The translations under genes were made by a program, and so were the position numbers. DNA of 64,000 bases from Pelagibacteraceae bacterium AG-422-N09 (lineage in GTDB: Bacteria; Pseudomonadota; Alphaproteobacteria; Pelagibacterales; AG-422-B15), in contig QCMV01000002.1 in assembly GCA_003213515.1 (NCBI GenBank), positions 57,740 to 121,739 on the forward strand, read 5' to 3'. The notes under the pieces were generated by a model that was given only the letters and a program-made list of their open reading frames with translations, made no database searches and had not been told where the DNA came from. Below are positions 1 through 64,000 of this stretch, one piece after another (the first letter of the stretch is position 1; every line of letters begins with the position of its first letter).

Positions 1-264
1 TTTTTTGTTGAGCAAAAATCTTTACGTTTAAAAATAATTAAAATTCTTCAAGACAAGAAATTTGGTACAAAGAACATTCCTGACGCTCTTAAATGGCACT
101 GTGCTTACTACTGGGATCATGCTTTAGATAAAAATGAGTATCTCAGGTCAAAAAAAACAATGGAAATTTTAAAACAAGCTATATCAATTCCTATTCTGCT
201 AAAGAAAAGCTTAAAAGATTATAAATTATTGATTAGAAATATTAATCGAGTGATAAGTTCTTGA
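1..264 (+). CDS. 3' end of an ORF that starts upstream of the window; function unknown
   Basis: Frame 1 is open from the window edge to TGA at 262-264 (...KWHCAYYWDHALDKNEY...NRVISS*). I recognise no motif. Confidence 0.4.
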   Translation, partial: FFVEQKSLRLKIIKILQDKKFGTKNIPDALKWHCAYYWDHALDKNEYLRSKKTMEILKQAISIPILLKKSLKDYKLLIRNINRVISS

Positions 265-268
265 AATT

Positions 269-1153
269 TTATCTGAATGGTTCCTTAGATGCAATTATAT
301 GAATATTATCCACATATTTTTGATAAAAGAATCCAAGTTGATGTAATTCTTCTTCAACAGATTTAAATGGGTTTTTAAATCCTTCTAAAATAAGAGCATC
401 TTCATGTATCTCTACTAAATATAGATTTACGTGGTTTGAAATTTTTTTTGCTCCTCTCAAAATTTTAATTTCTGCTCCTTCTGTATCTATTTTCACTAAA
501 TCAGGCTTATTTTTAATTATTTGATTTTTAATTAGACTGTCAAGACTCATTGATTCCACTTCTAAGCAAATCTGTTTACCTGTTGGAGATGGAGAACTTG
601 TTTCCTTAAAAATACTATGTGTGTCTTTGTCAGGTCTGATGTAAAATTTTACTTTTTCATTTTTGTCAGTAACAGCTAATTTTAATAACTTTACATTAGA
701 AATATTATTAATTTTACAATTATTCTTTATTGCAGTCTGGCCAATTTCATCAGGTTCAAATACATATACTTTTCCATTAGGTCCAACTTTTTTTGCAAGT
801 GGAATAGTATATTGCCCTGTATGTCCACCGATATCAAATATTGTCATTCCATCGTGAACATGAGTTTCAAGAAACTTGTTTAAAAATCTTTCTTCATTTT
901 GATTTCCAGTTGAAAGGTGCCAGAAATTTTTTGCTGAAACTGCTTCATAGACTAAAGATATATTGCCATATGATTTTTTAATTAATCTCTCTCCATTTTC
1001 GTATCTTAAATAACAATTTTCTCTTACTTTTTTTCTTCTGTATTTGTATATTTTGTAATCAACTCTGATTAATCTGTATATATATTTAATTACTTGGTAA
1101 GTTAGCGGATATGACTCCAATATTTTTTTTATATTATCTAATTTTTTTTTCAT
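269..1153 (-). CDS. FkbM-family SAM-dependent methyltransferase
   Basis: 294-aa ORF with FkbM-type blocks DIGGHTGQYT, VYVFEPD and VKIDTEGAE. Confidence 0.8.
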   Translation of the reverse strand: MKKKLDNIKKILESYPLTYQVIKYIYRLIRVDYKIYKYRRKKVRENCYLRYENGERLIKKSYGNISLVYEAVSAKNFWHLSTGNQNEERFLNKFLETHVHDGMTIFDIGGHTGQYTIPLAKKVGPNGKVYVFEPDEIGQTAIKNNCKINNISNVKLLKLAVTDKNEKVKFYIRPDKDTHSIFKETSSPSPTGKQICLEVESMSLDSLIKNQIIKNKPDLVKIDTEGAEIKILRGAKKISNHVNLYLVEIHEDALILEGFKNPFKSVEEELHQLGFFYQKYVDNIHIIASKEPFR

Positions 1154-1193
1154 GAGATTATTTATTAATAGATAATGAGAACAATATTTTAAA

Positions 1194-2972
1194 ATGAAGA
1201 ATAATATACTTACATTAACTGGTCTAGAGAAAATGGATTCAAAAAAAGATGATGTGTACTTATTAGGGAAATGGTGTTTAGGAGACCGTATCGATGATTT
1301 AGAAACGCATAATAATTATCAAATTCTAAACTATCATTGGGATGATAGGGAAAAATTAAAATTAGATTATTATTATTTAAAAAAGTTACATGATAGGTTG
1401 TTGGATAAACTTACATTATCTCTAAATAAATTGCATTTAGTAGAAAAAGACAAAAGATATTGGCAAATATTACTTGATCCTTGGCTCATGGATTATGTAG
1501 GAATTATATTTGATAGATGGGAAACGATAAGAATTGCAAGTCAATTGGACAGTAAATTTAAAATTAATTATTTAGAAAATTTACCTCATTTTGATGCATC
1601 ATTTTCCTATGTTCATCAAGCAAAGTTAATAAGGACTAGAACTTGGAACCAGGTAATTTATCAAAGAATAATTAATTTTAGTTTTAAGAATAGTTTTGAT
1701 TTTGAAAAAATTACTATAAATAAGGAAGAAAAATTTAAAGAAAATTTTTCAGACAGTGAATATAATAGAAAGGTAATATTAGGTATAATAAAAATATTTA
1801 TAAGGATCTATGAATATTGTTGTTCTAAATTTATACGTAATTATAAAGTTGTGTTTTTAGATGCTTACTTTAGACCGTTTTCATTTATTCTTTTAAATCT
1901 TAAGTTATTTCAACTTCCTAGAATATTCTATTTTGAGTTTTTAAATCCAAAATTAAATAATAAGAAATTACCAAACAGAAAAAAATTAATAATAGATTTA
2001 GACTATTCAAATAAATTTGAGGAATTTCTGAATCATTTTTTACCTACAGATTTACCTACCTCTGTGGTCGAATACTACAAAGATTTTTCTGAACATATAA
2101 AGAAGATTAAAATACAAACAAAGATGATTTTATCTGCGAACGCTTATTGGTATAGTGTCCCTAAAAAATATTGGATTGCAGAACAGTCTTCTAAAGGTGT
2201 AAGTTTTGTTTCAGTTTCACATGGTGGTTCTTTTCCAGCTTACGAGGAACATTTCGATTTTGAAGAAGATATAAGTGACAAAAGATGTACATGGTTCAAA
2301 CCTCTGCATGATAAGCATGTTCAATTACCACCAAATAAATTAATTAATTTAAAGAATTATTACAAACTTCTTAATATAAGAAACTCACGTAAATTACTTT
2401 CAATAATAGGTTTTGAAGGAAGTGGAAAGTGGGCTCATAGATCAACTTTTCGTCCAGTATCGCATCAGGCCTTATTAACCTTTGATTTTAGTGTTAAATT
2501 AGTCAAATTATTAGATAAAGAAATTCAAAACAAAACAAAGATTAGACCACAGAGTAATTTAGGATGGAATACAAAAGAAATGTACGAAAACTATCTAGGA
2601 AAAAAAATGATTTCCCAGGAAAAGAATTATTATAAATTTATTTCTCATTCTAAGATTATTTTATGCTTGTATCCTGAAACGACTTTTTCTGAATCCATGG
2701 CCTCAGGTATTCCAACTATCCTTGCTTATCCAGAAAATTACAATGAGAGAAATCATAAAGCTTTAGGACTAATAGATACAATGAAGAAAGCTAAAATTAT
2801 TTTCAATAATTTTGATTTGGCAGCTGATCATATAAACAATATTTGGCAAAACCCATATGATTGGTGGAATAGTGAAGAAACTTGTAGGGCAAGAGAAGAG
2901 TTCTTTCAAACTGCTGGAAATCCGAATGATAGTCAATGGTTAAGAAAATGGTTGAAGTTTCTTAAGATTTAA
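1194..2972 (+). CDS. Uncharacterised putative transferase, LIC12162-like family as I recall it from TIGRFAM; paralogue of the N-terminal ~600 aa of 5524..8277
   Basis: 592-aa ORF. It shares long identical strings with the downstream paralogue (ILNYHWDDR, ILLDPWLMDYV, FDRWETI, HGGSFP, FEEDISDKR, YPETTF). It lies in a glycan locus next to a WbuX-type amidotransferase. Confidence 0.5.
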   Translation: MKNNILTLTGLEKMDSKKDDVYLLGKWCLGDRIDDLETHNNYQILNYHWDDREKLKLDYYYLKKLHDRLLDKLTLSLNKLHLVEKDKRYWQILLDPWLMDYVGIIFDRWETIRIASQLDSKFKINYLENLPHFDASFSYVHQAKLIRTRTWNQVIYQRIINFSFKNSFDFEKITINKEEKFKENFSDSEYNRKVILGIIKIFIRIYEYCCSKFIRNYKVVFLDAYFRPFSFILLNLKLFQLPRIFYFEFLNPKLNNKKLPNRKKLIIDLDYSNKFEEFLNHFLPTDLPTSVVEYYKDFSEHIKKIKIQTKMILSANAYWYSVPKKYWIAEQSSKGVSFVSVSHGGSFPAYEEHFDFEEDISDKRCTWFKPLHDKHVQLPPNKLINLKNYYKLLNIRNSRKLLSIIGFEGSGKWAHRSTFRPVSHQALLTFDFSVKLVKLLDKEIQNKTKIRPQSNLGWNTKEMYENYLGKKMISQEKNYYKFISHSKIILCLYPETTFSESMASGIPTILAYPENYNERNHKALGLIDTMKKAKIIFNNFDLAADHINNIWQNPYDWWNSEETCRAREEFFQTAGNPNDSQWLRKWLKFLKI

Positions 2973-3010
2973 TATTAATAAGATTTAAGAATAAACTGCT
3001 TCATAATTAA

Positions 3011-4198
3011 ATGAAAAATATAACTTACTGTACGCGTTGCACTATCCCTAGTACCCAAGAGGGAGTAACTTTTGATGAAATGGGAATTTGTACAGCTTGT
3101 ATTTCTTCTGAAGAAAAAATGCACATAGATTGGAATAAAAGAGAAAAGGATCTTTTAGAAATATTAAAAAATGCAAAATCAAATTCGGGAAATGGCTATG
3201 ATTGTGTATTGCCGATATCTGGTGGAAAAGATAGTTTTTTTCAAGCACATGTTCTTACTCAAGTATATGATGTTAAGCCTTTAGCAGTAACATTTAGCCA
3301 TAATTGGTTTTCGGAAACAGGTTTTTATAATCTACAGAGATGTTTGGAAGTCTTTAACTTAGATCATATACAGTTTACACCCGCAAGAAACTTAGTAAAT
3401 AAGCTTGCAAGAAAATCAATAAATGTAATAGGAGATTCTTGTTGGCATTGTCATGCAGGTGTTGGAGCATTTCCACTTCAAATTGCTACAAAATTTAAGA
3501 TTCCTTTATTAGTTTGGGGAGAATCAATAGCCGAAAATGATGGAAGAGAAGGATATGGTTGTCCCAAAATTAAGTTTGATAGAGATTATTTTACTAAAGT
3601 TTCTGCTAAGCTTACAGCTGAGGAGATGGTTGATGATAATTTATCTTCAAAAGATTTACATCCGTTTAGTCTTCCCTCTTATAAAGAAATAGACGATGCG
3701 GGTGTGCATGGTATTCATCTTGGAGATTATATTTTTTGGGACGATGAGAGGCAGACAGAATGGATAAGAGATACCTATGGTTGGAAAGAAACAGAAATGG
3801 AAGGAACATACAAAGGCTATAAAAGCGCAGAATGTATTATGTCTGGTATGCATGATTTTACTTGTTATTTAAAGAGAGGCTACGGCAGAGCTACTGTTCA
3901 AACAGCCGTAGATGTTAGAAATGGACTTCTTACTAGAAAAGAAGGTTTTGAATTAATTAAAAAGCACGATCAGGAAATTCCTGAAGCTTTAGACTATTAC
4001 CTAGAAATTACAGGCCTTAATGACAATGAGTTTTATAGGATAATGAACTCAAAAAAACTAAAAGAATTGCACGAAGTAAATATCCCTGTAAGAAAGAAAG
4101 AGCAACAAAACCTTGAGAAAATAAAGCCTTTTGTCGAACAAATAATTGAAAAGCATTTAAAAAGAGAAGATCCTAGGGTTTTGCGAGATAAAAAATAA
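3011..4198 (+). CDS. N-acetyl sugar amidotransferase (WbuX/WbpG/PseA-like PP-loop ATP pyrophosphatase)
   Basis: It has an N-terminal Cys cluster (CTRCTIP...GICTAC) and the PP-loop motif PISGGKDS. The length of 395 aa is typical of the family. Confidence 0.8.
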   Translation: MKNITYCTRCTIPSTQEGVTFDEMGICTACISSEEKMHIDWNKREKDLLEILKNAKSNSGNGYDCVLPISGGKDSFFQAHVLTQVYDVKPLAVTFSHNWFSETGFYNLQRCLEVFNLDHIQFTPARNLVNKLARKSINVIGDSCWHCHAGVGAFPLQIATKFKIPLLVWGESIAENDGREGYGCPKIKFDRDYFTKVSAKLTAEEMVDDNLSSKDLHPFSLPSYKEIDDAGVHGIHLGDYIFWDDERQTEWIRDTYGWKETEMEGTYKGYKSAECIMSGMHDFTCYLKRGYGRATVQTAVDVRNGLLTRKEGFELIKKHDQEIPEALDYYLEITGLNDNEFYRIMNSKKLKELHEVNIPVRKKEQQNLEKIKPFVEQIIEKHLKREDPRVLRDKK

Positions 4199-5524
4199 AT
4201 GATGGGTTATTTATTTCTAGAAAACTCAATCAGCGAATTATTAAATAAAATTAAAAATAAAGAATTTGCTCTTTCTGACATGATAAGTCACTCAGAAGAA
4301 GTATATCTTAGACATGAGAATGAAACAAATGCATGGAAAGAATTTGATACAGGCAGATTAAATAAATATCTTGATGATAATAATTTAAGAAATTTATCTG
4401 GAATACCTTTTGGAATAAAAGATATTTTTAATACATCTGATTTTTTTACTCAGATGGGATCAGAAATATGGAAAAACTTTTCTCCAGGAAACAATGCAAG
4501 AGTAGTTGATATGCTTATCGGCGCAGGTGCTTTTCCAATAGGAAAAACAGTAACGGCCGAATTTGCTGTTCACAAGTTAAATGAAACTCTAAATCCGCAT
4601 GATGCCTTGAGGACACCAGGTACATCTTCTAGTGGATCAGCAGCTGCTGTATCAAGAGGAGTTGTTCCATTTGCTCTTGGCACTCAAACTGCTGGATCTA
4701 TAATAAGACCTGCAAGTTTTTGTGGAGTATGGGGTATGAAGCCCTCTTTTGGAATGATTCCTAGAACAGGAATTCTTAAAACTACAGATTCATTAGATAC
4801 TGTTGGATTTTTAACAACGCATGGAAAGAATATGCGACTAATTCTTGATTCTATTAGAGTAAAAGGGCCTAACTATCCATATGTTTATAAAAATGTTGAT
4901 CTAGCTAGCAAAAGAAATAACAAGCATTGGAAAGTAGGTTTCCTAAAAACAAATCTATTTAGTAAGTCTGAACAATATGTTCAAAAAAGTATTGGCAATT
5001 TTATTAACAAACTTTCAACTATTAATACATTTGAGGTAGATGAAGTTTTGTGGCCTAGTTCAATGAATGATTTACATAGTATACATTCAACAATTTACTA
5101 TAAGTCATTAGGATATTATTTTCAAAGAGAAGAAAAACAATCCCAAAAAATTTCTGATTCAATGAAACAAATAATAAATTTATCAAAAGAAATATCCTTA
5201 GACGATTTTCAAAAAGCATTGGATAGACAAGAAAAATTTATTTATTCATTAGATGAATTGATCAAAAAATATGATTTTTTGATAACTAATAGCACAGCGA
5301 GCTCAGCGCCGCTAAGAAACGAGACTGAAATAGACGATACTTCATTGCTTTGGACAATGGGACATGTCCCTTCGATATCTGCTCCGGTATTTAAGTGTCC
5401 AAAGGGGCTTCCCTTTGGAATTCAGTTTATATCAAGAAAATGGAATGACTTTAATTTAATTAATGCCATTGAAGAGCTTATTGACATTGAGATATTACCT
5501 AAGTCTTCTGTTAAGGTACAGTGA
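4199..5524 (+). CDS. Amidase-signature (GatA-like) family amidase
   Basis: Catalytic elements are present: GIPFGIKDIF (Lys), GTSSSGSAAAV (Gly/Ser-rich signature with cis-Ser) and GTQTAGSIIRPASFCG (Ser nucleophile). The ATG directly follows the upstream TAA at 4196-4198. Confidence 0.85.
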   Translation: MMGYLFLENSISELLNKIKNKEFALSDMISHSEEVYLRHENETNAWKEFDTGRLNKYLDDNNLRNLSGIPFGIKDIFNTSDFFTQMGSEIWKNFSPGNNARVVDMLIGAGAFPIGKTVTAEFAVHKLNETLNPHDALRTPGTSSSGSAAAVSRGVVPFALGTQTAGSIIRPASFCGVWGMKPSFGMIPRTGILKTTDSLDTVGFLTTHGKNMRLILDSIRVKGPNYPYVYKNVDLASKRNNKHWKVGFLKTNLFSKSEQYVQKSIGNFINKLSTINTFEVDEVLWPSSMNDLHSIHSTIYYKSLGYYFQREEKQSQKISDSMKQIINLSKEISLDDFQKALDRQEKFIYSLDELIKKYDFLITNSTASSAPLRNETEIDDTSLLWTMGHVPSISAPVFKCPKGLPFGIQFISRKWNDFNLINAIEELIDIEILPKSSVKVQ

Positions 5525-8277
5525 TGACTAAAAGAAATTTATTAATACTTACTTCCATTAAAGAAACTAGAAATCAATCACATGATGATTGTATTTTACT
5601 AGGTGAGTGGTGCAAGGATTTAAATGAGGAAGATAAAAATTTTAATATAGAACATATTCTAAATTATCATTGGGATGATAGAGTCAAATTAAAGAGAGAT
5701 TATAAATATTTAAAAAACTTTCATTATCAATTATTAAGTGAACTAACTACAAAACTAAATTCGTTACATGGTGTCAATTATGATATTAGATATTGGAGAA
5801 TTTTATTAGATCCTTGGTTAATGGATTATGTATCAGTTTTATTTGATAGATGGGAGACTATTGATGCTGCATGTAAATTAGACAAAAAATTTGATGTTAA
5901 TTTCTTACAAAGTAATTTCTTAGATAAGTCTTTACCTTTAGGAATGAATCAGATGCATGCACACTTTAGTAAAGATTATTTCAATCAATTATTATATCAA
6001 AAAATAATTGAATATAATTATAGCGACTCATTCAATATAAAAATAGTAGATACCAAAAGAGATTTACAAAAGGATTTGTATGAGCCGTTTGTAGAAAAAG
6101 AAAGCTCATATTTTTTCAATCTTTTTAGAGGATTGTATAATCATATTGATAAGATGCTCGGAAACATTTTTAACAAATATGATGTAGTTTTTATTGACTC
6201 ATACTTTAGGTATTTTGACCTGATAAAAATAAATCTAGCTATGAATCAGTTTCCAAGATTATTTAATATGGATTTTGATTCAAAATCCAAAGAAATTAAA
6301 AGCCTTTATGAAAATCAAGATAATGAGGCTCGTAATCAAATTAAAATTTCCTTAAATAATAGTTCTAAGTTTGAAAATTTTATACTTGAGCAAATTATTA
6401 AGAATTTGCCAAAATCAATTGTAGAAAATTATTCATCTTTAAAGAATATATCCCAGCAGATAAATATTAATACCAAAGTGATAATGTCTGCAAACAGTCA
6501 TTGGGATAATCTTTTAAAAAAATTCTGGATTGCGCATAAGGTATCTCAAGGAGTAAAATTTGTTACATTAGAACATGGTGGCTCATTCCCTCCACTAAAA
6601 GAACATTTTCAATTTGAGGAAGATATAAGCGATAAAAGAGGAACCTGGTTTATTCCTTGGCATGAAAAGCACATTCAATTACCGCCTACAAAATTAGTTC
6701 ACAGAAATAAATTGATTAATAAAAGAAAAGGTTCTTCTAATCGCTATAAAAGGTGTTCTTTAATTGCTTACGGAGGAAGAAGATGGGCTTTTCGGGTTAA
6801 TTTTTATCCTCATTCATATCAGGGGCTAAAACCTTTGGAAGATAGTGTGGTATTTTACAATAATTTAGACACTAAAATAAAAGATAATTTTCAAATTAAG
6901 TTACACCATGACCTTGGATTAAATGAAATTGATAGATTTAGAAGAAAATTAGATCCTTCAAAAATATCTACCGAAAAAAATTATGATAAATTTTTAAGTA
7001 ATTCAAAAGTAATTGTTTGTACTTATCCTGAGACTACATTTGCTGAAGCAATGTCAACTAATATTCCAACAATTATGTTTTTTGATAAAAATATTTTTGA
7101 GCGAAATCCAATAACAGATAACTTACTTAACAAGCTTGTTGAAGCAAAGATAATTTTCTTCGATGCAAAAACAGCAGCTAAACATTTAAATAAAATATGG
7201 GATAATTTAGATGTCTGGTGGAATAGTGACATTGTATTGAATGCAAGAATTGAATTTAGGAAACAGGCTTCCCCAATAGACAAATATTGGATTAGTAAAT
7301 GGAAGACATTCATAAATGATAATTTTTTAAGAAATTCTCATCATAAAATGCAAGCTTATGGGAATAATTTTACTGGCTATCTAAGAGCGGGAATTTATAC
7401 AACTAGATTATTTGTTCAGAACCCTGTTGAAAGTTTGAATGAAATCATTTCTGATGTCAGAAAAGATCAAAATTCTAAACTTTTTGAGTCAAAATATAAT
7501 CTTGTTTGGTGTGCGGGTTTACCACATTCAGGAACTACTCTAGTAGAAGAAATATTTGATAGTTTGCCATATATTAGATTAAATTCATCTCCACTTAGAT
7601 TTTTTAATTCAGGTAATCTGACTCACCCTCATAGTGTTTCAAGAGAAATGTTTTTAAGCGCACCAATAAACAAATATTCATTTTTTAAAACCCATAGTCA
7701 TTATGATCCAAGTTTTCTAGAATATGCAAAACAGAGCAATGCAAGAATAATAGTTTGTCTTAGAGATATTAGAGATATGATGATTAGCAGATATTGGCAT
7801 ATTATGTCTAATAAATACCACTGGTTACATCTTAAGATCAAAGATCTTCCAATGAGAGAGGGTTTTATTGAGTCTTTGATTTCTGTTAATGAGGAAAATT
7901 ATTATTCCCCTAGACCAATTGAAGATTATTTCTTGTGGATAAAGAATTGGATAGAAGTTGAAAAAAAAGAAGATATTAAAATTATATGGTATGAAGATTA
8001 TGTTAAAAATTCAATTCAGTATATTTATAATATTTTAGATTACTTAGAATTTAGTGAAATTAATGCGAAACATATAGAAGAAAAACTTGAGTCAAAAAGG
8101 GTTAGAAATAAGTCATTTCCATTATCAAAGAGACTTTTTTTGCCAGGAAGAATGAAATCAACATATAGGTCAGGTAAATCCGGGGAGTGGCGTGAATTAT
8201 TTGATGATAATATTTCTGAGGTCTTTAATTCATATATTCCTGGAGAAATTTCAGAAATTATAGATAATAATAGATAA
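5524..8277 (+). CDS. Fusion protein: LIC12162-like putative transferase (N-terminal ~600 aa) plus a C-terminal PAPS-type sulfotransferase domain
   Basis: The N-terminus is collinear with 1194..2972 to that protein's very end (QWLRKWLKFLKI versus YWISKWKTFIND). The extra ~300 aa carry sulfotransferase motifs: GLPHSGTT (5'-PSB), FKTHSH, LRDIRDMMISRY (3'-PB) and RSGKSGEWRELF. The track start GTG 5521 and ATG 5524 are both possible; ATG 5524 overlaps the upstream TGA. Confidence 0.7.
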   Translation: MTKRNLLILTSIKETRNQSHDDCILLGEWCKDLNEEDKNFNIEHILNYHWDDRVKLKRDYKYLKNFHYQLLSELTTKLNSLHGVNYDIRYWRILLDPWLMDYVSVLFDRWETIDAACKLDKKFDVNFLQSNFLDKSLPLGMNQMHAHFSKDYFNQLLYQKIIEYNYSDSFNIKIVDTKRDLQKDLYEPFVEKESSYFFNLFRGLYNHIDKMLGNIFNKYDVVFIDSYFRYFDLIKINLAMNQFPRLFNMDFDSKSKEIKSLYENQDNEARNQIKISLNNSSKFENFILEQIIKNLPKSIVENYSSLKNISQQININTKVIMSANSHWDNLLKKFWIAHKVSQGVKFVTLEHGGSFPPLKEHFQFEEDISDKRGTWFIPWHEKHIQLPPTKLVHRNKLINKRKGSSNRYKRCSLIAYGGRRWAFRVNFYPHSYQGLKPLEDSVVFYNNLDTKIKDNFQIKLHHDLGLNEIDRFRRKLDPSKISTEKNYDKFLSNSKVIVCTYPETTFAEAMSTNIPTIMFFDKNIFERNPITDNLLNKLVEAKIIFFDAKTAAKHLNKIWDNLDVWWNSDIVLNARIEFRKQASPIDKYWISKWKTFINDNFLRNSHHKMQAYGNNFTGYLRAGIYTTRLFVQNPVESLNEIISDVRKDQNSKLFESKYNLVWCAGLPHSGTTLVEEIFDSLPYIRLNSSPLRFFNSGNLTHPHSVSREMFLSAPINKYSFFKTHSHYDPSFLEYAKQSNARIIVCLRDIRDMMISRYWHIMSNKYHWLHLKIKDLPMREGFIESLISVNEENYYSPRPIEDYFLWIKNWIEVEKKEDIKIIWYEDYVKNSIQYIYNILDYLEFSEINAKHIEEKLESKRVRNKSFPLSKRLFLPGRMKSTYRSGKSGEWRELFDDNISEVFNSYIPGEISEIIDNNR

Positions 8278-8395
8278 TTTTTTTAATATTTAATAGATTG
8301 CAGAAAATTATATCTGAAATATGACCAGGTATAAAGAATGTCTTAAAAATAAAGAAAGCTAGCGAAAATTATAATTTTTTATAAATATAGATTTT

Positions 8396-9154
8396 ATGAA
8401 TTTAAGAAAAAAAAATTTTTATTTTAAAAATATTACGATTGGTTCATGGATTACACTTTATAACCCAGGAATTGCAGAAATATTTTCACAAAATAAATTT
8501 GATTGGATAGTTGTAGATTTAGAGCATAGCGCGATTTCAATAGATCAGGCATCTGATTTAATCAGAATAATTGATTTATGTGGATGCAGACCTTTAGTTA
8601 GACTTACCTCTAATAGTAAGGATTTAACAAAGAGAGTTTTAGATGCAGGAGCTCACGGAATTATTGTTCCTATGATAAATTCAAAAGATGAGGCAAAGAA
8701 AGCTGTAAGCTATTCACACTATATGCCGAAAGGCGTAAGAGGTGTTGGACTAGCGAGAGCTCAAGGTTATGGAAGTAAATTTGATGAATATGTTCGATGG
8801 CAAGAAAATGAGCCACTTATTATTGCTCAAATTGAACACGTTAACGCAATAAATAATATTGAAGAAATTGTCTCGGTTAGTGGAATAGATGGCGTTTTTA
8901 TTGGTCCATATGACCTGTCTGGATCTATTGGAAGATCTGGAGATTTTACTTCAACGAAGTATAAAAACTCAATCAAAAAAGTAAAAGCAGTTGTTAAATC
9001 AAAAAATAAAATACTTGGCATTCATGTTGTTGAGCCTGATGTCTTCGAGGTAAATAAAGCAATAAGAGATGGATTCAGCTTTATCTCATTTAGTGTTGAT
9101 ATCAGAATTTTAGACTCTAATATAAAAAATGCTATTCAAAAAATAAGAAAATAA
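8396..9154 (+). CDS. HpcH/HpaI-family class II (pyruvate) aldolase
   Basis: Family pattern: GSWITLYNPGIAEI, DWIVVDLEHS, RPLVRL, LDAGAHGIIVPMINSKDEA, YMPKGVRGVG. Confidence 0.8.
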   Translation: MNLRKKNFYFKNITIGSWITLYNPGIAEIFSQNKFDWIVVDLEHSAISIDQASDLIRIIDLCGCRPLVRLTSNSKDLTKRVLDAGAHGIIVPMINSKDEAKKAVSYSHYMPKGVRGVGLARAQGYGSKFDEYVRWQENEPLIIAQIEHVNAINNIEEIVSVSGIDGVFIGPYDLSGSIGRSGDFTSTKYKNSIKKVKAVVKSKNKILGIHVVEPDVFEVNKAIRDGFSFISFSVDIRILDSNIKNAIQKIRK

Positions 9155-9169
9155 CAGTAAAAAAATTAA

Positions 9170-9946
9170 ATGAATACCATTGGCATCATTCCAGTAAGAA
9201 TGGACTCGACAAGATTTTATGGGAAACCTATGGCTAATATATGTGGGATTCCTATGGTAGGTCATTGTTTTTATCGATCTTGCTTAGCGTTAGGAAGTAA
9301 TAAAGTTTTTGTCGCTACATGTGACAAAATAATTGCAGATTATATTAGTAGTATCGGCGGACAAGTAGTTCTTACATCAAAAAAACATAAAAGGGCGACA
9401 ACGAGGACTGCTGAAGCAAAAAGGAAAATCGAGAAGAAATATAAAGATAAGATAGAAGCAATAGTTATGATTCAAGGAGATGAACCAACTATAAATAATA
9501 AATCTATTTCTGAGGTTGCAAAAGAATTAAAAAAATCAAAAAAAAATATTATCAATCTAGTTTCAATCATTAATTCTAAGAAAAATTTAAGAGATCAAAA
9601 TAATGTAAAAGTGATTCTTAATAAGAATAGACAAGCTATCTATTATTCTCGGTATCCTATACCTTTTTTGATAGATAAATCAAAAAAAACAGATTTTTAC
9701 ATGCAAACAGGTATCATTGGATTCAAGTCAAGTAAGCTTGATAAGTTTAATAACCTAGATGAAACAATATTAGAAAAGTTGGAATCAGTCGATATGAATA
9801 GATTAATAGAAAACAATGAATCTATAGATACAATATGTACCAACTATCCAACTATTAGTGTAGATACAAGAAAAGAACTCAAGGCTGCTGAAAAATTAAT
9901 AATAAAGGATCGTTTGATTAATAAATATAAAAAATTAATAAGATAA
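9170..9946 (+). CDS. KdsB/NeuA-type cytidylyltransferase (CMP-ulosonic acid synthetase family)
   Basis: The N-terminus IGIIPVRMDSTRFYGKPMANICGIPMVGH and the QGDEP motif are as in 3-deoxy-manno-octulosonate cytidylyltransferases. Confidence 0.75.
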   Translation: MNTIGIIPVRMDSTRFYGKPMANICGIPMVGHCFYRSCLALGSNKVFVATCDKIIADYISSIGGQVVLTSKKHKRATTRTAEAKRKIEKKYKDKIEAIVMIQGDEPTINNKSISEVAKELKKSKKNIINLVSIINSKKNLRDQNNVKVILNKNRQAIYYSRYPIPFLIDKSKKTDFYMQTGIIGFKSSKLDKFNNLDETILEKLESVDMNRLIENNESIDTICTNYPTISVDTRKELKAAEKLIIKDRLINKYKKLIR

Positions 9947-10920
9947 TGATGAATAAGATAAAAAAAATATTGCTAAATTTAATTGATAGTTCACGTAAAA
10001 AAAAAATTAATAAAAGCATACAAAATATACTTTCATCTCAAAAAATTGGATTTATTGATATTGGAGCAGCTGGCAACATACATCCAAGATGGGAGAAGAT
10101 AAGTAAACATATTAATTATTATGGGTTTGAACCAGATCTTAGATCGTATAATCTTTTAGTTAATAAAAAGAACGAATGTCATGAATATAAGATATTTAAT
10201 ACGGCAATATGGGAAAGTGACTCAGAGATTCAAATAAATTTATGCAAGAAGCCATGGGTCTCATCTTTTTATACTCCAAACTATAATTTTTTAGATAATT
10301 TTCCTGAAAATGATAGATACACTGTCATTGAAAAAGAAAATATGAAAACGTCTTCATTGGACAATGTTAATTTCAGTGAAAAAGACTTTATAAAAATTGA
10401 TATTCAAGGTGGGGAACTAAAAGTTCTTAAAGGAGCTTCTAAAACACTCCATCATTGCCTAGGACTTGAAATTGAAGTTGAGTTTCTTGAACTATATGAA
10501 TCCCAGCCACTATTTGGTGAATTATGTTTATTTCTAAAGAATGAAGGATTTGAATTTATAGATTTTATCTCTTTGAATAGGTGGGAGAGAGATAAATATG
10601 ACGGATATGGACAAAGCACTTTTGGCGATGCACTTTTTATGAGAACACCTGAACACATGCAAAAGTTTTTTTCAAAAGATTCAAATAAAATAAAAAAATA
10701 TATAGCTACATGTGTTTTATATAATCGCTATGATTATATTGAGACAATTACTAATTCAAAAATTTTCTCTGCAAACTTTTCATTTGAAGAAATTAAAAAG
10801 ATAAAAAAATCAGCAGACAAAATGAAAACAAACCATATTAAAGTAAGATCAGTTAATAAATTTTTTAATAAAATTTTAAGAATTATGGATGACAATAACA
10901 GTTTGCATCTTTTTTACTAA
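9946..10920 (+). CDS. FkbM-family methyltransferase
   Basis: Motifs IDIGAAGN, YGFEPD and IKIDIQGGELKVLKGA. The TAATG start overlaps the upstream stop. Confidence 0.75.
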   Translation: MMNKIKKILLNLIDSSRKKKINKSIQNILSSQKIGFIDIGAAGNIHPRWEKISKHINYYGFEPDLRSYNLLVNKKNECHEYKIFNTAIWESDSEIQINLCKKPWVSSFYTPNYNFLDNFPENDRYTVIEKENMKTSSLDNVNFSEKDFIKIDIQGGELKVLKGASKTLHHCLGLEIEVEFLELYESQPLFGELCLFLKNEGFEFIDFISLNRWERDKYDGYGQSTFGDALFMRTPEHMQKFFSKDSNKIKKYIATCVLYNRYDYIETITNSKIFSANFSFEEIKKIKKSADKMKTNHIKVRSVNKFFNKILRIMDDNNSLHLFY

Positions 10921-11984
10921 TGGGAAAAAAAATTAAAATTGCAATAGCCGGTTATGGAGTAGTTGGAAAACTAAGACATAAATCAATTAATAAAAATAAA
11001 GATTTTGATTTAATCGCAGTATGTGACAGAAAATTCAAAAAAAATGGAGTCTTTAGCAATGGTATTCAATATTATAGATATTATAAGGAACTGCTCGAAT
11101 TAGACATTGATGCTATAATAATTTGTTTAACTAATGATGTTGCTGCTCAAGCTACCCTTGATTCACTAAAAAAAAATAAGCATGTTTTTTGTGAGAAGCC
11201 TCCAGGCGTTCGATTAAGAGATATATTTACCATATATAAATATTTAAAGAAAAATAAAAAACTAAAGCTAATGTATGGATTTAATCATCGTTATCACCAG
11301 TCAATTCAAGATGCTATTGATATAGTTAACTCTGAAAAGTATGGAAAGATAATTAACATGAGAGCAGTTTATGGTAAGTCAAATATAATTACTTTCAATC
11401 AATCCGATTGGAGAACAAAAAGGAAAATAGCTGGAGGTGGTATTCTATTAGATCAAGGTATTCATATTCTTGACTTATTAAGATTATTTGCTGGAGATTT
11501 TAATCAAATAAAAAGTTTTGTTTCTAATAATTATTGGAAATTCGATGTAGAAGATAATGTATACGCAGTAATGAAAACAAGATCAGGAATTCATGCTTCA
11601 ATAAACTCCTCAGCTACTCAATGGCCACATAAGTTTTCTCTTGAAATCAATCTTGAAAAGGGATCGGTGGTTTTATCAGGAATTTTATCTAATTCAAAAA
11701 GTTATGGTAAAGAAACAATAAAGTTATTAAAAAAGAAAAAAAATGATAATAAATTTAAGCAAAATATAAAAATAAAAAAATACACAAAAGATATATCATG
11801 GGACAAAGAACTAGAATCCTTTTCAGACATTATTAAAAACAAGAAATCATCAAAAAAAGGTAGCATTAGTGAAGCATTTCTTACTATGAAATTAGTTTTC
11901 TTAATATATTACAGCGACAAAGAATGGAGGAAAAAATACAATATTGAGAATCCTAATAAATTTACTATCGATGAAGAAAAATAA
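10920..11984 (+). CDS. Gfo/Idh/MocA-family NAD(P)-dependent oxidoreductase
   Basis: The N-terminal Rossmann segment KIAIAGYGVVGKLR and the CEKPPG (EKP) motif are typical of the family. Confidence 0.8.
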   Translation: MGKKIKIAIAGYGVVGKLRHKSINKNKDFDLIAVCDRKFKKNGVFSNGIQYYRYYKELLELDIDAIIICLTNDVAAQATLDSLKKNKHVFCEKPPGVRLRDIFTIYKYLKKNKKLKLMYGFNHRYHQSIQDAIDIVNSEKYGKIINMRAVYGKSNIITFNQSDWRTKRKIAGGGILLDQGIHILDLLRLFAGDFNQIKSFVSNNYWKFDVEDNVYAVMKTRSGIHASINSSATQWPHKFSLEINLEKGSVVLSGILSNSKSYGKETIKLLKKKKNDNKFKQNIKIKKYTKDISWDKELESFSDIIKNKKSSKKGSISEAFLTMKLVFLIYYSDKEWRKKYNIENPNKFTIDEEK

Positions 11985-12705
11985 TTTACTTGAAATTGCA
12001 AAAAAAGCATCTTTAGCTGCTTTAGAATCTTTGGAATTAAACAAAGATAAAGAACTTAAATCTAGTTATGATGTAGATTTAATAAGGGAGATGAAAAGTG
12101 AAATAGATATTATTAATAATAATAAAATACTTAATGTATTAAAAAAAACAGGTATACCAATTTTGTCTGAAGAAAATATAAAAGAAATAGACCATAGTGA
12201 ATATTGTTGGATTGTAGATCCATTAGACGGCACAGTAAATTATATAAGAAATATAGCTAGTTGTGGCATATCAATAGCCCTCTTTAAAAATAGTAAACCT
12301 ATTTTCGGCGTAATTGCTGAGTATCCAGATAAAAATCTATATTGGGGAGGTAAAGAATTTGGAGCTTTCAGAAATGGAGTTCCAATCAAAGTTTCAAAAA
12401 TATCGAACAAAAAGGAGGCTATTCTGTGCACAGGATTTCCCGCAAGATATGATTTTGATGAATTAGATGATACACAATTATTTAGAGAATATGCAAAAAT
12501 AAGAATGCTTGGATCGGCTTCAATTAGTTTGGTAAATCTTGCCAAGGGAAGTGTAGATTGTTACTTAGAAAAAAACATAATGATATGGGATATAGCGGCG
12601 GGAATAGCGTTACTTGAGGGTGCCGGTGGAGAATATAAAATTCAGAATTTAAAATTCCTATCTCCATTAAATCTTATTGCACATAATGGGATTTTAAATA
12701 TATGA
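11971..12705 (+). CDS. Inositol-monophosphatase-family phosphatase (island copy)
   Basis: Motifs WIVDPLDGTVNY and MIWDIAAG. The track ORF starts at TTG 11944. ATG 11971 (MKKNNLLEIAKKAS) is the more conservative start and overlaps the upstream gene by 14 nt. Confidence 0.8.
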   Translation: MKKNNLLEIAKKASLAALESLELNKDKELKSSYDVDLIREMKSEIDIINNNKILNVLKKTGIPILSEENIKEIDHSEYCWIVDPLDGTVNYIRNIASCGISIALFKNSKPIFGVIAEYPDKNLYWGGKEFGAFRNGVPIKVSKISNKKEAILCTGFPARYDFDELDDTQLFREYAKIRMLGSASISLVNLAKGSVDCYLEKNIMIWDIAAGIALLEGAGGEYKIQNLKFLSPLNLIAHNGILNI

Positions 12706-13628
12706 AAAATAATAAAAAAGATTTTATTGCTGTATGTTCCCGGTCCTTTTCAGCAAATCCATTATTAAGAAAAAAAATTTTATCCAAATATAAAAATGTA
12801 AAGTTTAATGACAGGGGTATTAAACTAGAGGGAAGTAGTCTTCATAGCTTTGTTAAAGGAGCTTCTAAAATAATTGTAGGACTAGAAAAAATTGATAAAC
12901 AATTGTTGGCTTCACTCCCAGAATTAAAACTTATTTCAAAATATGGAGTTGGAATTGATAATATAGATACCCATGCAATGAAAAAATATAATAAGAAGCT
13001 TGTTAACTATGAGGGTGTAAATAAAAGATCAATTTCAGAACTTATTTTATTGTTAATATTGAATAGTATGAGGAAAATCAAATTGATTAATAGTGATATA
13101 ACTCTCGGAAAGTGGAAACAAAGAGTTGGATCGGAATTAAGTGGTAAGACTGTCGGAATTATTGGATTTGGAAATATTGGCCAAGATTTAAGTGTTATTT
13201 TAAGGCCTTTTGAATGTAAAATTATTTTTTATGATATTAGTATTAATCATGTAAAAAAAAATATTTTAAGAAAAGTAAAAAGAGTTAGTCTAAACAAACT
13301 TCTTACATCAGCAGATATCATAACATTAAACTTGCCATACAATAGGTATACGAAGAATATTATTGATAAAAATAATATCAAATTGATGAAGTCAAATTCG
13401 ATTTTAATCAATACTGCAAGAGGAGGACTGGTTGATGAGAAAGCATTATTCAGAGCTTTAAAACAAAAAAAAATTGCGGCAGCAGCTTTTGATGTATTTG
13501 AGAAAGAGCCTCCTCAAAATTCTAATCTGTTGAAATTAGATAACTTTTTTGCTACTTCTCATATCGGAAGTATTACCAATGAAGCAATTATTAGGATGGG
13601 AATGGCTGCTATAAAAGGCTTACAGTAA
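12702..13628 (+). CDS. D-isomer-specific 2-hydroxyacid dehydrogenase (phosphoglycerate dehydrogenase-like)
   Basis: Motifs GKTVGIIGFGNIGQ (NAD binding), NTARGGLVDEKAL, FDVFEKEP and SHIG. There is an ATGA overlap with the upstream gene. Confidence 0.85.
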   Translation: MKNNKKDFIAVCSRSFSANPLLRKKILSKYKNVKFNDRGIKLEGSSLHSFVKGASKIIVGLEKIDKQLLASLPELKLISKYGVGIDNIDTHAMKKYNKKLVNYEGVNKRSISELILLLILNSMRKIKLINSDITLGKWKQRVGSELSGKTVGIIGFGNIGQDLSVILRPFECKIIFYDISINHVKKNILRKVKRVSLNKLLTSADIITLNLPYNRYTKNIIDKNNIKLMKSNSILINTARGGLVDEKALFRALKQKKIAAAAFDVFEKEPPQNSNLLKLDNFFATSHIGSITNEAIIRMGMAAIKGLQ

Positions 13629-13644
13629 CCTTAAGAATATCAAA

Positions 13645-15462
13645 ATGTTGAATGAAATAGAGCTAATTTGGAAACTGCCTCATAAAAAAACAGAAAAACT
13701 GTCAATTACTAAATATGTCGAAACTAACGGAATTGAAATAAGGAGAAGTTATTCAAATTTCATTCATAACCTCTCACATCAGAAAATAGGTAAAAAAAAA
13801 ATATATAATTTTTTTTTATTCAATAATCATTTTAATCTATGGTGGATGTCGCTTTTATATGAGAAAAACTTTTATAAATCAAAAAATATAAGTGAGTGCA
13901 TTAAAATTATAGGATTAGAGAAGATTATAAAAGAATTTAAGCCTCACACAATAAGACTTATATGTTCATCAAACAAAACTAGGAAGTGTATAATTGAATT
14001 ATGTAAACAGTTAGATGTTAATTTAAAAATTGATATCAAGAATAAATCTAAAAGATTTTCTAATTATAAATTTTTAAAAATTATAAAAAAAAATATTCCT
14101 TATTATTTACAAGGTTTTCTATTTCTCCTTTCTTATTATTTAAATGCTTTGAGTTTGAAAAAACTTAAAAAGCCATCTTGGATTAAATCATCAAGTAGTA
14201 TATTTTTATTTTCATATTTTACTCATTTAAAATTTAACAAAACAAACAAAAGCATTATAGAGTCAAGTCAATGGGAAGATGTTATTGGACTAATAAGAAA
14301 AAGAAGAAAGGATATTAACTGGTTACACTTTGATGGGATGACTAAAGATAATTATAAGAAAAAAAACTTCCTATCTTTATCGCCAAATAGTAAGCAATTT
14401 AGTGATTTTAACGAACAGCATTTTTTTTTAGAGGGCTATCTTAATATACAATTACTAATAAAAATTTTTTTTATTTATTCTTTTTTACATTTAAAATATT
14501 TAATATTTAGGCCTAAAAAAAATATTTTTTCAGTTAAAGATTCAAATATTAATTTATATCCCTTGTTAATTGATGATTGGCATGAATCATTTTCGGGAAT
14601 TATTTTAATGCAAAATATTATTTGGATAATATTGTTCGACTTAGCAATGAAGGACATTCCAAAAAGCAAATTTGGTCTTTTTCCTCAGGAAAATCAATCA
14701 TGGGAACGTGCATTCATCTCTTCGTGGAGAAAACATCAAACAGGAAAATTAATAGGTTATGCTCACTCCGATATTAGATTCTGGGATACCAAGTATTTCG
14801 AAAACGTGGAAATTTTTGAAAATGATAGTTTACGCTTTCCTTATTCAGATGCTTTAGCAATAAATTCTGAGAGAGCTTATGAAAACCTTATTAGTTCTAA
14901 ATTTCCGCAATCTAAAATTTTAAAGGTTGAGGCTGTAAGATATCTTCGAGTGTTAGAAAATGATAATAAAAGAAGTCTAAATGTTAATTCATTCAAAAAG
15001 ATATTAATTGTTGGTGATTACCAATTTCGATATAACTATAAGTTACTTGAAGATATATATTCATTAAATTTAAACCCAAAGAATTATAATCTTACATTTA
15101 AGTCTCATCCTGGTTTTCCAATTGATGTATCAAAATATAAATTATTTGGTTTAAAAGAAACAAATGAACCGCTTGAAGATATACTTCAGGATTATGATAT
15201 TATTGTAGCGGTAGACGCAACAGCATCTTCCATAGAGGCAGTTTTAATGAATAAATTTACTATAGTTTATTATGATAGTGCATATTTAAATTACAGTCCT
15301 TTAAGAAATAGTAACAGTGTTTCTTTTGCTAGCAATAAGTATGAGCTTGGTGAATATATAAAAAATTATGACTCAAAAGTCAAAATAGATAATCATAATT
15401 TACTCTATTTTAATAAAGACTTAAAACTCTGGAAAAATGTTATTGATAAATATGTTTACTAA
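13645..15462 (+). CDS. Large uncharacterised protein in the glycan operon, possibly an orphan transferase
   Basis: 605-aa uninterrupted ORF in very AT-rich DNA, co-directional with and 16 nt after the upstream gene. It has hydrophobic segments mid-protein. The C-terminal third (ILIVGDY..., KSHPGFP, DIIVAVDATASSIEAV) has a Rossmann-like alternation. I recognise no diagnostic motif. Confidence 0.5.
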   Translation: MLNEIELIWKLPHKKTEKLSITKYVETNGIEIRRSYSNFIHNLSHQKIGKKKIYNFFLFNNHFNLWWMSLLYEKNFYKSKNISECIKIIGLEKIIKEFKPHTIRLICSSNKTRKCIIELCKQLDVNLKIDIKNKSKRFSNYKFLKIIKKNIPYYLQGFLFLLSYYLNALSLKKLKKPSWIKSSSSIFLFSYFTHLKFNKTNKSIIESSQWEDVIGLIRKRRKDINWLHFDGMTKDNYKKKNFLSLSPNSKQFSDFNEQHFFLEGYLNIQLLIKIFFIYSFLHLKYLIFRPKKNIFSVKDSNINLYPLLIDDWHESFSGIILMQNIIWIILFDLAMKDIPKSKFGLFPQENQSWERAFISSWRKHQTGKLIGYAHSDIRFWDTKYFENVEIFENDSLRFPYSDALAINSERAYENLISSKFPQSKILKVEAVRYLRVLENDNKRSLNVNSFKKILIVGDYQFRYNYKLLEDIYSLNLNPKNYNLTFKSHPGFPIDVSKYKLFGLKETNEPLEDILQDYDIIVAVDATASSIEAVLMNKFTIVYYDSAYLNYSPLRNSNSVSFASNKYELGEYIKNYDSKVKIDNHNLLYFNKDLKLWKNVIDKYVY

Positions 15463-15488
15463 AATTTTTATTGGTATTATCTAGAATA

Positions 15489-16421
15489 ATGAAAATATTA
15501 GTAACTGGTGGGGCAGGATTCATAGGTTCTCATTTATGCGAGGCTTTATTGGGTAATAATAATAAAGTAACTTGTCTCGATAATCTATATACCGGGAATA
15601 AAGAAAATATTAAGAACTTAATTAGTAACCCAAATTTTGAGTTTATTGATTATGATATAACCAATCCTTTAAATCTCAAATTTGATCAGGTTTATAATTT
15701 AGCTTGCCCTGCTTCACCAACATATTACCAAAAAGATCCAATCAAAACTTGGGAAACAAACGTTATTGGAATTAACAATATTCTTAATATAGCAGAGAAG
15801 AATAAAGCTAAAATATTACAGGCCTCAACTAGTGAAGTCTATGGTGATCCGAAAGTTTCACCACAAAATGAAGATTACTGGGGAAATGTGAACCCAATCG
15901 GGATTAGATCTTGTTATGATGAAGGAAAGAGATCAGCAGAAGCTATTTGTATGGATTACTCTAGAAATAGAAATATTGACGTGAAAATTGCGAGAATATT
16001 TAACACATATGGATCAAAAATGCAGAGAAATGATGGTCGAGTAATCTCCAATTTTTTAGTTCAATCTATTTTGAATCAGAATATTACAATTTACGGTGAT
16101 GGCAGCCAAACCAGATCATTCTGTTACGTAGATGATTTGATACAAGGATTGATGGGTTTAATGAATGAAGATAAGATTAATCCTACTCCTTTAAACTTAG
16201 GAAATCCCAATGAATTTACAATTAGAGAATTAGCTGAGCATATTCTTAAAATTACTAAATCTAGGTCAAATATTTCTTTTCATGATCTTCCTTTAGATGA
16301 TCCCAAAATAAGAAAACCAGATATTAAAAGCGCGAAACAAAGGATTAATTGGGAGCCCAGAATTCAATTATTAGAAGGACTTGAGAGAACTTATAATTAT
16401 TTCAAACATATATTAATATAA
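15489..16421 (+). CDS. UDP-glucuronate decarboxylase (UDP-xylose synthase), extended SDR
   Basis: Motifs MKILVTGGAGFIGSHLCEALL, DNLYTG, STSEVYGDP and YDEGKR. The track start TTG 15471 is less likely than ATG 15489. Confidence 0.85.
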   Translation: MKILVTGGAGFIGSHLCEALLGNNNKVTCLDNLYTGNKENIKNLISNPNFEFIDYDITNPLNLKFDQVYNLACPASPTYYQKDPIKTWETNVIGINNILNIAEKNKAKILQASTSEVYGDPKVSPQNEDYWGNVNPIGIRSCYDEGKRSAEAICMDYSRNRNIDVKIARIFNTYGSKMQRNDGRVISNFLVQSILNQNITIYGDGSQTRSFCYVDDLIQGLMGLMNEDKINPTPLNLGNPNEFTIRELAEHILKITKSRSNISFHDLPLDDPKIRKPDIKSAKQRINWEPRIQLLEGLERTYNYFKHILI

Positions 16422-16439
16422 TGGGAAAATTATTTAATT

Positions 16440-17360
16440 ATGGATTTAGAAAATTTAGATAATAATCCAAGTCTCATTTCAGTAATTGTTCCTGTCTATA
16501 ACTCTGCCCATCTAATAACCAGACTGCTTGATTCTCTTGTCATACAATCATACAAATTATTTGAAGTACTTATATGTGATGATGGATCTACAGATAATTT
16601 AAAAGAAATAATAGACTCTTATAACTCAAAACTAGATATCAGATATTTTAAAAATAGTAACTTTGGCGGTCCTGCAGTTTCTAGAAATATAGGAATAAAA
16701 AACTCTAGAGGAACTTTTTTAGCTTTTGTTGACGCTGACGATTGGTGGAAAAGAGATAAACTTAAGATATGTTTAATGTCGTTTAATAAAAATACTGATT
16801 TCGTGTATCATGATCTAATAATACATAGAGAAAAATATAAATTTTTAGGAAAAAAAGTAATTAGAGGCGCAAAGTTAAAATCACCAGTTTTCACAAGTCT
16901 TATTAAAAAAGGTAATATAATTTGCAACTCATCAGTTGTAGTAAGAAAAAGTGTAATTATTAAATCAAATGGTTTTTCAGAAAATAAAGATATGATTGCT
17001 GCAGAAGACTATAATGCGTGGTTAAGAGTTTCAAAAATTTCAGATAAATTCAAATATATAAATAAGGCTTTAGGTTATTATTTTACAAATCATGGTATAA
17101 GCTTTAGTAGAGACATGTCAAAACCAACCCAAGTTGCAATTAATGAATTTATCAACGATTTAAAAGATAAAGAAAAACAAGAAGTTTTCTGGAAATTATC
17201 CTATATGAGTGGCATTTTTAATTTAAATAAAAAAAACTTTAATGTTTCTATCAAGAAATTAAAGGCAAGTTCGTCTTCTTCTGATATTAATATAAAAATT
17301 AAGTCATACTTACTTATAATCTTAGTTTACTTACTCATTATTTTTAGAGTAAAAAAATAA
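16440..17360 (+). CDS. Family 2 glycosyltransferase with a C-terminal membrane anchor
   Basis: Motifs ISVIVPVYNS, CDDGSTD and FVDADDWW. The terminal hydrophobic helix is YLLIILVYLLIIF. Confidence 0.85.
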   Translation: MDLENLDNNPSLISVIVPVYNSAHLITRLLDSLVIQSYKLFEVLICDDGSTDNLKEIIDSYNSKLDIRYFKNSNFGGPAVSRNIGIKNSRGTFLAFVDADDWWKRDKLKICLMSFNKNTDFVYHDLIIHREKYKFLGKKVIRGAKLKSPVFTSLIKKGNIICNSSVVVRKSVIIKSNGFSENKDMIAAEDYNAWLRVSKISDKFKYINKALGYYFTNHGISFSRDMSKPTQVAINEFINDLKDKEKQEVFWKLSYMSGIFNLNKKNFNVSIKKLKASSSSSDINIKIKSYLLIILVYLLIIFRVKK

Positions 17361-17392
17361 AAGACTCAATAAAGTAGATTTAGATATAACTC

Positions 17393-18544
17393 ATGAAAAA
17401 AAATTTATATATAAATACAGAGTCAATAGTAATTTTATTTTTTTTAATTATTAATTATTTTTATTTTTCAATCTTTACTTCAAATTATTTATTTTATTAT
17501 AACGAAAATTCCTTTTTTTATTTTCCACTCAATTTTGATTCTTTCAAGCTTACTTATCCATTTTTACAAAGCTACTTTCTAGAAGACAAGTCAATGTATA
17601 CGAAGCTTCCGCACTATTTCTTAAGTGAAGTATTCTTTGAAAGAAGCATATTTCAAATAGGTATAACTTTAATCTATGTAATGATTTTATTTTTTACTCA
17701 ATTTTTTACAGATAATATATTATTTGTATCTTTTTTGATAAATAATTTTTTAATACTAATCGGATACTATTATTATAAAAAAATATTACGTAACATTTTT
17801 GGAATATTTAGTGCTAAACTGGAACTACTTTACTTTATTAACCCAATATTAATTTGGTATTCTCAAGGAATTAATAAAGATATATTTCTAATCACTCTAT
17901 TTATTCCAATTATATATTATTTTTATACTAAAGAGCACTTTAAGGTTTTTTTATTTGGACTTGTCGTTCTTTTAATAAGGGTCCCTTATTTCTTAGTAAT
18001 CCCAATACTTTATGCATTATTTTATATTAAAAATAAATTTATAGTAGCAATAGGTATTTACGCAACTTTATCTATAGGCTCAGCATTTTTTTTCACAGAA
18101 AATTTTGACTCAAGATCTCAATCTAATATTAATAATACCTTTTTTGGAATAAGTTCTTATGTATTTAAACTAAATGAAGCTGCTTATGTTGGTAATTTAC
18201 TCCTGAATCCAATAAGAGCTCTATTGTTAATATTTGACCAGTTAAGATCAATTAATATCTTTAAGGATGAAAGTTTAAATTTATTTAAATTAGCTAATGT
18301 GCCTATTACAATTTATTTTATTTATAATTTTAGAAGGGTAATTAATTTATTTAAAGTATTCTTTTTTAAAAGAACAAAATTAAGTGTAATTCTATACTTT
18401 GTCTTTTCTATAGTTTTAATAGGTCTTATGCCTACGGTGATTCACGCAAGATATATTGCTCCAATTATTTACCCTCTGTTTTTGATTCTTATTTATTATA
18501 ATACAGTTAATAGAATTTTTAATCAGAATGGTAAGCTAAAATGA
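17393..18544 (+). CDS. Polytopic membrane protein, candidate O-antigen/capsule repeat-unit polymerase (Wzy-like)
   Basis: 383 aa, Phe/Ile/Leu/Tyr-rich with about 10 predicted hydrophobic helices. It sits between glycosyltransferases. There is no sequence motif, so the assignment is by context only. Confidence 0.45.
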   Translation: MKKNLYINTESIVILFFLIINYFYFSIFTSNYLFYYNENSFFYFPLNFDSFKLTYPFLQSYFLEDKSMYTKLPHYFLSEVFFERSIFQIGITLIYVMILFFTQFFTDNILFVSFLINNFLILIGYYYYKKILRNIFGIFSAKLELLYFINPILIWYSQGINKDIFLITLFIPIIYYFYTKEHFKVFLFGLVVLLIRVPYFLVIPILYALFYIKNKFIVAIGIYATLSIGSAFFFTENFDSRSQSNINNTFFGISSYVFKLNEAAYVGNLLLNPIRALLLIFDQLRSINIFKDESLNLFKLANVPITIYFIYNFRRVINLFKVFFFKRTKLSVILYFVFSIVLIGLMPTVIHARYIAPIIYPLFLILIYYNTVNRIFNQNGKLK

Positions 18545-19677
18545 TATTAGGAGTATCAGTATTTAATATCTCTAGAGGAGGAGGGTTAATTCATTTAAAG
18601 GAATTATTGAATAATTCATTTAATAATCAGAAATCTTTTAAAAAAATTATTTTATGGGCCAATAGAGAGATTTTAGACCAAATAAATGATAATAAAATTT
18701 TAGAGAAAAGAACTCATCCATTTTTAGAAAAAAATATTTTATATAAACTATTTTGGCAAAATTTCATCCTAACAAGAGAATGTAGACTTGAAAAAATTGA
18801 CTTACTTTACGTACCTGGTCAAATATATACCGGCTCGTTTAAACCTTTTGTTACAATGTTTCAAAATGCATTACCTTATGAAAAAAAACAAGCTCAAAAA
18901 TATTTAGGGTATTTTTTTTATATAAAATTAGTTTTTATTAAATTTTTTCAACTCATTTCTTTTAAAAATTCAAATGGGATTATCTTTTTATCACTATATG
19001 GAAAAAATCTAATCAAGCAAAAAATAGATATTAAAGATATTAAAACAACAATTATTCCTCATGGAATTAGCCAACAATTCTTTCTAAGGCCGCGAAAACA
19101 AAAAGATATTAAATGTTACACAAAACAAAACAAATTTAAAATTATTTATGTTTCTACAGTTGATCTTTATAAACATCAATGGAATGTGATTGAGGCCACC
19201 TCATATTTAAGAAATAAAGGCTATCCTATTTCACTAGATCTTGTAGGGGGGTATTATTTGCCGGCATTGAAAAAACTAAATGCTGCAATTAATAAATACG
19301 ATAGCAAAAAAGAATTTATAAGCTATCATAACGAACTAGATCATTATGAAATTTGTAAAAAATTACATCAATCTGATCTCTTTGTTTTTGCATCATCTTG
19401 CGAAAATTTGCCAATTGCACTTTTAGAAGGAATGTCTTCAGGCCTCCCAATCGTGTGTTCAAATCTTAGTCCAATGAAGGATATTATGCCGAAAGAAACA
19501 CTTTTATTTGATCCATACAATATATCTGATCTAGCCAAAAAAATTGAGCAATATTTAATAAATCATGATTTACGGCAAATAAATGCAATGAAGACTTATT
19601 CTCTTAGTAAAAAATATAGTTGGGACAAATGTACAAATGAAACATTTCGTTTTTTTACTAAAAATTTAAAATGTTAA
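18541..19677 (+). CDS. GT-B glycosyltransferase (family 4/1)
   Basis: The C-terminal EX7E-type block is SSCENLPIALLEGMSSGLPIVCSN. There is an ATGA overlap with the upstream gene. Confidence 0.8.
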   Translation: MILGVSVFNISRGGGLIHLKELLNNSFNNQKSFKKIILWANREILDQINDNKILEKRTHPFLEKNILYKLFWQNFILTRECRLEKIDLLYVPGQIYTGSFKPFVTMFQNALPYEKKQAQKYLGYFFYIKLVFIKFFQLISFKNSNGIIFLSLYGKNLIKQKIDIKDIKTTIIPHGISQQFFLRPRKQKDIKCYTKQNKFKIIYVSTVDLYKHQWNVIEATSYLRNKGYPISLDLVGGYYLPALKKLNAAINKYDSKKEFISYHNELDHYEICKKLHQSDLFVFASSCENLPIALLEGMSSGLPIVCSNLSPMKDIMPKETLLFDPYNISDLAKKIEQYLINHDLRQINAMKTYSLSKKYSWDKCTNETFRFFTKNLKC

Positions 19678-19680
19678 ACT

Positions 19681-20799
19681 ATGAATAAACCCATTATAAA
19701 AATATTAGTCACAGGAAGTGAGGGCTTTATTGGAAAAAATCTTATATGTCATTTAAAAGAAGATAGTAGATTTAAGATATTCTCTTATTCAAAAGAAAAA
19801 AAATTAAGTTTATTAAATAAGTATATACAAGAAAGTGATTTTATTTTTCATTTAGCTGGAGTAAATAGATCAAAAAAATTGAATAATTTTAATCAGATTA
19901 ATTTTAAATTAACAAGCCATATATGTAAGCAAGCTAAACTAACAAATAGAAAGATACCAATTTTATATACTTCAACTATTCATGTAAAAAGAAAGAATCA
20001 TTACGGGATTAGTAAAAAAAGAGGAGAAGAATGTTTAATAAAATATGCAAGTCAAACAAAAGCTAAAATTTATATTTTAAGATTACCAAATATTTTTGGT
20101 AAATGGGCAAAGCCAAATTATAATTCAGTAATTGCAACCTTTTGTCATAACCTTGCAAATGACAAGCCAATTAAAGTATTTAATAAAAATGAATTACTCA
20201 ATCTTTTACATATTGATGATCTCATAAAAGTATTTTTAAATTTATTATTTGCTCAAAGAAAAAATAATATTTATGTCAAATTAAAAAATATATATTCAAT
20301 CAAAATTGGAAAAGTTGAGGAATATCTAAGAGAATTTAGTAACAGTAATTTTAATTTAGAGGCAAAATGCGGAGAAAAGAGCTTTAAAAGAAAACTATAT
20401 TCGACATTTATAAGTTATTTGCCTACAAGGAAATTTAGCTACGTATTAAATGAAAATAGAGACACGAGGGGTAATTTTGTTGAGGTTACAAAAAATTCTG
20501 CTGGACAACATTCATATTTTACTGCATATCCAAATATTGTAAGAGGAGGGCACTACCATCATAGCAAAGTTGAGAAGTTTTTAATACTGAAAGGTAAGGC
20601 CGAATTTACTTTTAAAAATATCGTATCGAATAGAGTTTATAAATTAAAGGTGAATTCTCGTGAAAACAAGATCGTATTTTCAATTCCAGGATGGGCCCAT
20701 AAGATAAAAAATATAGGAAATGATGAAATGATAGTTTTCTTATGGTCATGTGAAGTTTATTCAAAAAAAGATCCTGACACCTTTAATTATAAAATTTGA
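19681..20799 (+). CDS. fnlB: CapF/FnlB/WbjC-like bifunctional enzyme (N-terminal SDR plus C-terminal cupin) of the UDP-L-FucNAc/L-PneNAc route
   Basis: The N-terminus is KILVTGSEGFIGKNL. The C-terminal cupin carries RGNFVEV...GGHYHHSKVEKFLILKGKAEF. This two-domain architecture and the ~370-aa size are characteristic. Confidence 0.7.
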   Translation: MNKPIIKILVTGSEGFIGKNLICHLKEDSRFKIFSYSKEKKLSLLNKYIQESDFIFHLAGVNRSKKLNNFNQINFKLTSHICKQAKLTNRKIPILYTSTIHVKRKNHYGISKKRGEECLIKYASQTKAKIYILRLPNIFGKWAKPNYNSVIATFCHNLANDKPIKVFNKNELLNLLHIDDLIKVFLNLLFAQRKNNIYVKLKNIYSIKIGKVEEYLREFSNSNFNLEAKCGEKSFKRKLYSTFISYLPTRKFSYVLNENRDTRGNFVEVTKNSAGQHSYFTAYPNIVRGGHYHHSKVEKFLILKGKAEFTFKNIVSNRVYKLKVNSRENKIVFSIPGWAHKIKNIGNDEMIVFLWSCEVYSKKDPDTFNYKI

Positions 20800-20805
20800 A
20801 AATTT

Positions 20806-21933
20806 ATGGATAGATTAAAAATAATCACAATAGTAGGAACGAGACCAGAAGTTATCAGGCTATCAAGTATTATAAAGAAACTTAATATTTATTTTGAGCA
20901 TTTATTATTACATACGGGACAAAACAATGACTATGAATTAAATGAAATATTTTTTGATGATTTGGAACTTAAAAAGCCAGATTTCTATTTAAACTCAGCA
21001 AGGGGAAACTTTGCGGAAACATTAGGAAGTATAATAATTGAAACTGATAAAATTTTAGCCTCAGAAAAACCAGATGCTGTTCTAATACTTGGTGATACAA
21101 ATAGTTGCCTTTCGGCAATACCTGCAAAAAAAAGAAAAATTCCTATATTTCACATGGAAGCTGGTAATAGGTGTTTTGATCAGAGAGTTCCTGAGGAGAC
21201 AAATAGAAAGATTGTTGACCATATTTCAGATATCAATCTTACTTACAGCTCAATTGCTAGAGAATATTTGATAAGTGAGGGTTTACCAGCAGAAAATATC
21301 ATAAAAGTTGGAAGTCCAATGAGGGAAGTAATAGAGAATAATATTGAAAAGATAAATGGTTCATCAATTCTTAAAAAACTAAAACTTGAAAAAAATAATT
21401 TTTTTCTTGTTAGTTGTCATCGAGAAGAAAATATTGAGAACAATGAAAGATTTAGTGAATTTATAGATATTCTAAACTTTCTGGCAAATGAATATAAAAT
21501 AGATGTTATAGTGTCAACTCATCCTAGAACTAGAAAAAAAATCGATGAGAGTAATCCAACATTAGATAATAAAGTAAAGTTTTTAAAGCCATTGAGTTTT
21601 ACGGAATATAATAAACTTCAAATTTCTTCCAGAGCGGTGTTATCAGATAGTGGAACAATCAGTGAAGAGTCCTCAATATTGAACTTTCCTGCTCTTAATA
21701 TTCGTGAGTCTCACGAAAGACCTGAAGCAATGGAGCAAGCTAGTGTAATGTTAGTTGGTTTTAATAAAAGTAGAATAAAACAATCTGTTAAAATATTAGA
21801 CGATCAGAACAGAGATAAAAAAAGAACTTTAAATATTGTAGAAGATTACAGCGATAATAATATTTCCGATAAAATCATTAGGATTATAATTAGCCATATA
21901 GATTTTATTAATACAAATACTTGGCATAAATAA
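20806..21933 (+). CDS. fnlC: Non-hydrolysing UDP-N-acetylglucosamine 2-epimerase family (FnlC/CapG/WecB-like)
   Basis: Motifs IVGTRPEVIRLS, LGDTNS and CHREEN. It lies immediately after the CapF-like gene. Confidence 0.85.
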   Translation: MDRLKIITIVGTRPEVIRLSSIIKKLNIYFEHLLLHTGQNNDYELNEIFFDDLELKKPDFYLNSARGNFAETLGSIIIETDKILASEKPDAVLILGDTNSCLSAIPAKKRKIPIFHMEAGNRCFDQRVPEETNRKIVDHISDINLTYSSIAREYLISEGLPAENIIKVGSPMREVIENNIEKINGSSILKKLKLEKNNFFLVSCHREENIENNERFSEFIDILNFLANEYKIDVIVSTHPRTRKKIDESNPTLDNKVKFLKPLSFTEYNKLQISSRAVLSDSGTISEESSILNFPALNIRESHERPEAMEQASVMLVGFNKSRIKQSVKILDDQNRDKKRTLNIVEDYSDNNISDKIIRIIISHIDFINTNTWHK

Positions 21934-21949
21934 AAAAATCCTAACTTAA

Positions 21950-23146
21950 ATGAGTATACTTATTTTAAATCAACATCAGTTTACTGATAACCATGGCTAT
22001 TTAATCTCTGGAGTAATAGAGCAACTAATTTCCAAAGGATATAACGTAGATTATATTTGTTATAAAACTTCAATTAAAAAAGAAAATTTAAACCATTTAA
22101 GGGTGAAAAAAGTAAATATAAGAAGAATAGAAGTTTTTAGCCCAAAGTCATATAGTACTACTCTGCGAATAATAGATATGATTTATTTTTCATTATCATG
22201 TCTTTTTATTTCCATATTCAATAAAAAAAATTATGAAACTATTATTGTTTCATCAAGTCATGTTATGTTTTTAGGTTTGACAGGTTTGATATTATCAAAA
22301 ATCTATAATGCTAAATTTATTTATAGAATTGAGGATTTAACAATAGAAGGAAATTATTTAACTAGACCTTATCTGAAGTTTTTTCTTTTTCCCTATTACT
22401 ATATTGATAAATTAGTATGTTTATATGCTGATCAGATTCTTACTTTGTCTGACGATATGGTTAATTCAATAAATTCAAGATTTGTTGACCCATTAAAGAA
22501 TATATCGAAAATACCCAATCTACCAAAGATTTCCAAAAGGAAAGACTTTAAGAAAAAAAATATAAAAAAATCATTAGTAAAGAACTCAAGTTTTAGAATT
22601 GTTTTTATAGGTAATATTGGATTGCCACAAGGCTTAGATTTTCTAATAAATGTAATGAAAAAATTAAAAAACAATAAAATTGAACTTTTTTTTGTTGGAG
22701 ATGGCTATGCAAAGAAACAACTGATAAGGATGTCATATGCACTTCTTAATAAAAAAATACACTTTATACCTTTTCAAGAAGATAAAAATTTAAATCAAAT
22801 ACTAAAGACTTCAGATTTGGGAGTAATATCTCTAATTCCAGGATTTGAGAAATTTAGTTTTCCAAGTAAAATCTATAGTTATCTGGAAATGAATTGTCCA
22901 ATTCTTGGAATTGTAAATAAAAACTCAGAAATTAGTAAGTTAATTAAAAATGAAAAAATAGGTATCTCAGTTGAATATGGTGATCATAAGAAACTTGAAA
23001 GGATTTTAGTTAAATGTTCTAGTGAAAAAAAATTTAAAGATAAGTATGTAAAAAACATAAAATTATTTAGAAAAAAATATTTTTCAAAAAATAAAATATT
23101 AAATCAGTGGGTTGAAGCAATAGAAAAAACAAATATAAAAAAATGA
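21950..23146 (+). CDS. GT4 glycosyltransferase (WbuB/CapL-like; candidate L-FucNAc transferase by context)
   Basis: 398 aa. The GT-B C-terminal half is VFIGNIGLPQGLD...FFVGDG...FPSKIYSYLEMNCPILG. Its position after fnlB-fnlC mirrors known FucNAc loci. Confidence 0.6.
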   Translation: MSILILNQHQFTDNHGYLISGVIEQLISKGYNVDYICYKTSIKKENLNHLRVKKVNIRRIEVFSPKSYSTTLRIIDMIYFSLSCLFISIFNKKNYETIIVSSSHVMFLGLTGLILSKIYNAKFIYRIEDLTIEGNYLTRPYLKFFLFPYYYIDKLVCLYADQILTLSDDMVNSINSRFVDPLKNISKIPNLPKISKRKDFKKKNIKKSLVKNSSFRIVFIGNIGLPQGLDFLINVMKKLKNNKIELFFVGDGYAKKQLIRMSYALLNKKIHFIPFQEDKNLNQILKTSDLGVISLIPGFEKFSFPSKIYSYLEMNCPILGIVNKNSEISKLIKNEKIGISVEYGDHKKLERILVKCSSEKKFKDKYVKNIKLFRKKYFSKNKILNQWVEAIEKTNIKK

Positions 23147-23700
23147 ATAGACTTATAGACTTAATTTTTTCAATTGTTCTGGGCTTAGCAATGTTTGCTC
23201 CAGCAATTCTTATTGCATGTTTGATTATTTCATCTTCAAAAGGTCCTATTATTCACTGGTCAAAAAGAATTGGCCTTGCAAATAAGGAATTTTTAATGCC
23301 TAAATTTAGAACGATGTATGTTGATACACCTGATATAGCAACCCATCTTCTTGAAGATGACAAATATATCACTACTGTTGGCTTTTACTTAAGGAAGCTA
23401 AGTCTTGATGAAATTCCTCAATTGTGGTCAATTTTTAAGGGAGATATGACATTAGTGGGACCAAGACCAGCACTTCATAATCAATTCGATTTAATTAAGC
23501 TGAGAACAAAAAGTGGAGTTAATAATTTGGTTCCTGGCATAACAGGATGGGCGCAAATAAATGGTAGAGACAACATTAGTATAGAAGATAAAGCCAATCT
23601 TGATCATGAGTATTTATTAAGAAGATCATTATTTTTCGATCTAAAAATAATATTTGTAACAATGAAGCATGTTGTAGGTATGAAAAATATTAGACATTGA
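23143..23700 (+). CDS. Small monotopic phosphoglycosyl transferase (Bac_transf; PglC/CapM/WbaP C-domain type), initiating enzyme
   Basis: It has an N-terminal re-entrant helix, then PKFRTM, DEIPQLWSIFKGDMTLVGPRPAL and PGITGWAQINGR. Confidence 0.85.
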   Translation: MNRLIDLIFSIVLGLAMFAPAILIACLIISSSKGPIIHWSKRIGLANKEFLMPKFRTMYVDTPDIATHLLEDDKYITTVGFYLRKLSLDEIPQLWSIFKGDMTLVGPRPALHNQFDLIKLRTKSGVNNLVPGITGWAQINGRDNISIEDKANLDHEYLLRRSLFFDLKIIFVTMKHVVGMKNIRH

Positions 23701-23716
23701 TACAAAAAGAATTTTT

Positions 23717-24631
23717 TTAGTATTCAGATATATTAAAATCATTCAAGCTTTTTTTTGGTTCAAAACCAATTGTATTTATTTTCTTTGATGAATAATATTC
23801 ACTATTAATTATTTTTTGTATTTTATTTTTCATAAAAGGAAATAATATAGAAAAAATTTCGTAAAATACTTTATGAATACTAAGTTTTGTTGGTTTTTTA
23901 TTAATTGAATAGCATATTGACTCATAGATCATTCGAGTTGAATAAGCATTATTATCTGTGACAATAAACGTTTCGTTATGAGCCTCGACTTTTGTCATGA
24001 CAAGATGAATTGCATTTACTACATCATCAACATGAATCATTGACCTCATGTTGTTTATCGCTGGCGGTGGAGGAAAGTATCCTAATGCAATAGCATTTTT
24101 CATTGCTCTTAGATTCCCCTTTACATTTGGCCCATAAACTAGAGAAGGTTTTAATATTATATATTTCATATTTGTTTTTTCACATTTTTTCCTTAAAAAC
24201 ATTTCTGCTTTCATTTTGCTTTTTCCATATGAGTTTTTTGGCTCATAGACATCTTCCTCAGTATTTATTTCTTTATTAGAATTATACTCTGAAGATTTGA
24301 CACTACTTAAATAAATAAATTTTTTAACATTAGCATTAATCGAATATTCGATAATTTTTTTAGTGACATCGTAATTAAGAAACATATTTTTTTTTTCAAT
24401 TTCTTTTGAATTTTTATTAGAATGAGCATAACCAGCTAGATGTACAACAATTTCAACATTATCAAACGCCGTTTGAGGTATACTTTCTTTTTCAAAATCA
24501 CAGATATGATTTTTGTGGCCACTTACTTTTGATCTCCCGAGCAAGCGAATACTAAATTTAGATTTATCTAATGAACCTAAAAATTTATTACCTATAAATC
24601 CAGTAGAGCCGGTTATAAGGATATTAGTCAT
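23717..24631 (-). CDS. NAD-dependent epimerase/reductase (SDR; CapN/WbpK-like by context)
   Basis: Motifs ILITGSTGFIGNKF and YGKSK (YxxxK). This is the only minus-strand gene in this part of the island. It is flanked by CapM-like and CapD-like genes. Confidence 0.65.
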   Translation of the reverse strand: MTNILITGSTGFIGNKFLGSLDKSKFSIRLLGRSKVSGHKNHICDFEKESIPQTAFDNVEIVVHLAGYAHSNKNSKEIEKKNMFLNYDVTKKIIEYSINANVKKFIYLSSVKSSEYNSNKEINTEEDVYEPKNSYGKSKMKAEMFLRKKCEKTNMKYIILKPSLVYGPNVKGNLRAMKNAIALGYFPPPPAINNMRSMIHVDDVVNAIHLVMTKVEAHNETFIVTDNNAYSTRMIYESICYSINKKPTKLSIHKVFYEIFSILFPFMKNKIQKIINSEYYSSKKINTIGFEPKKSLNDFNISEY

Positions 24632-24727
24632 AAATTATTGAATATTTTTAAATTTAAAAATAATGTATACATTTAATTTATACGTCCGCAATGTTCAATT
24701 AATTAACGAAATTTTGGCTTAAATCTT

Positions 24728-26575
24728 ATGCAGTTTCTACTTAGTATACCCACACAATACAAATTATTATTAATTGTCCTAACCGATATATTGATTTCTT
24801 TCGTATCTTTAATTTTATCCTCTTATTTTATATATGGAATTTTATTTAATTATATTTTTATTAATATTAATTTAATTTTAATATGTTTAAGTTTTATAAT
24901 CTTCTTTTATTTTTTTGGGATTTATAAAAAAATTAATAGGTACTTTAGTCTTTCAGACTTTAAGGTAATTTTTTATGCTACTGCACTGTACGCCTTGTTT
25001 ATACTGCTAGTATTATTAAATTTTAATATTAATAATGAATTGATATACGTTTATATAATTATTTTTCTTACTATCATTTTATTAAGTCGCATTGGTGTTT
25101 TGACACTTGTTCAGAACTCCATGATTTCTCGGCAGAGAAAAAAAATAATTATTTATGGAACAGGCGATTCAGCTTATCAGACCTTACAATCAATCAGAAA
25201 CTATCCGGATTATCAAACTATTGCTTTTGTAGATAACAATAAAAATATGATTGGAAGAAATATAAACGGAATCAAAGTTTACAGTCATAAAAGTATAGAA
25301 GATGTTATTCGAATTCATGATATTAGTGATATACTTATAACTACTCCACTCTCAGATATACATAAAAGAAAAGAGCTAATTAAATTCTTAAACCAATTTA
25401 ATATTGGTATAAGGTTATTGCCGTCAATCAATGATTTAGTGTCTGGCAAAGTAACTATAAGTGATTTTAAAAATATAGATGTTAGAGATATTTTAGATAG
25501 AAAAATTGAAGTAAATACTCTTGCCCTCGAAGAACAGTTTAAAAATAAAACAGTTTTAATAACTGGAGCTGGAGGTTCTATAGGGTCAGAACTTTCTATT
25601 CAGCTTGCAAAGCTTGATTTATCAAAAATAATACTTTTAGATCACAGTGAATTTAATCTGTACAAAATTCAATCTTTGCTTGAAGAAAATCATATAAATA
25701 AATCTGATAGAATTGAGGTTGTCTCAATTCTTAGCAGTATTAATGATCAAGATCGATTAGATAACATATTTAAAAATCACAAACCTGATTATGTTTTTCA
25801 CGCTGCCGCGTATAAACATGTTCCTATTGTCGAGGAAAATATCATAGATTCAGTAAAAAATAACGTTTTTGGATCACTAAATCTTTTAATGACCGCTTTA
25901 AACCATCAAGTAAAAAAATTTATATTAATTTCAACCGATAAAGCTGTAAATCCGACGAGTGTGATGGGTGCAACAAAAAGAATTTCTGAAATGTTCATAC
26001 AAGCTTATGCTGATGATCAAAAAGATAAAATGAAATCAATCCTTTCAATAGTTAGATTTGGTAATGTATTAGACTCATCTGGATCTATAATTCCTCTATT
26101 TAGGGAACAATTAAAAGCAGGAGGACCACTCACTGTTACTCATCCAGAAATGAAAAGATTTTTTATGTTAATATCTGAGGCAGTGGGATTAATACTCGAA
26201 ACTTCAATCATTTCTAAAGGTGGTGAAGTTTTTGTATTAAATATGGGCAATCCAGTAAGCATATTAGAATTAGCTAAAAAAATGATCAATCTTTCTGGTA
26301 ATAAGGTAAAAGAAGAAAAAAATGATCAAGGTATAAAAATAGAGTTTACAGGGTTAAGAAAAGGAGAAAAGCTCTCTGAAGAACTTTTTATCGACGATAA
26401 ATATAAGACTACAGAAAATAAAGAAATTTTTATTGCTCACGAAGAGTTTATGCCAATTGATGAATTAAATATCTTTATTGAGAATTTAAAAAAAGCTGTT
26501 CAGGAGAATAATCAGCAATTAATAATTGATTTAATGAGCATTAATGTGACAGGGTTTAAATATAAAATCAGTTAA
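24728..26575 (+). CDS. Membrane-anchored UDP-GlcNAc 4,6-dehydratase family (CapD/WbpM/PglF)
   Basis: There are four N-terminal hydrophobic helices, then VLITGAGGSIGSEL, HAAAYKHVP and STDKAVNPTSVMGATKR. Confidence 0.85.
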   Translation: MQFLLSIPTQYKLLLIVLTDILISFVSLILSSYFIYGILFNYIFININLILICLSFIIFFYFFGIYKKINRYFSLSDFKVIFYATALYALFILLVLLNFNINNELIYVYIIIFLTIILLSRIGVLTLVQNSMISRQRKKIIIYGTGDSAYQTLQSIRNYPDYQTIAFVDNNKNMIGRNINGIKVYSHKSIEDVIRIHDISDILITTPLSDIHKRKELIKFLNQFNIGIRLLPSINDLVSGKVTISDFKNIDVRDILDRKIEVNTLALEEQFKNKTVLITGAGGSIGSELSIQLAKLDLSKIILLDHSEFNLYKIQSLLEENHINKSDRIEVVSILSSINDQDRLDNIFKNHKPDYVFHAAAYKHVPIVEENIIDSVKNNVFGSLNLLMTALNHQVKKFILISTDKAVNPTSVMGATKRISEMFIQAYADDQKDKMKSILSIVRFGNVLDSSGSIIPLFREQLKAGGPLTVTHPEMKRFFMLISEAVGLILETSIISKGGEVFVLNMGNPVSILELAKKMINLSGNKVKEEKNDQGIKIEFTGLRKGEKLSEELFIDDKYKTTENKEIFIAHEEFMPIDELNIFIENLKKAVQENNQQLIIDLMSINVTGFKYKIS

Positions 26576-26579
26576 ATAT

Positions 26580-27596
26580 ATGAAGGCAAAAAAAAATGTT
26601 TTATTAACAGGTGGTGCCGGTTATATAGGGAGTCATACATTCCTATCCTTAATTGAAAATGGCTATAACCCTATAATTATTGACAATTTTCATAATAGTA
26701 AAAAAGAAGTAATAAATCGATTAGAGCATATAATAAAATGTAAAATAAATCTGATTGAAGGTGATATTTGTGAAAGAGAAATTGTCCTTAAAGCATTTGA
26801 AAAATTTGATATTTCTTCAGTTATACATTTTGCTGCATTTAAGTCTGTTGAAGAATCAGTCACAAAAGCCTCTTACTATTTAAGTAATAATATTATAGGC
26901 CTCTTAAATATTATCGAGGCAATGAGAATTTTTAAGTGCAATAAAATTGTTTTTAGCAGTAGCGCATGTGTTTATGGAGATAAAGAAGAAATGCCAGTCA
27001 GTGAAGATACTCATCGAAAATTTGTGAATCCCTATGGTCAATCCAAAATTATTTGCGAAGATATTTTGGAAACCTATAAAAACTCAGCGGATTTGAGATA
27101 TTTAATTTTACGGTATTTTAATCCAATAGGATGTCACGAAAGTGCCATGATCGGAGAAGATCCTAAAAGCGAGCTAAGTAACCTTATGCCAAACATTGCC
27201 CAAGTTGCTATTGGAAAGAAGCCTTATCTCGAAGTTTTTGGAAATGACTATAATACAATAGATGGTACCGGAGTGAGAGATTATATTCATATTATGGATT
27301 TAGCCGATGGTCACGTAGCCGCACTTAAGAAAATTGAAATTGAAGGAGTAAATACTTCAATTAATCTTGGCACGGGAAAAGGGTATAGTGTTTTTGAGAT
27401 TATTAGGGCATATGAAAAAGTCTCAGGGAAAAAAATTGAATATAAGTTATGTCCAAAAAGATCAGGTGATGTACCAATTATTTTTGCTGATATTAAAAAA
27501 GCCAAAAAAGTATTAAATTGGAATTCAAAAAGAGATATAATAGAAATGTGCAGATCTAGTTGGCAGTGGCAACTAGAAAATCCTGACGGTTATTAA
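26580..27596 (+). CDS. galE: UDP-glucose (or UDP-GlcNAc) 4-epimerase
   Basis: Motifs VLLTGGAGYIGSHT, SSSACVYG, YGQSKI and RDYIHIMDLADGH. Confidence 0.9.
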   Translation: MKAKKNVLLTGGAGYIGSHTFLSLIENGYNPIIIDNFHNSKKEVINRLEHIIKCKINLIEGDICEREIVLKAFEKFDISSVIHFAAFKSVEESVTKASYYLSNNIIGLLNIIEAMRIFKCNKIVFSSSACVYGDKEEMPVSEDTHRKFVNPYGQSKIICEDILETYKNSADLRYLILRYFNPIGCHESAMIGEDPKSELSNLMPNIAQVAIGKKPYLEVFGNDYNTIDGTGVRDYIHIMDLADGHVAALKKIEIEGVNTSINLGTGKGYSVFEIIRAYEKVSGKKIEYKLCPKRSGDVPIIFADIKKAKKVLNWNSKRDIIEMCRSSWQWQLENPDGY

Positions 27597-27642
27597 AAAA
27601 TTGTATTCTTCATTGAGCTAAGATAAATAACTAGATTGAAAA

Positions 27643-28941
27643 ATGAGTGAAAATAACCAACCAATAAATCAGTATTTCATAGATCAATCTGAACAGGTTA
27701 GTATATCAGATTTATTATTTGGTATTTGGGATTATAAATATTTTACAATAATCATAATAATTTTATTAAATGTATTTGCTTATTTATTTTATTACTCCCA
27801 GCCAAAAGTATACGAAAATTCTATAAAGCTAGAAATGTCGAATAAAATTAATTTTGACCTATTGCCTGGATTTGTTGAGAAAATCGAGGGTCTTGGCATG
27901 TCAACAACAGAATTACTGGAACAATTTTCTTCTGAAACATTAAGTAAAGAAGTAATAAACAAAACATATCAAGAAAACAATGTGAAAGAAATTTTAGAAA
28001 CATACAATATAAATAATGAAAACTTTATAAGTTCTTTTTCAATAGAGAAATTTTACGTCAAAACAATTGAAGATATTTTAAATGGAAGGCCGTTAGATAT
28101 ATATGAATATGTTTTAACGATTGACTCGGAAATAACCTCGCAACAAGCTAAAATTATTTTTGATAAGCACTTAGTGAATAGTCTACGCTCAACAAATAAT
28201 AAGTTTACTTCATGGCTCATAGATTATGACAATTATTTAGATAATGAAATGCTATACACTAAAGAAAAATACAAAAATCTAAATGATGCTCATGCAGACG
28301 CCCTTACAAAAAAACTTATAAGATTGAGAAAAGAGCAAGAATTAAATGCCTTAATGGAAATTGACTCACTTAAAAATGATTATGATATTGCTAAAACATT
28401 AGGAATAGAAATACCTATTGTTGACCCAAAATATTTAAAGGATGCTGAAGAAGAGGCTTTTCTATTTAGCGAACAAATGTCGGATGACGATGAAAAAAAA
28501 GAAATGACTGATTTTATGGAGGATCAGTATTACTACGAAGAGGACATGATTTCTAAATTTTTTTTTGGTACAGTTGTATTAGAAAAAATTATTAAAAGTA
28601 AGGAAAGCAAGTTGAGAACAGATTCAGGACCAACATCAAAACAAGAAGCAGCGTTGTTAGCTAGAATTGCAAATGAAGATTATGCTTACGACATGGAAAG
28701 GGATTTGGAACTTTCAGAGCTAATTACAAAAAAAAGAAATGTCATGAGTGTTTATGAAGAATTTAATAAAAGTAAAATATTTATACCATTTGTTAAATTT
28801 GATACTGATCAGATTTCAACTAATGGAGTTAAAATACCCTCATTATATATATTTTTATCAACTTTAGCATTTGCACTTATACTTACTTTTATCCTCTCAA
28901 TAGTTTGGCCAGAATATAAAAGAAGATATTACAATCAATAG
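27643..28941 (+). CDS. Polysaccharide co-polymerase / chain-length determinant-like protein (Wzz topology)
   Basis: It has one hydrophobic helix near the N-terminus (FTIIIIILLNVFAYLFYY) and one at the extreme C-terminus (LYIFLSTLAFALILTFILSIVW). Between them is a long polar, partly acidic and coiled region. The assignment is from topology and context only. Confidence 0.45.
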   Translation: MSENNQPINQYFIDQSEQVSISDLLFGIWDYKYFTIIIIILLNVFAYLFYYSQPKVYENSIKLEMSNKINFDLLPGFVEKIEGLGMSTTELLEQFSSETLSKEVINKTYQENNVKEILETYNINNENFISSFSIEKFYVKTIEDILNGRPLDIYEYVLTIDSEITSQQAKIIFDKHLVNSLRSTNNKFTSWLIDYDNYLDNEMLYTKEKYKNLNDAHADALTKKLIRLRKEQELNALMEIDSLKNDYDIAKTLGIEIPIVDPKYLKDAEEEAFLFSEQMSDDDEKKEMTDFMEDQYYYEEDMISKFFFGTVVLEKIIKSKESKLRTDSGPTSKQEAALLARIANEDYAYDMERDLELSELITKKRNVMSVYEEFNKSKIFIPFVKFDTDQISTNGVKIPSLYIFLSTLAFALILTFILSIVWPEYKRRYYNQ

Positions 28942-28978
28942 CTTTATATATAGATCAAAGATATAAGTTTACATAAAT

Positions 28979-29476
28979 ATGTGGTTAGTCAAAAAATCAA
29001 AAGTGCATGGCTCTGGAGTATTTGCTACTAAAAATATACCTAAGGGAAAAAAAATTATTGAATATATCGGAGAAAAAATCGCTAAATCAGAGGGAGATAG
29101 GAGATCTGAATTAAGAATAAAAAAATATTTAAACTCAGATAAAACAGGTTCTGTATATATTTTTGAGTTAAATAAAAAATATGATATTGATGGATCACCT
29201 CTTTATAATAAAGCAAGATATATAAATCACTCATGTGAACCAAACTGTGAGGTAGATATTATAGATAATCAAATTTGGATTTCATCTATAAAAAAAATAA
29301 AGAGCGGTGAAGAGCTAACTTATGATTATGGTTATACTTTTGATCGAGATGATTATAAAGATCACCCATGTCGTTGTGCATCAAAAAACTGTATAGGTTA
29401 CATTATATCTTCTGATGATTGGGGTAAATTTTTGAAACATTTAAAAAAAAATATAAATAAGCTCAAAAAATTATAG
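28979..29476 (+). CDS. SET-domain protein (putative protein lysine methyltransferase)
   Basis: It has the SET core motifs ARYINHSCEPNC and GEELTYDYG, plus the post-SET Cys cluster HPCRCASKNCIGY. Confidence 0.8.
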   Translation: MWLVKKSKVHGSGVFATKNIPKGKKIIEYIGEKIAKSEGDRRSELRIKKYLNSDKTGSVYIFELNKKYDIDGSPLYNKARYINHSCEPNCEVDIIDNQIWISSIKKIKSGEELTYDYGYTFDRDDYKDHPCRCASKNCIGYIISSDDWGKFLKHLKKNINKLKKL

Positions 29477-30397
29477 TGTTTCTAATCTTTTGAATGGATG
29501 ACTCTCTTCTTTTCTCTCAGCTATATCTATCTGTTTTTGTCTTATAAGTGATCTTTTTTTTTGTTCATGAGTTCTTTCTTTATAGCAATAAGGGCACGAA
29601 ACACCTTTTTTATATAAAATTGATCTTGTATCTTTCTTTGTTATTGGCCTTCTGCAACCATAACATTGTAAATACTTACCTTTATCTAAATTATTATTAA
29701 TTGATACTCTGTCATCAAAAACAAAACATTCTCCCTGCCAATTAGAAGTTTCTTTTTCTTTATAAATATACTCTAAATACTTGATTATTCCGCCCTTTAA
29801 TTGAACCACGTTTTCATAACCTTTCATTTTGAGAAATGCAGATGCCTTTTCACATCTAATTCCTCCAGTGCAATACATTGCGATCTTATCTTTCTTGGAA
29901 AGCTTTAGATTATTAATTTTTTTTGGAAATTCTCTAAATGTATTAGTTGACGGATTAATACTATTTTGAAATTTACCTATGTTTATTTCATACATATTTC
30001 TGACGTCGATTACCTTTGTATTTTTATCAAAAATAATATCATTCCAACCAGATGGGTGAATATATTTACCGTGAAAATTCTTTGATTTAAAATTGCCGAC
30101 ACCTAGACTCACAATTTCTTTTTTAAGTCTTACCTTCATTTTATTAAATGGTAGAAAATTAGTATTATTTTTCTTTATATCAAGTTTTCTTATTTTTAAT
30201 TCTCTTTTAATAAACTTTACAGTTTTTTCTAATGTCTCATTATCACCTGAAATTGATGCATTAATACCTTCATCCGCTAATAAAATTGTCCCTCTTATCA
30301 CTTTAAATTTAAAGTAAGAGTCTAACTTTTTTTTTATTTGTTTTTTATTAGATATCTCTAAAAATCGATAAAAACTATAAATAGTAAGTTTTTTCAT
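29471..30397 (-). CDS. trhO: Rhodanese-domain UPF0176 protein (tRNA U34 hydroxylase TrhO/YceA family)
   Basis: The N-terminus is YSFYRF. The rhodanese active-site loop is MYCTGGIRCEKA. The C-terminal Cys pairs are CYGCRRP...CPYC. Confidence 0.8.
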   Translation of the reverse strand: MKKLTIYSFYRFLEISNKKQIKKKLDSYFKFKVIRGTILLADEGINASISGDNETLEKTVKFIKRELKIRKLDIKKNNTNFLPFNKMKVRLKKEIVSLGVGNFKSKNFHGKYIHPSGWNDIIFDKNTKVIDVRNMYEINIGKFQNSINPSTNTFREFPKKINNLKLSKKDKIAMYCTGGIRCEKASAFLKMKGYENVVQLKGGIIKYLEYIYKEKETSNWQGECFVFDDRVSINNNLDKGKYLQCYGCRRPITKKDTRSILYKKGVSCPYCYKERTHEQKKRSLIRQKQIDIAERKEESHPFKRLETL

Positions 30398-30400
30398 CTT

Positions 30401-31219
30401 TTACTTTCTGAGCTCATATGTTTTTTTCTTCAAGTATTTTGTAAGCTTTTCTCTATTACTAATTTTGCTTAAATCACTGTATTTAATAACATTTCCCGGA
30501 TAGATATTAATTTTTTTCCCTATCATTTTTTTTGTTTCGTGAATATAAGATGAGTATTTTAGAGTTTGACTTTTTAATTTAGATGCAAAGACATGAAATA
30601 GTAGTCCATTTTTTCCATCAAAGTATATTGGTAAAATATCGCTTTTTGTTTGTTTTAAGATTTTAGCGGTAAATTGCTTCCAATCATCATCCTCAGCAGC
30701 AGATTTAGAATCTTTTGCTATAGATACGCTGCCAGATGGAAATATTATCAGTAATCCATTGTTTAATAGGTGTCTTCTAGCTTCTTGAGTAGTTTTAATA
30801 TTATTTTTAATAGTTTCTTTTTTGTTTTCACTAAAATCAATTGGTAAAATATATTTTCCTAACTCAGGAGCAAATTGAAGAGTTTCATGTGTAAGAATTT
30901 TAAAATCAGACCTGACTTTAGAAGCAAGAGAACACATAATTAAGCCATCAATGATTCCAAAAGGGTGATTAGCTATCATAATTAATGGGCCTTTTGCAGG
31001 AATTTGAATACCTGATTCTGAGTTATCAATAACATTTATTTTCATAGACTTCAGTATACCAGTCCAGAAATATCTAGGGTTCGAATTATTTTTTGAAAAT
31101 TCATTATAAATTTTTTGTAATTTTCTTTTTCCAGTAACTTGCTCAATAGTTTTTATTAATATTCTTTGAGCAAAATTATGCTCTGTATTTGAAGCATAGG
31201 ATATATCAATTTTATTCAT
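30401..31219 (-). CDS. PlsC-family (HX4D) lysophospholipid/lipid acyltransferase
   Basis: Motifs IANHPFGIIDG (HX4D) and IFPSG. The track start at 31273 overlaps the upstream gene by 53 nt. The ATG at 31219 (MNKIDISY) abuts the upstream stop and is preferred. Confidence 0.6.
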   Translation of the reverse strand: MNKIDISYASNTEHNFAQRILIKTIEQVTGKRKLQKIYNEFSKNNSNPRYFWTGILKSMKINVIDNSESGIQIPAKGPLIMIANHPFGIIDGLIMCSLASKVRSDFKILTHETLQFAPELGKYILPIDFSENKKETIKNNIKTTQEARRHLLNNGLLIIFPSGSVSIAKDSKSAAEDDDWKQFTAKILKQTKSDILPIYFDGKNGLLFHVFASKLKSQTLKYSSYIHETKKMIGKKINIYPGNVIKYSDLSKISNREKLTKYLKKKTYELRK

Positions 31220-31220
31220 A

Positions 31221-31841
31221 TTAGTATTCCACTGGAATTGGGTCCAAACTTCTCCAAAAATACCATGTTGCAACTGATCTATAAGGTTTCCATTTTTCAG
31301 ACATTTTTATAGCATGATCTTTAGTTATTGGATATTTCATGTTGTAGCAATTACAGATACCCTTTATTAACCCTAAATCATCTACGGGAAAGACATCAGG
31401 TCTACATAAATTAAAAATGAGAAACATCTCTGCAGTCCATCTACCAATTCCCTTAATTTTGACTAATTCACTTATGATTTCTTCATCCGAATAATTTGAC
31501 CATTTATTTGGATTGATCTCATTATTGATGAAGGCTTTTGCTAGTGATTTAAGGTACAAAATTTTTTGACGCGAAAATCCGCAAGCTTTAAGTGTCATAA
31601 AGTGCATCTTTAAAGTTCGATGTGGTGTGACACTCTTAACTTTAGACTCATATCTGTTCCACACAGCTTGAGCAGCCTTTACCGAGATTTGTTGTCCAAC
31701 AATTGATCTTGCCAGAGTATAAAAAGGATCAGATTTAGAAAAAAGGAAATCTTTAGGATAATTAGTAATAATTTTTCCTAACTTTTTGTCTTTACCAATT
31801 AGAACTTTTTTTGCTTTTTCCCAAAAAAATGGTTTTTTCAT
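31221..31841 (-). CDS. HhH-GPD DNA glycosylase (3-methyladenine DNA glycosylase II-like)
   Basis: The helix-hairpin-helix is IKGIGRWTAEMFLIF, followed by PVDDLGL (catalytic Asp region). Confidence 0.8.
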   Translation of the reverse strand: MKKPFFWEKAKKVLIGKDKKLGKIITNYPKDFLFSKSDPFYTLARSIVGQQISVKAAQAVWNRYESKVKSVTPHRTLKMHFMTLKACGFSRQKILYLKSLAKAFINNEINPNKWSNYSDEEIISELVKIKGIGRWTAEMFLIFNLCRPDVFPVDDLGLIKGICNCYNMKYPITKDHAIKMSEKWKPYRSVATWYFWRSLDPIPVEY

Positions 31842-31924
31842 ACTGATGTAACGAATTTAATATTGACATATATAATGTAAATTGTTTTATTTGCCATTCT
31901 AAATAATTAATGGAGATAAAAATT

Positions 31925-32239
31925 ATGGCAGACGTTGCTAGTTTATTAACTGAGTTTCAAAAAGGTATCGAAGGAAAAGACACTGGTCTTGGGGCAACAG
32001 TAAAATTTGACTTTGAGGGAGCTGGGTGTATTTTTCTTGATGGAAAATCCAACCCAAATACTGTTTCTGACGAGGATAAAGATGCTGATTGTACTTTATC
32101 TATGTCCCTTGAGACATTTGAACAAATGAGATCAGGTGAAGTTGATGGAACTTCAGCTTTTATGCAAGGTAAATTGAAAGTATCTGGCGATATGTCAATT
32201 GCAATGAAGTTACAATCTGTAATGGATGCACTTGCTTAG
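31925..32239 (+). CDS. SCP2 (sterol carrier protein 2-like) lipid-binding domain protein
   Basis: It is about 104 aa with the C-terminal SCP2 pattern AFMQGKLKVSGDMSIAMKL. ATG 31925 is preceded by GGAGA. The track start is ATG 31910. Confidence 0.65.
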   Translation: MADVASLLTEFQKGIEGKDTGLGATVKFDFEGAGCIFLDGKSNPNTVSDEDKDADCTLSMSLETFEQMRSGEVDGTSAFMQGKLKVSGDMSIAMKLQSVMDALA

Positions 32240-32257
32240 ATCTTAAATAAATAAAAG

Positions 32258-33076
32258 TTAACCCATCTTCGATTTATTCTTGGATGGGTTCTTTTTATTC
32301 AAAATTGATCTGCATTTATTAAAAATCTCATTATTTGCGCAAGCAATTATTCTTCCACCTTTAGATATATTTTTATTATCCCAAGTTTTTAATATTCCTC
32401 CCGCGTTCATAATTATTGGTTCTAAAGCTCTTATATCCCATGCGTTTAGTCCACTTTCCACGACTATATCTACAAGTCCGTCTGCGAGCAAACAATAACT
32501 GTAGCAATCTCCACCAAGTCGAGTTAATTTGACCTTTTTACTTAGTCTCTCAAATGATGATTGATCATTTTTATTTGCAAATAAATATGGCGAAGTTGTA
32601 TTTAATATTGAATCGGAAATTACTTTATTGTTACTAACCTTCAAATTGGATTTTTTTCCATTTATAATCTTATATGATTTTTTTTCATATCCAATGTATC
32701 TCTCATCTAACGCAGGAATATCTGCAACACCCAAAATAATATTACCATTTTCTGATAGCGAAATTAATGTACCCCAAAGCGGCATACCTTGTATAAACGA
32801 CTTTGTTCCATCAATTGGATCAATACACCATTCATAAGCACTATTTTTAGGATGAGTTTCTTCCTCTCCGATAATTGAGTGATTTGGAAAATATTTTAGA
32901 ATTAAATGATTTAATTTTTTTTGAATTTTGATGTCTGCTACTGTTACCGGATCAAAACCAGATCTTTCTTTATTTTTAGCTTTAATTTTTGTTTTAAAAT
33001 ATTTAAGGGAAATTAGACGAGCTTCGTCTGCCAACATATTTGAGAAATTTAAAAATTTTTTTATACTTTTTTTCAT
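32258..33076 (-). CDS. Inositol-monophosphatase-family protein, possibly histidinol-phosphatase HisN
   Basis: Motifs CIDPIDGTKSF and AWDIRALEPII. The start is trimmed to ATG 33076 (MKKSIKKF). The longer track ORF runs into the divergent neighbour. Confidence 0.7.
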   Translation of the reverse strand: MKKSIKKFLNFSNMLADEARLISLKYFKTKIKAKNKERSGFDPVTVADIKIQKKLNHLILKYFPNHSIIGEEETHPKNSAYEWCIDPIDGTKSFIQGMPLWGTLISLSENGNIILGVADIPALDERYIGYEKKSYKIINGKKSNLKVSNNKVISDSILNTTSPYLFANKNDQSSFERLSKKVKLTRLGGDCYSYCLLADGLVDIVVESGLNAWDIRALEPIIMNAGGILKTWDNKNISKGGRIIACANNEIFNKCRSILNKKNPSKNKSKMG

Positions 33077-33131
33077 ACTATATATAAAATTATGTATTGA
33101 ATGGCTAGATAACCTTTTGTACCATAGAAGT

Positions 33132-34409
33132 ATGATTATAAAAAATATCCTTTTATTGATTTTTCTTTTTTTGCCATCATTTTTATTAGCAAATAGTGAA
33201 ATTGACGACATTTATATTGGTGATAGAGAGCCAATAAACGATCCAATTCCTCAATATAATCCTGAGTCAAACTCTTATCCAAACCCATTCAATGATGATC
33301 AAATAATCTTAACCATAGATAAAAATAATTATATCAATTTCGTCGAAAACATTCTCACGCCAGGTCAAATTGAAATGTTTGAGACATATCCTGAAACTTT
33401 TAAGATGCACGTGTATCCCTCGAGAAGGAGTTGCGCAGTGCCTCCTGAGGTTTTAAAATTAACAAAAGAAAATGCAAAACTAACCGATGAAGGTGAGGGA
33501 TTAGAGGGTGTTGTAGGAAGTATTCCCTTTCCAAACCCAAGTGAAGCACTTCACCATGTATGGAATCATATTTTAAGATATAGAGGAGTAAACATATATG
33601 GCGCTTCTCCTTTTTATATAGTCAATCCAGATAATTCTAGAACATTTGGTGCTGGCGAAGCTATTGCAATCAACTATTGGAATCCTTTTGTTGAGAACGA
33701 TAAAGGCTTGCAAGGTATGCTAATGTCAAAAGTAACTCACCCGCCAAGACTAGCAGACGCTTCTTTACTTGTAATTGAATCTTTAAATGCTTTTAAAACT
33801 CCTCGTCGGGCTTGGGTATATAATCCTGGAACGAGGAGAGTAAGAAGAGCACCTGATATAGCCTATGATTACAAACCGTCAGCAAATCAAGGTTTAACAA
33901 CCACAGACCAGTTCGACGGCTTTAATGGCGCAAAAGATAGATACAATTGGTCATTTGTGGGAACGACCAAAAAATTGATGCCGTACAATGCATATGAATT
34001 TCACGAGACAAATATAGAAGAAACATTAACGCCATATCATGTAAATCAAGAGTTTTTAAGATATGAATTAGTTAATGTTAATATTGTTAAAGCGAATCTT
34101 AAAACAGATAAGAGACACATTATACCTCATAGAACTATGTATTTTGATTTAGATAGCCATAATATGCTTGTAGAAGAAACTTATGATGATGAAAATGAAA
34201 TAATGGCGTATAGAGAGTTTCCAATAATAAATTTTTATGATCAACCCATGTGTTTATCAATTCATAGTGCTACGTATGACTTTGCTACAAAACGCTATCA
34301 ATTAACTAATGTCAGATCAAAGGATATACCTAAAATTCAATGGAGGCTTAATGAACCTCATGATGAAAAAATGTTCACACCTGAAGGGTTAAAAAGATTT
34401 GCCAGATAG
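33132..34409 (+). CDS. Secreted DUF1329-like protein (LolA-like fold family, function unknown)
   Basis: A signal peptide MIIKNILLLIFLFLPSFLLANS begins at ATG 33132. The blocks VYPSRRSCAVP, GSIPFPNP and VWNHILRYRG match my recollection of DUF1329. Confidence 0.6.
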   Translation: MIIKNILLLIFLFLPSFLLANSEIDDIYIGDREPINDPIPQYNPESNSYPNPFNDDQIILTIDKNNYINFVENILTPGQIEMFETYPETFKMHVYPSRRSCAVPPEVLKLTKENAKLTDEGEGLEGVVGSIPFPNPSEALHHVWNHILRYRGVNIYGASPFYIVNPDNSRTFGAGEAIAINYWNPFVENDKGLQGMLMSKVTHPPRLADASLLVIESLNAFKTPRRAWVYNPGTRRVRRAPDIAYDYKPSANQGLTTTDQFDGFNGAKDRYNWSFVGTTKKLMPYNAYEFHETNIEETLTPYHVNQEFLRYELVNVNIVKANLKTDKRHIIPHRTMYFDLDSHNMLVEETYDDENEIMAYREFPIINFYDQPMCLSIHSATYDFATKRYQLTNVRSKDIPKIQWRLNEPHDEKMFTPEGLKRFAR

Positions 34410-34420
34410 CAATTAAAAAA

Positions 34421-34451
34421 TTATATATCCTTGATATATAACACGATTTTT
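34421..34451 (+). terminator. Candidate hairpin terminator after the DUF1329-like gene
   Basis: A perfect 9-bp inverted repeat, ttatatatc (34421-29) and gatatataa (34433-41), has a 3-nt loop. It is followed by tttt t at 34447-34451. The stem is entirely A/T apart from one pair, so it is weak. Confidence 0.3.
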
Positions 34452-34526
34452 GGGCACGTAGCTCAGTGGTAGAGCATCACGTTGACATCGTGGGGGTTGT
34501 TGGTTCGATCCCAACCGTGCCCACCA
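34452..34526 (+). tRNA. tRNA-Val (anticodon GAC)
   Basis: Manual cloverleaf: acceptor GGGCACG/CGTGCCC, D arm GCTC-AGTGGTA-GAGC, anticodon arm TCACG-TTGACAT-CGTGG, T arm GTTGG-TTCGATC-CCAAC, encoded CCA. Confidence 0.9.
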
Positions 34527-34583
34527 TAAATCTCAATTATATGTTGTTTTTTATTACTTAATTAGATAAAAGATCGCAGTATT

Positions 34584-34718
34584 ATGAAAAAGCCAAATAA
34601 AATAAGAGAAGCAAGACTCAATAAGATGAGATCTAGAAAAAATAACATTCGTAAAGAAAAAGTTAGACTTAAAAAAATTGAAGAAGCAAATGCACCTCAA
34701 CCGGAGCCTCAACAATGA
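34584..34718 (+). CDS. Unannotated 44-codon Lys/Arg-rich small ORF, translationally coupled to rpmJ
   Basis: It encodes [44 protein letters not shown]. Its TGA (34716-18) overlaps the rpmJ ATG (34715-17) as ATGA. It is below the ORF-track size cut-off. Confidence 0.35.
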
Positions 34719-34840
34719 AAGTAAGAAGCTCACTAAAAAATCTTAAAACAAGAGACCGTAATAATAAGCTTATAAAAAGAAAAGGTCGTCTATACGTTAT
34801 TAATAAAAGAAATCCACGAATGAAAGCTCGTCAAGGCTAA
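34715..34840 (+). CDS. rpmJ: 50S ribosomal protein L36
   Basis: It encodes [41 protein letters not shown] (41 aa). This matches the Cys-less L36 type seen in alphaproteobacteria. Confidence 0.9.
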
Positions 34841-34846
34841 TAATAT

Positions 34847-35545
34847 TTGTCGTCTAAAAAAAATAAAAGAATTCTTTTTATTGCAGATCACGCATCAAAT
34901 TATATACCAAGTTCATTAAAAAATTTAGGCCTTAAAGACAACCAATTAAATTCACATATTGCGTATGATGTAGGTGTAAAAGAACTATGCATTAATTTGT
35001 CTAATCTTCTTAACTCTGATTATATAATAGGCCAATACTCAAGACTTATTATTGATTTAAATAGAGATATTTCAGATCCAACATTAATTCCAGAAATTGT
35101 TGACAGAAAAATAATAACAAAAAATTTAAGTCTTAGTAACTATGATAAGAAAAAAAGAATTTCAGAGATCTACAATAAATATCATTACAAAATTAAAACA
35201 GCTATAAAACATAATAATATAATGGCATTAATTTCTCTTCATTCATTTAATCCAATATTCAAAAAGCGAAAACGAAATATTCATTTTGGCATTCTATCAA
35301 ATCAAGATAGAAGACTGAGTGATTATATAATTACAGAAATGAAAAGAAGGAAATTAAAAGTCGGTGACAATGAGCCGTATGAGGGAAATTTAATTGGTGA
35401 TACGATGTATAAACACGGTCTTAAAAATAATTTACATCATACTTTAATTGAGGTCAGAAACGATTTACTTTCTTCCTCAACTAAGATACACAGAGTATCA
35501 GTACTATTAAAGCAAGTAATTAATAATTCAATTAATAGGATTTAA
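34847..35545 (+). CDS. N-formylglutamate amidohydrolase (FGase) family protein
   Basis: Motifs ILFIADHASNYIP, YSRLIIDLNRD and LISLHSFNP. TTG start. Confidence 0.75.
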   Translation: MSSKKNKRILFIADHASNYIPSSLKNLGLKDNQLNSHIAYDVGVKELCINLSNLLNSDYIIGQYSRLIIDLNRDISDPTLIPEIVDRKIITKNLSLSNYDKKKRISEIYNKYHYKIKTAIKHNNIMALISLHSFNPIFKKRKRNIHFGILSNQDRRLSDYIITEMKRRKLKVGDNEPYEGNLIGDTMYKHGLKNNLHHTLIEVRNDLLSSSTKIHRVSVLLKQVINNSINRI

Positions 35546-35552
35546 AGACAAA

Positions 35553-36455
35553 ATGAGTAATGTAGCTCCAAGGTGGTTTGAAAAAGCAATAGCTAATAAG
35601 CCTGAAGTAATGTCTGTGAAAATAAAAGGGACAAAAATTTCCTACAATGTCTGGGGCGATAAATCAAAACCAGGCTTAATTTTTATTCATGGTGGCATGG
35701 CACATGCTGAGTGGTGGAGTTTTATCGCTCCCTACTTTGCAAAAACACATAGAGTTATAGCTATGAATCTAGGTGGGATGGGTGATAGTGAATGGAAGAA
35801 AAAATATTCAGTTGAGTCTTGGGGCGCAGAAATAGTTGGTGTATGTAAAAAAGAAAAATTAAAAAAACCTATTTTCATTGGACATAGCCTTGGAGGCATG
35901 TGCGGTGTGTATGCTGCTTCTTTAATGAAAAAAAAATTGTATGGTTTAGTCATTGTAGACACAGCTATAATGCCTCCTACTGATAATCCTCCAAAATTCG
36001 ATTTAAAAGTCAGAGCTAACAACGTTTATAAAAAAATGTCAGATATTATTGAACGTTTTAGATTAGTTCCATCTCAGAGTGACGCTCTTGAATATGCGAT
36101 GAATTTTATAGCAGAAAAATCTATTAAAAAAGTCAGAGGTGGATGGACATGGAAATTTGACCCAAGTTATATGAATATTTTTACAAGTGAAAATTTTGCT
36201 GAAAGGCAAGCAGTTTTGAGAAAAACACTAAAGAGTCTTAAATGTAGAGTTGCGGTATTTAGGGGTGAGAAATCATCTATCTTTCCAGGATTTAGTGCAA
36301 AATATATGAATGAATTGATGGATAAGAAATCACCGATAATTAACATACCAGAAGCTCATCACCATATTATGGTAGATCAACCTTTAGCGCTTGTTTCAGC
36401 TTTAAGATCATTAATTATTGATTGGGATCATTCAAAGCCATCTAAAGCACTGTAA
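35553..36455 (+). CDS. Alpha/beta-fold hydrolase
   Basis: It has the nucleophile elbow IGHSLGG, the HGG oxyanion region FIHGGMAH, and a C-terminal His (EAHHHIMVDQP). Confidence 0.75.
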   Translation: MSNVAPRWFEKAIANKPEVMSVKIKGTKISYNVWGDKSKPGLIFIHGGMAHAEWWSFIAPYFAKTHRVIAMNLGGMGDSEWKKKYSVESWGAEIVGVCKKEKLKKPIFIGHSLGGMCGVYAASLMKKKLYGLVIVDTAIMPPTDNPPKFDLKVRANNVYKKMSDIIERFRLVPSQSDALEYAMNFIAEKSIKKVRGGWTWKFDPSYMNIFTSENFAERQAVLRKTLKSLKCRVAVFRGEKSSIFPGFSAKYMNELMDKKSPIINIPEAHHHIMVDQPLALVSALRSLIIDWDHSKPSKAL

Positions 36456-36544
36456 ACTATATATAAATCAATTATCACTAATCTTATATTAACTAAAAAA
36501 AACACTGTTAAATTCGATATTTAGAAATATATTAACTGCTTATC

Positions 36545-36655
36545 ATGGATATATCAGAGCAGAAAAAAGCATATAGTTTCTTCGGCAAGCTCATTTTATG
36601 GGGGTCTGTTGGTATTGTTGTTGTATTGGTTTTGATGGCAATTTTTTTAATCTAA
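36545..36655 (+). CDS. 36-aa single-helix membrane peptide upstream of pntAA (resembles the small aa3-oxidase-subunit-IV-like proteins often found there)
   Basis: It encodes MDISEQKKAYSFFGKLILWGSVGIVVVLVLMAIFLI* and ends 11 nt before the pntAA ATG. It is below the ORF-track cut-off. Confidence 0.45.
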   Translation: MDISEQKKAYSFFGKLILWGSVGIVVVLVLMAIFLI

Positions 36656-36666
36656 ATTTTAAATTT

Positions 36667-37788
36667 ATGCGCGCTTATATTTTAAAAGAAAGTGAGTCAG
36701 AATTACGCGTGTCAGCTTCCCCTGATAGCGTAAAAAAGATGGTTGAGTTAGGAATTTCAGTGAATATACAAACCTCTGCGGGTCAAAATTCAAATTTTTC
36801 TGACGAAAATTATAAAGCAAATGGGGCCAAGATTTTTAATAATACTTCCGAAATTTCAAACGCTGATATCATAATAAAAGTTAACAAACCAACTGACGAT
36901 GAAATTTCATCAATGAAAGAAGGCTCTTTATTCATAGGTTCTCTGGATCCTTATAATAGCAGGGAGACGCTAAATAAACTAAGGGATAAGGGTGTAACAT
37001 CGTTTGCAATGGAATTAATGCCAAGAATAACAAGAGCTCAATCTATGGATATACTCTCTTCACAATCTAACTTAGCTGGGTACAAGGCTGTTATAGACGC
37101 GACCTATTTATTTAACAAAGCAATGCCAATGATGATGACGGCTGCTGGTACAATCGCACCAGCAAAAGTTATGGTATTTGGTGCTGGTGTTGCCGGTTTA
37201 CAAGCTATTGCTACTGCAAAGAGACTTGGAGCAATCGTTTCCGCAACTGACGTAAGAATGGCAGCAAAAGAACAAGTCGAGAGTTTAGGTGGTAAATTTG
37301 TTATGGTTGAGGATGATGAGACTCAGGACGCAGAAACATCTGGGGGTTATGCAAAAGAAATGAGTGATGAATTTAAAGCTAAGCAGGCAAAGCTTATTTC
37401 AGATACCTTAGCAGCTCAAGATATTGCAATATGCACAGCACTTATTCCTGGAAAGAAAGCTCCAATACTTATTTCAGAGGAACAGGTTAAATCAATGAAA
37501 CCCGGATCAATAATAATCGATCTTGCAGCCGAAAGCGGTGGGAATTGCGAGTGCTCTGAAGCTGGTGAGACAAAGGAGGTTGGAGGCGTACATGTAGTTG
37601 GTTCAAAAGATATAACTTCAACAATTTCTGAAGATGCTTCAGCGCTATTTTCAAAAAATATACTTAATTTTTTAACATTATTAATCGACAGCGAATCCAA
37701 GTCTATAAGTATTGATTGGGATGATGAGATTATACAAGGAATACTTGTAACAAAAAATAATGAAATCGTGCATAAGGAGCTTAGCTAA
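36667..37788 (+). CDS. pntAA: NAD(P) transhydrogenase subunit alpha, part 1 (dI)
   Basis: It has an alanine-dehydrogenase/PNT fold: MRAYILKESESELRV..., VMVFGAGVAGLQAIATAKRLGA. The start is trimmed from the track's 36598 to ATG 36667. Confidence 0.9.
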   Translation: MRAYILKESESELRVSASPDSVKKMVELGISVNIQTSAGQNSNFSDENYKANGAKIFNNTSEISNADIIIKVNKPTDDEISSMKEGSLFIGSLDPYNSRETLNKLRDKGVTSFAMELMPRITRAQSMDILSSQSNLAGYKAVIDATYLFNKAMPMMMTAAGTIAPAKVMVFGAGVAGLQAIATAKRLGAIVSATDVRMAAKEQVESLGGKFVMVEDDETQDAETSGGYAKEMSDEFKAKQAKLISDTLAAQDIAICTALIPGKKAPILISEEQVKSMKPGSIIIDLAAESGGNCECSEAGETKEVGGVHVVGSKDITSTISEDASALFSKNILNFLTLLIDSESKSISIDWDDEIIQGILVTKNNEIVHKELS

Positions 37789-38111
37789 TGGAAGCAATTG
37801 ATCCAAATATATTTAGACTAACCATTTTTGTGTTATCAATTTTTGTGGGTTACTATGTAGTTTGGAGTGTGACACCTGCCTTACATACTCCTTTAATGGC
37901 TGTTACTAATGCGATTTCGTCAGTAATAATTGTTGGCGGTTTATTCGCTCTTGTCTCAAGCACTGATCAGACATTTCTGGGAATTTTATCCAAAAGTTTT
38001 GGATTTATGGCAGTTTTGCTAGCTGCGGTAAATATATTTGGTGGATTCCTAGTAACACAAAGAATGTTAGCAATGTATAAAAAGAAAGCGAAAAATCAGG
38101 ATAAAATATAA
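37788..38111 (+). CDS. pntAB: NAD(P) transhydrogenase subunit alpha, part 2 (membrane dII-a)
   Basis: 107 aa, three to four hydrophobic helices, TAATG overlap with pntAA. This is the split-alpha arrangement known from Rhodospirillum-type transhydrogenases. Confidence 0.85.
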   Translation: MEAIDPNIFRLTIFVLSIFVGYYVVWSVTPALHTPLMAVTNAISSVIIVGGLFALVSSTDQTFLGILSKSFGFMAVLLAAVNIFGGFLVTQRMLAMYKKKAKNQDKI

Positions 38112-39508
38112 TGCACAATCTTGTAGCAGTTGCTTACGTTATATCAGGGATATTCTTTATCATTGCTTTAAGAGGCCTATCTTCACCAGAAAGTTCTCGA
38201 AGAGGGAATATTTTTGGTATGCTTGGTATGCTAATTGCTGTGATCGCCACATTATTCTCTGTTAATTTTTTTACGTCCAATATTCAAACTGTAGGATTAG
38301 TACTAATTGCAATTGTTATTGGTGGATTAATTGGTTCAGTGATCGCTAGGAAAATTGCAATGACTGCGATGCCGCAACTCGTTGCTGCTTTTCACAGCTT
38401 AGTAGGACTTGCGGCAGTATTCGTTGCCTTAGCCGCGTTTTATGCACCCGAGGCTTTTAATATTGGGACTGTTGGAAAAATTAAAACTTTAAGTTTAGTA
38501 GAAATGTCTCTTGGTGCTGTGATTGGTGCTATTACATTTTCTGGCTCAGTAATTGCATTTGGTAAATTGCAAGGCATTATGTCAGGCTCACCAATTGTAT
38601 TTAAGGGTCAACATCTTGTAAATTTGTTAATTGGTTTGATCATAATCGCAGGCATTGTTTATTTTTGTTTTAATCAGGATCAAAATGTTTATTTAGCAAT
38701 TATCGCGCTCTCATTTCTGATTGGATTTTTAATTATTATTCCTATTGGTGGTGCTGATATGCCCGTTGTTGTATCAATGTTAAACTCTTATTCTGGATGG
38801 GCTGCAGCTGGAATTGGTTTTACTCTTGGAAACACTGCACTGATCATTACTGGTGCATTAGTTGGATCATCTGGAGCAATTTTATCTTATATAATGTGCG
38901 CTGCTATGAATAGATCATTCATCAGTGTTATTCTAGGTGGATTTGGAGCAGAGGGCGCTGCGGTTTCTAAAGATGCAGAGCAAAGACCTGTCAAAGAAGG
39001 TAGTGCTGATGATGCTGCATTTATTATGAAGAATGCAGGCTCAGTTATTATTGTTCCTGGATATGGAATGGCGGTAGCACAAGCTCAGCATGCACTTAAA
39101 GAAATGACAGATGCGCTAAAATCAAATGGTGTAAAGGTTACATTTGCAATTCACCCTGTTGCGGGAAGAATGCCAGGACACATGAATGTATTGTTGGCTG
39201 AAGCAAATGTTCCATATGATGAGGTTTTTGAACTTGAGGATATTAATTCTGAATTCTCTCAAGCTGATGTTGCTTTTGTTATTGGAGCTAATGATGTAAC
39301 GAATCCTATAGCAAAAACAGATCCTGCATCACCAATTTATGGAATGCCTATTCTTGATGTAGAAAAAGCTAGTACAGTTCTGTTTGTCAAAAGAGGACGA
39401 GGTCTCGGCTATGCAGGTATTGATAATGAATTATTCTATCGTGACAATACTATGATGCTATTTTCGGATGCAAAAAAAATGGTTGAAGGTGTTGTTAAAG
39501 CTTTATAA
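38111..39508 (+). CDS. pntB: NAD(P) transhydrogenase subunit beta
   Basis: It has a membrane domain plus the C-terminal dIII (VIIVPGYGMAVAQAQH, HPVAGRMPGHMNVLLAEA, IGANDV). Confidence 0.95.
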   Translation: MHNLVAVAYVISGIFFIIALRGLSSPESSRRGNIFGMLGMLIAVIATLFSVNFFTSNIQTVGLVLIAIVIGGLIGSVIARKIAMTAMPQLVAAFHSLVGLAAVFVALAAFYAPEAFNIGTVGKIKTLSLVEMSLGAVIGAITFSGSVIAFGKLQGIMSGSPIVFKGQHLVNLLIGLIIIAGIVYFCFNQDQNVYLAIIALSFLIGFLIIIPIGGADMPVVVSMLNSYSGWAAAGIGFTLGNTALIITGALVGSSGAILSYIMCAAMNRSFISVILGGFGAEGAAVSKDAEQRPVKEGSADDAAFIMKNAGSVIIVPGYGMAVAQAQHALKEMTDALKSNGVKVTFAIHPVAGRMPGHMNVLLAEANVPYDEVFELEDINSEFSQADVAFVIGANDVTNPIAKTDPASPIYGMPILDVEKASTVLFVKRGRGLGYAGIDNELFYRDNTMMLFSDAKKMVEGVVKAL

Positions 39509-39528
39509 AGATTTAGCTATAAATCTTT
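39507..39528. terminator. Perfect hairpin spanning the stop codons of convergent pntB and rpsU (possible bidirectional terminator)
   Basis: The arms aaagattta (39507-15) and taaatcttt (39520-28) enclose the loop gcta. The hairpin overlaps the pntB TAA (39506-08) and the last codons plus TAA (39513-15) of rpsU. The stem is AT-rich and there is no clear U-tract. Confidence 0.3.
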
Positions 39529-39710
39529 CTTCTAGCCATTTTACGTGAGCGACGAATGTTTTCAGCCTTCTCTCTTAATTTTTTTTGACTAGGTTTTTCA
39601 AAGTAAGTTCTCATCTTCATTTCTTTAAAAATGCCTTCTCTTTGCATCTTTTTTTTGAGAATACGAAGGGCTCCCTCCACATTGTTATCTTTTACACTTA
39701 CTTCGACTAT
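39513..39710 (-). CDS. rpsU: 30S ribosomal protein S21, apparent non-canonical (ATA) start
   Basis: The minus-strand translation is (I/M)[71 protein letters not shown] lies 8 nt upstream of ATA at 39710-39708. There is no ATG/GTG/TTG between that codon and the upstream in-frame TAA, which is why the gene is absent from the ORF track. Confidence 0.85.
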
Positions 39711-39798
39711 TGTTCTGCCCTCCTTAAGAGCAAGTTAAAATTTGAGGGTTTTTAGCACTTGGATACACGCTTGTCCACATAAAAGAAAAAGATTTAAT

Positions 39799-40875
39799 CT
39801 ACATTACAAAATTAATATGGCCCATTTTACGCCCTTGTTTAATTGTTTTTTTACCATAGTCGTATGCCTTCTTCTTTTTATAAACCTTATAACTTTTCAA
39901 TTTACTTATTTGTTTGGTTCTTTTGATCTCATTGCCAATAAGATTTCTCATAAGACCTTTTTTAATAATTTTTGGGGTTTTAATTTTATCTCTTGTGATT
40001 GCTTTAATATGTAACTCGAATTGACTCATATTCGCATTATCAAGTGTTATATGGCCTGAATTGTGTACTCTTGGTGCAATTTCGTTTACATAGATATTAT
40101 TTTCATCATCTAAAAAGAATTCTATTGTGAGTAAGCCAATATAATTAAGCTTATTTAAAATCTTTTTTGATATTATTATTAGCTGTTTATTTATTTTTTC
40201 ATCTATTTGTGATGGAGATATTGTTTCAAACAAAATATGGTTTTTGTGAATATTCTCAAATGGTGGATAAAAATATATATTTTTTTTTATGTTTCTTGAG
40301 CAAATGACAGATAGTTCTCTATCAAACTTTATTACCTTCTCAATTACGCACGATTGATAATCAAGCTTTTTCCATTTATTTTTTAAGTCAGAAAAATTTT
40401 TTACTTTGTATTGACCTTTTCCGTCATAACCAAATCTGCAAGTTTTTAATATAACTGGAAAATTTATTTTATCTTTAAACTTATTTAAATTTGTTTTCTT
40501 ATTAATAAAAAAAAGTCCAGCATGTTTAATTTTATTCTTTGAAAAAAATAATTTTTCTTTTTTTCTATCTTGGCTTATTTCTAAAGCCGAAATCGGTGGG
40601 TATATTTTTATTTGTTTATTGATTTGTTTTAATGTTTTTATAGCAACATTTTCAAATTCATAAGTTAGCAAATCAATATTTTTTCTAAATTCATTTAACT
40701 TCTTATGATCATTAAAAGAACCATAAATAATTTTATTAGCATATTTTTTTGCAGGGGCATCATCTGTATCAGAATAGATATGTGTAGTAAGTCCAATTTT
40801 TTGACAAGCTTGAGCTAAAAACATGCCAAGTTGACCCCCACCGATTATGCCTACAGTGGAAACTTCAGCTTTCAT
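39799..40875 (-). CDS. purK: N5-carboxyaminoimidazole ribonucleotide synthase
   Basis: VGIIGGGQLGMFLAQA with an ATP-grasp body, immediately downstream of purE. Confidence 0.9.
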   Translation of the reverse strand: MKAEVSTVGIIGGGQLGMFLAQACQKIGLTTHIYSDTDDAPAKKYANKIIYGSFNDHKKLNEFRKNIDLLTYEFENVAIKTLKQINKQIKIYPPISALEISQDRKKEKLFFSKNKIKHAGLFFINKKTNLNKFKDKINFPVILKTCRFGYDGKGQYKVKNFSDLKNKWKKLDYQSCVIEKVIKFDRELSVICSRNIKKNIYFYPPFENIHKNHILFETISPSQIDEKINKQLIIISKKILNKLNYIGLLTIEFFLDDENNIYVNEIAPRVHNSGHITLDNANMSQFELHIKAITRDKIKTPKIIKKGLMRNLIGNEIKRTKQISKLKSYKVYKKKKAYDYGKKTIKQGRKMGHINFVM

Positions 40876-41360
40876 TATTTCGGTATATTTTTTACTGACT
40901 TAGTTTGTTTTGATCTCCATGAAGCGTATTTCTTTTTCAGTTTTGTGTTATTGCTGCTTAAAATTGATACTGCAAGTAATGCTGCATTTTTTGCTCCAGC
41001 TTCTCCAACAGCAAGTGTTCCAACTGGTACGCCTGCTGGCATTTGAGCGATCGATAGCAAACTATCTAAGCCTTTTAGTTTTTTTGATTCAATTGGAACG
41101 CCTAGTACAGGAATATTTGAAATAGAGGCTGTCATTCCAGGCAAATGAGCTGCTCCACCAGCGCCTGCAATTATTATTTCTATCCCTCTTTGTTCTGCAC
41201 TTTCAGCATATTCAAACATTCTTTTAGGCGTTCTATGGGCAGAAATAATTTTTACTTCGTGTTTTATATTAAATAATTTTAAAATTTTTGAAGCATGCTT
41301 CATTGTGGGCCAATCAGATTGGCTGCCCATAATGATGCTTACCAGTGAAGGATTTTTCAT
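40875..41360 (-). CDS. purE: N5-carboxyaminoimidazole ribonucleotide mutase
   Basis: Motifs [20 protein letters not shown] and [12 protein letters not shown]. Confidence 0.95.
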
Positions 41361-41371
41361 TTTAATATTTA

Positions 41372-42013
41372 TTATCCATCGACAGCAGAAGTTTCTGACT
41401 CATTTATGTCTGAAACTTTTTCATCTGCTTCTTGCAGTCTCAATTTCTCTTCTTTTTCTTTTCTCTTTTGAGCTCTTTTCATTGATCTTTCAGCTTTAGC
41501 TAAAGCCTCATCTAATTCAACTTGCCTACAAATTCCAAGTCCAATTGGATCTTGTGGACGGATATTTGCCATGTTCCAATGAGTTCTTTTTCTAATAGCA
41601 TCAATTGTATTTTTTGTACTGCCAACTAGTCTTGCAACCTGTGAGTCCTTTAGTTCGGGGTGATTTCTTATCAACCAATAAACTGCGTCTGGCCTATCCT
41701 GTCTTTTTGAAAGAGGAGTATATTTTTTTTTCTTTTTTGATTGCTCAGTCTTTTCAGAGATTTCATTTTCAATAATCTTCAGTGACTCATCTTCATTATC
41801 CGCACATCTATCGATTTCATCTTTTGTTAATTGACCACTGGTTATAGGATTTAATCCCTTAATTCCCACGCCGACTTCACCATCTGCTATACCTTTAATT
41901 TCTAATTCATGCATCCCACAGAAATCACCTATCTGCCTGAATGACAAAGAAGTATTATCAACAAGCCATATTGCAGTGGCTTTTGGCATTAATGGTAATT
42001 TTGCTGTTTTCAT
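41372..42013 (-). CDS. DUF1013 protein (alphaproteobacterial TrcR-like regulator family)
   Basis: It has the N-terminal block [41 protein letters not shown], followed by an acidic/basic tail. Confidence 0.75.
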
Positions 42014-42067
42014 AATAATAATAGAGTGCCTCTTATAAGTTAATTTTAGAGTTTTTCAAAGGATATC

Positions 42068-43063
42068 CTAAAATTTAAGCAGCAATTTGCCAATATTCTT
42101 ATTATTTTCCATGTATTGATGTGCTTTTTGAACATTCTCAAAATCAAATTTTTGGTCAATATGCAATTTAATATCGCCATTTTCAATTAATGGCCAAATA
42201 TGTTTCTTAAGATTATCAGCAATGAATTTCTTTTCATCATTACTTCTTATTCTTAACGTTGAGCCAGAAACTGTTAATCGCTTCAACATAATTGGCAGTA
42301 AGTTTACTTCTACCTTAGATCCCTTTAGGTATGCGATATTTAGAAGCCTTCCAAGTCTATTTAGGACATTAATATTTTTTTGAAAATAATCCCCACCTAC
42401 CATGTCTAGTATTACATCAACTCCTTTATATTCATTTTTAATTATGCTTTCAAAATCCTCAAGATTGTAATTAATTACTCTTTCTAAACCCAAATCCTTC
42501 AAATATTTATATTTTTCCTCTGATCCTACGGTTGCTATGCATTTAATTTGCATGGCTAATGCAATAGAAATAGCAGTCAAACCTATACCACTAGCACCAC
42601 CATGAATTAATAATGTCTCACCTTGTTTTAGCTTTGCTTGATCAAATAGATTTGTCCAAACTGTAAAAAATGTTTCGGGAATTGTGCAAGCGTCAATAAT
42701 TGAAATGCCTTTAGGTATAGGAAGAATTGTTGATGTATGACATTTTACAAATTCTGCGTAACCTCCACCAGGGACAAGTGCACAGACTTTTGAGTTGAGC
42801 AAATTTTTATTTACATCATCACCAACATCAACAATTTCCCCTGAAACTTCTAAGCCCAAAATTTCTGATGCACCTGGCGGTGGTGGGTAACCACCAGATC
42901 GTTGAAGAATATCTGGTCGATTTATACCAGCCGCGTGAACTTGAATCAAAACTTCATGTTTTTCTATTTGAGGTATCTCAACGTCATTAGTTACTCCTAA
43001 AACCTCTGGTCCACCAAATTCTTTGTGTAATATTGCTTTCATTTTAATCTTAGGAGCCACCAT
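42068..43063 (-). CDS. NAD(P)H:quinone oxidoreductase, MDR superfamily (PIG3/Qor-like)
   Basis: Motifs AAGINRPDILQRSGGYPPPPGASEILGLEVSGEIV and LIHGGASGIGLTAI. Confidence 0.85.
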   Translation of the reverse strand: MVAPKIKMKAILHKEFGGPEVLGVTNDVEIPQIEKHEVLIQVHAAGINRPDILQRSGGYPPPPGASEILGLEVSGEIVDVGDDVNKNLLNSKVCALVPGGGYAEFVKCHTSTILPIPKGISIIDACTIPETFFTVWTNLFDQAKLKQGETLLIHGGASGIGLTAISIALAMQIKCIATVGSEEKYKYLKDLGLERVINYNLEDFESIIKNEYKGVDVILDMVGGDYFQKNINVLNRLGRLLNIAYLKGSKVEVNLLPIMLKRLTVSGSTLRIRSNDEKKFIADNLKKHIWPLIENGDIKLHIDQKFDFENVQKAHQYMENNKNIGKLLLKF

Positions 43064-43085
43064 TTAAAGTGACTCCTAATTCTTT

Positions 43086-43514
43086 TTAGTTAATTTTTGA
43101 ATTAATTTCAATTTTTCTAGGTTTTTGATGTTCTGGTATTTCTCTTTCAAGAAAAATGTGAAGTAACCCATTTTCGTAATTTGCATCAGTAACTTTAATG
43201 GTATCAGCTAATCTAAATTTTCTTTCAAAATTTCTACCTGCTATACCTCTGTGCAAAAATTCGATTTCCTCATTAGAGTCACTAGTTGACCCCTTAATAA
43301 CCAACTCATTTTCCTGTACAGATATATCTAAATCTGATTTTGAAAAACCAGCTACAGCTACTGTTATAGTGTAATTATTGCCTGATTTAACAATATTATA
43401 TGGTGGATAAGATCCACTGGACTCATTTAAATTAAAAACCGAGTCAAAAATATTATCAAATGCATCGAAACCAACACTAGAGCGTAGTAATGGTGATAAG
43501 TCAAATGTAGTCAT
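43086..43514 (-). CDS. Small heat-shock protein (Hsp20/alpha-crystallin, IbpA-like)
   Basis: Motifs YPPYNIVKSGNNYTITVAVAGFSKSDLDISVQENELVIKG and ANYENGLLHIFLERE. Confidence 0.9.
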   Translation of the reverse strand: MTTFDLSPLLRSSVGFDAFDNIFDSVFNLNESSGSYPPYNIVKSGNNYTITVAVAGFSKSDLDISVQENELVIKGSTSDSNEEIEFLHRGIAGRNFERKFRLADTIKVTDANYENGLLHIFLEREIPEHQKPRKIEINSKIN

Positions 43515-43645
43515 AATTTAATCCTCCTTAAGCGATTAAAAATTTGCTTACTCTTTAAGAGCTAAGCTTTGTTTGCCAATGCAGAATGCCATCAGCACCT
43601 TATATGTTGTGACTAATGATAAATTTTCAATACTAGAAATTTGAA
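43515..43645 (-). promoter_or_regulatory. hsp20 leader: candidate sigma32-like promoter and structured 5' UTR (possible RNA thermometer)
   Basis: On the minus strand, TTGAAA (43630-43625) is followed 15 nt later by CAACATATA (compare CTTGAA-N13-17-CCCCATNT). A bulged-G hairpin lies at 43567-43546 (GCUUA-G-CUCU...AGAG-UAAGC). Its CUCUUAA segment can alternatively pair with the UUAAGGAG Shine-Dalgarno region. Confidence 0.25.
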
Positions 43646-43864
43646 TTATGTCTTGAGGTTACTGAACCTTTTTTTGAAACGACTAACTTGGCCTTTATCC
43701 TGAATTTTTTGCTGCCCACCAGTCCAAGCTGGGTGGGAAAGGGGATCAATATCAAGAGACATTGTGTCACCTTCTTTTCCCCATGTCGACATAGTCTCAA
43801 ATTTTGTGCCGTCTGTCATCACAACAGTAATTTTATGGTAATCAGGATGTTTATCTTTTTTCAT
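43646..43864 (-). CDS. rpmE: 50S ribosomal protein L31
   Basis: The sequence begins [50 protein letters not shown]. Confidence 0.9.
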
Positions 43865-43933
43865 ATATGTTCTATTTTTTGTGAGTAGATATCCTATATA
43901 ATATTATTGATCAACAGTTAATTGTTAAATTTT

Positions 43934-44236
43934 ATGAATATAATTTCAATAATGATGAGACGGCTTAATATTCATAGTTTCTCTCAATTTATCGTAATCA
44001 TGATTATTTTTGCTATTACAGGGTCATTGTCGCTTTATATCACTGTCGAATTATTTCAATTTATTGGTCTTCAGGAAGAGAATTTAAATCCAATAATTTT
44101 TTGGCCGCTTAGAATAATATTACTTTTTGTAATCTATCAAATATTACTGCTACTTGTTGCACTGCCATTTGGACAATTTCAATATTTTTGGTCATTTGAA
44201 AAAAAATTTTTAAGTAGATTTGGACTTAAATTATAA
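43934..44236 (+). CDS. Small hypothetical membrane protein
   Basis: It is about 100 aa with two to three hydrophobic helices (FIVIMIIFAITGSLSLYI, RIILLFVIYQILLLLVAL). ATG 43934 is preferred over the track's TTG 43922. The 3' end overlaps suhB by 6 nt. Confidence 0.4.
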   Translation: MNIISIMMRRLNIHSFSQFIVIMIIFAITGSLSLYITVELFQFIGLQEENLNPIIFWPLRIILLFVIYQILLLLVALPFGQFQYFWSFEKKFLSRFGLKL

Positions 44237-45019
44237 TTCAATTATTTTTTTAAGCTTTTCATGTATTCTAAAATTAGATGCTAATATTCTTCCACTTTTG
44301 AGATAGTCCTCTTTTCCATCAAAATCAGTTACTTTTCCTCCGGCCTCTTTTACAATTAATGAGCCAGCTGCAATATCAACCAATTTTAAATTTTTTTCCC
44401 AATATCCATCAAATTTTCCTGCGGCCACATAAGCTAAGTCGAGTGACGCTGCGCCAAATCTTCTAATGCCGCATACTTTTTCCATAACTTGCTTTAACCC
44501 AGGAATATATTCTTCATGACCTTTCATACCTTTATGAGGAATGCCTGTGCCAATCATACAGTCTTCAAGGTTTTCTTTTAAGGACACTCTGAGTCTCAGA
44601 TTATTACAGTAGGCGCCCCTTCCTTTAACTGCCCAAAAGAATTCATCAGTAAGCGGTTGATATACACCTCCAACTATTACCTCGTTATTCTTTTCAAGCG
44701 CAATTGATATAGCAAAGTGTGGGATACTAAAAACAAAGTTGCTTGTGCCATCAAGGGGATCAATAATCCATCTAATATTTTCATTAGAATTTTTTATAAC
44801 ACCTGTTTCTTCGGCAATAATATTTATTTTAGGATATGAATAAGTTAGTTCTTTAATCAACATTTTTTCAGCTTTTGTATCTGCTAATGATACAAAATCA
44901 GAGACACCCTTCAGAGACACTTGAAGTTTCTCAACTTCTCCAAAATCCCGAATAAGACTTTTACTAGTTTTCCTACAGGCTAAAAAAATCGCATTGATAT
45001 AAGGGTCTGAGTAGCTCAT
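44231..45019 (-). CDS. suhB: Inositol monophosphatase family protein (SuhB-like)
   Basis: Motifs WIIDPLDGTSNF and LVDIAAGSLIV. Its ATG shares one base with the efp TAA (TAATG). Confidence 0.85.
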   Translation of the reverse strand: MSYSDPYINAIFLACRKTSKSLIRDFGEVEKLQVSLKGVSDFVSLADTKAEKMLIKELTYSYPKINIIAEETGVIKNSNENIRWIIDPLDGTSNFVFSIPHFAISIALEKNNEVIVGGVYQPLTDEFFWAVKGRGAYCNNLRLRVSLKENLEDCMIGTGIPHKGMKGHEEYIPGLKQVMEKVCGIRRFGAASLDLAYVAAGKFDGYWEKNLKLVDIAAGSLIVKEAGGKVTDFDGKEDYLKSGRILASNFRIHEKLKKIIEL

Positions 45020-45582
45020 TAGTCAACTCTTTTTGAATATGATAGGTCCTCTGTATTAATTTCTATCTTTTCACCCTGTTCTATAAAAGGTGGAACCATT
45101 ACTCTAATACCATTTTCAAGAATGGCAGGCTTGTTCGATGAAGCGGCTGTTTGTCCTTTAACAACAGCCTCTGTTTCATTGACAATAAAAGATAAGGTTT
45201 TAGGAAGTTGAATTCCTATTGGCTTTTCATTATACATTTCTAGGATGACCTCATCATTTTCACTCATTAAAACTAGCTTTTCTCCAACTATTTCCTCATC
45301 AATTTCAATTTGTTCATATGAAGTACTGTTCATAAAGAAAAGTTTGTTATCTTGCTTGTACAGATACTGATATTTTTCTTCATCCACTCTAACCCTCTCT
45401 ACTTCTTCTGATGCTCTGAAACGTTCATTTAATTTCGTACTAGTTTTAATATTTTTCATCTCAACTTGATTAAATGCACCACCTTTACCAGGTTTTACAG
45501 ACTGAGATTTATTCACAACCCACAACTCTCCCTTGTGTTCAACTATCATTCCTGGTTTAACAGCATTTCCATTAATTTTCAT
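45019..45582 (-). CDS. efp: Elongation factor P
   Basis: The KPGKGGAF loop is present and there is full-length collinearity with EF-P. Confidence 0.95.
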   Translation of the reverse strand: MKINGNAVKPGMIVEHKGELWVVNKSQSVKPGKGGAFNQVEMKNIKTSTKLNERFRASEEVERVRVDEEKYQYLYKQDNKLFFMNSTSYEQIEIDEEIVGEKLVLMSENDEVILEMYNEKPIGIQLPKTLSFIVNETEAVVKGQTAASSNKPAILENGIRVMVPPFIEQGEKIEINTEDLSYSKRVD

Positions 45583-45588
45583 TTTTTC

Positions 45589-46602
45589 TTAACCTTCGAG
45601 AGATTTATCCCACTGACCTTGTGCAGCCTTCATATTCATTACAGCTCTATGGCTAAAAGCTTTTTGAGCCGCTTCAAGATTGTCATCTTTGCCAGCCCAA
45701 GTTTTGAGAGCTGCTTGTTGTAAAGCCCTTCCATAGGAAAAACTTAGCTTCCATTTGAAACCACCTATTTTATTCATTGCATCGAGATGAGCTGTTGCAT
45801 CTAGGTCTGACTGACCACCAGATAAAAAAACAATTCCAGGTAATTCATCTGGAACAGATGATTTGAGACATTGAAGTGTTTTTTCTGCAACTTCTTCAAT
45901 AGGGGCTTGGTATTTATTTTCTGTTCCTGATACAACCATATTTGGTTTAAGAAGAGTTCCTTCAATATTGACATTTTTTTTATCAAGCATTTCAAATAAA
46001 ACTAATAGTGTTTGATTAGTAACCTCATGACACCTTTCCACAGAGTGGGACCCATCCATAATAACCTCAGGCTCAACAATCGGTACCATATTGCTTTGTT
46101 GAGCAATGAGCGCATATTCAGCTAATGCATTCATATTTTCGCTTATACAATTGTTTGATGGTATTTCATCACTTACATTTATAACGGCTCTCCATTTTGT
46201 AAATTTCGCTCCAAGCTTCTCGTACTCTTGGCAGCGTTCATGAAGTCCGTCTATTCCTGTAGTAATTTTTTCATCACTACCACCTTCAAACTCTTTTACT
46301 CCTTGATCAACTTTAATTCCCGGCAGTGAGCCGTGATCAAGTATAACATTTCTTAAATAGTCTCCATCACTGGACTTTTGTCTGAGAGTTTCGTCAAAAA
46401 GTATCACTCCGCCAATTGCCTCTGCCATGACCGGAGATCTAAATAACATTTCTCTATACTTTCTTCTATTATCTTCGGTAGACTCAACATTAATTGATTT
46501 GAATCGTTTCTCAATGGTTCCTGAACTTTCATCGGCTGCCAGAATTCCTTTGCCATCACTGACAATGTAATTTGCTATCTCTTCTAAAGTCTCTGGTATC
46601 AT
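45589..46602 (-). CDS. fba: Fructose-bisphosphate aldolase, class I
   Basis: GKGILAADESSGTIEKRF with a Schiff-base Lys region (LLKPNMV). It completes the tkt-gap-pgk-fba block. Confidence 0.9.
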   Translation of the reverse strand: MIPETLEEIANYIVSDGKGILAADESSGTIEKRFKSINVESTEDNRRKYREMLFRSPVMAEAIGGVILFDETLRQKSSDGDYLRNVILDHGSLPGIKVDQGVKEFEGGSDEKITTGIDGLHERCQEYEKLGAKFTKWRAVINVSDEIPSNNCISENMNALAEYALIAQQSNMVPIVEPEVIMDGSHSVERCHEVTNQTLLVLFEMLDKKNVNIEGTLLKPNMVVSGTENKYQAPIEEVAEKTLQCLKSSVPDELPGIVFLSGGQSDLDATAHLDAMNKIGGFKWKLSFSYGRALQQAALKTWAGKDDNLEAAQKAFSHRAVMNMKAAQGQWDKSLEG

Positions 46603-46615
46603 TTTCTTCTCCTTT

Positions 46616-47812
46616 TTATAAAGCTCCTAAGGCAACTAAACCTGGCAATTTCTTACCTTCTATTAGCTCAAGTAGAGCTCCTCCGCCAGTAGAAACATAA
46701 GAAAATTTATCTTTAACAGCCACCATATCCAGCGCGGAAATTGTATCACCGCCCCCAGCAAAAGATCGAAGACAATTTTTATCAGTAATTTCAGCAATGA
46801 ATTTAGCTATCTCGAATGTGCCTTTATGAAATGGTTTAGTTTCAAAGACACCCACTGGTCCATTCCAAAATACTGTTTCACAATTTGAAATTTCATTCTT
46901 AATCAACTCGATAGTTTGTTTCCCAATATCTAAAATCATTTGATTATCTTTTAAAGCATCAACTGCACATTCGTTTATTTCTGTAGTTTCAGATACTTTC
47001 TCAGCTGTAACAACATCTAAAGGTAAAATTAGTTTACATTTTTGCTCATTTGCAAAATTAATAATTTCTTTTACGAGGTGATCTACATCATTTTCAATCA
47101 ATGAATTTTTTACATCATTTCCTAAATATTTAAGAAAATTATTAGCCATCCCACCAGCAATGACAATCGAGTCCATTTTTTGCAGTAGATTTTTTATAAC
47201 TGTAATTTTTGTAGAGATTTTTGAGCCACCAATGATAGTTAATGCAGGAGTTTTAGGGTTATTAACTACATCATTTAAGTTTAATATTTCTTCATGTAAT
47301 AATTCTCCACAATAAGATGGTATGAAGTTTGTGATTGCTTCAATTGAGGCGTGAGCTCTATGAGAGCATGCAAAAGCATCATTAATATAAACGTCTGCTA
47401 ATTTTGATAGCTCGGATGCAAAAAATTTATCATTTTGCTCTTCGCCTTCATGAAAACGGCAATTTTCAAGAAGAATAATTGAATCCTGGCTTAAAGAATT
47501 TATCTTTTTTTCAATCTCATCGCCTATACAATTTGAAAGAAATATTATTTTTTTTTGCAATACGTTTTCTAATGAGCTGATTATTTGATTAAGTGAAAGC
47601 TCATCATTTCTTTTTCCTTTTGGCCTTCCTAGATGAGACAGAATTACAACTTTATTATTCTTATTAAGAAGGTTTTGTATTGGATTTTTAATTCTCGTAA
47701 TCCGATCGCTTATTGTAGAGGCTTCTTTATTGAGCGGAATATTTAGGTCAAAGCGAATAAGTACAGTTTTATTTTTCTGATCAAATGTTTTTAGAGCTTT
47801 AACATTTAACAT
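46616..47812 (-). CDS. pgk: Phosphoglycerate kinase
   Basis: Motifs RFDLNIPL, SHLGRPKG and GGGDT. Confidence 0.95.
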   Translation of the reverse strand: MLNVKALKTFDQKNKTVLIRFDLNIPLNKEASTISDRITRIKNPIQNLLNKNNKVVILSHLGRPKGKRNDELSLNQIISSLENVLQKKIIFLSNCIGDEIEKKINSLSQDSIILLENCRFHEGEEQNDKFFASELSKLADVYINDAFACSHRAHASIEAITNFIPSYCGELLHEEILNLNDVVNNPKTPALTIIGGSKISTKITVIKNLLQKMDSIVIAGGMANNFLKYLGNDVKNSLIENDVDHLVKEIINFANEQKCKLILPLDVVTAEKVSETTEINECAVDALKDNQMILDIGKQTIELIKNEISNCETVFWNGPVGVFETKPFHKGTFEIAKFIAEITDKNCLRSFAGGGDTISALDMVAVKDKFSYVSTGGGALLELIEGKKLPGLVALGAL

Positions 47813-47813
47813 T

Positions 47814-48824
47814 CTATCTAGATCTTTTCATCGCAACTGCAGTATCACACATTCGATTTGAAAAGCCCCATTCATTATCATACCAACTTAAAACTCTTCC
47901 AAACTTTCCATCAATTACTTGTGTTTGAGTTAAATCAAAATTTGACGAGGCAGGATTATGATTAAAATCAGATGAAACCAATGGTTTAGAATTTACATCT
48001 AGGACTCCATTTAGCTTATTTGATTTTGCTGCAGCCGACATAGCCTTATTAATACTATCGACTGTCATTCTTTTTTTAGAAACAAATTTAAAGTCGATTA
48101 ATGAAACATTAGGTGTTGGTACTCTAATTGCAGTTCCATCTAACTTACCAGAAAGCTCAGGCATAACGAGTCCTACTGCTTTTGCAGCTCCTGTAGATGT
48201 AGGTATCATTGACAATGACGCAGCTCGAGCTCTTCTTAAGTCTGAGTGAAATGTATCCAGAACACTTTGGTCACCAGTAAAGGCATGTATAGTTGTCATA
48301 TATCCATGCACAATTTTGAATTTATCGTGTAAAACTTTTGCAACAGGAGCTAAACAATTTGTCGTGCAAGACGCATTAGATACAACGAGGTCTTCTTTTG
48401 TTATCTCATCTTCATTCACTCCATATACAATGGTTTTATCAGCATTTGTACATGGCGCTGAGACTAAAACCTTTTTTGCGCCGGCCTTAATATGCATTGC
48501 TGCCTTATCTTTTGAAGTAAATAATCCAGTGCATTCAAGAGCGACGTCAATTTTCATTCTTTTCCAAGGAAGTTTTTGAGGATCTCTCTGATTCAATACT
48601 GTAATATTTTTTCTTCCAACGATCATTTTATTGCGTTTGAAAGATACTTTTTCATTAAGAGGGCCGTGAACAGTATCATTTGCAAGTAAAAATGCGTTTG
48701 TTTCTATTGGGGCTAAATCGTTTATAGCCACGACATTAATATCTTTTCTTTTACTCTCAATGATTGATCTTAAAACCAACCTTCCAATTCTTCCAAATCC
48801 ACTTATTGCAACATTTACAGCCAT
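47814..48824 (-). CDS. gap: Glyceraldehyde-3-phosphate dehydrogenase
   Basis: Motifs GFGRIGR, SNASCTTNCLAP and WYDNEWG. Confidence 0.95.
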   Translation of the reverse strand: MAVNVAISGFGRIGRLVLRSIIESKRKDINVVAINDLAPIETNAFLLANDTVHGPLNEKVSFKRNKMIVGRKNITVLNQRDPQKLPWKRMKIDVALECTGLFTSKDKAAMHIKAGAKKVLVSAPCTNADKTIVYGVNEDEITKEDLVVSNASCTTNCLAPVAKVLHDKFKIVHGYMTTIHAFTGDQSVLDTFHSDLRRARAASLSMIPTSTGAAKAVGLVMPELSGKLDGTAIRVPTPNVSLIDFKFVSKKRMTVDSINKAMSAAAKSNKLNGVLDVNSKPLVSSDFNHNPASSNFDLTQTQVIDGKFGRVLSWYDNEWGFSNRMCDTAVAMKRSR

Positions 48825-48836
48825 ATTTAGTATCTC

Positions 48837-50834
48837 CTATATTTTCTTGCTTATTAATTTGAATATTTTTTTTGCCGTAATCCCATAAAAATCGTAGAGC
48901 TTTTGATAAGGAGCACTTGCTCCAAAATCTTTCATACCGATGTTTATTGTATTTTCAGGGCATACTTGGCTCCACCCAAAATTAGTTCCCGCCTCAATCG
49001 AGACATTAATTTCAGAGTTTCCTCTAATTATTTTTTGATACGTTTTACTTTGGATTTTAAACTGTTCCATGCACGGTACTGAAACGACTCTCACTAACTT
49101 TTTCTTTTTTTCAAGCATAGTCATTAATTGCAGTGCAATTTCGACTTCAGAGCCAGACGCGAAAATAGAAATATTGGGTTTTTTTGAATTACTTTTTAAT
49201 TCGTAAGCTCCTTGAGCACTAATATTTTTTGCATGATACTTTTTTCTTATCATCGGAAGTTTTTGCCTTGTAAGCGCAATTACACTTGGTCCCTTTGAAT
49301 TTGAAAGCGCTAATTCCCATGCTTCCGCAGTTTCAATTAAATCAGCAGGTCTAAAGACTTTAACATTTGGCGTTGCTCTTAATGATGCAAGCTGTTCAAC
49401 TGGTTGATGCGTTGGGCCATCTTCACCAAGACCGATTGAGTCATGTGTTAATATATATATAGCTCTTTGTTTCATTAAAGCTGCAAGACGAAGAGATGGT
49501 TTACAATAATCTAAAAAAATTAAAAAGGTTCCACCAAATGGAATAATTCCTTTATGGAGTGACAACCCATTCATGATAGAAGCCATACCGTGCTCTCGTA
49601 TTCCATAGTAAATATATTTGCCATTATAATTTGTAGAATTAATAACTTCCATTTTACTACCTTTGGTATTGTTAGAACCTGTCAAGTCTGCTGAGCCTCC
49701 AACCAATTCAGGTAGTGATGATGAAATTGTATTTATTACCATTTCTGATGCTTGTCGTGTGGCAACATCGAGTGGTTTCTTAATATATTTCTTCTTAAAC
49801 TGATTAAAGTTTTGAATTAATTTTAATGGAAGCTTTCCTTCGATTCTTCTTATGTAGTGAGCCTTTTTACTTTTTGGAAGTTTCTCATAATTCAATTTCC
49901 AAGACTTATATTCATCTATTGATTTTTTACTAAGATTTTTCCACTCCTCAAGTATATTTTTTGGAACTGTAAATGGTTTGTGTGGCCAATTCAGTTTAGT
50001 TCTAGTAAGTTTTACTTCATCCTCACCAAGTGGTGAACCATGAACTGATGATTTTCCTTGTTTGTTTGGAGATCCAAAACCAATTTTAGTTTTACAAGAA
50101 ATTAATGTAGGTTTCTTAGATTTTTGAGCTTTCTTAATTGACTGTATTATTTCTTTAGGTTTGTGACCATTTATTTTAATTGTATTCCATCCATAGGCTT
50201 TAAATCTTTCAGCCGTATTTTCTGAGTTTGCCAGTTTAACAGGCCCATCTATTGAAATTCCATTATCGTCAAAAAAAACAATTAATTTATTTAGTTTTAG
50301 ATGTCCTGCAAAAGATGCGACTTCATGAGAAATCCCCTCCATTAAATCTCCATCACTTGCAATAACGTAAGTGAAATGATTTACAATTTTTTCGCCAAAT
50401 TGACTTCTTAGTATTTCTTCTGCTAACGCCATTCCAACTGCATTGCCGATACCTTGTCCGAGTGGGCCAGTCGTCGTTTCTATTCCTTTAGCGTGCCCAT
50501 ACTCTGGATGACCTGCACATTTACTACCAAGCTGTCTAAATTTCTTGATCTCTTGAATAGTCATATCTTTATGACCGGTTAGATAGAGTAGTGAGTATAA
50601 AAGCATTGATCCATGACCAGCAGATAGTACGAACCTATCTCTATCATGCCACCTTGGAACATTAGGATTGTATTTTAAAAACTTCGTGAAAAGAACAGTT
50701 GCTACATCTGCCATACCCATTGGTAAACCTGGGTGACCACTTTTTGCTTTTTCAACCGCATCGATTGAAAGAAACCTTATTGCGTTAGCTAAATCATCAT
50801 GAGTAACTGCAAACTGATCTTTTTTGTTAGGCAT
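48837..50834 (-). CDS. tkt: Transketolase
   Basis: Motifs SGHPG, GHGSMLLYSLLYLTG, GPLGQGIGNAVG, DGDLMEG and THDSIGLGEDGPTHQP. Confidence 0.95.
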   Translation of the reverse strand: MPNKKDQFAVTHDDLANAIRFLSIDAVEKAKSGHPGLPMGMADVATVLFTKFLKYNPNVPRWHDRDRFVLSAGHGSMLLYSLLYLTGHKDMTIQEIKKFRQLGSKCAGHPEYGHAKGIETTTGPLGQGIGNAVGMALAEEILRSQFGEKIVNHFTYVIASDGDLMEGISHEVASFAGHLKLNKLIVFFDDNGISIDGPVKLANSENTAERFKAYGWNTIKINGHKPKEIIQSIKKAQKSKKPTLISCKTKIGFGSPNKQGKSSVHGSPLGEDEVKLTRTKLNWPHKPFTVPKNILEEWKNLSKKSIDEYKSWKLNYEKLPKSKKAHYIRRIEGKLPLKLIQNFNQFKKKYIKKPLDVATRQASEMVINTISSSLPELVGGSADLTGSNNTKGSKMEVINSTNYNGKYIYYGIREHGMASIMNGLSLHKGIIPFGGTFLIFLDYCKPSLRLAALMKQRAIYILTHDSIGLGEDGPTHQPVEQLASLRATPNVKVFRPADLIETAEAWELALSNSKGPSVIALTRQKLPMIRKKYHAKNISAQGAYELKSNSKKPNISIFASGSEVEIALQLMTMLEKKKKLVRVVSVPCMEQFKIQSKTYQKIIRGNSEINVSIEAGTNFGWSQVCPENTINIGMKDFGASAPYQKLYDFYGITAKKIFKLISKKI

Positions 50835-50999
50835 ATTATCAATAAATTGGATTTTGAGCTTAATATAAGCAATTATCTATAAAGAGTCTTAAATTTTAGT
50901 AAATTATTAACAAAAAAATAATCTGTCTATTTGCAATATTATAAGTTGACTGAGAACAAAAAAGACAGTTAAACTCGATTAAAGTTTCAAGGGGTTTTA

Positions 51000-51263
51000 A
51001 TGTCGAGTTATCAAGATTCAAAAGTTAAATTTAATGGTGCAATTGATAAACTTAGTGAGGAAATAGACAAATTAACAAAAAAAGCTCAAAGAGCTACAGA
51101 ATTGGAAGCGCAAAATCAAAAATTACAAGAAAATAACTCTCATCTAGAAAATGAAATTAAGATTCTTAAGTCAGATTTTATGGAACTTAAAAATATTGCA
51201 GGCAATATTTCTTCTCAACTCGATGAAAACATTTATACCATAAAAGATATATTAGACTCTTAA
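51000..51263 (+). CDS. Small coiled-coil protein upstream of zapA (ZapB/DUF4164-like by position)
   Basis: 87 aa with heptad-like Leu/Glu/Lys/Gln composition (ELEAQNQKLQENNSHLENEIKILK). It ends 3 nt before zapA. Confidence 0.5.
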   Translation: MSSYQDSKVKFNGAIDKLSEEIDKLTKKAQRATELEAQNQKLQENNSHLENEIKILKSDFMELKNIAGNISSQLDENIYTIKDILDS

Positions 51264-51266
51264 GCA

Positions 51267-51629
51267 ATGCCTGAAATAATTGTAAATATTAATGATCAAG
51301 ATTACGCAATTGTCTGCGATCCGGGTGAAGAAAACCATCTTAAACATTTAAGCTCAAAAATTGACTATAAAGTGAGAGAATTAACTAAGAGATTTGGAAA
51401 AATTGGAGAAACTAGATTAATGGTAATGGCTTCACTGTTAATAGCAGATGAAATTCATGAGCTAAATAAAAAACTAGAAACAAATATTGAAAAAATAAAT
51501 TCCCTTGAAGCAAACATTGGTTCAAAAGATAAAGAATTGACTGACCAGAAAAAAGAGAGTCAGGAATATATAGACATTAGCAACGATAGATTAACAGATT
51601 TATTATCACGCTTGACTCTTGTAAACTAA
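51267..51629 (+). CDS. zapA: Cell division protein ZapA
   Basis: The N-terminal pattern is IVNINDQDYAIVCDPGEENHLKHL, followed by a coiled-coil tail. It sits upstream of the MTHFS gene, as in many proteobacteria. Confidence 0.75.
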   Translation: MPEIIVNINDQDYAIVCDPGEENHLKHLSSKIDYKVRELTKRFGKIGETRLMVMASLLIADEIHELNKKLETNIEKINSLEANIGSKDKELTDQKKESQEYIDISNDRLTDLLSRLTLVN

Positions 51630-51656
51630 TTTTAAAAATTAGATTTCATTTTATAC

Positions 51657-52232
51657 ATGATGAAAAGTGTGCAACTGAGAGAAAAAGAAGCATTAAGAAA
51701 GTTTTTAATCAATCGACGCTCAGAACTTGGTCCATCAATAGATTTTCAGAGTAATATACTTAATAACATTAAGCCCCTCATAGAAGAAATAGAAAATGAA
51801 TATATTGGAACTTATATAAGTTTCAGAGATGAATTAGATACAAAAAAATTAAACCAAAATTTACTTGAAAGAGAACTTAATTTAGCTTTACCAGCCATAG
51901 ATTTTCAGACTAAAGAAATTAATTTCTTCACATATCATAAAAACACTGAACTAATAGAAAATAAATTTTCTATTTTAGAACCTAAGAATAAAGATAAAGT
52001 TATCTTTCCAAAAATTATTTTAATACCATTATTAGGTTATTCCAAAAGTGGCTTTAGGCTGGGGTACGGGGGTGGATATTATGATAAGTATTTATCAAAA
52101 AATGGTATTGGTGATGTAAAAAAAATAGGAATAGCATTTTCATTTCAAGAAGTAGAAGAAATTCCTGTCGAAGATCATGATGAAAGACTTGATTGGATTT
52201 TAACTGAAAAACATTTATATAAAGTTAAATGA
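51657..52232 (+). CDS. 5-formyltetrahydrofolate cyclo-ligase (MTHFS)
   Basis: Motifs LLGYSKSGFRLGYGGGYYDKYL and HDERLDWILTE. Confidence 0.85.
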   Translation: MMKSVQLREKEALRKFLINRRSELGPSIDFQSNILNNIKPLIEEIENEYIGTYISFRDELDTKKLNQNLLERELNLALPAIDFQTKEINFFTYHKNTELIENKFSILEPKNKDKVIFPKIILIPLLGYSKSGFRLGYGGGYYDKYLSKNGIGDVKKIGIAFSFQEVEEIPVEDHDERLDWILTEKHLYKVK

Positions 52233-53029
52233 GAATTCTATTTTTAGGCGATGTAATGGGTCGATCTGGAAGACATGCTTTGAGAGATCATCTACCAGAT
52301 GCCATTAAAAATAATAATATAGATTTTGTTATTGCTAATGGGGAAAATTCTGCTGGTGGCTTTGGTATTACAGAGCCAATATGCAACGAATTATATTCTT
52401 ATGGAGTTAATGTAATCACAACTGGAAATCATTTGTGGGATCAAAAAGAGATAAATAGTTATATCGATAAAGATGATAAACTTTTAAAGCCTTATAATTT
52501 TGCTGAAGGCTCCCCAGGTTTAGGTGTAAATACTTATATGCATGAGAATGGTCAAAAAATTGCGGTAATAAATTTAATGGGCAATCTATTTATGAGATCG
52601 TGTGATAATGCATTTTTTAAAATTGAAGAAGTACTTAAAAATTTAAAAACTGAAGATCTATCATTTATATTTGTCGATTTTCACGCTGAAGCTACAAGTG
52701 AAAAAATGGCAATGGGACACCATCTTGACGGAAGAGTAACAGCAGTTGTTGGAACTCATACTCACGTTCCAACAGCAGATGCAACAATTATGGAACATGG
52801 AACAGCTTTTCAAACTGACGCTGGAATGTGTGGCGACTATGACTCAGTTATTGGCACAAAAAAAGAGGAGTTTGTCAGAAAATTTGCTACACAAGACACT
52901 GAGCGAAAAAGGGTACCTCCTGCTGATGGCGAAGGAACATTATGTGGGGTTATTATAGAGTCAAACACTGAAAACTACTTAGCAAAAAGCATTCGTTCAA
53001 TCCGTGTTGGTGGAAAAATCGGTAATTAA
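52229..53029 (+). CDS. YmdB-family metallophosphoesterase
   Basis: Motifs MRILFLGDVMGRSGR, ANGENSAGGFGIT, DFHAEATSEK and GTHTHVPTAD. Confidence 0.85.
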   Translation: MRILFLGDVMGRSGRHALRDHLPDAIKNNNIDFVIANGENSAGGFGITEPICNELYSYGVNVITTGNHLWDQKEINSYIDKDDKLLKPYNFAEGSPGLGVNTYMHENGQKIAVINLMGNLFMRSCDNAFFKIEEVLKNLKTEDLSFIFVDFHAEATSEKMAMGHHLDGRVTAVVGTHTHVPTADATIMEHGTAFQTDAGMCGDYDSVIGTKKEEFVRKFATQDTERKRVPPADGEGTLCGVIIESNTENYLAKSIRSIRVGGKIGN

Positions 53030-53773
53030 ATGGCAGGCCACTCTAAGTTTAAAAACATTATGTACCGCAAAGGTGCACAAGACAAAAAGAGAGCTAGTTT
53101 ATTTTCTAAACTTTCAAAGGAAATTACGGTAGCAGCTAAGTTAGGTGCGCCTGATCCTGATCAAAACGCAAGATTAAGATCGGCTATACAATTAGCAAAA
53201 GCCTCAAGTTTCCCTAAGGAAAATATTGATAGAGCCATAAAAAAATCTTTGGATAAAGATACTGTTAACTATGATCAAATGAGGTACGAAGGATTTGGTC
53301 CAAACGGAACGTCGATAATTGTCGAGGCACTGACGGATAATCGAAATAGAACAGCCTCAAATGTAAGATCTACATTTCAAAAATTTGGAGGTTCAATGGG
53401 CGAAACAGGTTCAGTCTCCCATGCATTTAATCATTATGGTTTTGTGCGTTACAACAAAGACGTGACAAGTGAAGAAGATTTTTTCAACTTTTCAATTGAG
53501 GGTGGAGCTGAAGATTGTTTTATCGAAGAAGATACTTATGAAGCAGTATCCACGCCAGAAACTCTATCAAATTTATATAATTATTTAGATAAAAAATTTG
53601 GTGAACCTGTATCATCAGGTTTCCAATGGAAACCTGTTACGTATGTAGCAATAGAGGGAGATAAACTTAAATCCCTTATTAACATGCTCAATGAACTTGA
53701 TAATGACGAGGATGTTCAACAAGTCTTTTCAAATTTTGAGGCATCAGACGAAGAATTAGCAAAGTTTGCTTAA
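53030..53773 (+). CDS. yebC: YebC/PmpR-family transcriptional regulator
   Basis: Motifs MAGHSKFKNIMYRKGAQDKKR and YEGFGPNG. Confidence 0.95.
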   Translation: MAGHSKFKNIMYRKGAQDKKRASLFSKLSKEITVAAKLGAPDPDQNARLRSAIQLAKASSFPKENIDRAIKKSLDKDTVNYDQMRYEGFGPNGTSIIVEALTDNRNRTASNVRSTFQKFGGSMGETGSVSHAFNHYGFVRYNKDVTSEEDFFNFSIEGGAEDCFIEEDTYEAVSTPETLSNLYNYLDKKFGEPVSSGFQWKPVTYVAIEGDKLKSLINMLNELDNDEDVQQVFSNFEASDEELAKFA

Positions 53774-53840
53774 TTTATTCACTTTCAAAAAAAAATTATA
53801 TGAATTAATCTTAAATTATTAAGTAATTCTGATTCGCTTT

Positions 53841-54221
53841 ATGCCAGGTAGTTCTCCAAAAAGAAAAGGTGATGGATACGAGAGAGAGCTTGCGAAGTAC
53901 TTTAATGAAAAGATTTTTAATGGAGAAGATAAAGTTCAACGTATGCCTTTGTCAGGTGGTGGTGCTATCAAATCTTCTGGAGGAAGTGATTTAAAAAATA
54001 CTCCTCATATATACGTCGAAGCTAAAAGAACTGAAAAGTTCAAAATTCATGAGTCAATGAGACAAGTATGCGAAAATATTGAAACATCTAAATCAGACTC
54101 AATGCCGGTTGTCATAACGAGAAGAAATCGAGAGGCAACAGGGGACTCACTTTGTGTTTTGAAACTTGACGATTTTATAGAACTTTATCGAATATTAATT
54201 AATAGTAAAAAAGGACTTTAG
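53841..54221 (+). CDS. PD-(D/E)XK nuclease resembling archaeal Holliday-junction resolvase Hjc
   Basis: The 126-aa protein carries KGDGYERELAKYF ... RMPLSGG ... GSDL ... IYVEAKRTEK. This has the same order and spacing as the Hjc pattern KGxxxEREL...RxxxSG...D(L/I)...(I/V)E(V/A)K. Confidence 0.55.
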   Translation: MPGSSPKRKGDGYERELAKYFNEKIFNGEDKVQRMPLSGGGAIKSSGGSDLKNTPHIYVEAKRTEKFKIHESMRQVCENIETSKSDSMPVVITRRNREATGDSLCVLKLDDFIELYRILINSKKGL

Positions 54222-54265
54222 GATTTGCCCTAATTAAGACAATATTTAATAATAATTGAAAAATT

Positions 54266-54970
54266 ATGGAAAACGAAGATTTAGTAAGTGTTAGCCAAGT
54301 AAATGATGAGTTCACATTAATTTCACTTTTTTTTAGAGCGGATATTGTCGTAAAGTTAGTGATTCTAATTCTATTTGCTTCTTCTATTTTCTCATGGACT
54401 ATAATAATTCATAAAATTCGTTTATTTCGTTCTTTAAAAGAAATCAGTAAGCAATTCGAGGAGGAATTTTGGTCGGGAAGATCAATAAAAGAAATCACTA
54501 GTAGTACGAGAGAATTACCAGAAAGTCCAATTAAGTATGTTTTCAATGAAGCTGTTGACGAGATTGAAAAGTCTAATCAGGAAACTACAAAAAAAATAGA
54601 TAGTTTAGTTGATAGATTAAATCGTGTTATGGAGGCAGCAATAGATTTTCAAAATGAGAAGCTATCTGAATACTTTAGTTATTTAGCAACAATAGGCGCT
54701 ACGACTCCATTTATTGGATTATTTGGAACGGTCTGGGGTATAATGAATTCTTTTCAATCTATTGCCATTTCAAGAAATACCTCCCTTGCAGTAGTTGCTC
54801 CTGGAATAGCTGAAGCATTATTTGCAACTGCTCTTGGTTTATTAGCAGCAATACCTGCTGTTATTGCTTACAATATATTTACTAGTCAGGTGAATGATGA
54901 AAATGCACGAATGTATCGATTTAAAGAACATTTTAATGTTATTTTCTCAAGAGGCTTGAGTACGAAATAG
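54266..54970 (+). CDS. tolQ: Tol-Pal system protein TolQ
   Basis: MotA/TolQ/ExbB channel: ATIGATTPFIGLFGTVWGIMNSF, VAPGIAEALFATALGLLAAIPAVIAYN. Confidence 0.9.
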   Translation: MENEDLVSVSQVNDEFTLISLFFRADIVVKLVILILFASSIFSWTIIIHKIRLFRSLKEISKQFEEEFWSGRSIKEITSSTRELPESPIKYVFNEAVDEIEKSNQETTKKIDSLVDRLNRVMEAAIDFQNEKLSEYFSYLATIGATTPFIGLFGTVWGIMNSFQSIAISRNTSLAVVAPGIAEALFATALGLLAAIPAVIAYNIFTSQVNDENARMYRFKEHFNVIFSRGLSTK

Positions 54971-54982
54971 AAATTTTAAATT

Positions 54983-55387
54983 GTGACACGTAACACTAGA
55001 TCAAAACCATTCAGTGAAATCAACGTAACACCTTTCGTTGATGTAATGCTGGTTTTATTAATCATTTTTATGGTAACCGCTCCTTTGTTAACAGTGGGAG
55101 TTCAGGTTGACTTACCTGAAACAAACGCAGATACTTTACAATCTGACAATGAACCGCTTGAAGTAACAATTGATGCAAGCGGCAATATATTCATTCAAGA
55201 GACAGAGATAGGCATTTCTGAACTGGTTCCAAAAATGAAAGCTATAACAGAAAATAGACTTGATACAAAAATATATGTTAGAGGAGATGAAGCAATTGAT
55301 TATGGACAGATAATGATGGTTTTAGGAGAGCTATCTGGTTCTGGTTTTACAAAGGTTGCTTTGATTACTAAGCCATTAAGTAAATAA
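54983..55387 (+). CDS. tolR: Tol-Pal system protein TolR
   Basis: ExbD/TolR: EINVTPFVDVMLVLLIIFMV. GTG start. Confidence 0.9.
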   Translation: MTRNTRSKPFSEINVTPFVDVMLVLLIIFMVTAPLLTVGVQVDLPETNADTLQSDNEPLEVTIDASGNIFIQETEIGISELVPKMKAITENRLDTKIYVRGDEAIDYGQIMMVLGELSGSGFTKVALITKPLSK

Positions 55388-55403
55388 TTAATGCGATTTA
55401 TAT

Positions 55404-56216
55404 ATGAGAGTTTCTGTTTTAGGGTCAATATTTCTACACGTTTTTATACTTTTATTTACGGTCTTATCTTTGCCATTATTTAATAATAATGATTTGGAAA
55501 TGCCACCGGTTATACAAGTTGAATTAATAGAAATCGCAGAAAAAACAAATGTCCCACAAATTAGTAAAAAAATCGAAGAGCAAAAAGAACCAATTGAAAA
55601 AAAGAAGGAAGAAACAAAATTAAACCAGCCAATTAATAAACCCAAAGATGAAAAATCCAACGAAAAAGTAAAAAATCCAAGCGATGAGGAAAAAATTGAA
55701 AAGACAAAATTAGAAGAAAAAATGATACAAAACATGCCTGTACGAAAACCTGAAGTTAAGAAAAAAGACAAATTCGATCCTCTTAAATTAGCCGAGTTAA
55801 TCGATAAACAAAAAGATACAAAAATGAATAATCCAGAAGAAATTATAGAAAAAGATTATGAAGCATTAGACTCAACACCTAGTCTCGATAAACGACTTAC
55901 TTTATCTGAGGAGGATGCTATCAGAGCTCAATTTATGCAATGCTGGAGTATACCTCTTGGAATTCCATATGATGATACAATGATTGTTAAAATTAAAATT
56001 TACTTAAATACAGATGGTTCTTTGCTTAAACCACCGGAGGTTGTTCAGCACGAAAGGATGAATAAGCCTAGTGAAAAGTATTTTAGAACTCTTGCTGAAA
56101 GTGCCCTTAGAGCAGTAAGACGTTGTGATCCAATAAAAGTTCCAGATGTTGAAAGATATGATAATTGGAAAAATTTACAGTTGAATTTTGATCCTAGAGA
56201 GATACTAAGAGGATAA
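55404..56216 (+). CDS. tolA: TolA-like protein
   Basis: It has an N-terminal anchor helix, a long Lys/Glu/Pro-rich spacer and a globular C-terminal domain. It lies between tolR and tolB. Confidence 0.7.
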   Translation: MRVSVLGSIFLHVFILLFTVLSLPLFNNNDLEMPPVIQVELIEIAEKTNVPQISKKIEEQKEPIEKKKEETKLNQPINKPKDEKSNEKVKNPSDEEKIEKTKLEEKMIQNMPVRKPEVKKKDKFDPLKLAELIDKQKDTKMNNPEEIIEKDYEALDSTPSLDKRLTLSEEDAIRAQFMQCWSIPLGIPYDDTMIVKIKIYLNTDGSLLKPPEVVQHERMNKPSEKYFRTLAESALRAVRRCDPIKVPDVERYDNWKNLQLNFDPREILRG

Positions 56217-56222
56217 TTTATT

Positions 56223-57545
56223 ATGAAAAAAATACTTTTATACATCGTAATATCTCTTCATTTTTCATCTATTTCATTTGCTATTATTGAAATTGATATT
56301 ACTGAAGGTAATAGAGAGCCTCTACCAATTGCTATTACTGAATTTTTTCATGACACAGACAGTATTCTGGATGACCAAAATATACCATCAAGTATCCGCA
56401 AAGTTATAGCTGATGACTTAGAGAGAAGTGGATTATTTTTATCTGTAGCTGAAAATGCATTTATTCAAAAAAATAGAGCAATGCATTTAAATCCACGTTT
56501 TGCAGATTGGAGATTGATAAAGGCTCAGGGCCTATTAACAGGCGAGCTATCAATTGAAAATGAGAGACTTCGAGTGGAGTTTAGACTTTGGGACACACTA
56601 GCAGAAAAGGAAATAGATGGACTTGTCCTAATTACGACAATAGAAAATTGGAGAAGAATTAGCCACATGATTGCAGATAAGGTATATGAGCGCCTTACAG
56701 GCGAGCAGGGTTATTTTGATACTAGAATAGTTTATGTTGCTGAGGAAGGACCTAAAAATAAACGTATTAAGAAACTTGCGATAATGGATCAGGACGGAGC
56801 AAATCATAAATTTTTAACTACAGGCAAAGAGCTTGTTTTGACTCCAAGATTTAACCCAGTAAGACAAGAGATTACTTATTTATCTTATTTTAAAAATCTT
56901 CCGCGAGTCTATTTGTTAAACATTCAAACAGGTATCCAAGAGGTGGTTGGAGACTTCCCAGGCATGACATTTGCACCGCGTTTTTCCCCAGATGGAAATA
57001 AAATTATTATGAGTTTAGCCAGAGAAGGTAACTCTGACATATATGTAATGGATCTAGTATCCAGAGTAGTTGAAAGGTTAACAGACAGTCCTGCAATTGA
57101 TACATCGCCAAGTTATTCTCCAGACGGAAAGAGAATTACATTTAACTCTGATAGAGGCGGATCCCAACAAATTTATGTAATGGATAGTAATGGCAGAAAC
57201 CAAAAAAGAATCTCAAAAGGAACTGGTAATTATGCAACACCTGTTTGGTCACCAAGAGGTGATCTTATAGCTTTTACAAAAAATTTTCAGGGACAATATT
57301 TTATTGGAGTTATGAGAACAGATGGAACTGGGGAGAGACTTTTAACTGAAAATTGGTATCAAGAGGCTCCATCTTGGTCTTCTAATGGTAGAGTTTTGAT
57401 ATTTTATAGAGAAACTAAGTCAGACGATGCAGGTCAGGGCCATTCCTCTGCAATCTGGTCAATTGATTTAACAGGATTTAATGAGAGAAAGCTTGAAACT
57501 CCAGTTGATGCATCAGACCCATCATGGTCGAAATTGATACAATAA
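56223..57545 (+). CDS. tolB: Tol-Pal system beta-propeller protein TolB
   Basis: It has a signal peptide. Repeated propeller blades are [22 protein letters not shown] and [12 protein letters not shown]. Confidence 0.95.
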
Positions 57546-57666
57546 GCAATTTTTGGACTAAAATAAGACCATTTTTAGCAATTCGCAGCTATTTTATTAT
57601 AGACTTGCGTAACTTAAATTAATAAAGTACTAGGACTTGGGCGATCAAATATTACGGGAGTTTATA

Positions 57667-58182
57667 ATGTTATTAACATTTAAAAATTTAAACAGGTTTT
57701 TAGTTCTATTTTTTGCAGCACTCATTTTAGCTGCATGTACCACAACACCACAAGATACTGCATCTACATCATCATCAAGTTCGTCTTCTAAAGTTGAAGT
57801 CGTAGACGGAGTTTATGTTGGTACTGATACAGTGGAAATGCTTGCTGTTGATGTGCCGGATAGAGTTTTCTTTGCATACGATAGTTATTCACTAACAAAC
57901 GCAGCCCAAGCAACTTTAGCTAAACAAGCAAAGTGGTTAAAGGCAAATGGATCAGTTACTATTGCAATTGAAGGCCATGCTGATGAAAGGGGTACAAGAG
58001 AATATAACTTAGCCCTTGGTGATAGAAGAGCAAATGCAGCAAAAGATTATTTAATGACACAAGGTATAAGCGCTAGTCGAATTACAACAATTAGTTTTGG
58101 TAAAGAAAGACCAGTTAACAGTGCATCTAATAATAAAGCATGGGCTCAAAATAGACGTTCTGTAACAGTAAGAACTAACTAA
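57667..58182 (+). CDS. pal: Peptidoglycan-associated lipoprotein Pal (OmpA-like domain)
   Basis: The lipobox is FAALILAAC, followed by a Ser-rich linker. The OmpA block is FAYDSYSL...IEGHADERGTREYNLALGDRRA. The start is trimmed to ATG 57667. Confidence 0.9.
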   Translation: MLLTFKNLNRFLVLFFAALILAACTTTPQDTASTSSSSSSSKVEVVDGVYVGTDTVEMLAVDVPDRVFFAYDSYSLTNAAQATLAKQAKWLKANGSVTIAIEGHADERGTREYNLALGDRRANAAKDYLMTQGISASRITTISFGKERPVNSASNNKAWAQNRRSVTVRTN

Positions 58183-58216
58183 TTTATAAGACGCCTTTTT
58201 TTAGACAAAAGATAAG

Positions 58217-58243
58217 CTTAATCTTTTAAATAAGATTAAGTTT
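58217..58243 (+). terminator. Candidate hairpin terminator downstream of pal
   Basis: A perfect 9-bp inverted repeat, cttaatctt (58217-25) and aagattaag (58232-40), has a 6-nt loop and is followed by ttt. Confidence 0.35.
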
Positions 58244-58253
58244 AGATAATGCA

Positions 58254-59288
58254 ATGTTCAAAAGAATTCAATTTATTTTCTTTTTTATTCTAATCTCTTT
58301 CACACAGATTATTCATGTTCAATCAGAAGAACTAGATGTAGATCAGTTGTTGCAAAAATTGAACTCAATTGAAAGCAGAATAAAGGTTCTTGAAAAGGCA
58401 ACATTTAGCAAAACAACTTCTGGCACTGGTAATAATGTTAGTCTTGATGATTATCAATCAATCATTACAAAACAATCTATCCAGATAGCTGAATTACAGA
58501 ATGAAGTTCAATCGCTGACAGCAAAAATTGAAGAAATGATATTTACAATGCAATCTACAGTAAATAATTTTAATACATTTAGAGAAGATACTGAATTTAG
58601 GTTTATCGATATAAATTCTAAAACTGAAAGTATAGAGAAAAATCAATTATCTATGACGTCACCCAACAATGAAACACAAATTAATAACCTTGTAGATAAC
58701 ACGAGTGAGGGACTAAATTTGGAACCTCAGTCACTTGGAACAATAAATGTGTCTTCAGAAGAAGAGCTGTCTACTTCTCCATTTGAAATCAAAAATGTTG
58801 ATGAAGAGGAAGAGCAAGAAATAATAAATACCATTTCTCAGGATAATATTATCGCTTTTGAAGAACAAGAAATTATACTAGCGGTACTACCTGAAGGAGA
58901 TGAAAAAGGACAATATGAATACGCAATGGGTCTTCTCAAGCAAGGTGACTATGAACTTGCTGAAAAAGCATTTCAAGAGTTTATGACTGTTGGAAATGAT
59001 TCCAGCCTTTTAAGCAACGCAAATTTTTGGCTAGCAGAAACTTATTATGTTAGAGAAAATTATAAAGATGCAGCTAAAAATTATTTAAGCCTATACCAAG
59101 TTTATCCAGACTCAAAGAAAGCCGCAGATGCACTTTTAAAGCTCGGAATATCTTTGGTTAATATGGACCAAAAGGAACAAGGGTGCGTAACTTTTATACA
59201 ATTGAAAGATACCTATCCAAACGCAAATACTGCTGTATTAGACAGGGGTAAATTAGAAATCGAAAAAAATGGCTGTGAAATTAGTTAA
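58254..59288 (+). CDS. cpoB: Tol-Pal system protein YbgF/CpoB
   Basis: It has a signal peptide, an N-terminal coiled coil, and C-terminal TPR repeats (YEYAMGLLKQGDYELAEKAFQEF, NANFWLAETYY). Confidence 0.8.
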   Translation: MFKRIQFIFFFILISFTQIIHVQSEELDVDQLLQKLNSIESRIKVLEKATFSKTTSGTGNNVSLDDYQSIITKQSIQIAELQNEVQSLTAKIEEMIFTMQSTVNNFNTFREDTEFRFIDINSKTESIEKNQLSMTSPNNETQINNLVDNTSEGLNLEPQSLGTINVSSEEELSTSPFEIKNVDEEEEQEIINTISQDNIIAFEEQEIILAVLPEGDEKGQYEYAMGLLKQGDYELAEKAFQEFMTVGNDSSLLSNANFWLAETYYVRENYKDAAKNYLSLYQVYPDSKKAADALLKLGISLVNMDQKEQGCVTFIQLKDTYPNANTAVLDRGKLEIEKNGCEIS

Positions 59289-60354
59289 GCCAATTAATCA
59301 TAAAAAAGTCGTAAAAATAACTAATCAAGATTTCGAAGTAAAGATGAGAGAACTTCGAGTTAATTCAGATATTGCAGTAGCAGTTTCTGGCGGTCCAGAT
59401 AGTTTAGCACTCATGCATTTGTCTAATAGATATGCATTAAATAATAATATTAATTTAACTGTATTAAGTATTGATCATGGAATTAGAACAGAGTCATCAA
59501 AAGAAATTGTATGGTTAGAAAAGATTGCAAAAAAGAATAAAATTAACTTCTACTCAACTAAACTAAAAAAAAGGATCAATAGCTCTAATACCCTCTCCAA
59601 GGCAAGGACACTTCGATATGAGGCCTTATCAAAATATTGTAACAAAAAAAAAATTAAATTCTTATTAACAGCCCATCATCTTGATGACGAAATAGAAAAT
59701 TTTTTAATGAGATTAATAAGGGGCAGTGGGATAAAAGGACTTTCATCATTGAAAGTTAAATCTAGATATAAGAATACAAAATTAATTTTAGTTAGGCCGC
59801 TGCTTGAGTACTCAAAAAAATCTCTTATTGCGTATTTATCAGAGCAAAAGCAAACTTATATAAACGATAGAACAAATTATAATAATAAGTACGATAGGTC
59901 TCGTATTCGAAAGCTATCTCAACAATTAATAAATGAAGGTCTTAGTAAAGTTAGGTTTAAAAACGTTTTAAAGAATTTAAAAAATGCAGATAACGCAATT
60001 AATACTGCAGTTAGCAATTACTTGGAGGAGCAAGTTAAACTTAATGAAAAGAACATTATTAGTTTTAGGTCCAAGGAATTTATGAGCTTACCCGAAGAAA
60101 TTCAACATAGAGTACTTGTAAAACTGTGTAGATTTGCTGGAAAAAGCAATAAAGTGCCTAGATCACGATCAATACAAGAATTGATAAATTCAATTGTGAA
60201 AGAAAAAAGTTTTAAGCGTACCTTAAATAGTTGCACATTTGTTGGGAAGAAGGGAGTTGTAAATATTCAGTCAGAGAGTAACATAGCTAAACCTAATAAT
60301 ACTGAAAATTTGGCAATTTTTAAAAATTGGACAAAATCTATCGAGCATTACTAG
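59269..60354 (+). CDS. tilS: tRNA(Ile)-lysidine synthetase
   Basis: The PP-loop is IAVAVSGGPDSLAL. An alternative start is ATG 59344 (MRELRV). Confidence 0.85.
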   Translation: MAVKLVKPINHKKVVKITNQDFEVKMRELRVNSDIAVAVSGGPDSLALMHLSNRYALNNNINLTVLSIDHGIRTESSKEIVWLEKIAKKNKINFYSTKLKKRINSSNTLSKARTLRYEALSKYCNKKKIKFLLTAHHLDDEIENFLMRLIRGSGIKGLSSLKVKSRYKNTKLILVRPLLEYSKKSLIAYLSEQKQTYINDRTNYNNKYDRSRIRKLSQQLINEGLSKVRFKNVLKNLKNADNAINTAVSNYLEEQVKLNEKNIISFRSKEFMSLPEEIQHRVLVKLCRFAGKSNKVPRSRSIQELINSIVKEKSFKRTLNSCTFVGKKGVVNIQSESNIAKPNNTENLAIFKNWTKSIEHY

Positions 60355-60446
60355 ACTAAGCTATTGAATATAATGTTAAATTTTATTGATATATTTTCTT
60401 GTATGCTGAAAAATAGTAATTATCTAATAATATCAATATCTTTATT

Positions 60447-62360
60447 ATGATGAATTTACGAAATATAATTTTATGGCTCTTTATTGCTTTAATCGTTTTT
60501 GGACTTTTTAATTTATTTAGCAATACCAGCGGTGATAGAAGCACAGTTGATTTAACATACTCACAATTTTTAGATGAAGTTGAAGCTGGGTCGATCAAAG
60601 ATGTTATTATTCGAGGTAATAATATCAACGGAGCTTTTGAAGATGGTAGATCTTTTAAAACCTATGCCGCTAATGACCCAACACTCGTTGATAGACTTAA
60701 TGATAGAGGTGTAAACATTTCAGCTGCACCACTAGACGACGGCTATCCTTCACTTCTTGGTGTTCTAATTTCCTGGTTTCCAATGCTTTTACTTATTGGT
60801 GTATGGATTTTTTTCATGCGTCAGATGCAGGGCGGAAGAGGCGGAGCAATGGGATTTGGAAGATCCAAGGCCAAATTGCTAACTGAAAATAAAAATAAAG
60901 TTACTTTTAATGATGTTGCTGGAATAGATGAAGCAAAAGAGGAGCTTGTTGAAATTGTTGAGTTTTTAAAAGATCCTAGAAAATTTCAAAAACTTGGCGG
61001 TAGAATTCCAAAAGGAGCCCTACTAATTGGCCCTCCAGGAACGGGAAAGACATTGCTTGCCAGAGCTGTAGCGGGAGAGGCCGGTGTACCCTTCTTTACA
61101 ATCTCGGGTTCTGATTTTGTTGAAATGTTTGTTGGCGTTGGAGCATCTAGAGTTAGGGATATGTTCGAGCAGGGAAGAAGAAATGCGCCATGTATAATTT
61201 TCATTGATGAGATCGATGCTGTCGGTAGAAGCCGTGGAGCAGGCCTTGGTGGTGGTAATGATGAGAGAGAACAGACACTGAATCAGATTTTAGTTGAGAT
61301 GGACGGATTTGATACTCAGGAAGGTATTATTTTGGTTGCCGCGACTAATAGACCAGATGTACTTGATCCAGCTCTATTAAGACCAGGTCGTTTTGACAGG
61401 CAGGTTGTTGTTCCTAATCCAGATATCTTAGGCAGAGAAGCAATTCTGAAAGTTCATATTAAAAAAATCTCTGTCGCGCCTGATGTAGATATTAGAACAA
61501 TAGCAAGGGGAACACCCGGTTTTTCTGGTGCAGATCTAGCTAACATTGTAAATGAAGCAGCATTGTTGGCAGCAAGAAAAAATAAGAAAATTGTTACTAT
61601 GGTAGATTTTGAGGAAGCAAAAGATAAAGTAATGATGGGTTCAGAAAGAAGATCACTTGTTATGAGTCAAGAAGAAAAAGAACTTACCGCTTACCACGAA
61701 GGAGGTCACGCTGTTGTTGCATTAAACCAATCCGCTTCAGATCCAATACATAAAGCTACAATAATACCAAGAGGCAGAGCTCTTGGAATGGTAATGAGAC
61801 TGCCCGAAAGAGACCAATTATCTTTACCTAGGGAAAAAATGTTAGCAGATATCACAGTTGCTATGGGTGGTAGAGTTGCTGAAGAAATAATCTTTGGTGA
61901 CAAAAAAGTTACTTCTGGTGCTTCATCAGACATCGAAATGGCAACTAAGATGGCTAGAAATATGGTGACTAAATTTGGAATGAGCGAAAAATTAGGACCA
62001 TTACAATATGGTGAAAATGAGGAAGAAGTATTTTTAGGAAGATCAGTACAAAGACATCAAAATGTGTCTGAAGAAACAGCTAAACTTATAGACTCAGAGA
62101 TCAGACAAATTGTTGATAGCTGTTATGATTTAGCAAAGAAAATTTTAAATGAAAAAATAGACGATTTGCATGCTCTTGCAAAAGGTTTAATTGAATATGA
62201 AACTTTAAATGGAGATGAAATAACTACATTATTAAAAGAGGGTAAGATTGACAGATCCAATCCTGAAGAGGAGATTAATAATGCTGGACCATCTGTACCT
62301 AAAAGTGGTAAATCAGCTCCCGTTGGTCCTAGTTTAAAGCCTAAACCTATAACAAGTTAA
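60447..62360 (+). CDS. ftsH: ATP-dependent zinc metalloprotease FtsH
   Basis: Motifs are Walker [14 protein letters not shown], the SRH region, and the HEGGHA zinc site. Confidence 0.97.
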
Positions 62361-62376
62361 CTAATTACAGTGTCCC

Positions 62377-63423
62377 GTGCGTAATTCGAATAGATATTAC
62401 GTACGACCAATATTTAGTAAAATAAAAACAAAAGACTCACTTTTTCTTGGGTCCTCCAGATTATTCTTTAATGAAATTGAATTGATAACAAGAGGCAAAA
62501 CCAAGACTCGATCAAAGTTTCTGAAAATTAATAATATAAAATATTTGGAACCTGATATTCAGAGAAATATAAATAAAAAAATTTCAAATATTACAAAGAA
62601 TAGAAAAAAATTAGGAAAGTTTAACTTTGAGCGATCACTTGTGATGGGTATTCTTAATGTAACACCTGATAGCTTTTTTGATGGTGGAAAATATTTATTA
62701 AGCGATAATGCAATTGAGCAGTTTAAAAAATTAATTAAAGAAGGCGCAGATATTATTGATATTGGCGGAGAGTCAACGAGGCCTGGATCAAAAGGAATTA
62801 CAGTTAATGAGGAAATTAGCCGAATTATTCCAATAATTTCGCAAACCAGAAAAAAATATAAGAGAGAATTTATCTCGGTAGATACAAGAAAATCTCAAGT
62901 TATGAAAGAAGCATATAAATTTGATATAAATCTAATAAATGATGTTTCAGGACTTAGATTTGATAAAAATTCAAAAAAATTTTTAAAGTCGAATAAAATT
63001 CCTTTTGTTTTAATGCATTCAATTTCAACTCCTGAAAAGATGCAAAAAACTATAAAGTACAAAGATGTACTTCTTGATATTTATGATTTCTTTGAAAAGC
63101 AAATCAGTCTATGTGAGAAAAATGGCATTTCTAAAAGCCGAATTATAATAGACCCTGGAATTGGTTTTGGTAAAACTTTGCAACAAAATTTGAAACTAAT
63201 TTCAAACATCGCATTGTTTCATTCCTTGGGCCTTCCCGTGCTATTGGGAAGCTCTCGAAAAAGTTTTATTGGCAAGATTGAAAAAAATGAACTATACGAA
63301 GATCGATTAGGTGGTTCAATAGCAACAGTTTTGCATGGGTTAGCTGAAGGAGTTCAAATATTTAGGGTGCACGATGTTTATGCAACAAAACAATCAATTA
63401 AGGTTTATTCTAAAATAAAATGA
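62377..63423 (+). CDS. folP: Dihydropteroate synthase with an unexplained ~75-89-aa N-terminal extension
   Basis: The DHPS core starts at [17 protein letters not shown] (about aa 88), with [10 protein letters not shown] further on. The ORF is open upstream to GTG 62377, with no internal ATG before aa 90. An alternative start is TTG about 62479. Confidence 0.85.
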
Positions 63424-64000
63424 AAAAGTTTTTTGGAACAGATGGAGTAAGAGCAAGTTCAAATAGTCAAAAACTTAATGGTCTCACACTTATGAAGCTC
63501 GGAATGGCACTAGGTAAACATTTTACTGTTGGAGAACATCGTCATAAGGTCGTTATTGGTAAAGATACAAGACTATCAGGATATATGATTGAACAGGCAT
63601 TAACCTCTGGATTATTATCTATGGGAATGGATGTCTTTCTTTTTGGGCCCATACCTACACCCGCAGTTGCAATGTTGACAAAATCTATGCGAGCAGACTT
63701 AGGGATAATGATTACTGCTTCACACAATCAGTATCAAGATAATGGTATTAAAATATTTGATAAAAATGGAAATAAATTATCAGACGAAACTGAAATTGAA
63801 ATAGAGTCTCTTATGGAGTCTGAATTGGAAAATTCATTAGCAGGTCCAGAAAAAATAGGCAGAGCAAAAAGACTCGAAGATGCAAATGGTAGATATATAG
63901 AATTCCTAAAAGGTACTTTTCCTAAATCACAACGGCTTGATGGTCTTAAAATTGTAATAGATTGTGCAAATGGGGCTTCTTATATTTCTGCACCTTTAAT
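63420..64000 (+). CDS. glmM: Phosphoglucosamine mutase (5' part; continues beyond the window)
   Basis: Motifs [12 protein letters not shown] and the active-site loop [14 protein letters not shown]. There is an ATGA overlap with folP. Confidence 0.9.

Follow-up and report, generated by a model that had tools for sequence, protein, structure and literature searches.

A phage-family, Hjc-like nuclease between yebC and tolQ in SAR11 bacteria: a probable replacement for RuvABC

Among described systems, the archaeal resolvases Hjc and Hje (PF01870; PDB 1gef, 1hh1, 4tkd, 2wcw and 1ob8) are the nearest characterised counterparts of the gene analysed here, which we call gene X: like its product they are short proteins of about 120–140 aa, with a PD-(D/E)XK core, the secondary-structure order that the model of X shows and the same E...D...ExK tetrad, and the N-terminal K-R-K-G-x-x-x-E-R and R-A-P-x-S-G motifs of Sso Hjc also occur in X. 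The two differ in that X has a glycine-rich SGGG...GG loop where Hjc has a basic one, and in that the family of X is bacterial and phage-borne whereas Hjc is archaeal; X is known here by its sequence and a structural model. The phage proteins of PDDEXK_15/PHROG 244 (e.g., CRP-810 gp22, labelled "Holliday junction resolvase") belong to the same Pfam family as X, with which they share 45–57% identity and all conserved residues. These phage copies lie in replication modules beside a primase/polymerase gene, in many cases with an integrase close by, and many of them end in an acidic tail of 20–60 aa, whereas the SAR11 protein is tail-less and its gene, unlike theirs, is a fixed part of the chromosomal core.

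A laboratory precedent for the arrangement that we propose is RusA, encoded by the defective prophage DLP12 and, as X would be, a phage-derived resolvase: its expression in E. coli is said, from experiments of 1993 to 1996, to make ruvA, ruvB and ruvC dispensable in a RecG-dependent manner. RusA has an unrelated fold, however, as well as a sequence preference, and is a silent accessory gene in E. coli. RecU of Firmicutes and Mollicutes is a PD-(D/E)XK resolvase and a non-orthologous displacement of RuvC, as is proposed for X, but it belongs to another family and works with retained RuvAB, whereas SAR11 appears to manage without RuvAB. RuvC itself has the reaction predicted for X (EC 3.1.22.4) and the same position after yebC, but has an RNase H-like fold and RuvAB as its partner; X has no sequence similarity to it, and the name "ruvC" that has been given to the gene in this slot is a misnomer.

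The gene order yebC-ruvC-ruvA-ruvB-ybgC-tolQ, which a preliminary description of this locus had given as common in proteobacteria, was indeed seen on a metagenomic contig of gammaproteobacterial look (L236), which reads yebC-ruvC-ruvA-ruvB-ybgC-tolQ-tolR-tolB and in which the block from ruvC to ybgC spans about 2.7 kb, as against 0.38 kb in SAR11. The genes yebC and ruvC are adjacent in E. coli, yebC-ruvC-ruvA-ruvB is found in many metagenome loci, and Pseudomonas aeruginosa (PA0964–PA0974) and several alphaproteobacteria presumably have the same yebC-ruvCAB-ybgC-tol order. YebC is a translation factor according to recent work, and the adjacency of X to yebC is thus historical, not functional, evidence. 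The STRING neighbours of RuvA, RuvB and RuvC include YebC, YbgC, TolB, TolQ and TolR (PMC3403352).

In the window, by which we mean the whole 64-kb stretch of DNA analysed (G+C 30.3%; the host is a member of the Pelagibacteraceae, SAR11), the interval between yebC and tolQ is occupied as follows:

53030 to 53773, + strand: yebC (TACO1/YebC family), the upstream flank, with Pfam matches PF20772 and PF01709
53841 to 54221, + strand: gene X, an ORF with an ATG start, coding for a 126-aa PD-(D/E)XK nuclease (PDDEXK_15, Hjc-like)
54266 to 54970, + strand: tolQ, the downstream flank and head of tolQ-tolR-tolA-tolB-pal, recognised by Pfam MotA_ExbB (E 2.6e-35), by the gene calls on L001–L006 and by synteny

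As had been described, the gap holds a single gene, the X reading frame being the sole ORF of at least 50 aa there. The limits given for it earlier, 53774–54265, are those of the entire gap and not of the ORF; the spacers, 67 nt between yebC and X and 44 nt between X and tolQ, leave no space for gene remnants beside it. All of the motifs quoted previously are found in the protein (KRKGDGYEREL at residues 7–17, RMPLSGG at 34–40, SDL at 49–51 and VEAKRTEK at 59–66), in which, further, the N-terminal KRKG segment is basic and residues 38–48 make up a flexible loop rich in glycine. The neighbourhood of X is otherwise free of phage genes and contains no integrase or repeats, and no methylase or other defence partner adjoins it.

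The gene is a constant feature of SAR11. A scan of the genome collection gave 47 loci of Pelagibacteraceae or Pelagibacterales with X at 75–100% identity, and in 47 of the 47 the order is ymdB-yebC-X-tolQ-tolR, so that the comparison of synteny across related genomes places X between yebC and tolQ throughout. The exact X protein occurs in 1651 blocks of the collection, among them single contigs of 1.15–1.41 Mb from long-read marine assemblies. In divergent SAR11 loci X retains 75–79% identity, as against 62–70% for YebC and 61–64% for YmdB. In comparison with a close relative (dS 0.32, unsaturated), the dN/dS of X is 0.042, next to 0.043 for yebC, 0.044 for ymdB and 0.039 for tolQ, and at larger distances the dN of X is no higher than that of most neighbours. 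X is a SAR11 core gene under purifying selection of a housekeeping-like strength. The non-SAR11 relatives with readable context all come from phages or prophages, as might be expected had X been left behind as an inert piece of a prophage or mobile element. Such an origin would, however, have to be squared with the low dN/dS just given, with a frame and catalytic residues intact in 39 distinct SAR11 sequences, with the lack of phage genes, integrase or repeats nearby and with the fact that the slot gene of Ca. P. ubique HTCC1062 was measured on a microarray and placed in an expression cluster. Selection and synteny effectively refute the idea of a remnant, to which we assign almost no weight.

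The family to which X belongs is that of phages, with the archaeal Hjc family as its neighbour. Against Pfam PF24608 (PDDEXK_15, phage putative endonuclease), X scores 34.9 bits (E 1.8e-08, residues 7–121), above the gathering score of 27 bits and well outside what chance would give, and most of its SAR11 homologues carry a precomputed match to the same model. The preliminary description had named X an archaeal Hjc-like resolvase and pointed to PF01870 and related PD-(D/E)XK families for a profile search. The related family PF24608 recognised the protein, but PF01870 gave 13.3 bits (E 0.084), short of its gathering score of 21.1 bits; what holds of the Hjc claim is the active-site tetrad, which does align with Hjc. 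X is a member of the PF24608 family, not an Hjc proper. Altogether 265 homologues of X were found, and an exhaustive profile search with the family gave 1258 cluster representatives at E <= 0.001. Among 32 distant members of the family, 30 match PF24608 and three also match the Hjc model PF01870 (E <= 0.01, best 4.9e-05), which places the family of X at the border of Hjc. X also matches PHROG 244 (E 1e-20), whose label "RusA-like" finds no support for X: its Pfam matches at E <= 1 are PDDEXK_15, Hjc and DUF2130 only, with no RusA, and its structural neighbours are PD-(D/E)XK proteins. The Pfam search likewise gave no match to RecU (PF03838) and no RuvC family at E <= 1; the NCBIfam search returned no meaningful match and a direct sequence search of the PDB nothing relevant.

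The predicted catalytic residues of X are E14, D50, E60 and K62, none of which varies among 107 distinct members of the family; the same holds for R34, S38–G41, A61, R63, E65, Q75, R94 and S103. E14 and E60/K62 fall within the peptide patterns by which many of the 107 sequences were retrieved, and the other invariant positions lie outside these patterns; in a pattern-independent alignment (A1), D50, E60 and K62 are again invariant and E14 is present in at least 90% of the rows. The PD-(D/E)XK catalytic residues are also kept in the 32 distant members. When the family profile was aligned by hhalign with the sequences of four solved Hjc/Hje proteins (probability 82.7%, E 9.6e-06), E14, D50, E60 and K62 of X paired with E9, D33, E46 and K48 of P. 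furiosus Hjc (the sequence used being identical to 1gef_A), and the solved proteins show no variation in these four columns. The four P. furiosus residues are reportedly the catalytic ones, according to work of 2000 and 2001. Against Sso Hjc alone the probability was 91.2%, and KRKGxxxER, RAPxSG and ExK are motifs common to the two proteins; the alignment to Hjc spans only the N-terminal ~78 residues of X, and in a search of PDB sequences with the family profile Sulfolobus Hjc appeared at E 0.2, which is not significant.

The AF2 model of X (pLDDT 84.4) has the order alpha-beta-beta-beta-alpha-beta-beta-alpha, with the N-terminus and the glycine-rich loop at 39–46 disordered. Its best seven Foldseek matches in the PDB are all Hje or Hjc (best probability 0.97), though they score weakly (E 0.011–0.28, TM 0.35–0.46, with a TM of about 0.44 at E 0.011). 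Viral models match better (lowest E 2.8e-10, TM 0.77), and several of the top matches are phage proteins annotated "Holliday junction resolvase". From profile and model together, X would be a remote homologue of Hjc.

Contrary to the archaeal label first given to X, its nearest relatives are marine phages and prophages. The relatives outside SAR11 reach 57% identity at most, and those examined are all phage or prophage except for one ambiguous locus (L055). Across 50,697 phage records the sole match is Roseobacter phage CRP-810, whose gp22 adjoins primase/polymerase and lies near an integrase, and the cultured pelagiphages among these records hold no close homologue of X. IMG/VR contributes 238 relatives, and further contexts were read: an integrase, a primase-polymerase and a gene resembling endonuclease VII lie on a viral contig (L062); the nominally "cellular" matches are prophages, L057 with terminase and portal, and L054, L056, L058 and L059 with a phage primase/polymerase, joined in L058 by an integrase; L267 and L268 are prophage contexts too; and P0099 and P0082 have Prim-Pol/AAA_24/integrase/amidase surroundings. 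The 39 distinct SAR11 sequences group as a single, long-stemmed clade in a neighbour-joining tree from a 127-column alignment, with 22 viral or prophage sequences as the sister group; such a tree is no proof of which way the gene moved. A single ancient capture from a phage would be the simplest reading of these relationships; the transfer would have run from phage to host and would date to the SAR11 ancestor.

Whether X stands in for RuvABC depends in part on the fate of the ruv genes. As described before, the window is free of RuvA, RuvB, RuvC and YbgC: the E. coli proteins as tblastn queries gave no match, and neither did HMMs run on six-frame ORFs and built from 42 RuvA, 88 RuvB, 15 RuvC and 2 YbgC sequences, the YbgC model, from two sequences, being the weakest of these absence tests. 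The lone match of a Ruv HMM in the window was that of RuvB to an FtsH AAA domain, at 18 bits, while YebC as positive control gave 251 bits. Within 10 kb on either side of X, tblastn found no RuvA, RuvB, RuvC or YbgC in any of the SAR11 loci, nor did the HMMs in the eight SAR11 loci to which they were applied. These sequence searches covered the 64-kb window and the ±10-kb flanks of a genome of about 1.3 Mb, and RuvA and RuvB are, to our knowledge, near-universal in bacteria, so that a normal RuvABC might be encoded elsewhere, with X as a redundant accessory such as RusA is in E. coli K-12. The metagenome contigs bear on this through a scan for an AT-biased RuvB Walker-A motif, which covers at least 120 loci and was the source of L236 and of the Ruv HMM sequences. 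No SAR11-like YebC stood at the AT-rich RuvB loci among the matches listed (at least 120), the best being 42% identical, which counts against a RuvABC elsewhere in SAR11; as a test of RuvABC absence, however, the scan is uninformative.

The annotation of HTCC1062 extends the search for ruv genes beyond the window. In its all-gene table (Table S1 of PMC2864753), "ruv" occurs once, for SAR11_0593, which the 2005 annotation calls "ruvC, crossover junction endodeoxyribonuclease" and which is the slot gene itself; ruvA, ruvB and "Holliday junction helicase" do not appear in the table. The order there is SAR11_0590 (5-FTHF cyclo-ligase), SAR11_0591 and SAR11_0592 (both hypothetical), SAR11_0593 ("ruvC") and SAR11_0594 (tolQ); by position, SAR11_0591 and SAR11_0592 are YmdB and YebC, and SAR11_0593 is equated with X through the identical gene order. 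By this annotation RuvABC appears to have been lost from SAR11, and we infer the same for the genome of AG-422-N09. Together with the place of X directly after yebC, the usual partner of ruvC, in all 47 loci, this makes a RuvABC located elsewhere improbable in our judgement. The earlier proposal of a displacement of RuvC thus needs widening: X does sit in the ruv slot, but RuvABC as a whole, and not RuvC alone, appears to be gone.

The same table lists recA, recG, recO, recR, recJ, priA, rmuC, sbcB and uvrD; recF, recN, recQ, radA, mfd, recB and addA are not listed. "Holliday" occurs in it once, for SAR11_1079, a "putative Holliday junction resolvase" that adjoins gatC and pyrB and is probably of the YqgF/RuvX type. 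For the orthologues of X, IMG gives the name "Holliday junction resolvase", and NCBI "hypothetical protein" in the three records shown; the resolvase role is already annotated, in HTCC1062 under a wrong family name. Among the full texts searched, no paper joins Hjc or COG1591 to SAR11 or treats the SAR11 ruv genes.

We consider it likely, as far as sequence comparison can tell, that X is a domesticated, Hjc-like phage resolvase that replaced RuvABC in SAR11 and probably works with RecG. The SAR11 ancestor would have acquired X from a phage and X would have become fixed at the old ruv locus, where ruvC-ruvA-ruvB-ybgC (~2.7 kb in L236) would have been lost and 0.38 kb left. X would be a small endonuclease of the PD-(D/E)XK superfamily, specific for DNA structure and dependent on Mg2+, and, by analogy with Hjc, a homodimer; it would bind the four-way (Holliday) junctions to which RecA gives rise and nick two opposed strands, leaving nicked duplexes that can be ligated, while RecG, present in HTCC1062, would provide branch migration and fork processing. 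RuvC cuts at cognate sites, to which RuvAB has to bring the junction, and enzymes of the Hjc type need no cognate sequence for cutting, which would make RuvAB dispensable. We infer the junction specificity, the dimeric state and the partnership with RecG from these comparisons.

A domesticated phage nuclease might instead have been given another task, such as the processing of flaps, forks or D-loops, the degradation of foreign DNA or a solitary restriction-like or defence function, with junctions left to topoisomerase and RecG or to an enzyme of the YqgF type. The PD-(D/E)XK fold is versatile and serves many nuclease roles, PF24608 is named just "putative endonuclease", the likeness of X to characterised resolvases is remote throughout, and the nearest phage relatives owe their functional assignment to homology alone; SAR11 also owns the YqgF-type "putative Holliday junction resolvase" mentioned above. 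YqgF is now seen mainly as a pre-16S rRNA nuclease, however, and every one of the best structural and profile matches that X has among characterised proteins is a junction resolvase. X also occupies the ruv slot, in a lineage for which no ruvABC is annotated. For a role in defence specifically, no PADLOC-DB model matched X (0 families at E <= 1), its neighbours are yebC and tolQ and not methylase or defence genes, and its fixed position and housekeeping-level conservation across SAR11 are unlike those of defence genes; on selection, synteny and PADLOC we reject a defence nuclease. Some other job of this general kind seems unlikely to us, if less so than an intact RuvABC elsewhere, and replacement of RuvABC by a phage-derived resolvase is the reading that we prefer.

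SAR11 is the ocean's most abundant bacterial clade, and if it lacks RuvABC and uses a phage resolvase instead, the endgame of its recombination is non-canonical. If true, this would be a natural counterpart to the rusA suppressor experiments in E. coli and would show streamlining in a clean form, with 0.4 kb in place of about 2.7 kb of genes. The annotation is also corrected, from "ruvC" in HTCC1062 and "hypothetical protein" at NCBI. X is of interest for its host and for the apparent disappearance of a near-universal machine; since the displacement of resolvases is familiar from RecU, RusA and Hjc, and IMG already predicts the role, we expect a moderate impact on the field. SAR11 is reported to lack RecBCD, RecF and MutSL and to have very high homologous recombination (2025 paper, PMC12374537). 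One could go further and picture a rewired pathway in which SAR11, without RuvABC, relies on one phage-derived, sequence-independent Hjc-like nuclease and RecG, which together with the loss of MutSL, RecBCD and RecF would help to explain its high and promiscuous recombination, and in which a GANTC motif may tie X to the CcrM cycle; we offer this as a speculative extension, and think it rather more doubtful than the replacement itself.

That motif belongs to one of two conserved DNA elements beside X:

53830 to 53836, + strand: TGATTCG, 4 nt 5' of the ATG of X, invariant in 10 SAR11 loci
54226 to 54241, + strand: TGCC(C/T)nA(A/T)TTA(A/T)GACA, a conserved block in the spacer between X and tolQ, from a 10-locus SAR11 alignment

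The upstream element is kept in all 10 of the aligned loci though the identity of YebC falls to 62%, and contains a GANTC (CcrM-type) site, GATTC, at 53831–53835. TGATTCG occurs once in the 64 kb, with 5.65 copies expected, and GANTC itself is rarer than expected in the window (148 as against 205 ± 11.7). A possible role for TGATTCG is that of a regulatory or translation-initiation element. A CtrA box considered for the X-tolQ spacer was dropped, its second half-site being unconserved, and scans for promoters and terminators around X gave nothing better than shuffled sequences. On the HTCC1062 microarray, SAR11_0593 falls in a "stationary phase" cluster with recG, uvrD, recJ, priA and ligA, and tolQRAB in an "exponential" cluster, which hints that X may be transcribed separately from tol. 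The conserved block of the X-tolQ spacer overlaps a promoter-like TTGCCC-17-AATAAT at 54225–54253, a pattern no commoner than in shuffles, and may be a candidate promoter of tolQ.

The spacing sequences on both sides of the 126-aa PD-(D/E)XK nuclease gene (X) that lies between yebC and tolQ hold two short elements that are retained among SAR11 relatives:

53830-53836, TGATTCG, just upstream of the X start codon, kept unchanged in SAR11 loci
54226-54241, block TGCC(C/T)nA(A/T)TTA(A/T)GACA, inside the 44-nt spacer before tolQ, kept across divergent SAR11 loci

The first of these is identical in all ten SAR11 loci compared, with flanking proteins down to ~62% identity, and contains a GANTC site, the target of CcrM-type methylation. 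Within the 64-kb window, the 7-mer occurs once, against 5.65 occurrences expected, and GANTC itself is rarer than in shuffled sequences (148 sites vs. 205 ± 11.7 across positions 1-64000), a depletion that, as expected, fits an alphaproteobacterium with CcrM-type methylation. The block downstream of X overlaps a promoter-like sequence, TTGCCC-17-AATAAT, at 54225-54253.

One NCBI protein (P0009, 150 aa) shares 99% identity with X across 94% of X, exceeds it by 24 aa and has an EFP_N Pfam match besides; a chimeric gene call or a misassembly is the probable explanation. Among the long-read SAR11 contigs of 1.1-1.4 Mb (loci L001-L006, which carry X), several have tilS, ftsH, efp or glmM broken into two calls, at locus coordinates ~15430-16520 and in other genes. 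These split calls look like leftover assembly frameshift errors rather than biology.

Further upstream in the window lie two adjacent genes:

51000-51263, 87-aa coiled-coil ORF, directly upstream of zapA
51267-51629, zapA

The coiled-coil ORF is without a recorded Pfam match; by its position, it may be similar to ZauP, the ZapA-upstream partner of Caulobacter. The gap from zapA to the 5-formyltetrahydrofolate cyclo-ligase gene is just 27 nt (51629-51657), and Rfam found no 6S RNA between these two genes, where ssrS lies in E. coli; the sole Rfam match in the whole window is a tRNA-Val (34452-34526).

RuvABC is retained in a different streamlined marine lineage, the source of a metagenome locus from the RuvB-pattern scan (L195, Ga0160422_10060871): this marine AT-rich contig (2198 bp, 30% G+C) has the gene order yebC-ruvC-ruvA-ruvB, and the YebC it encodes shares just 39% identity with that of SAR11.
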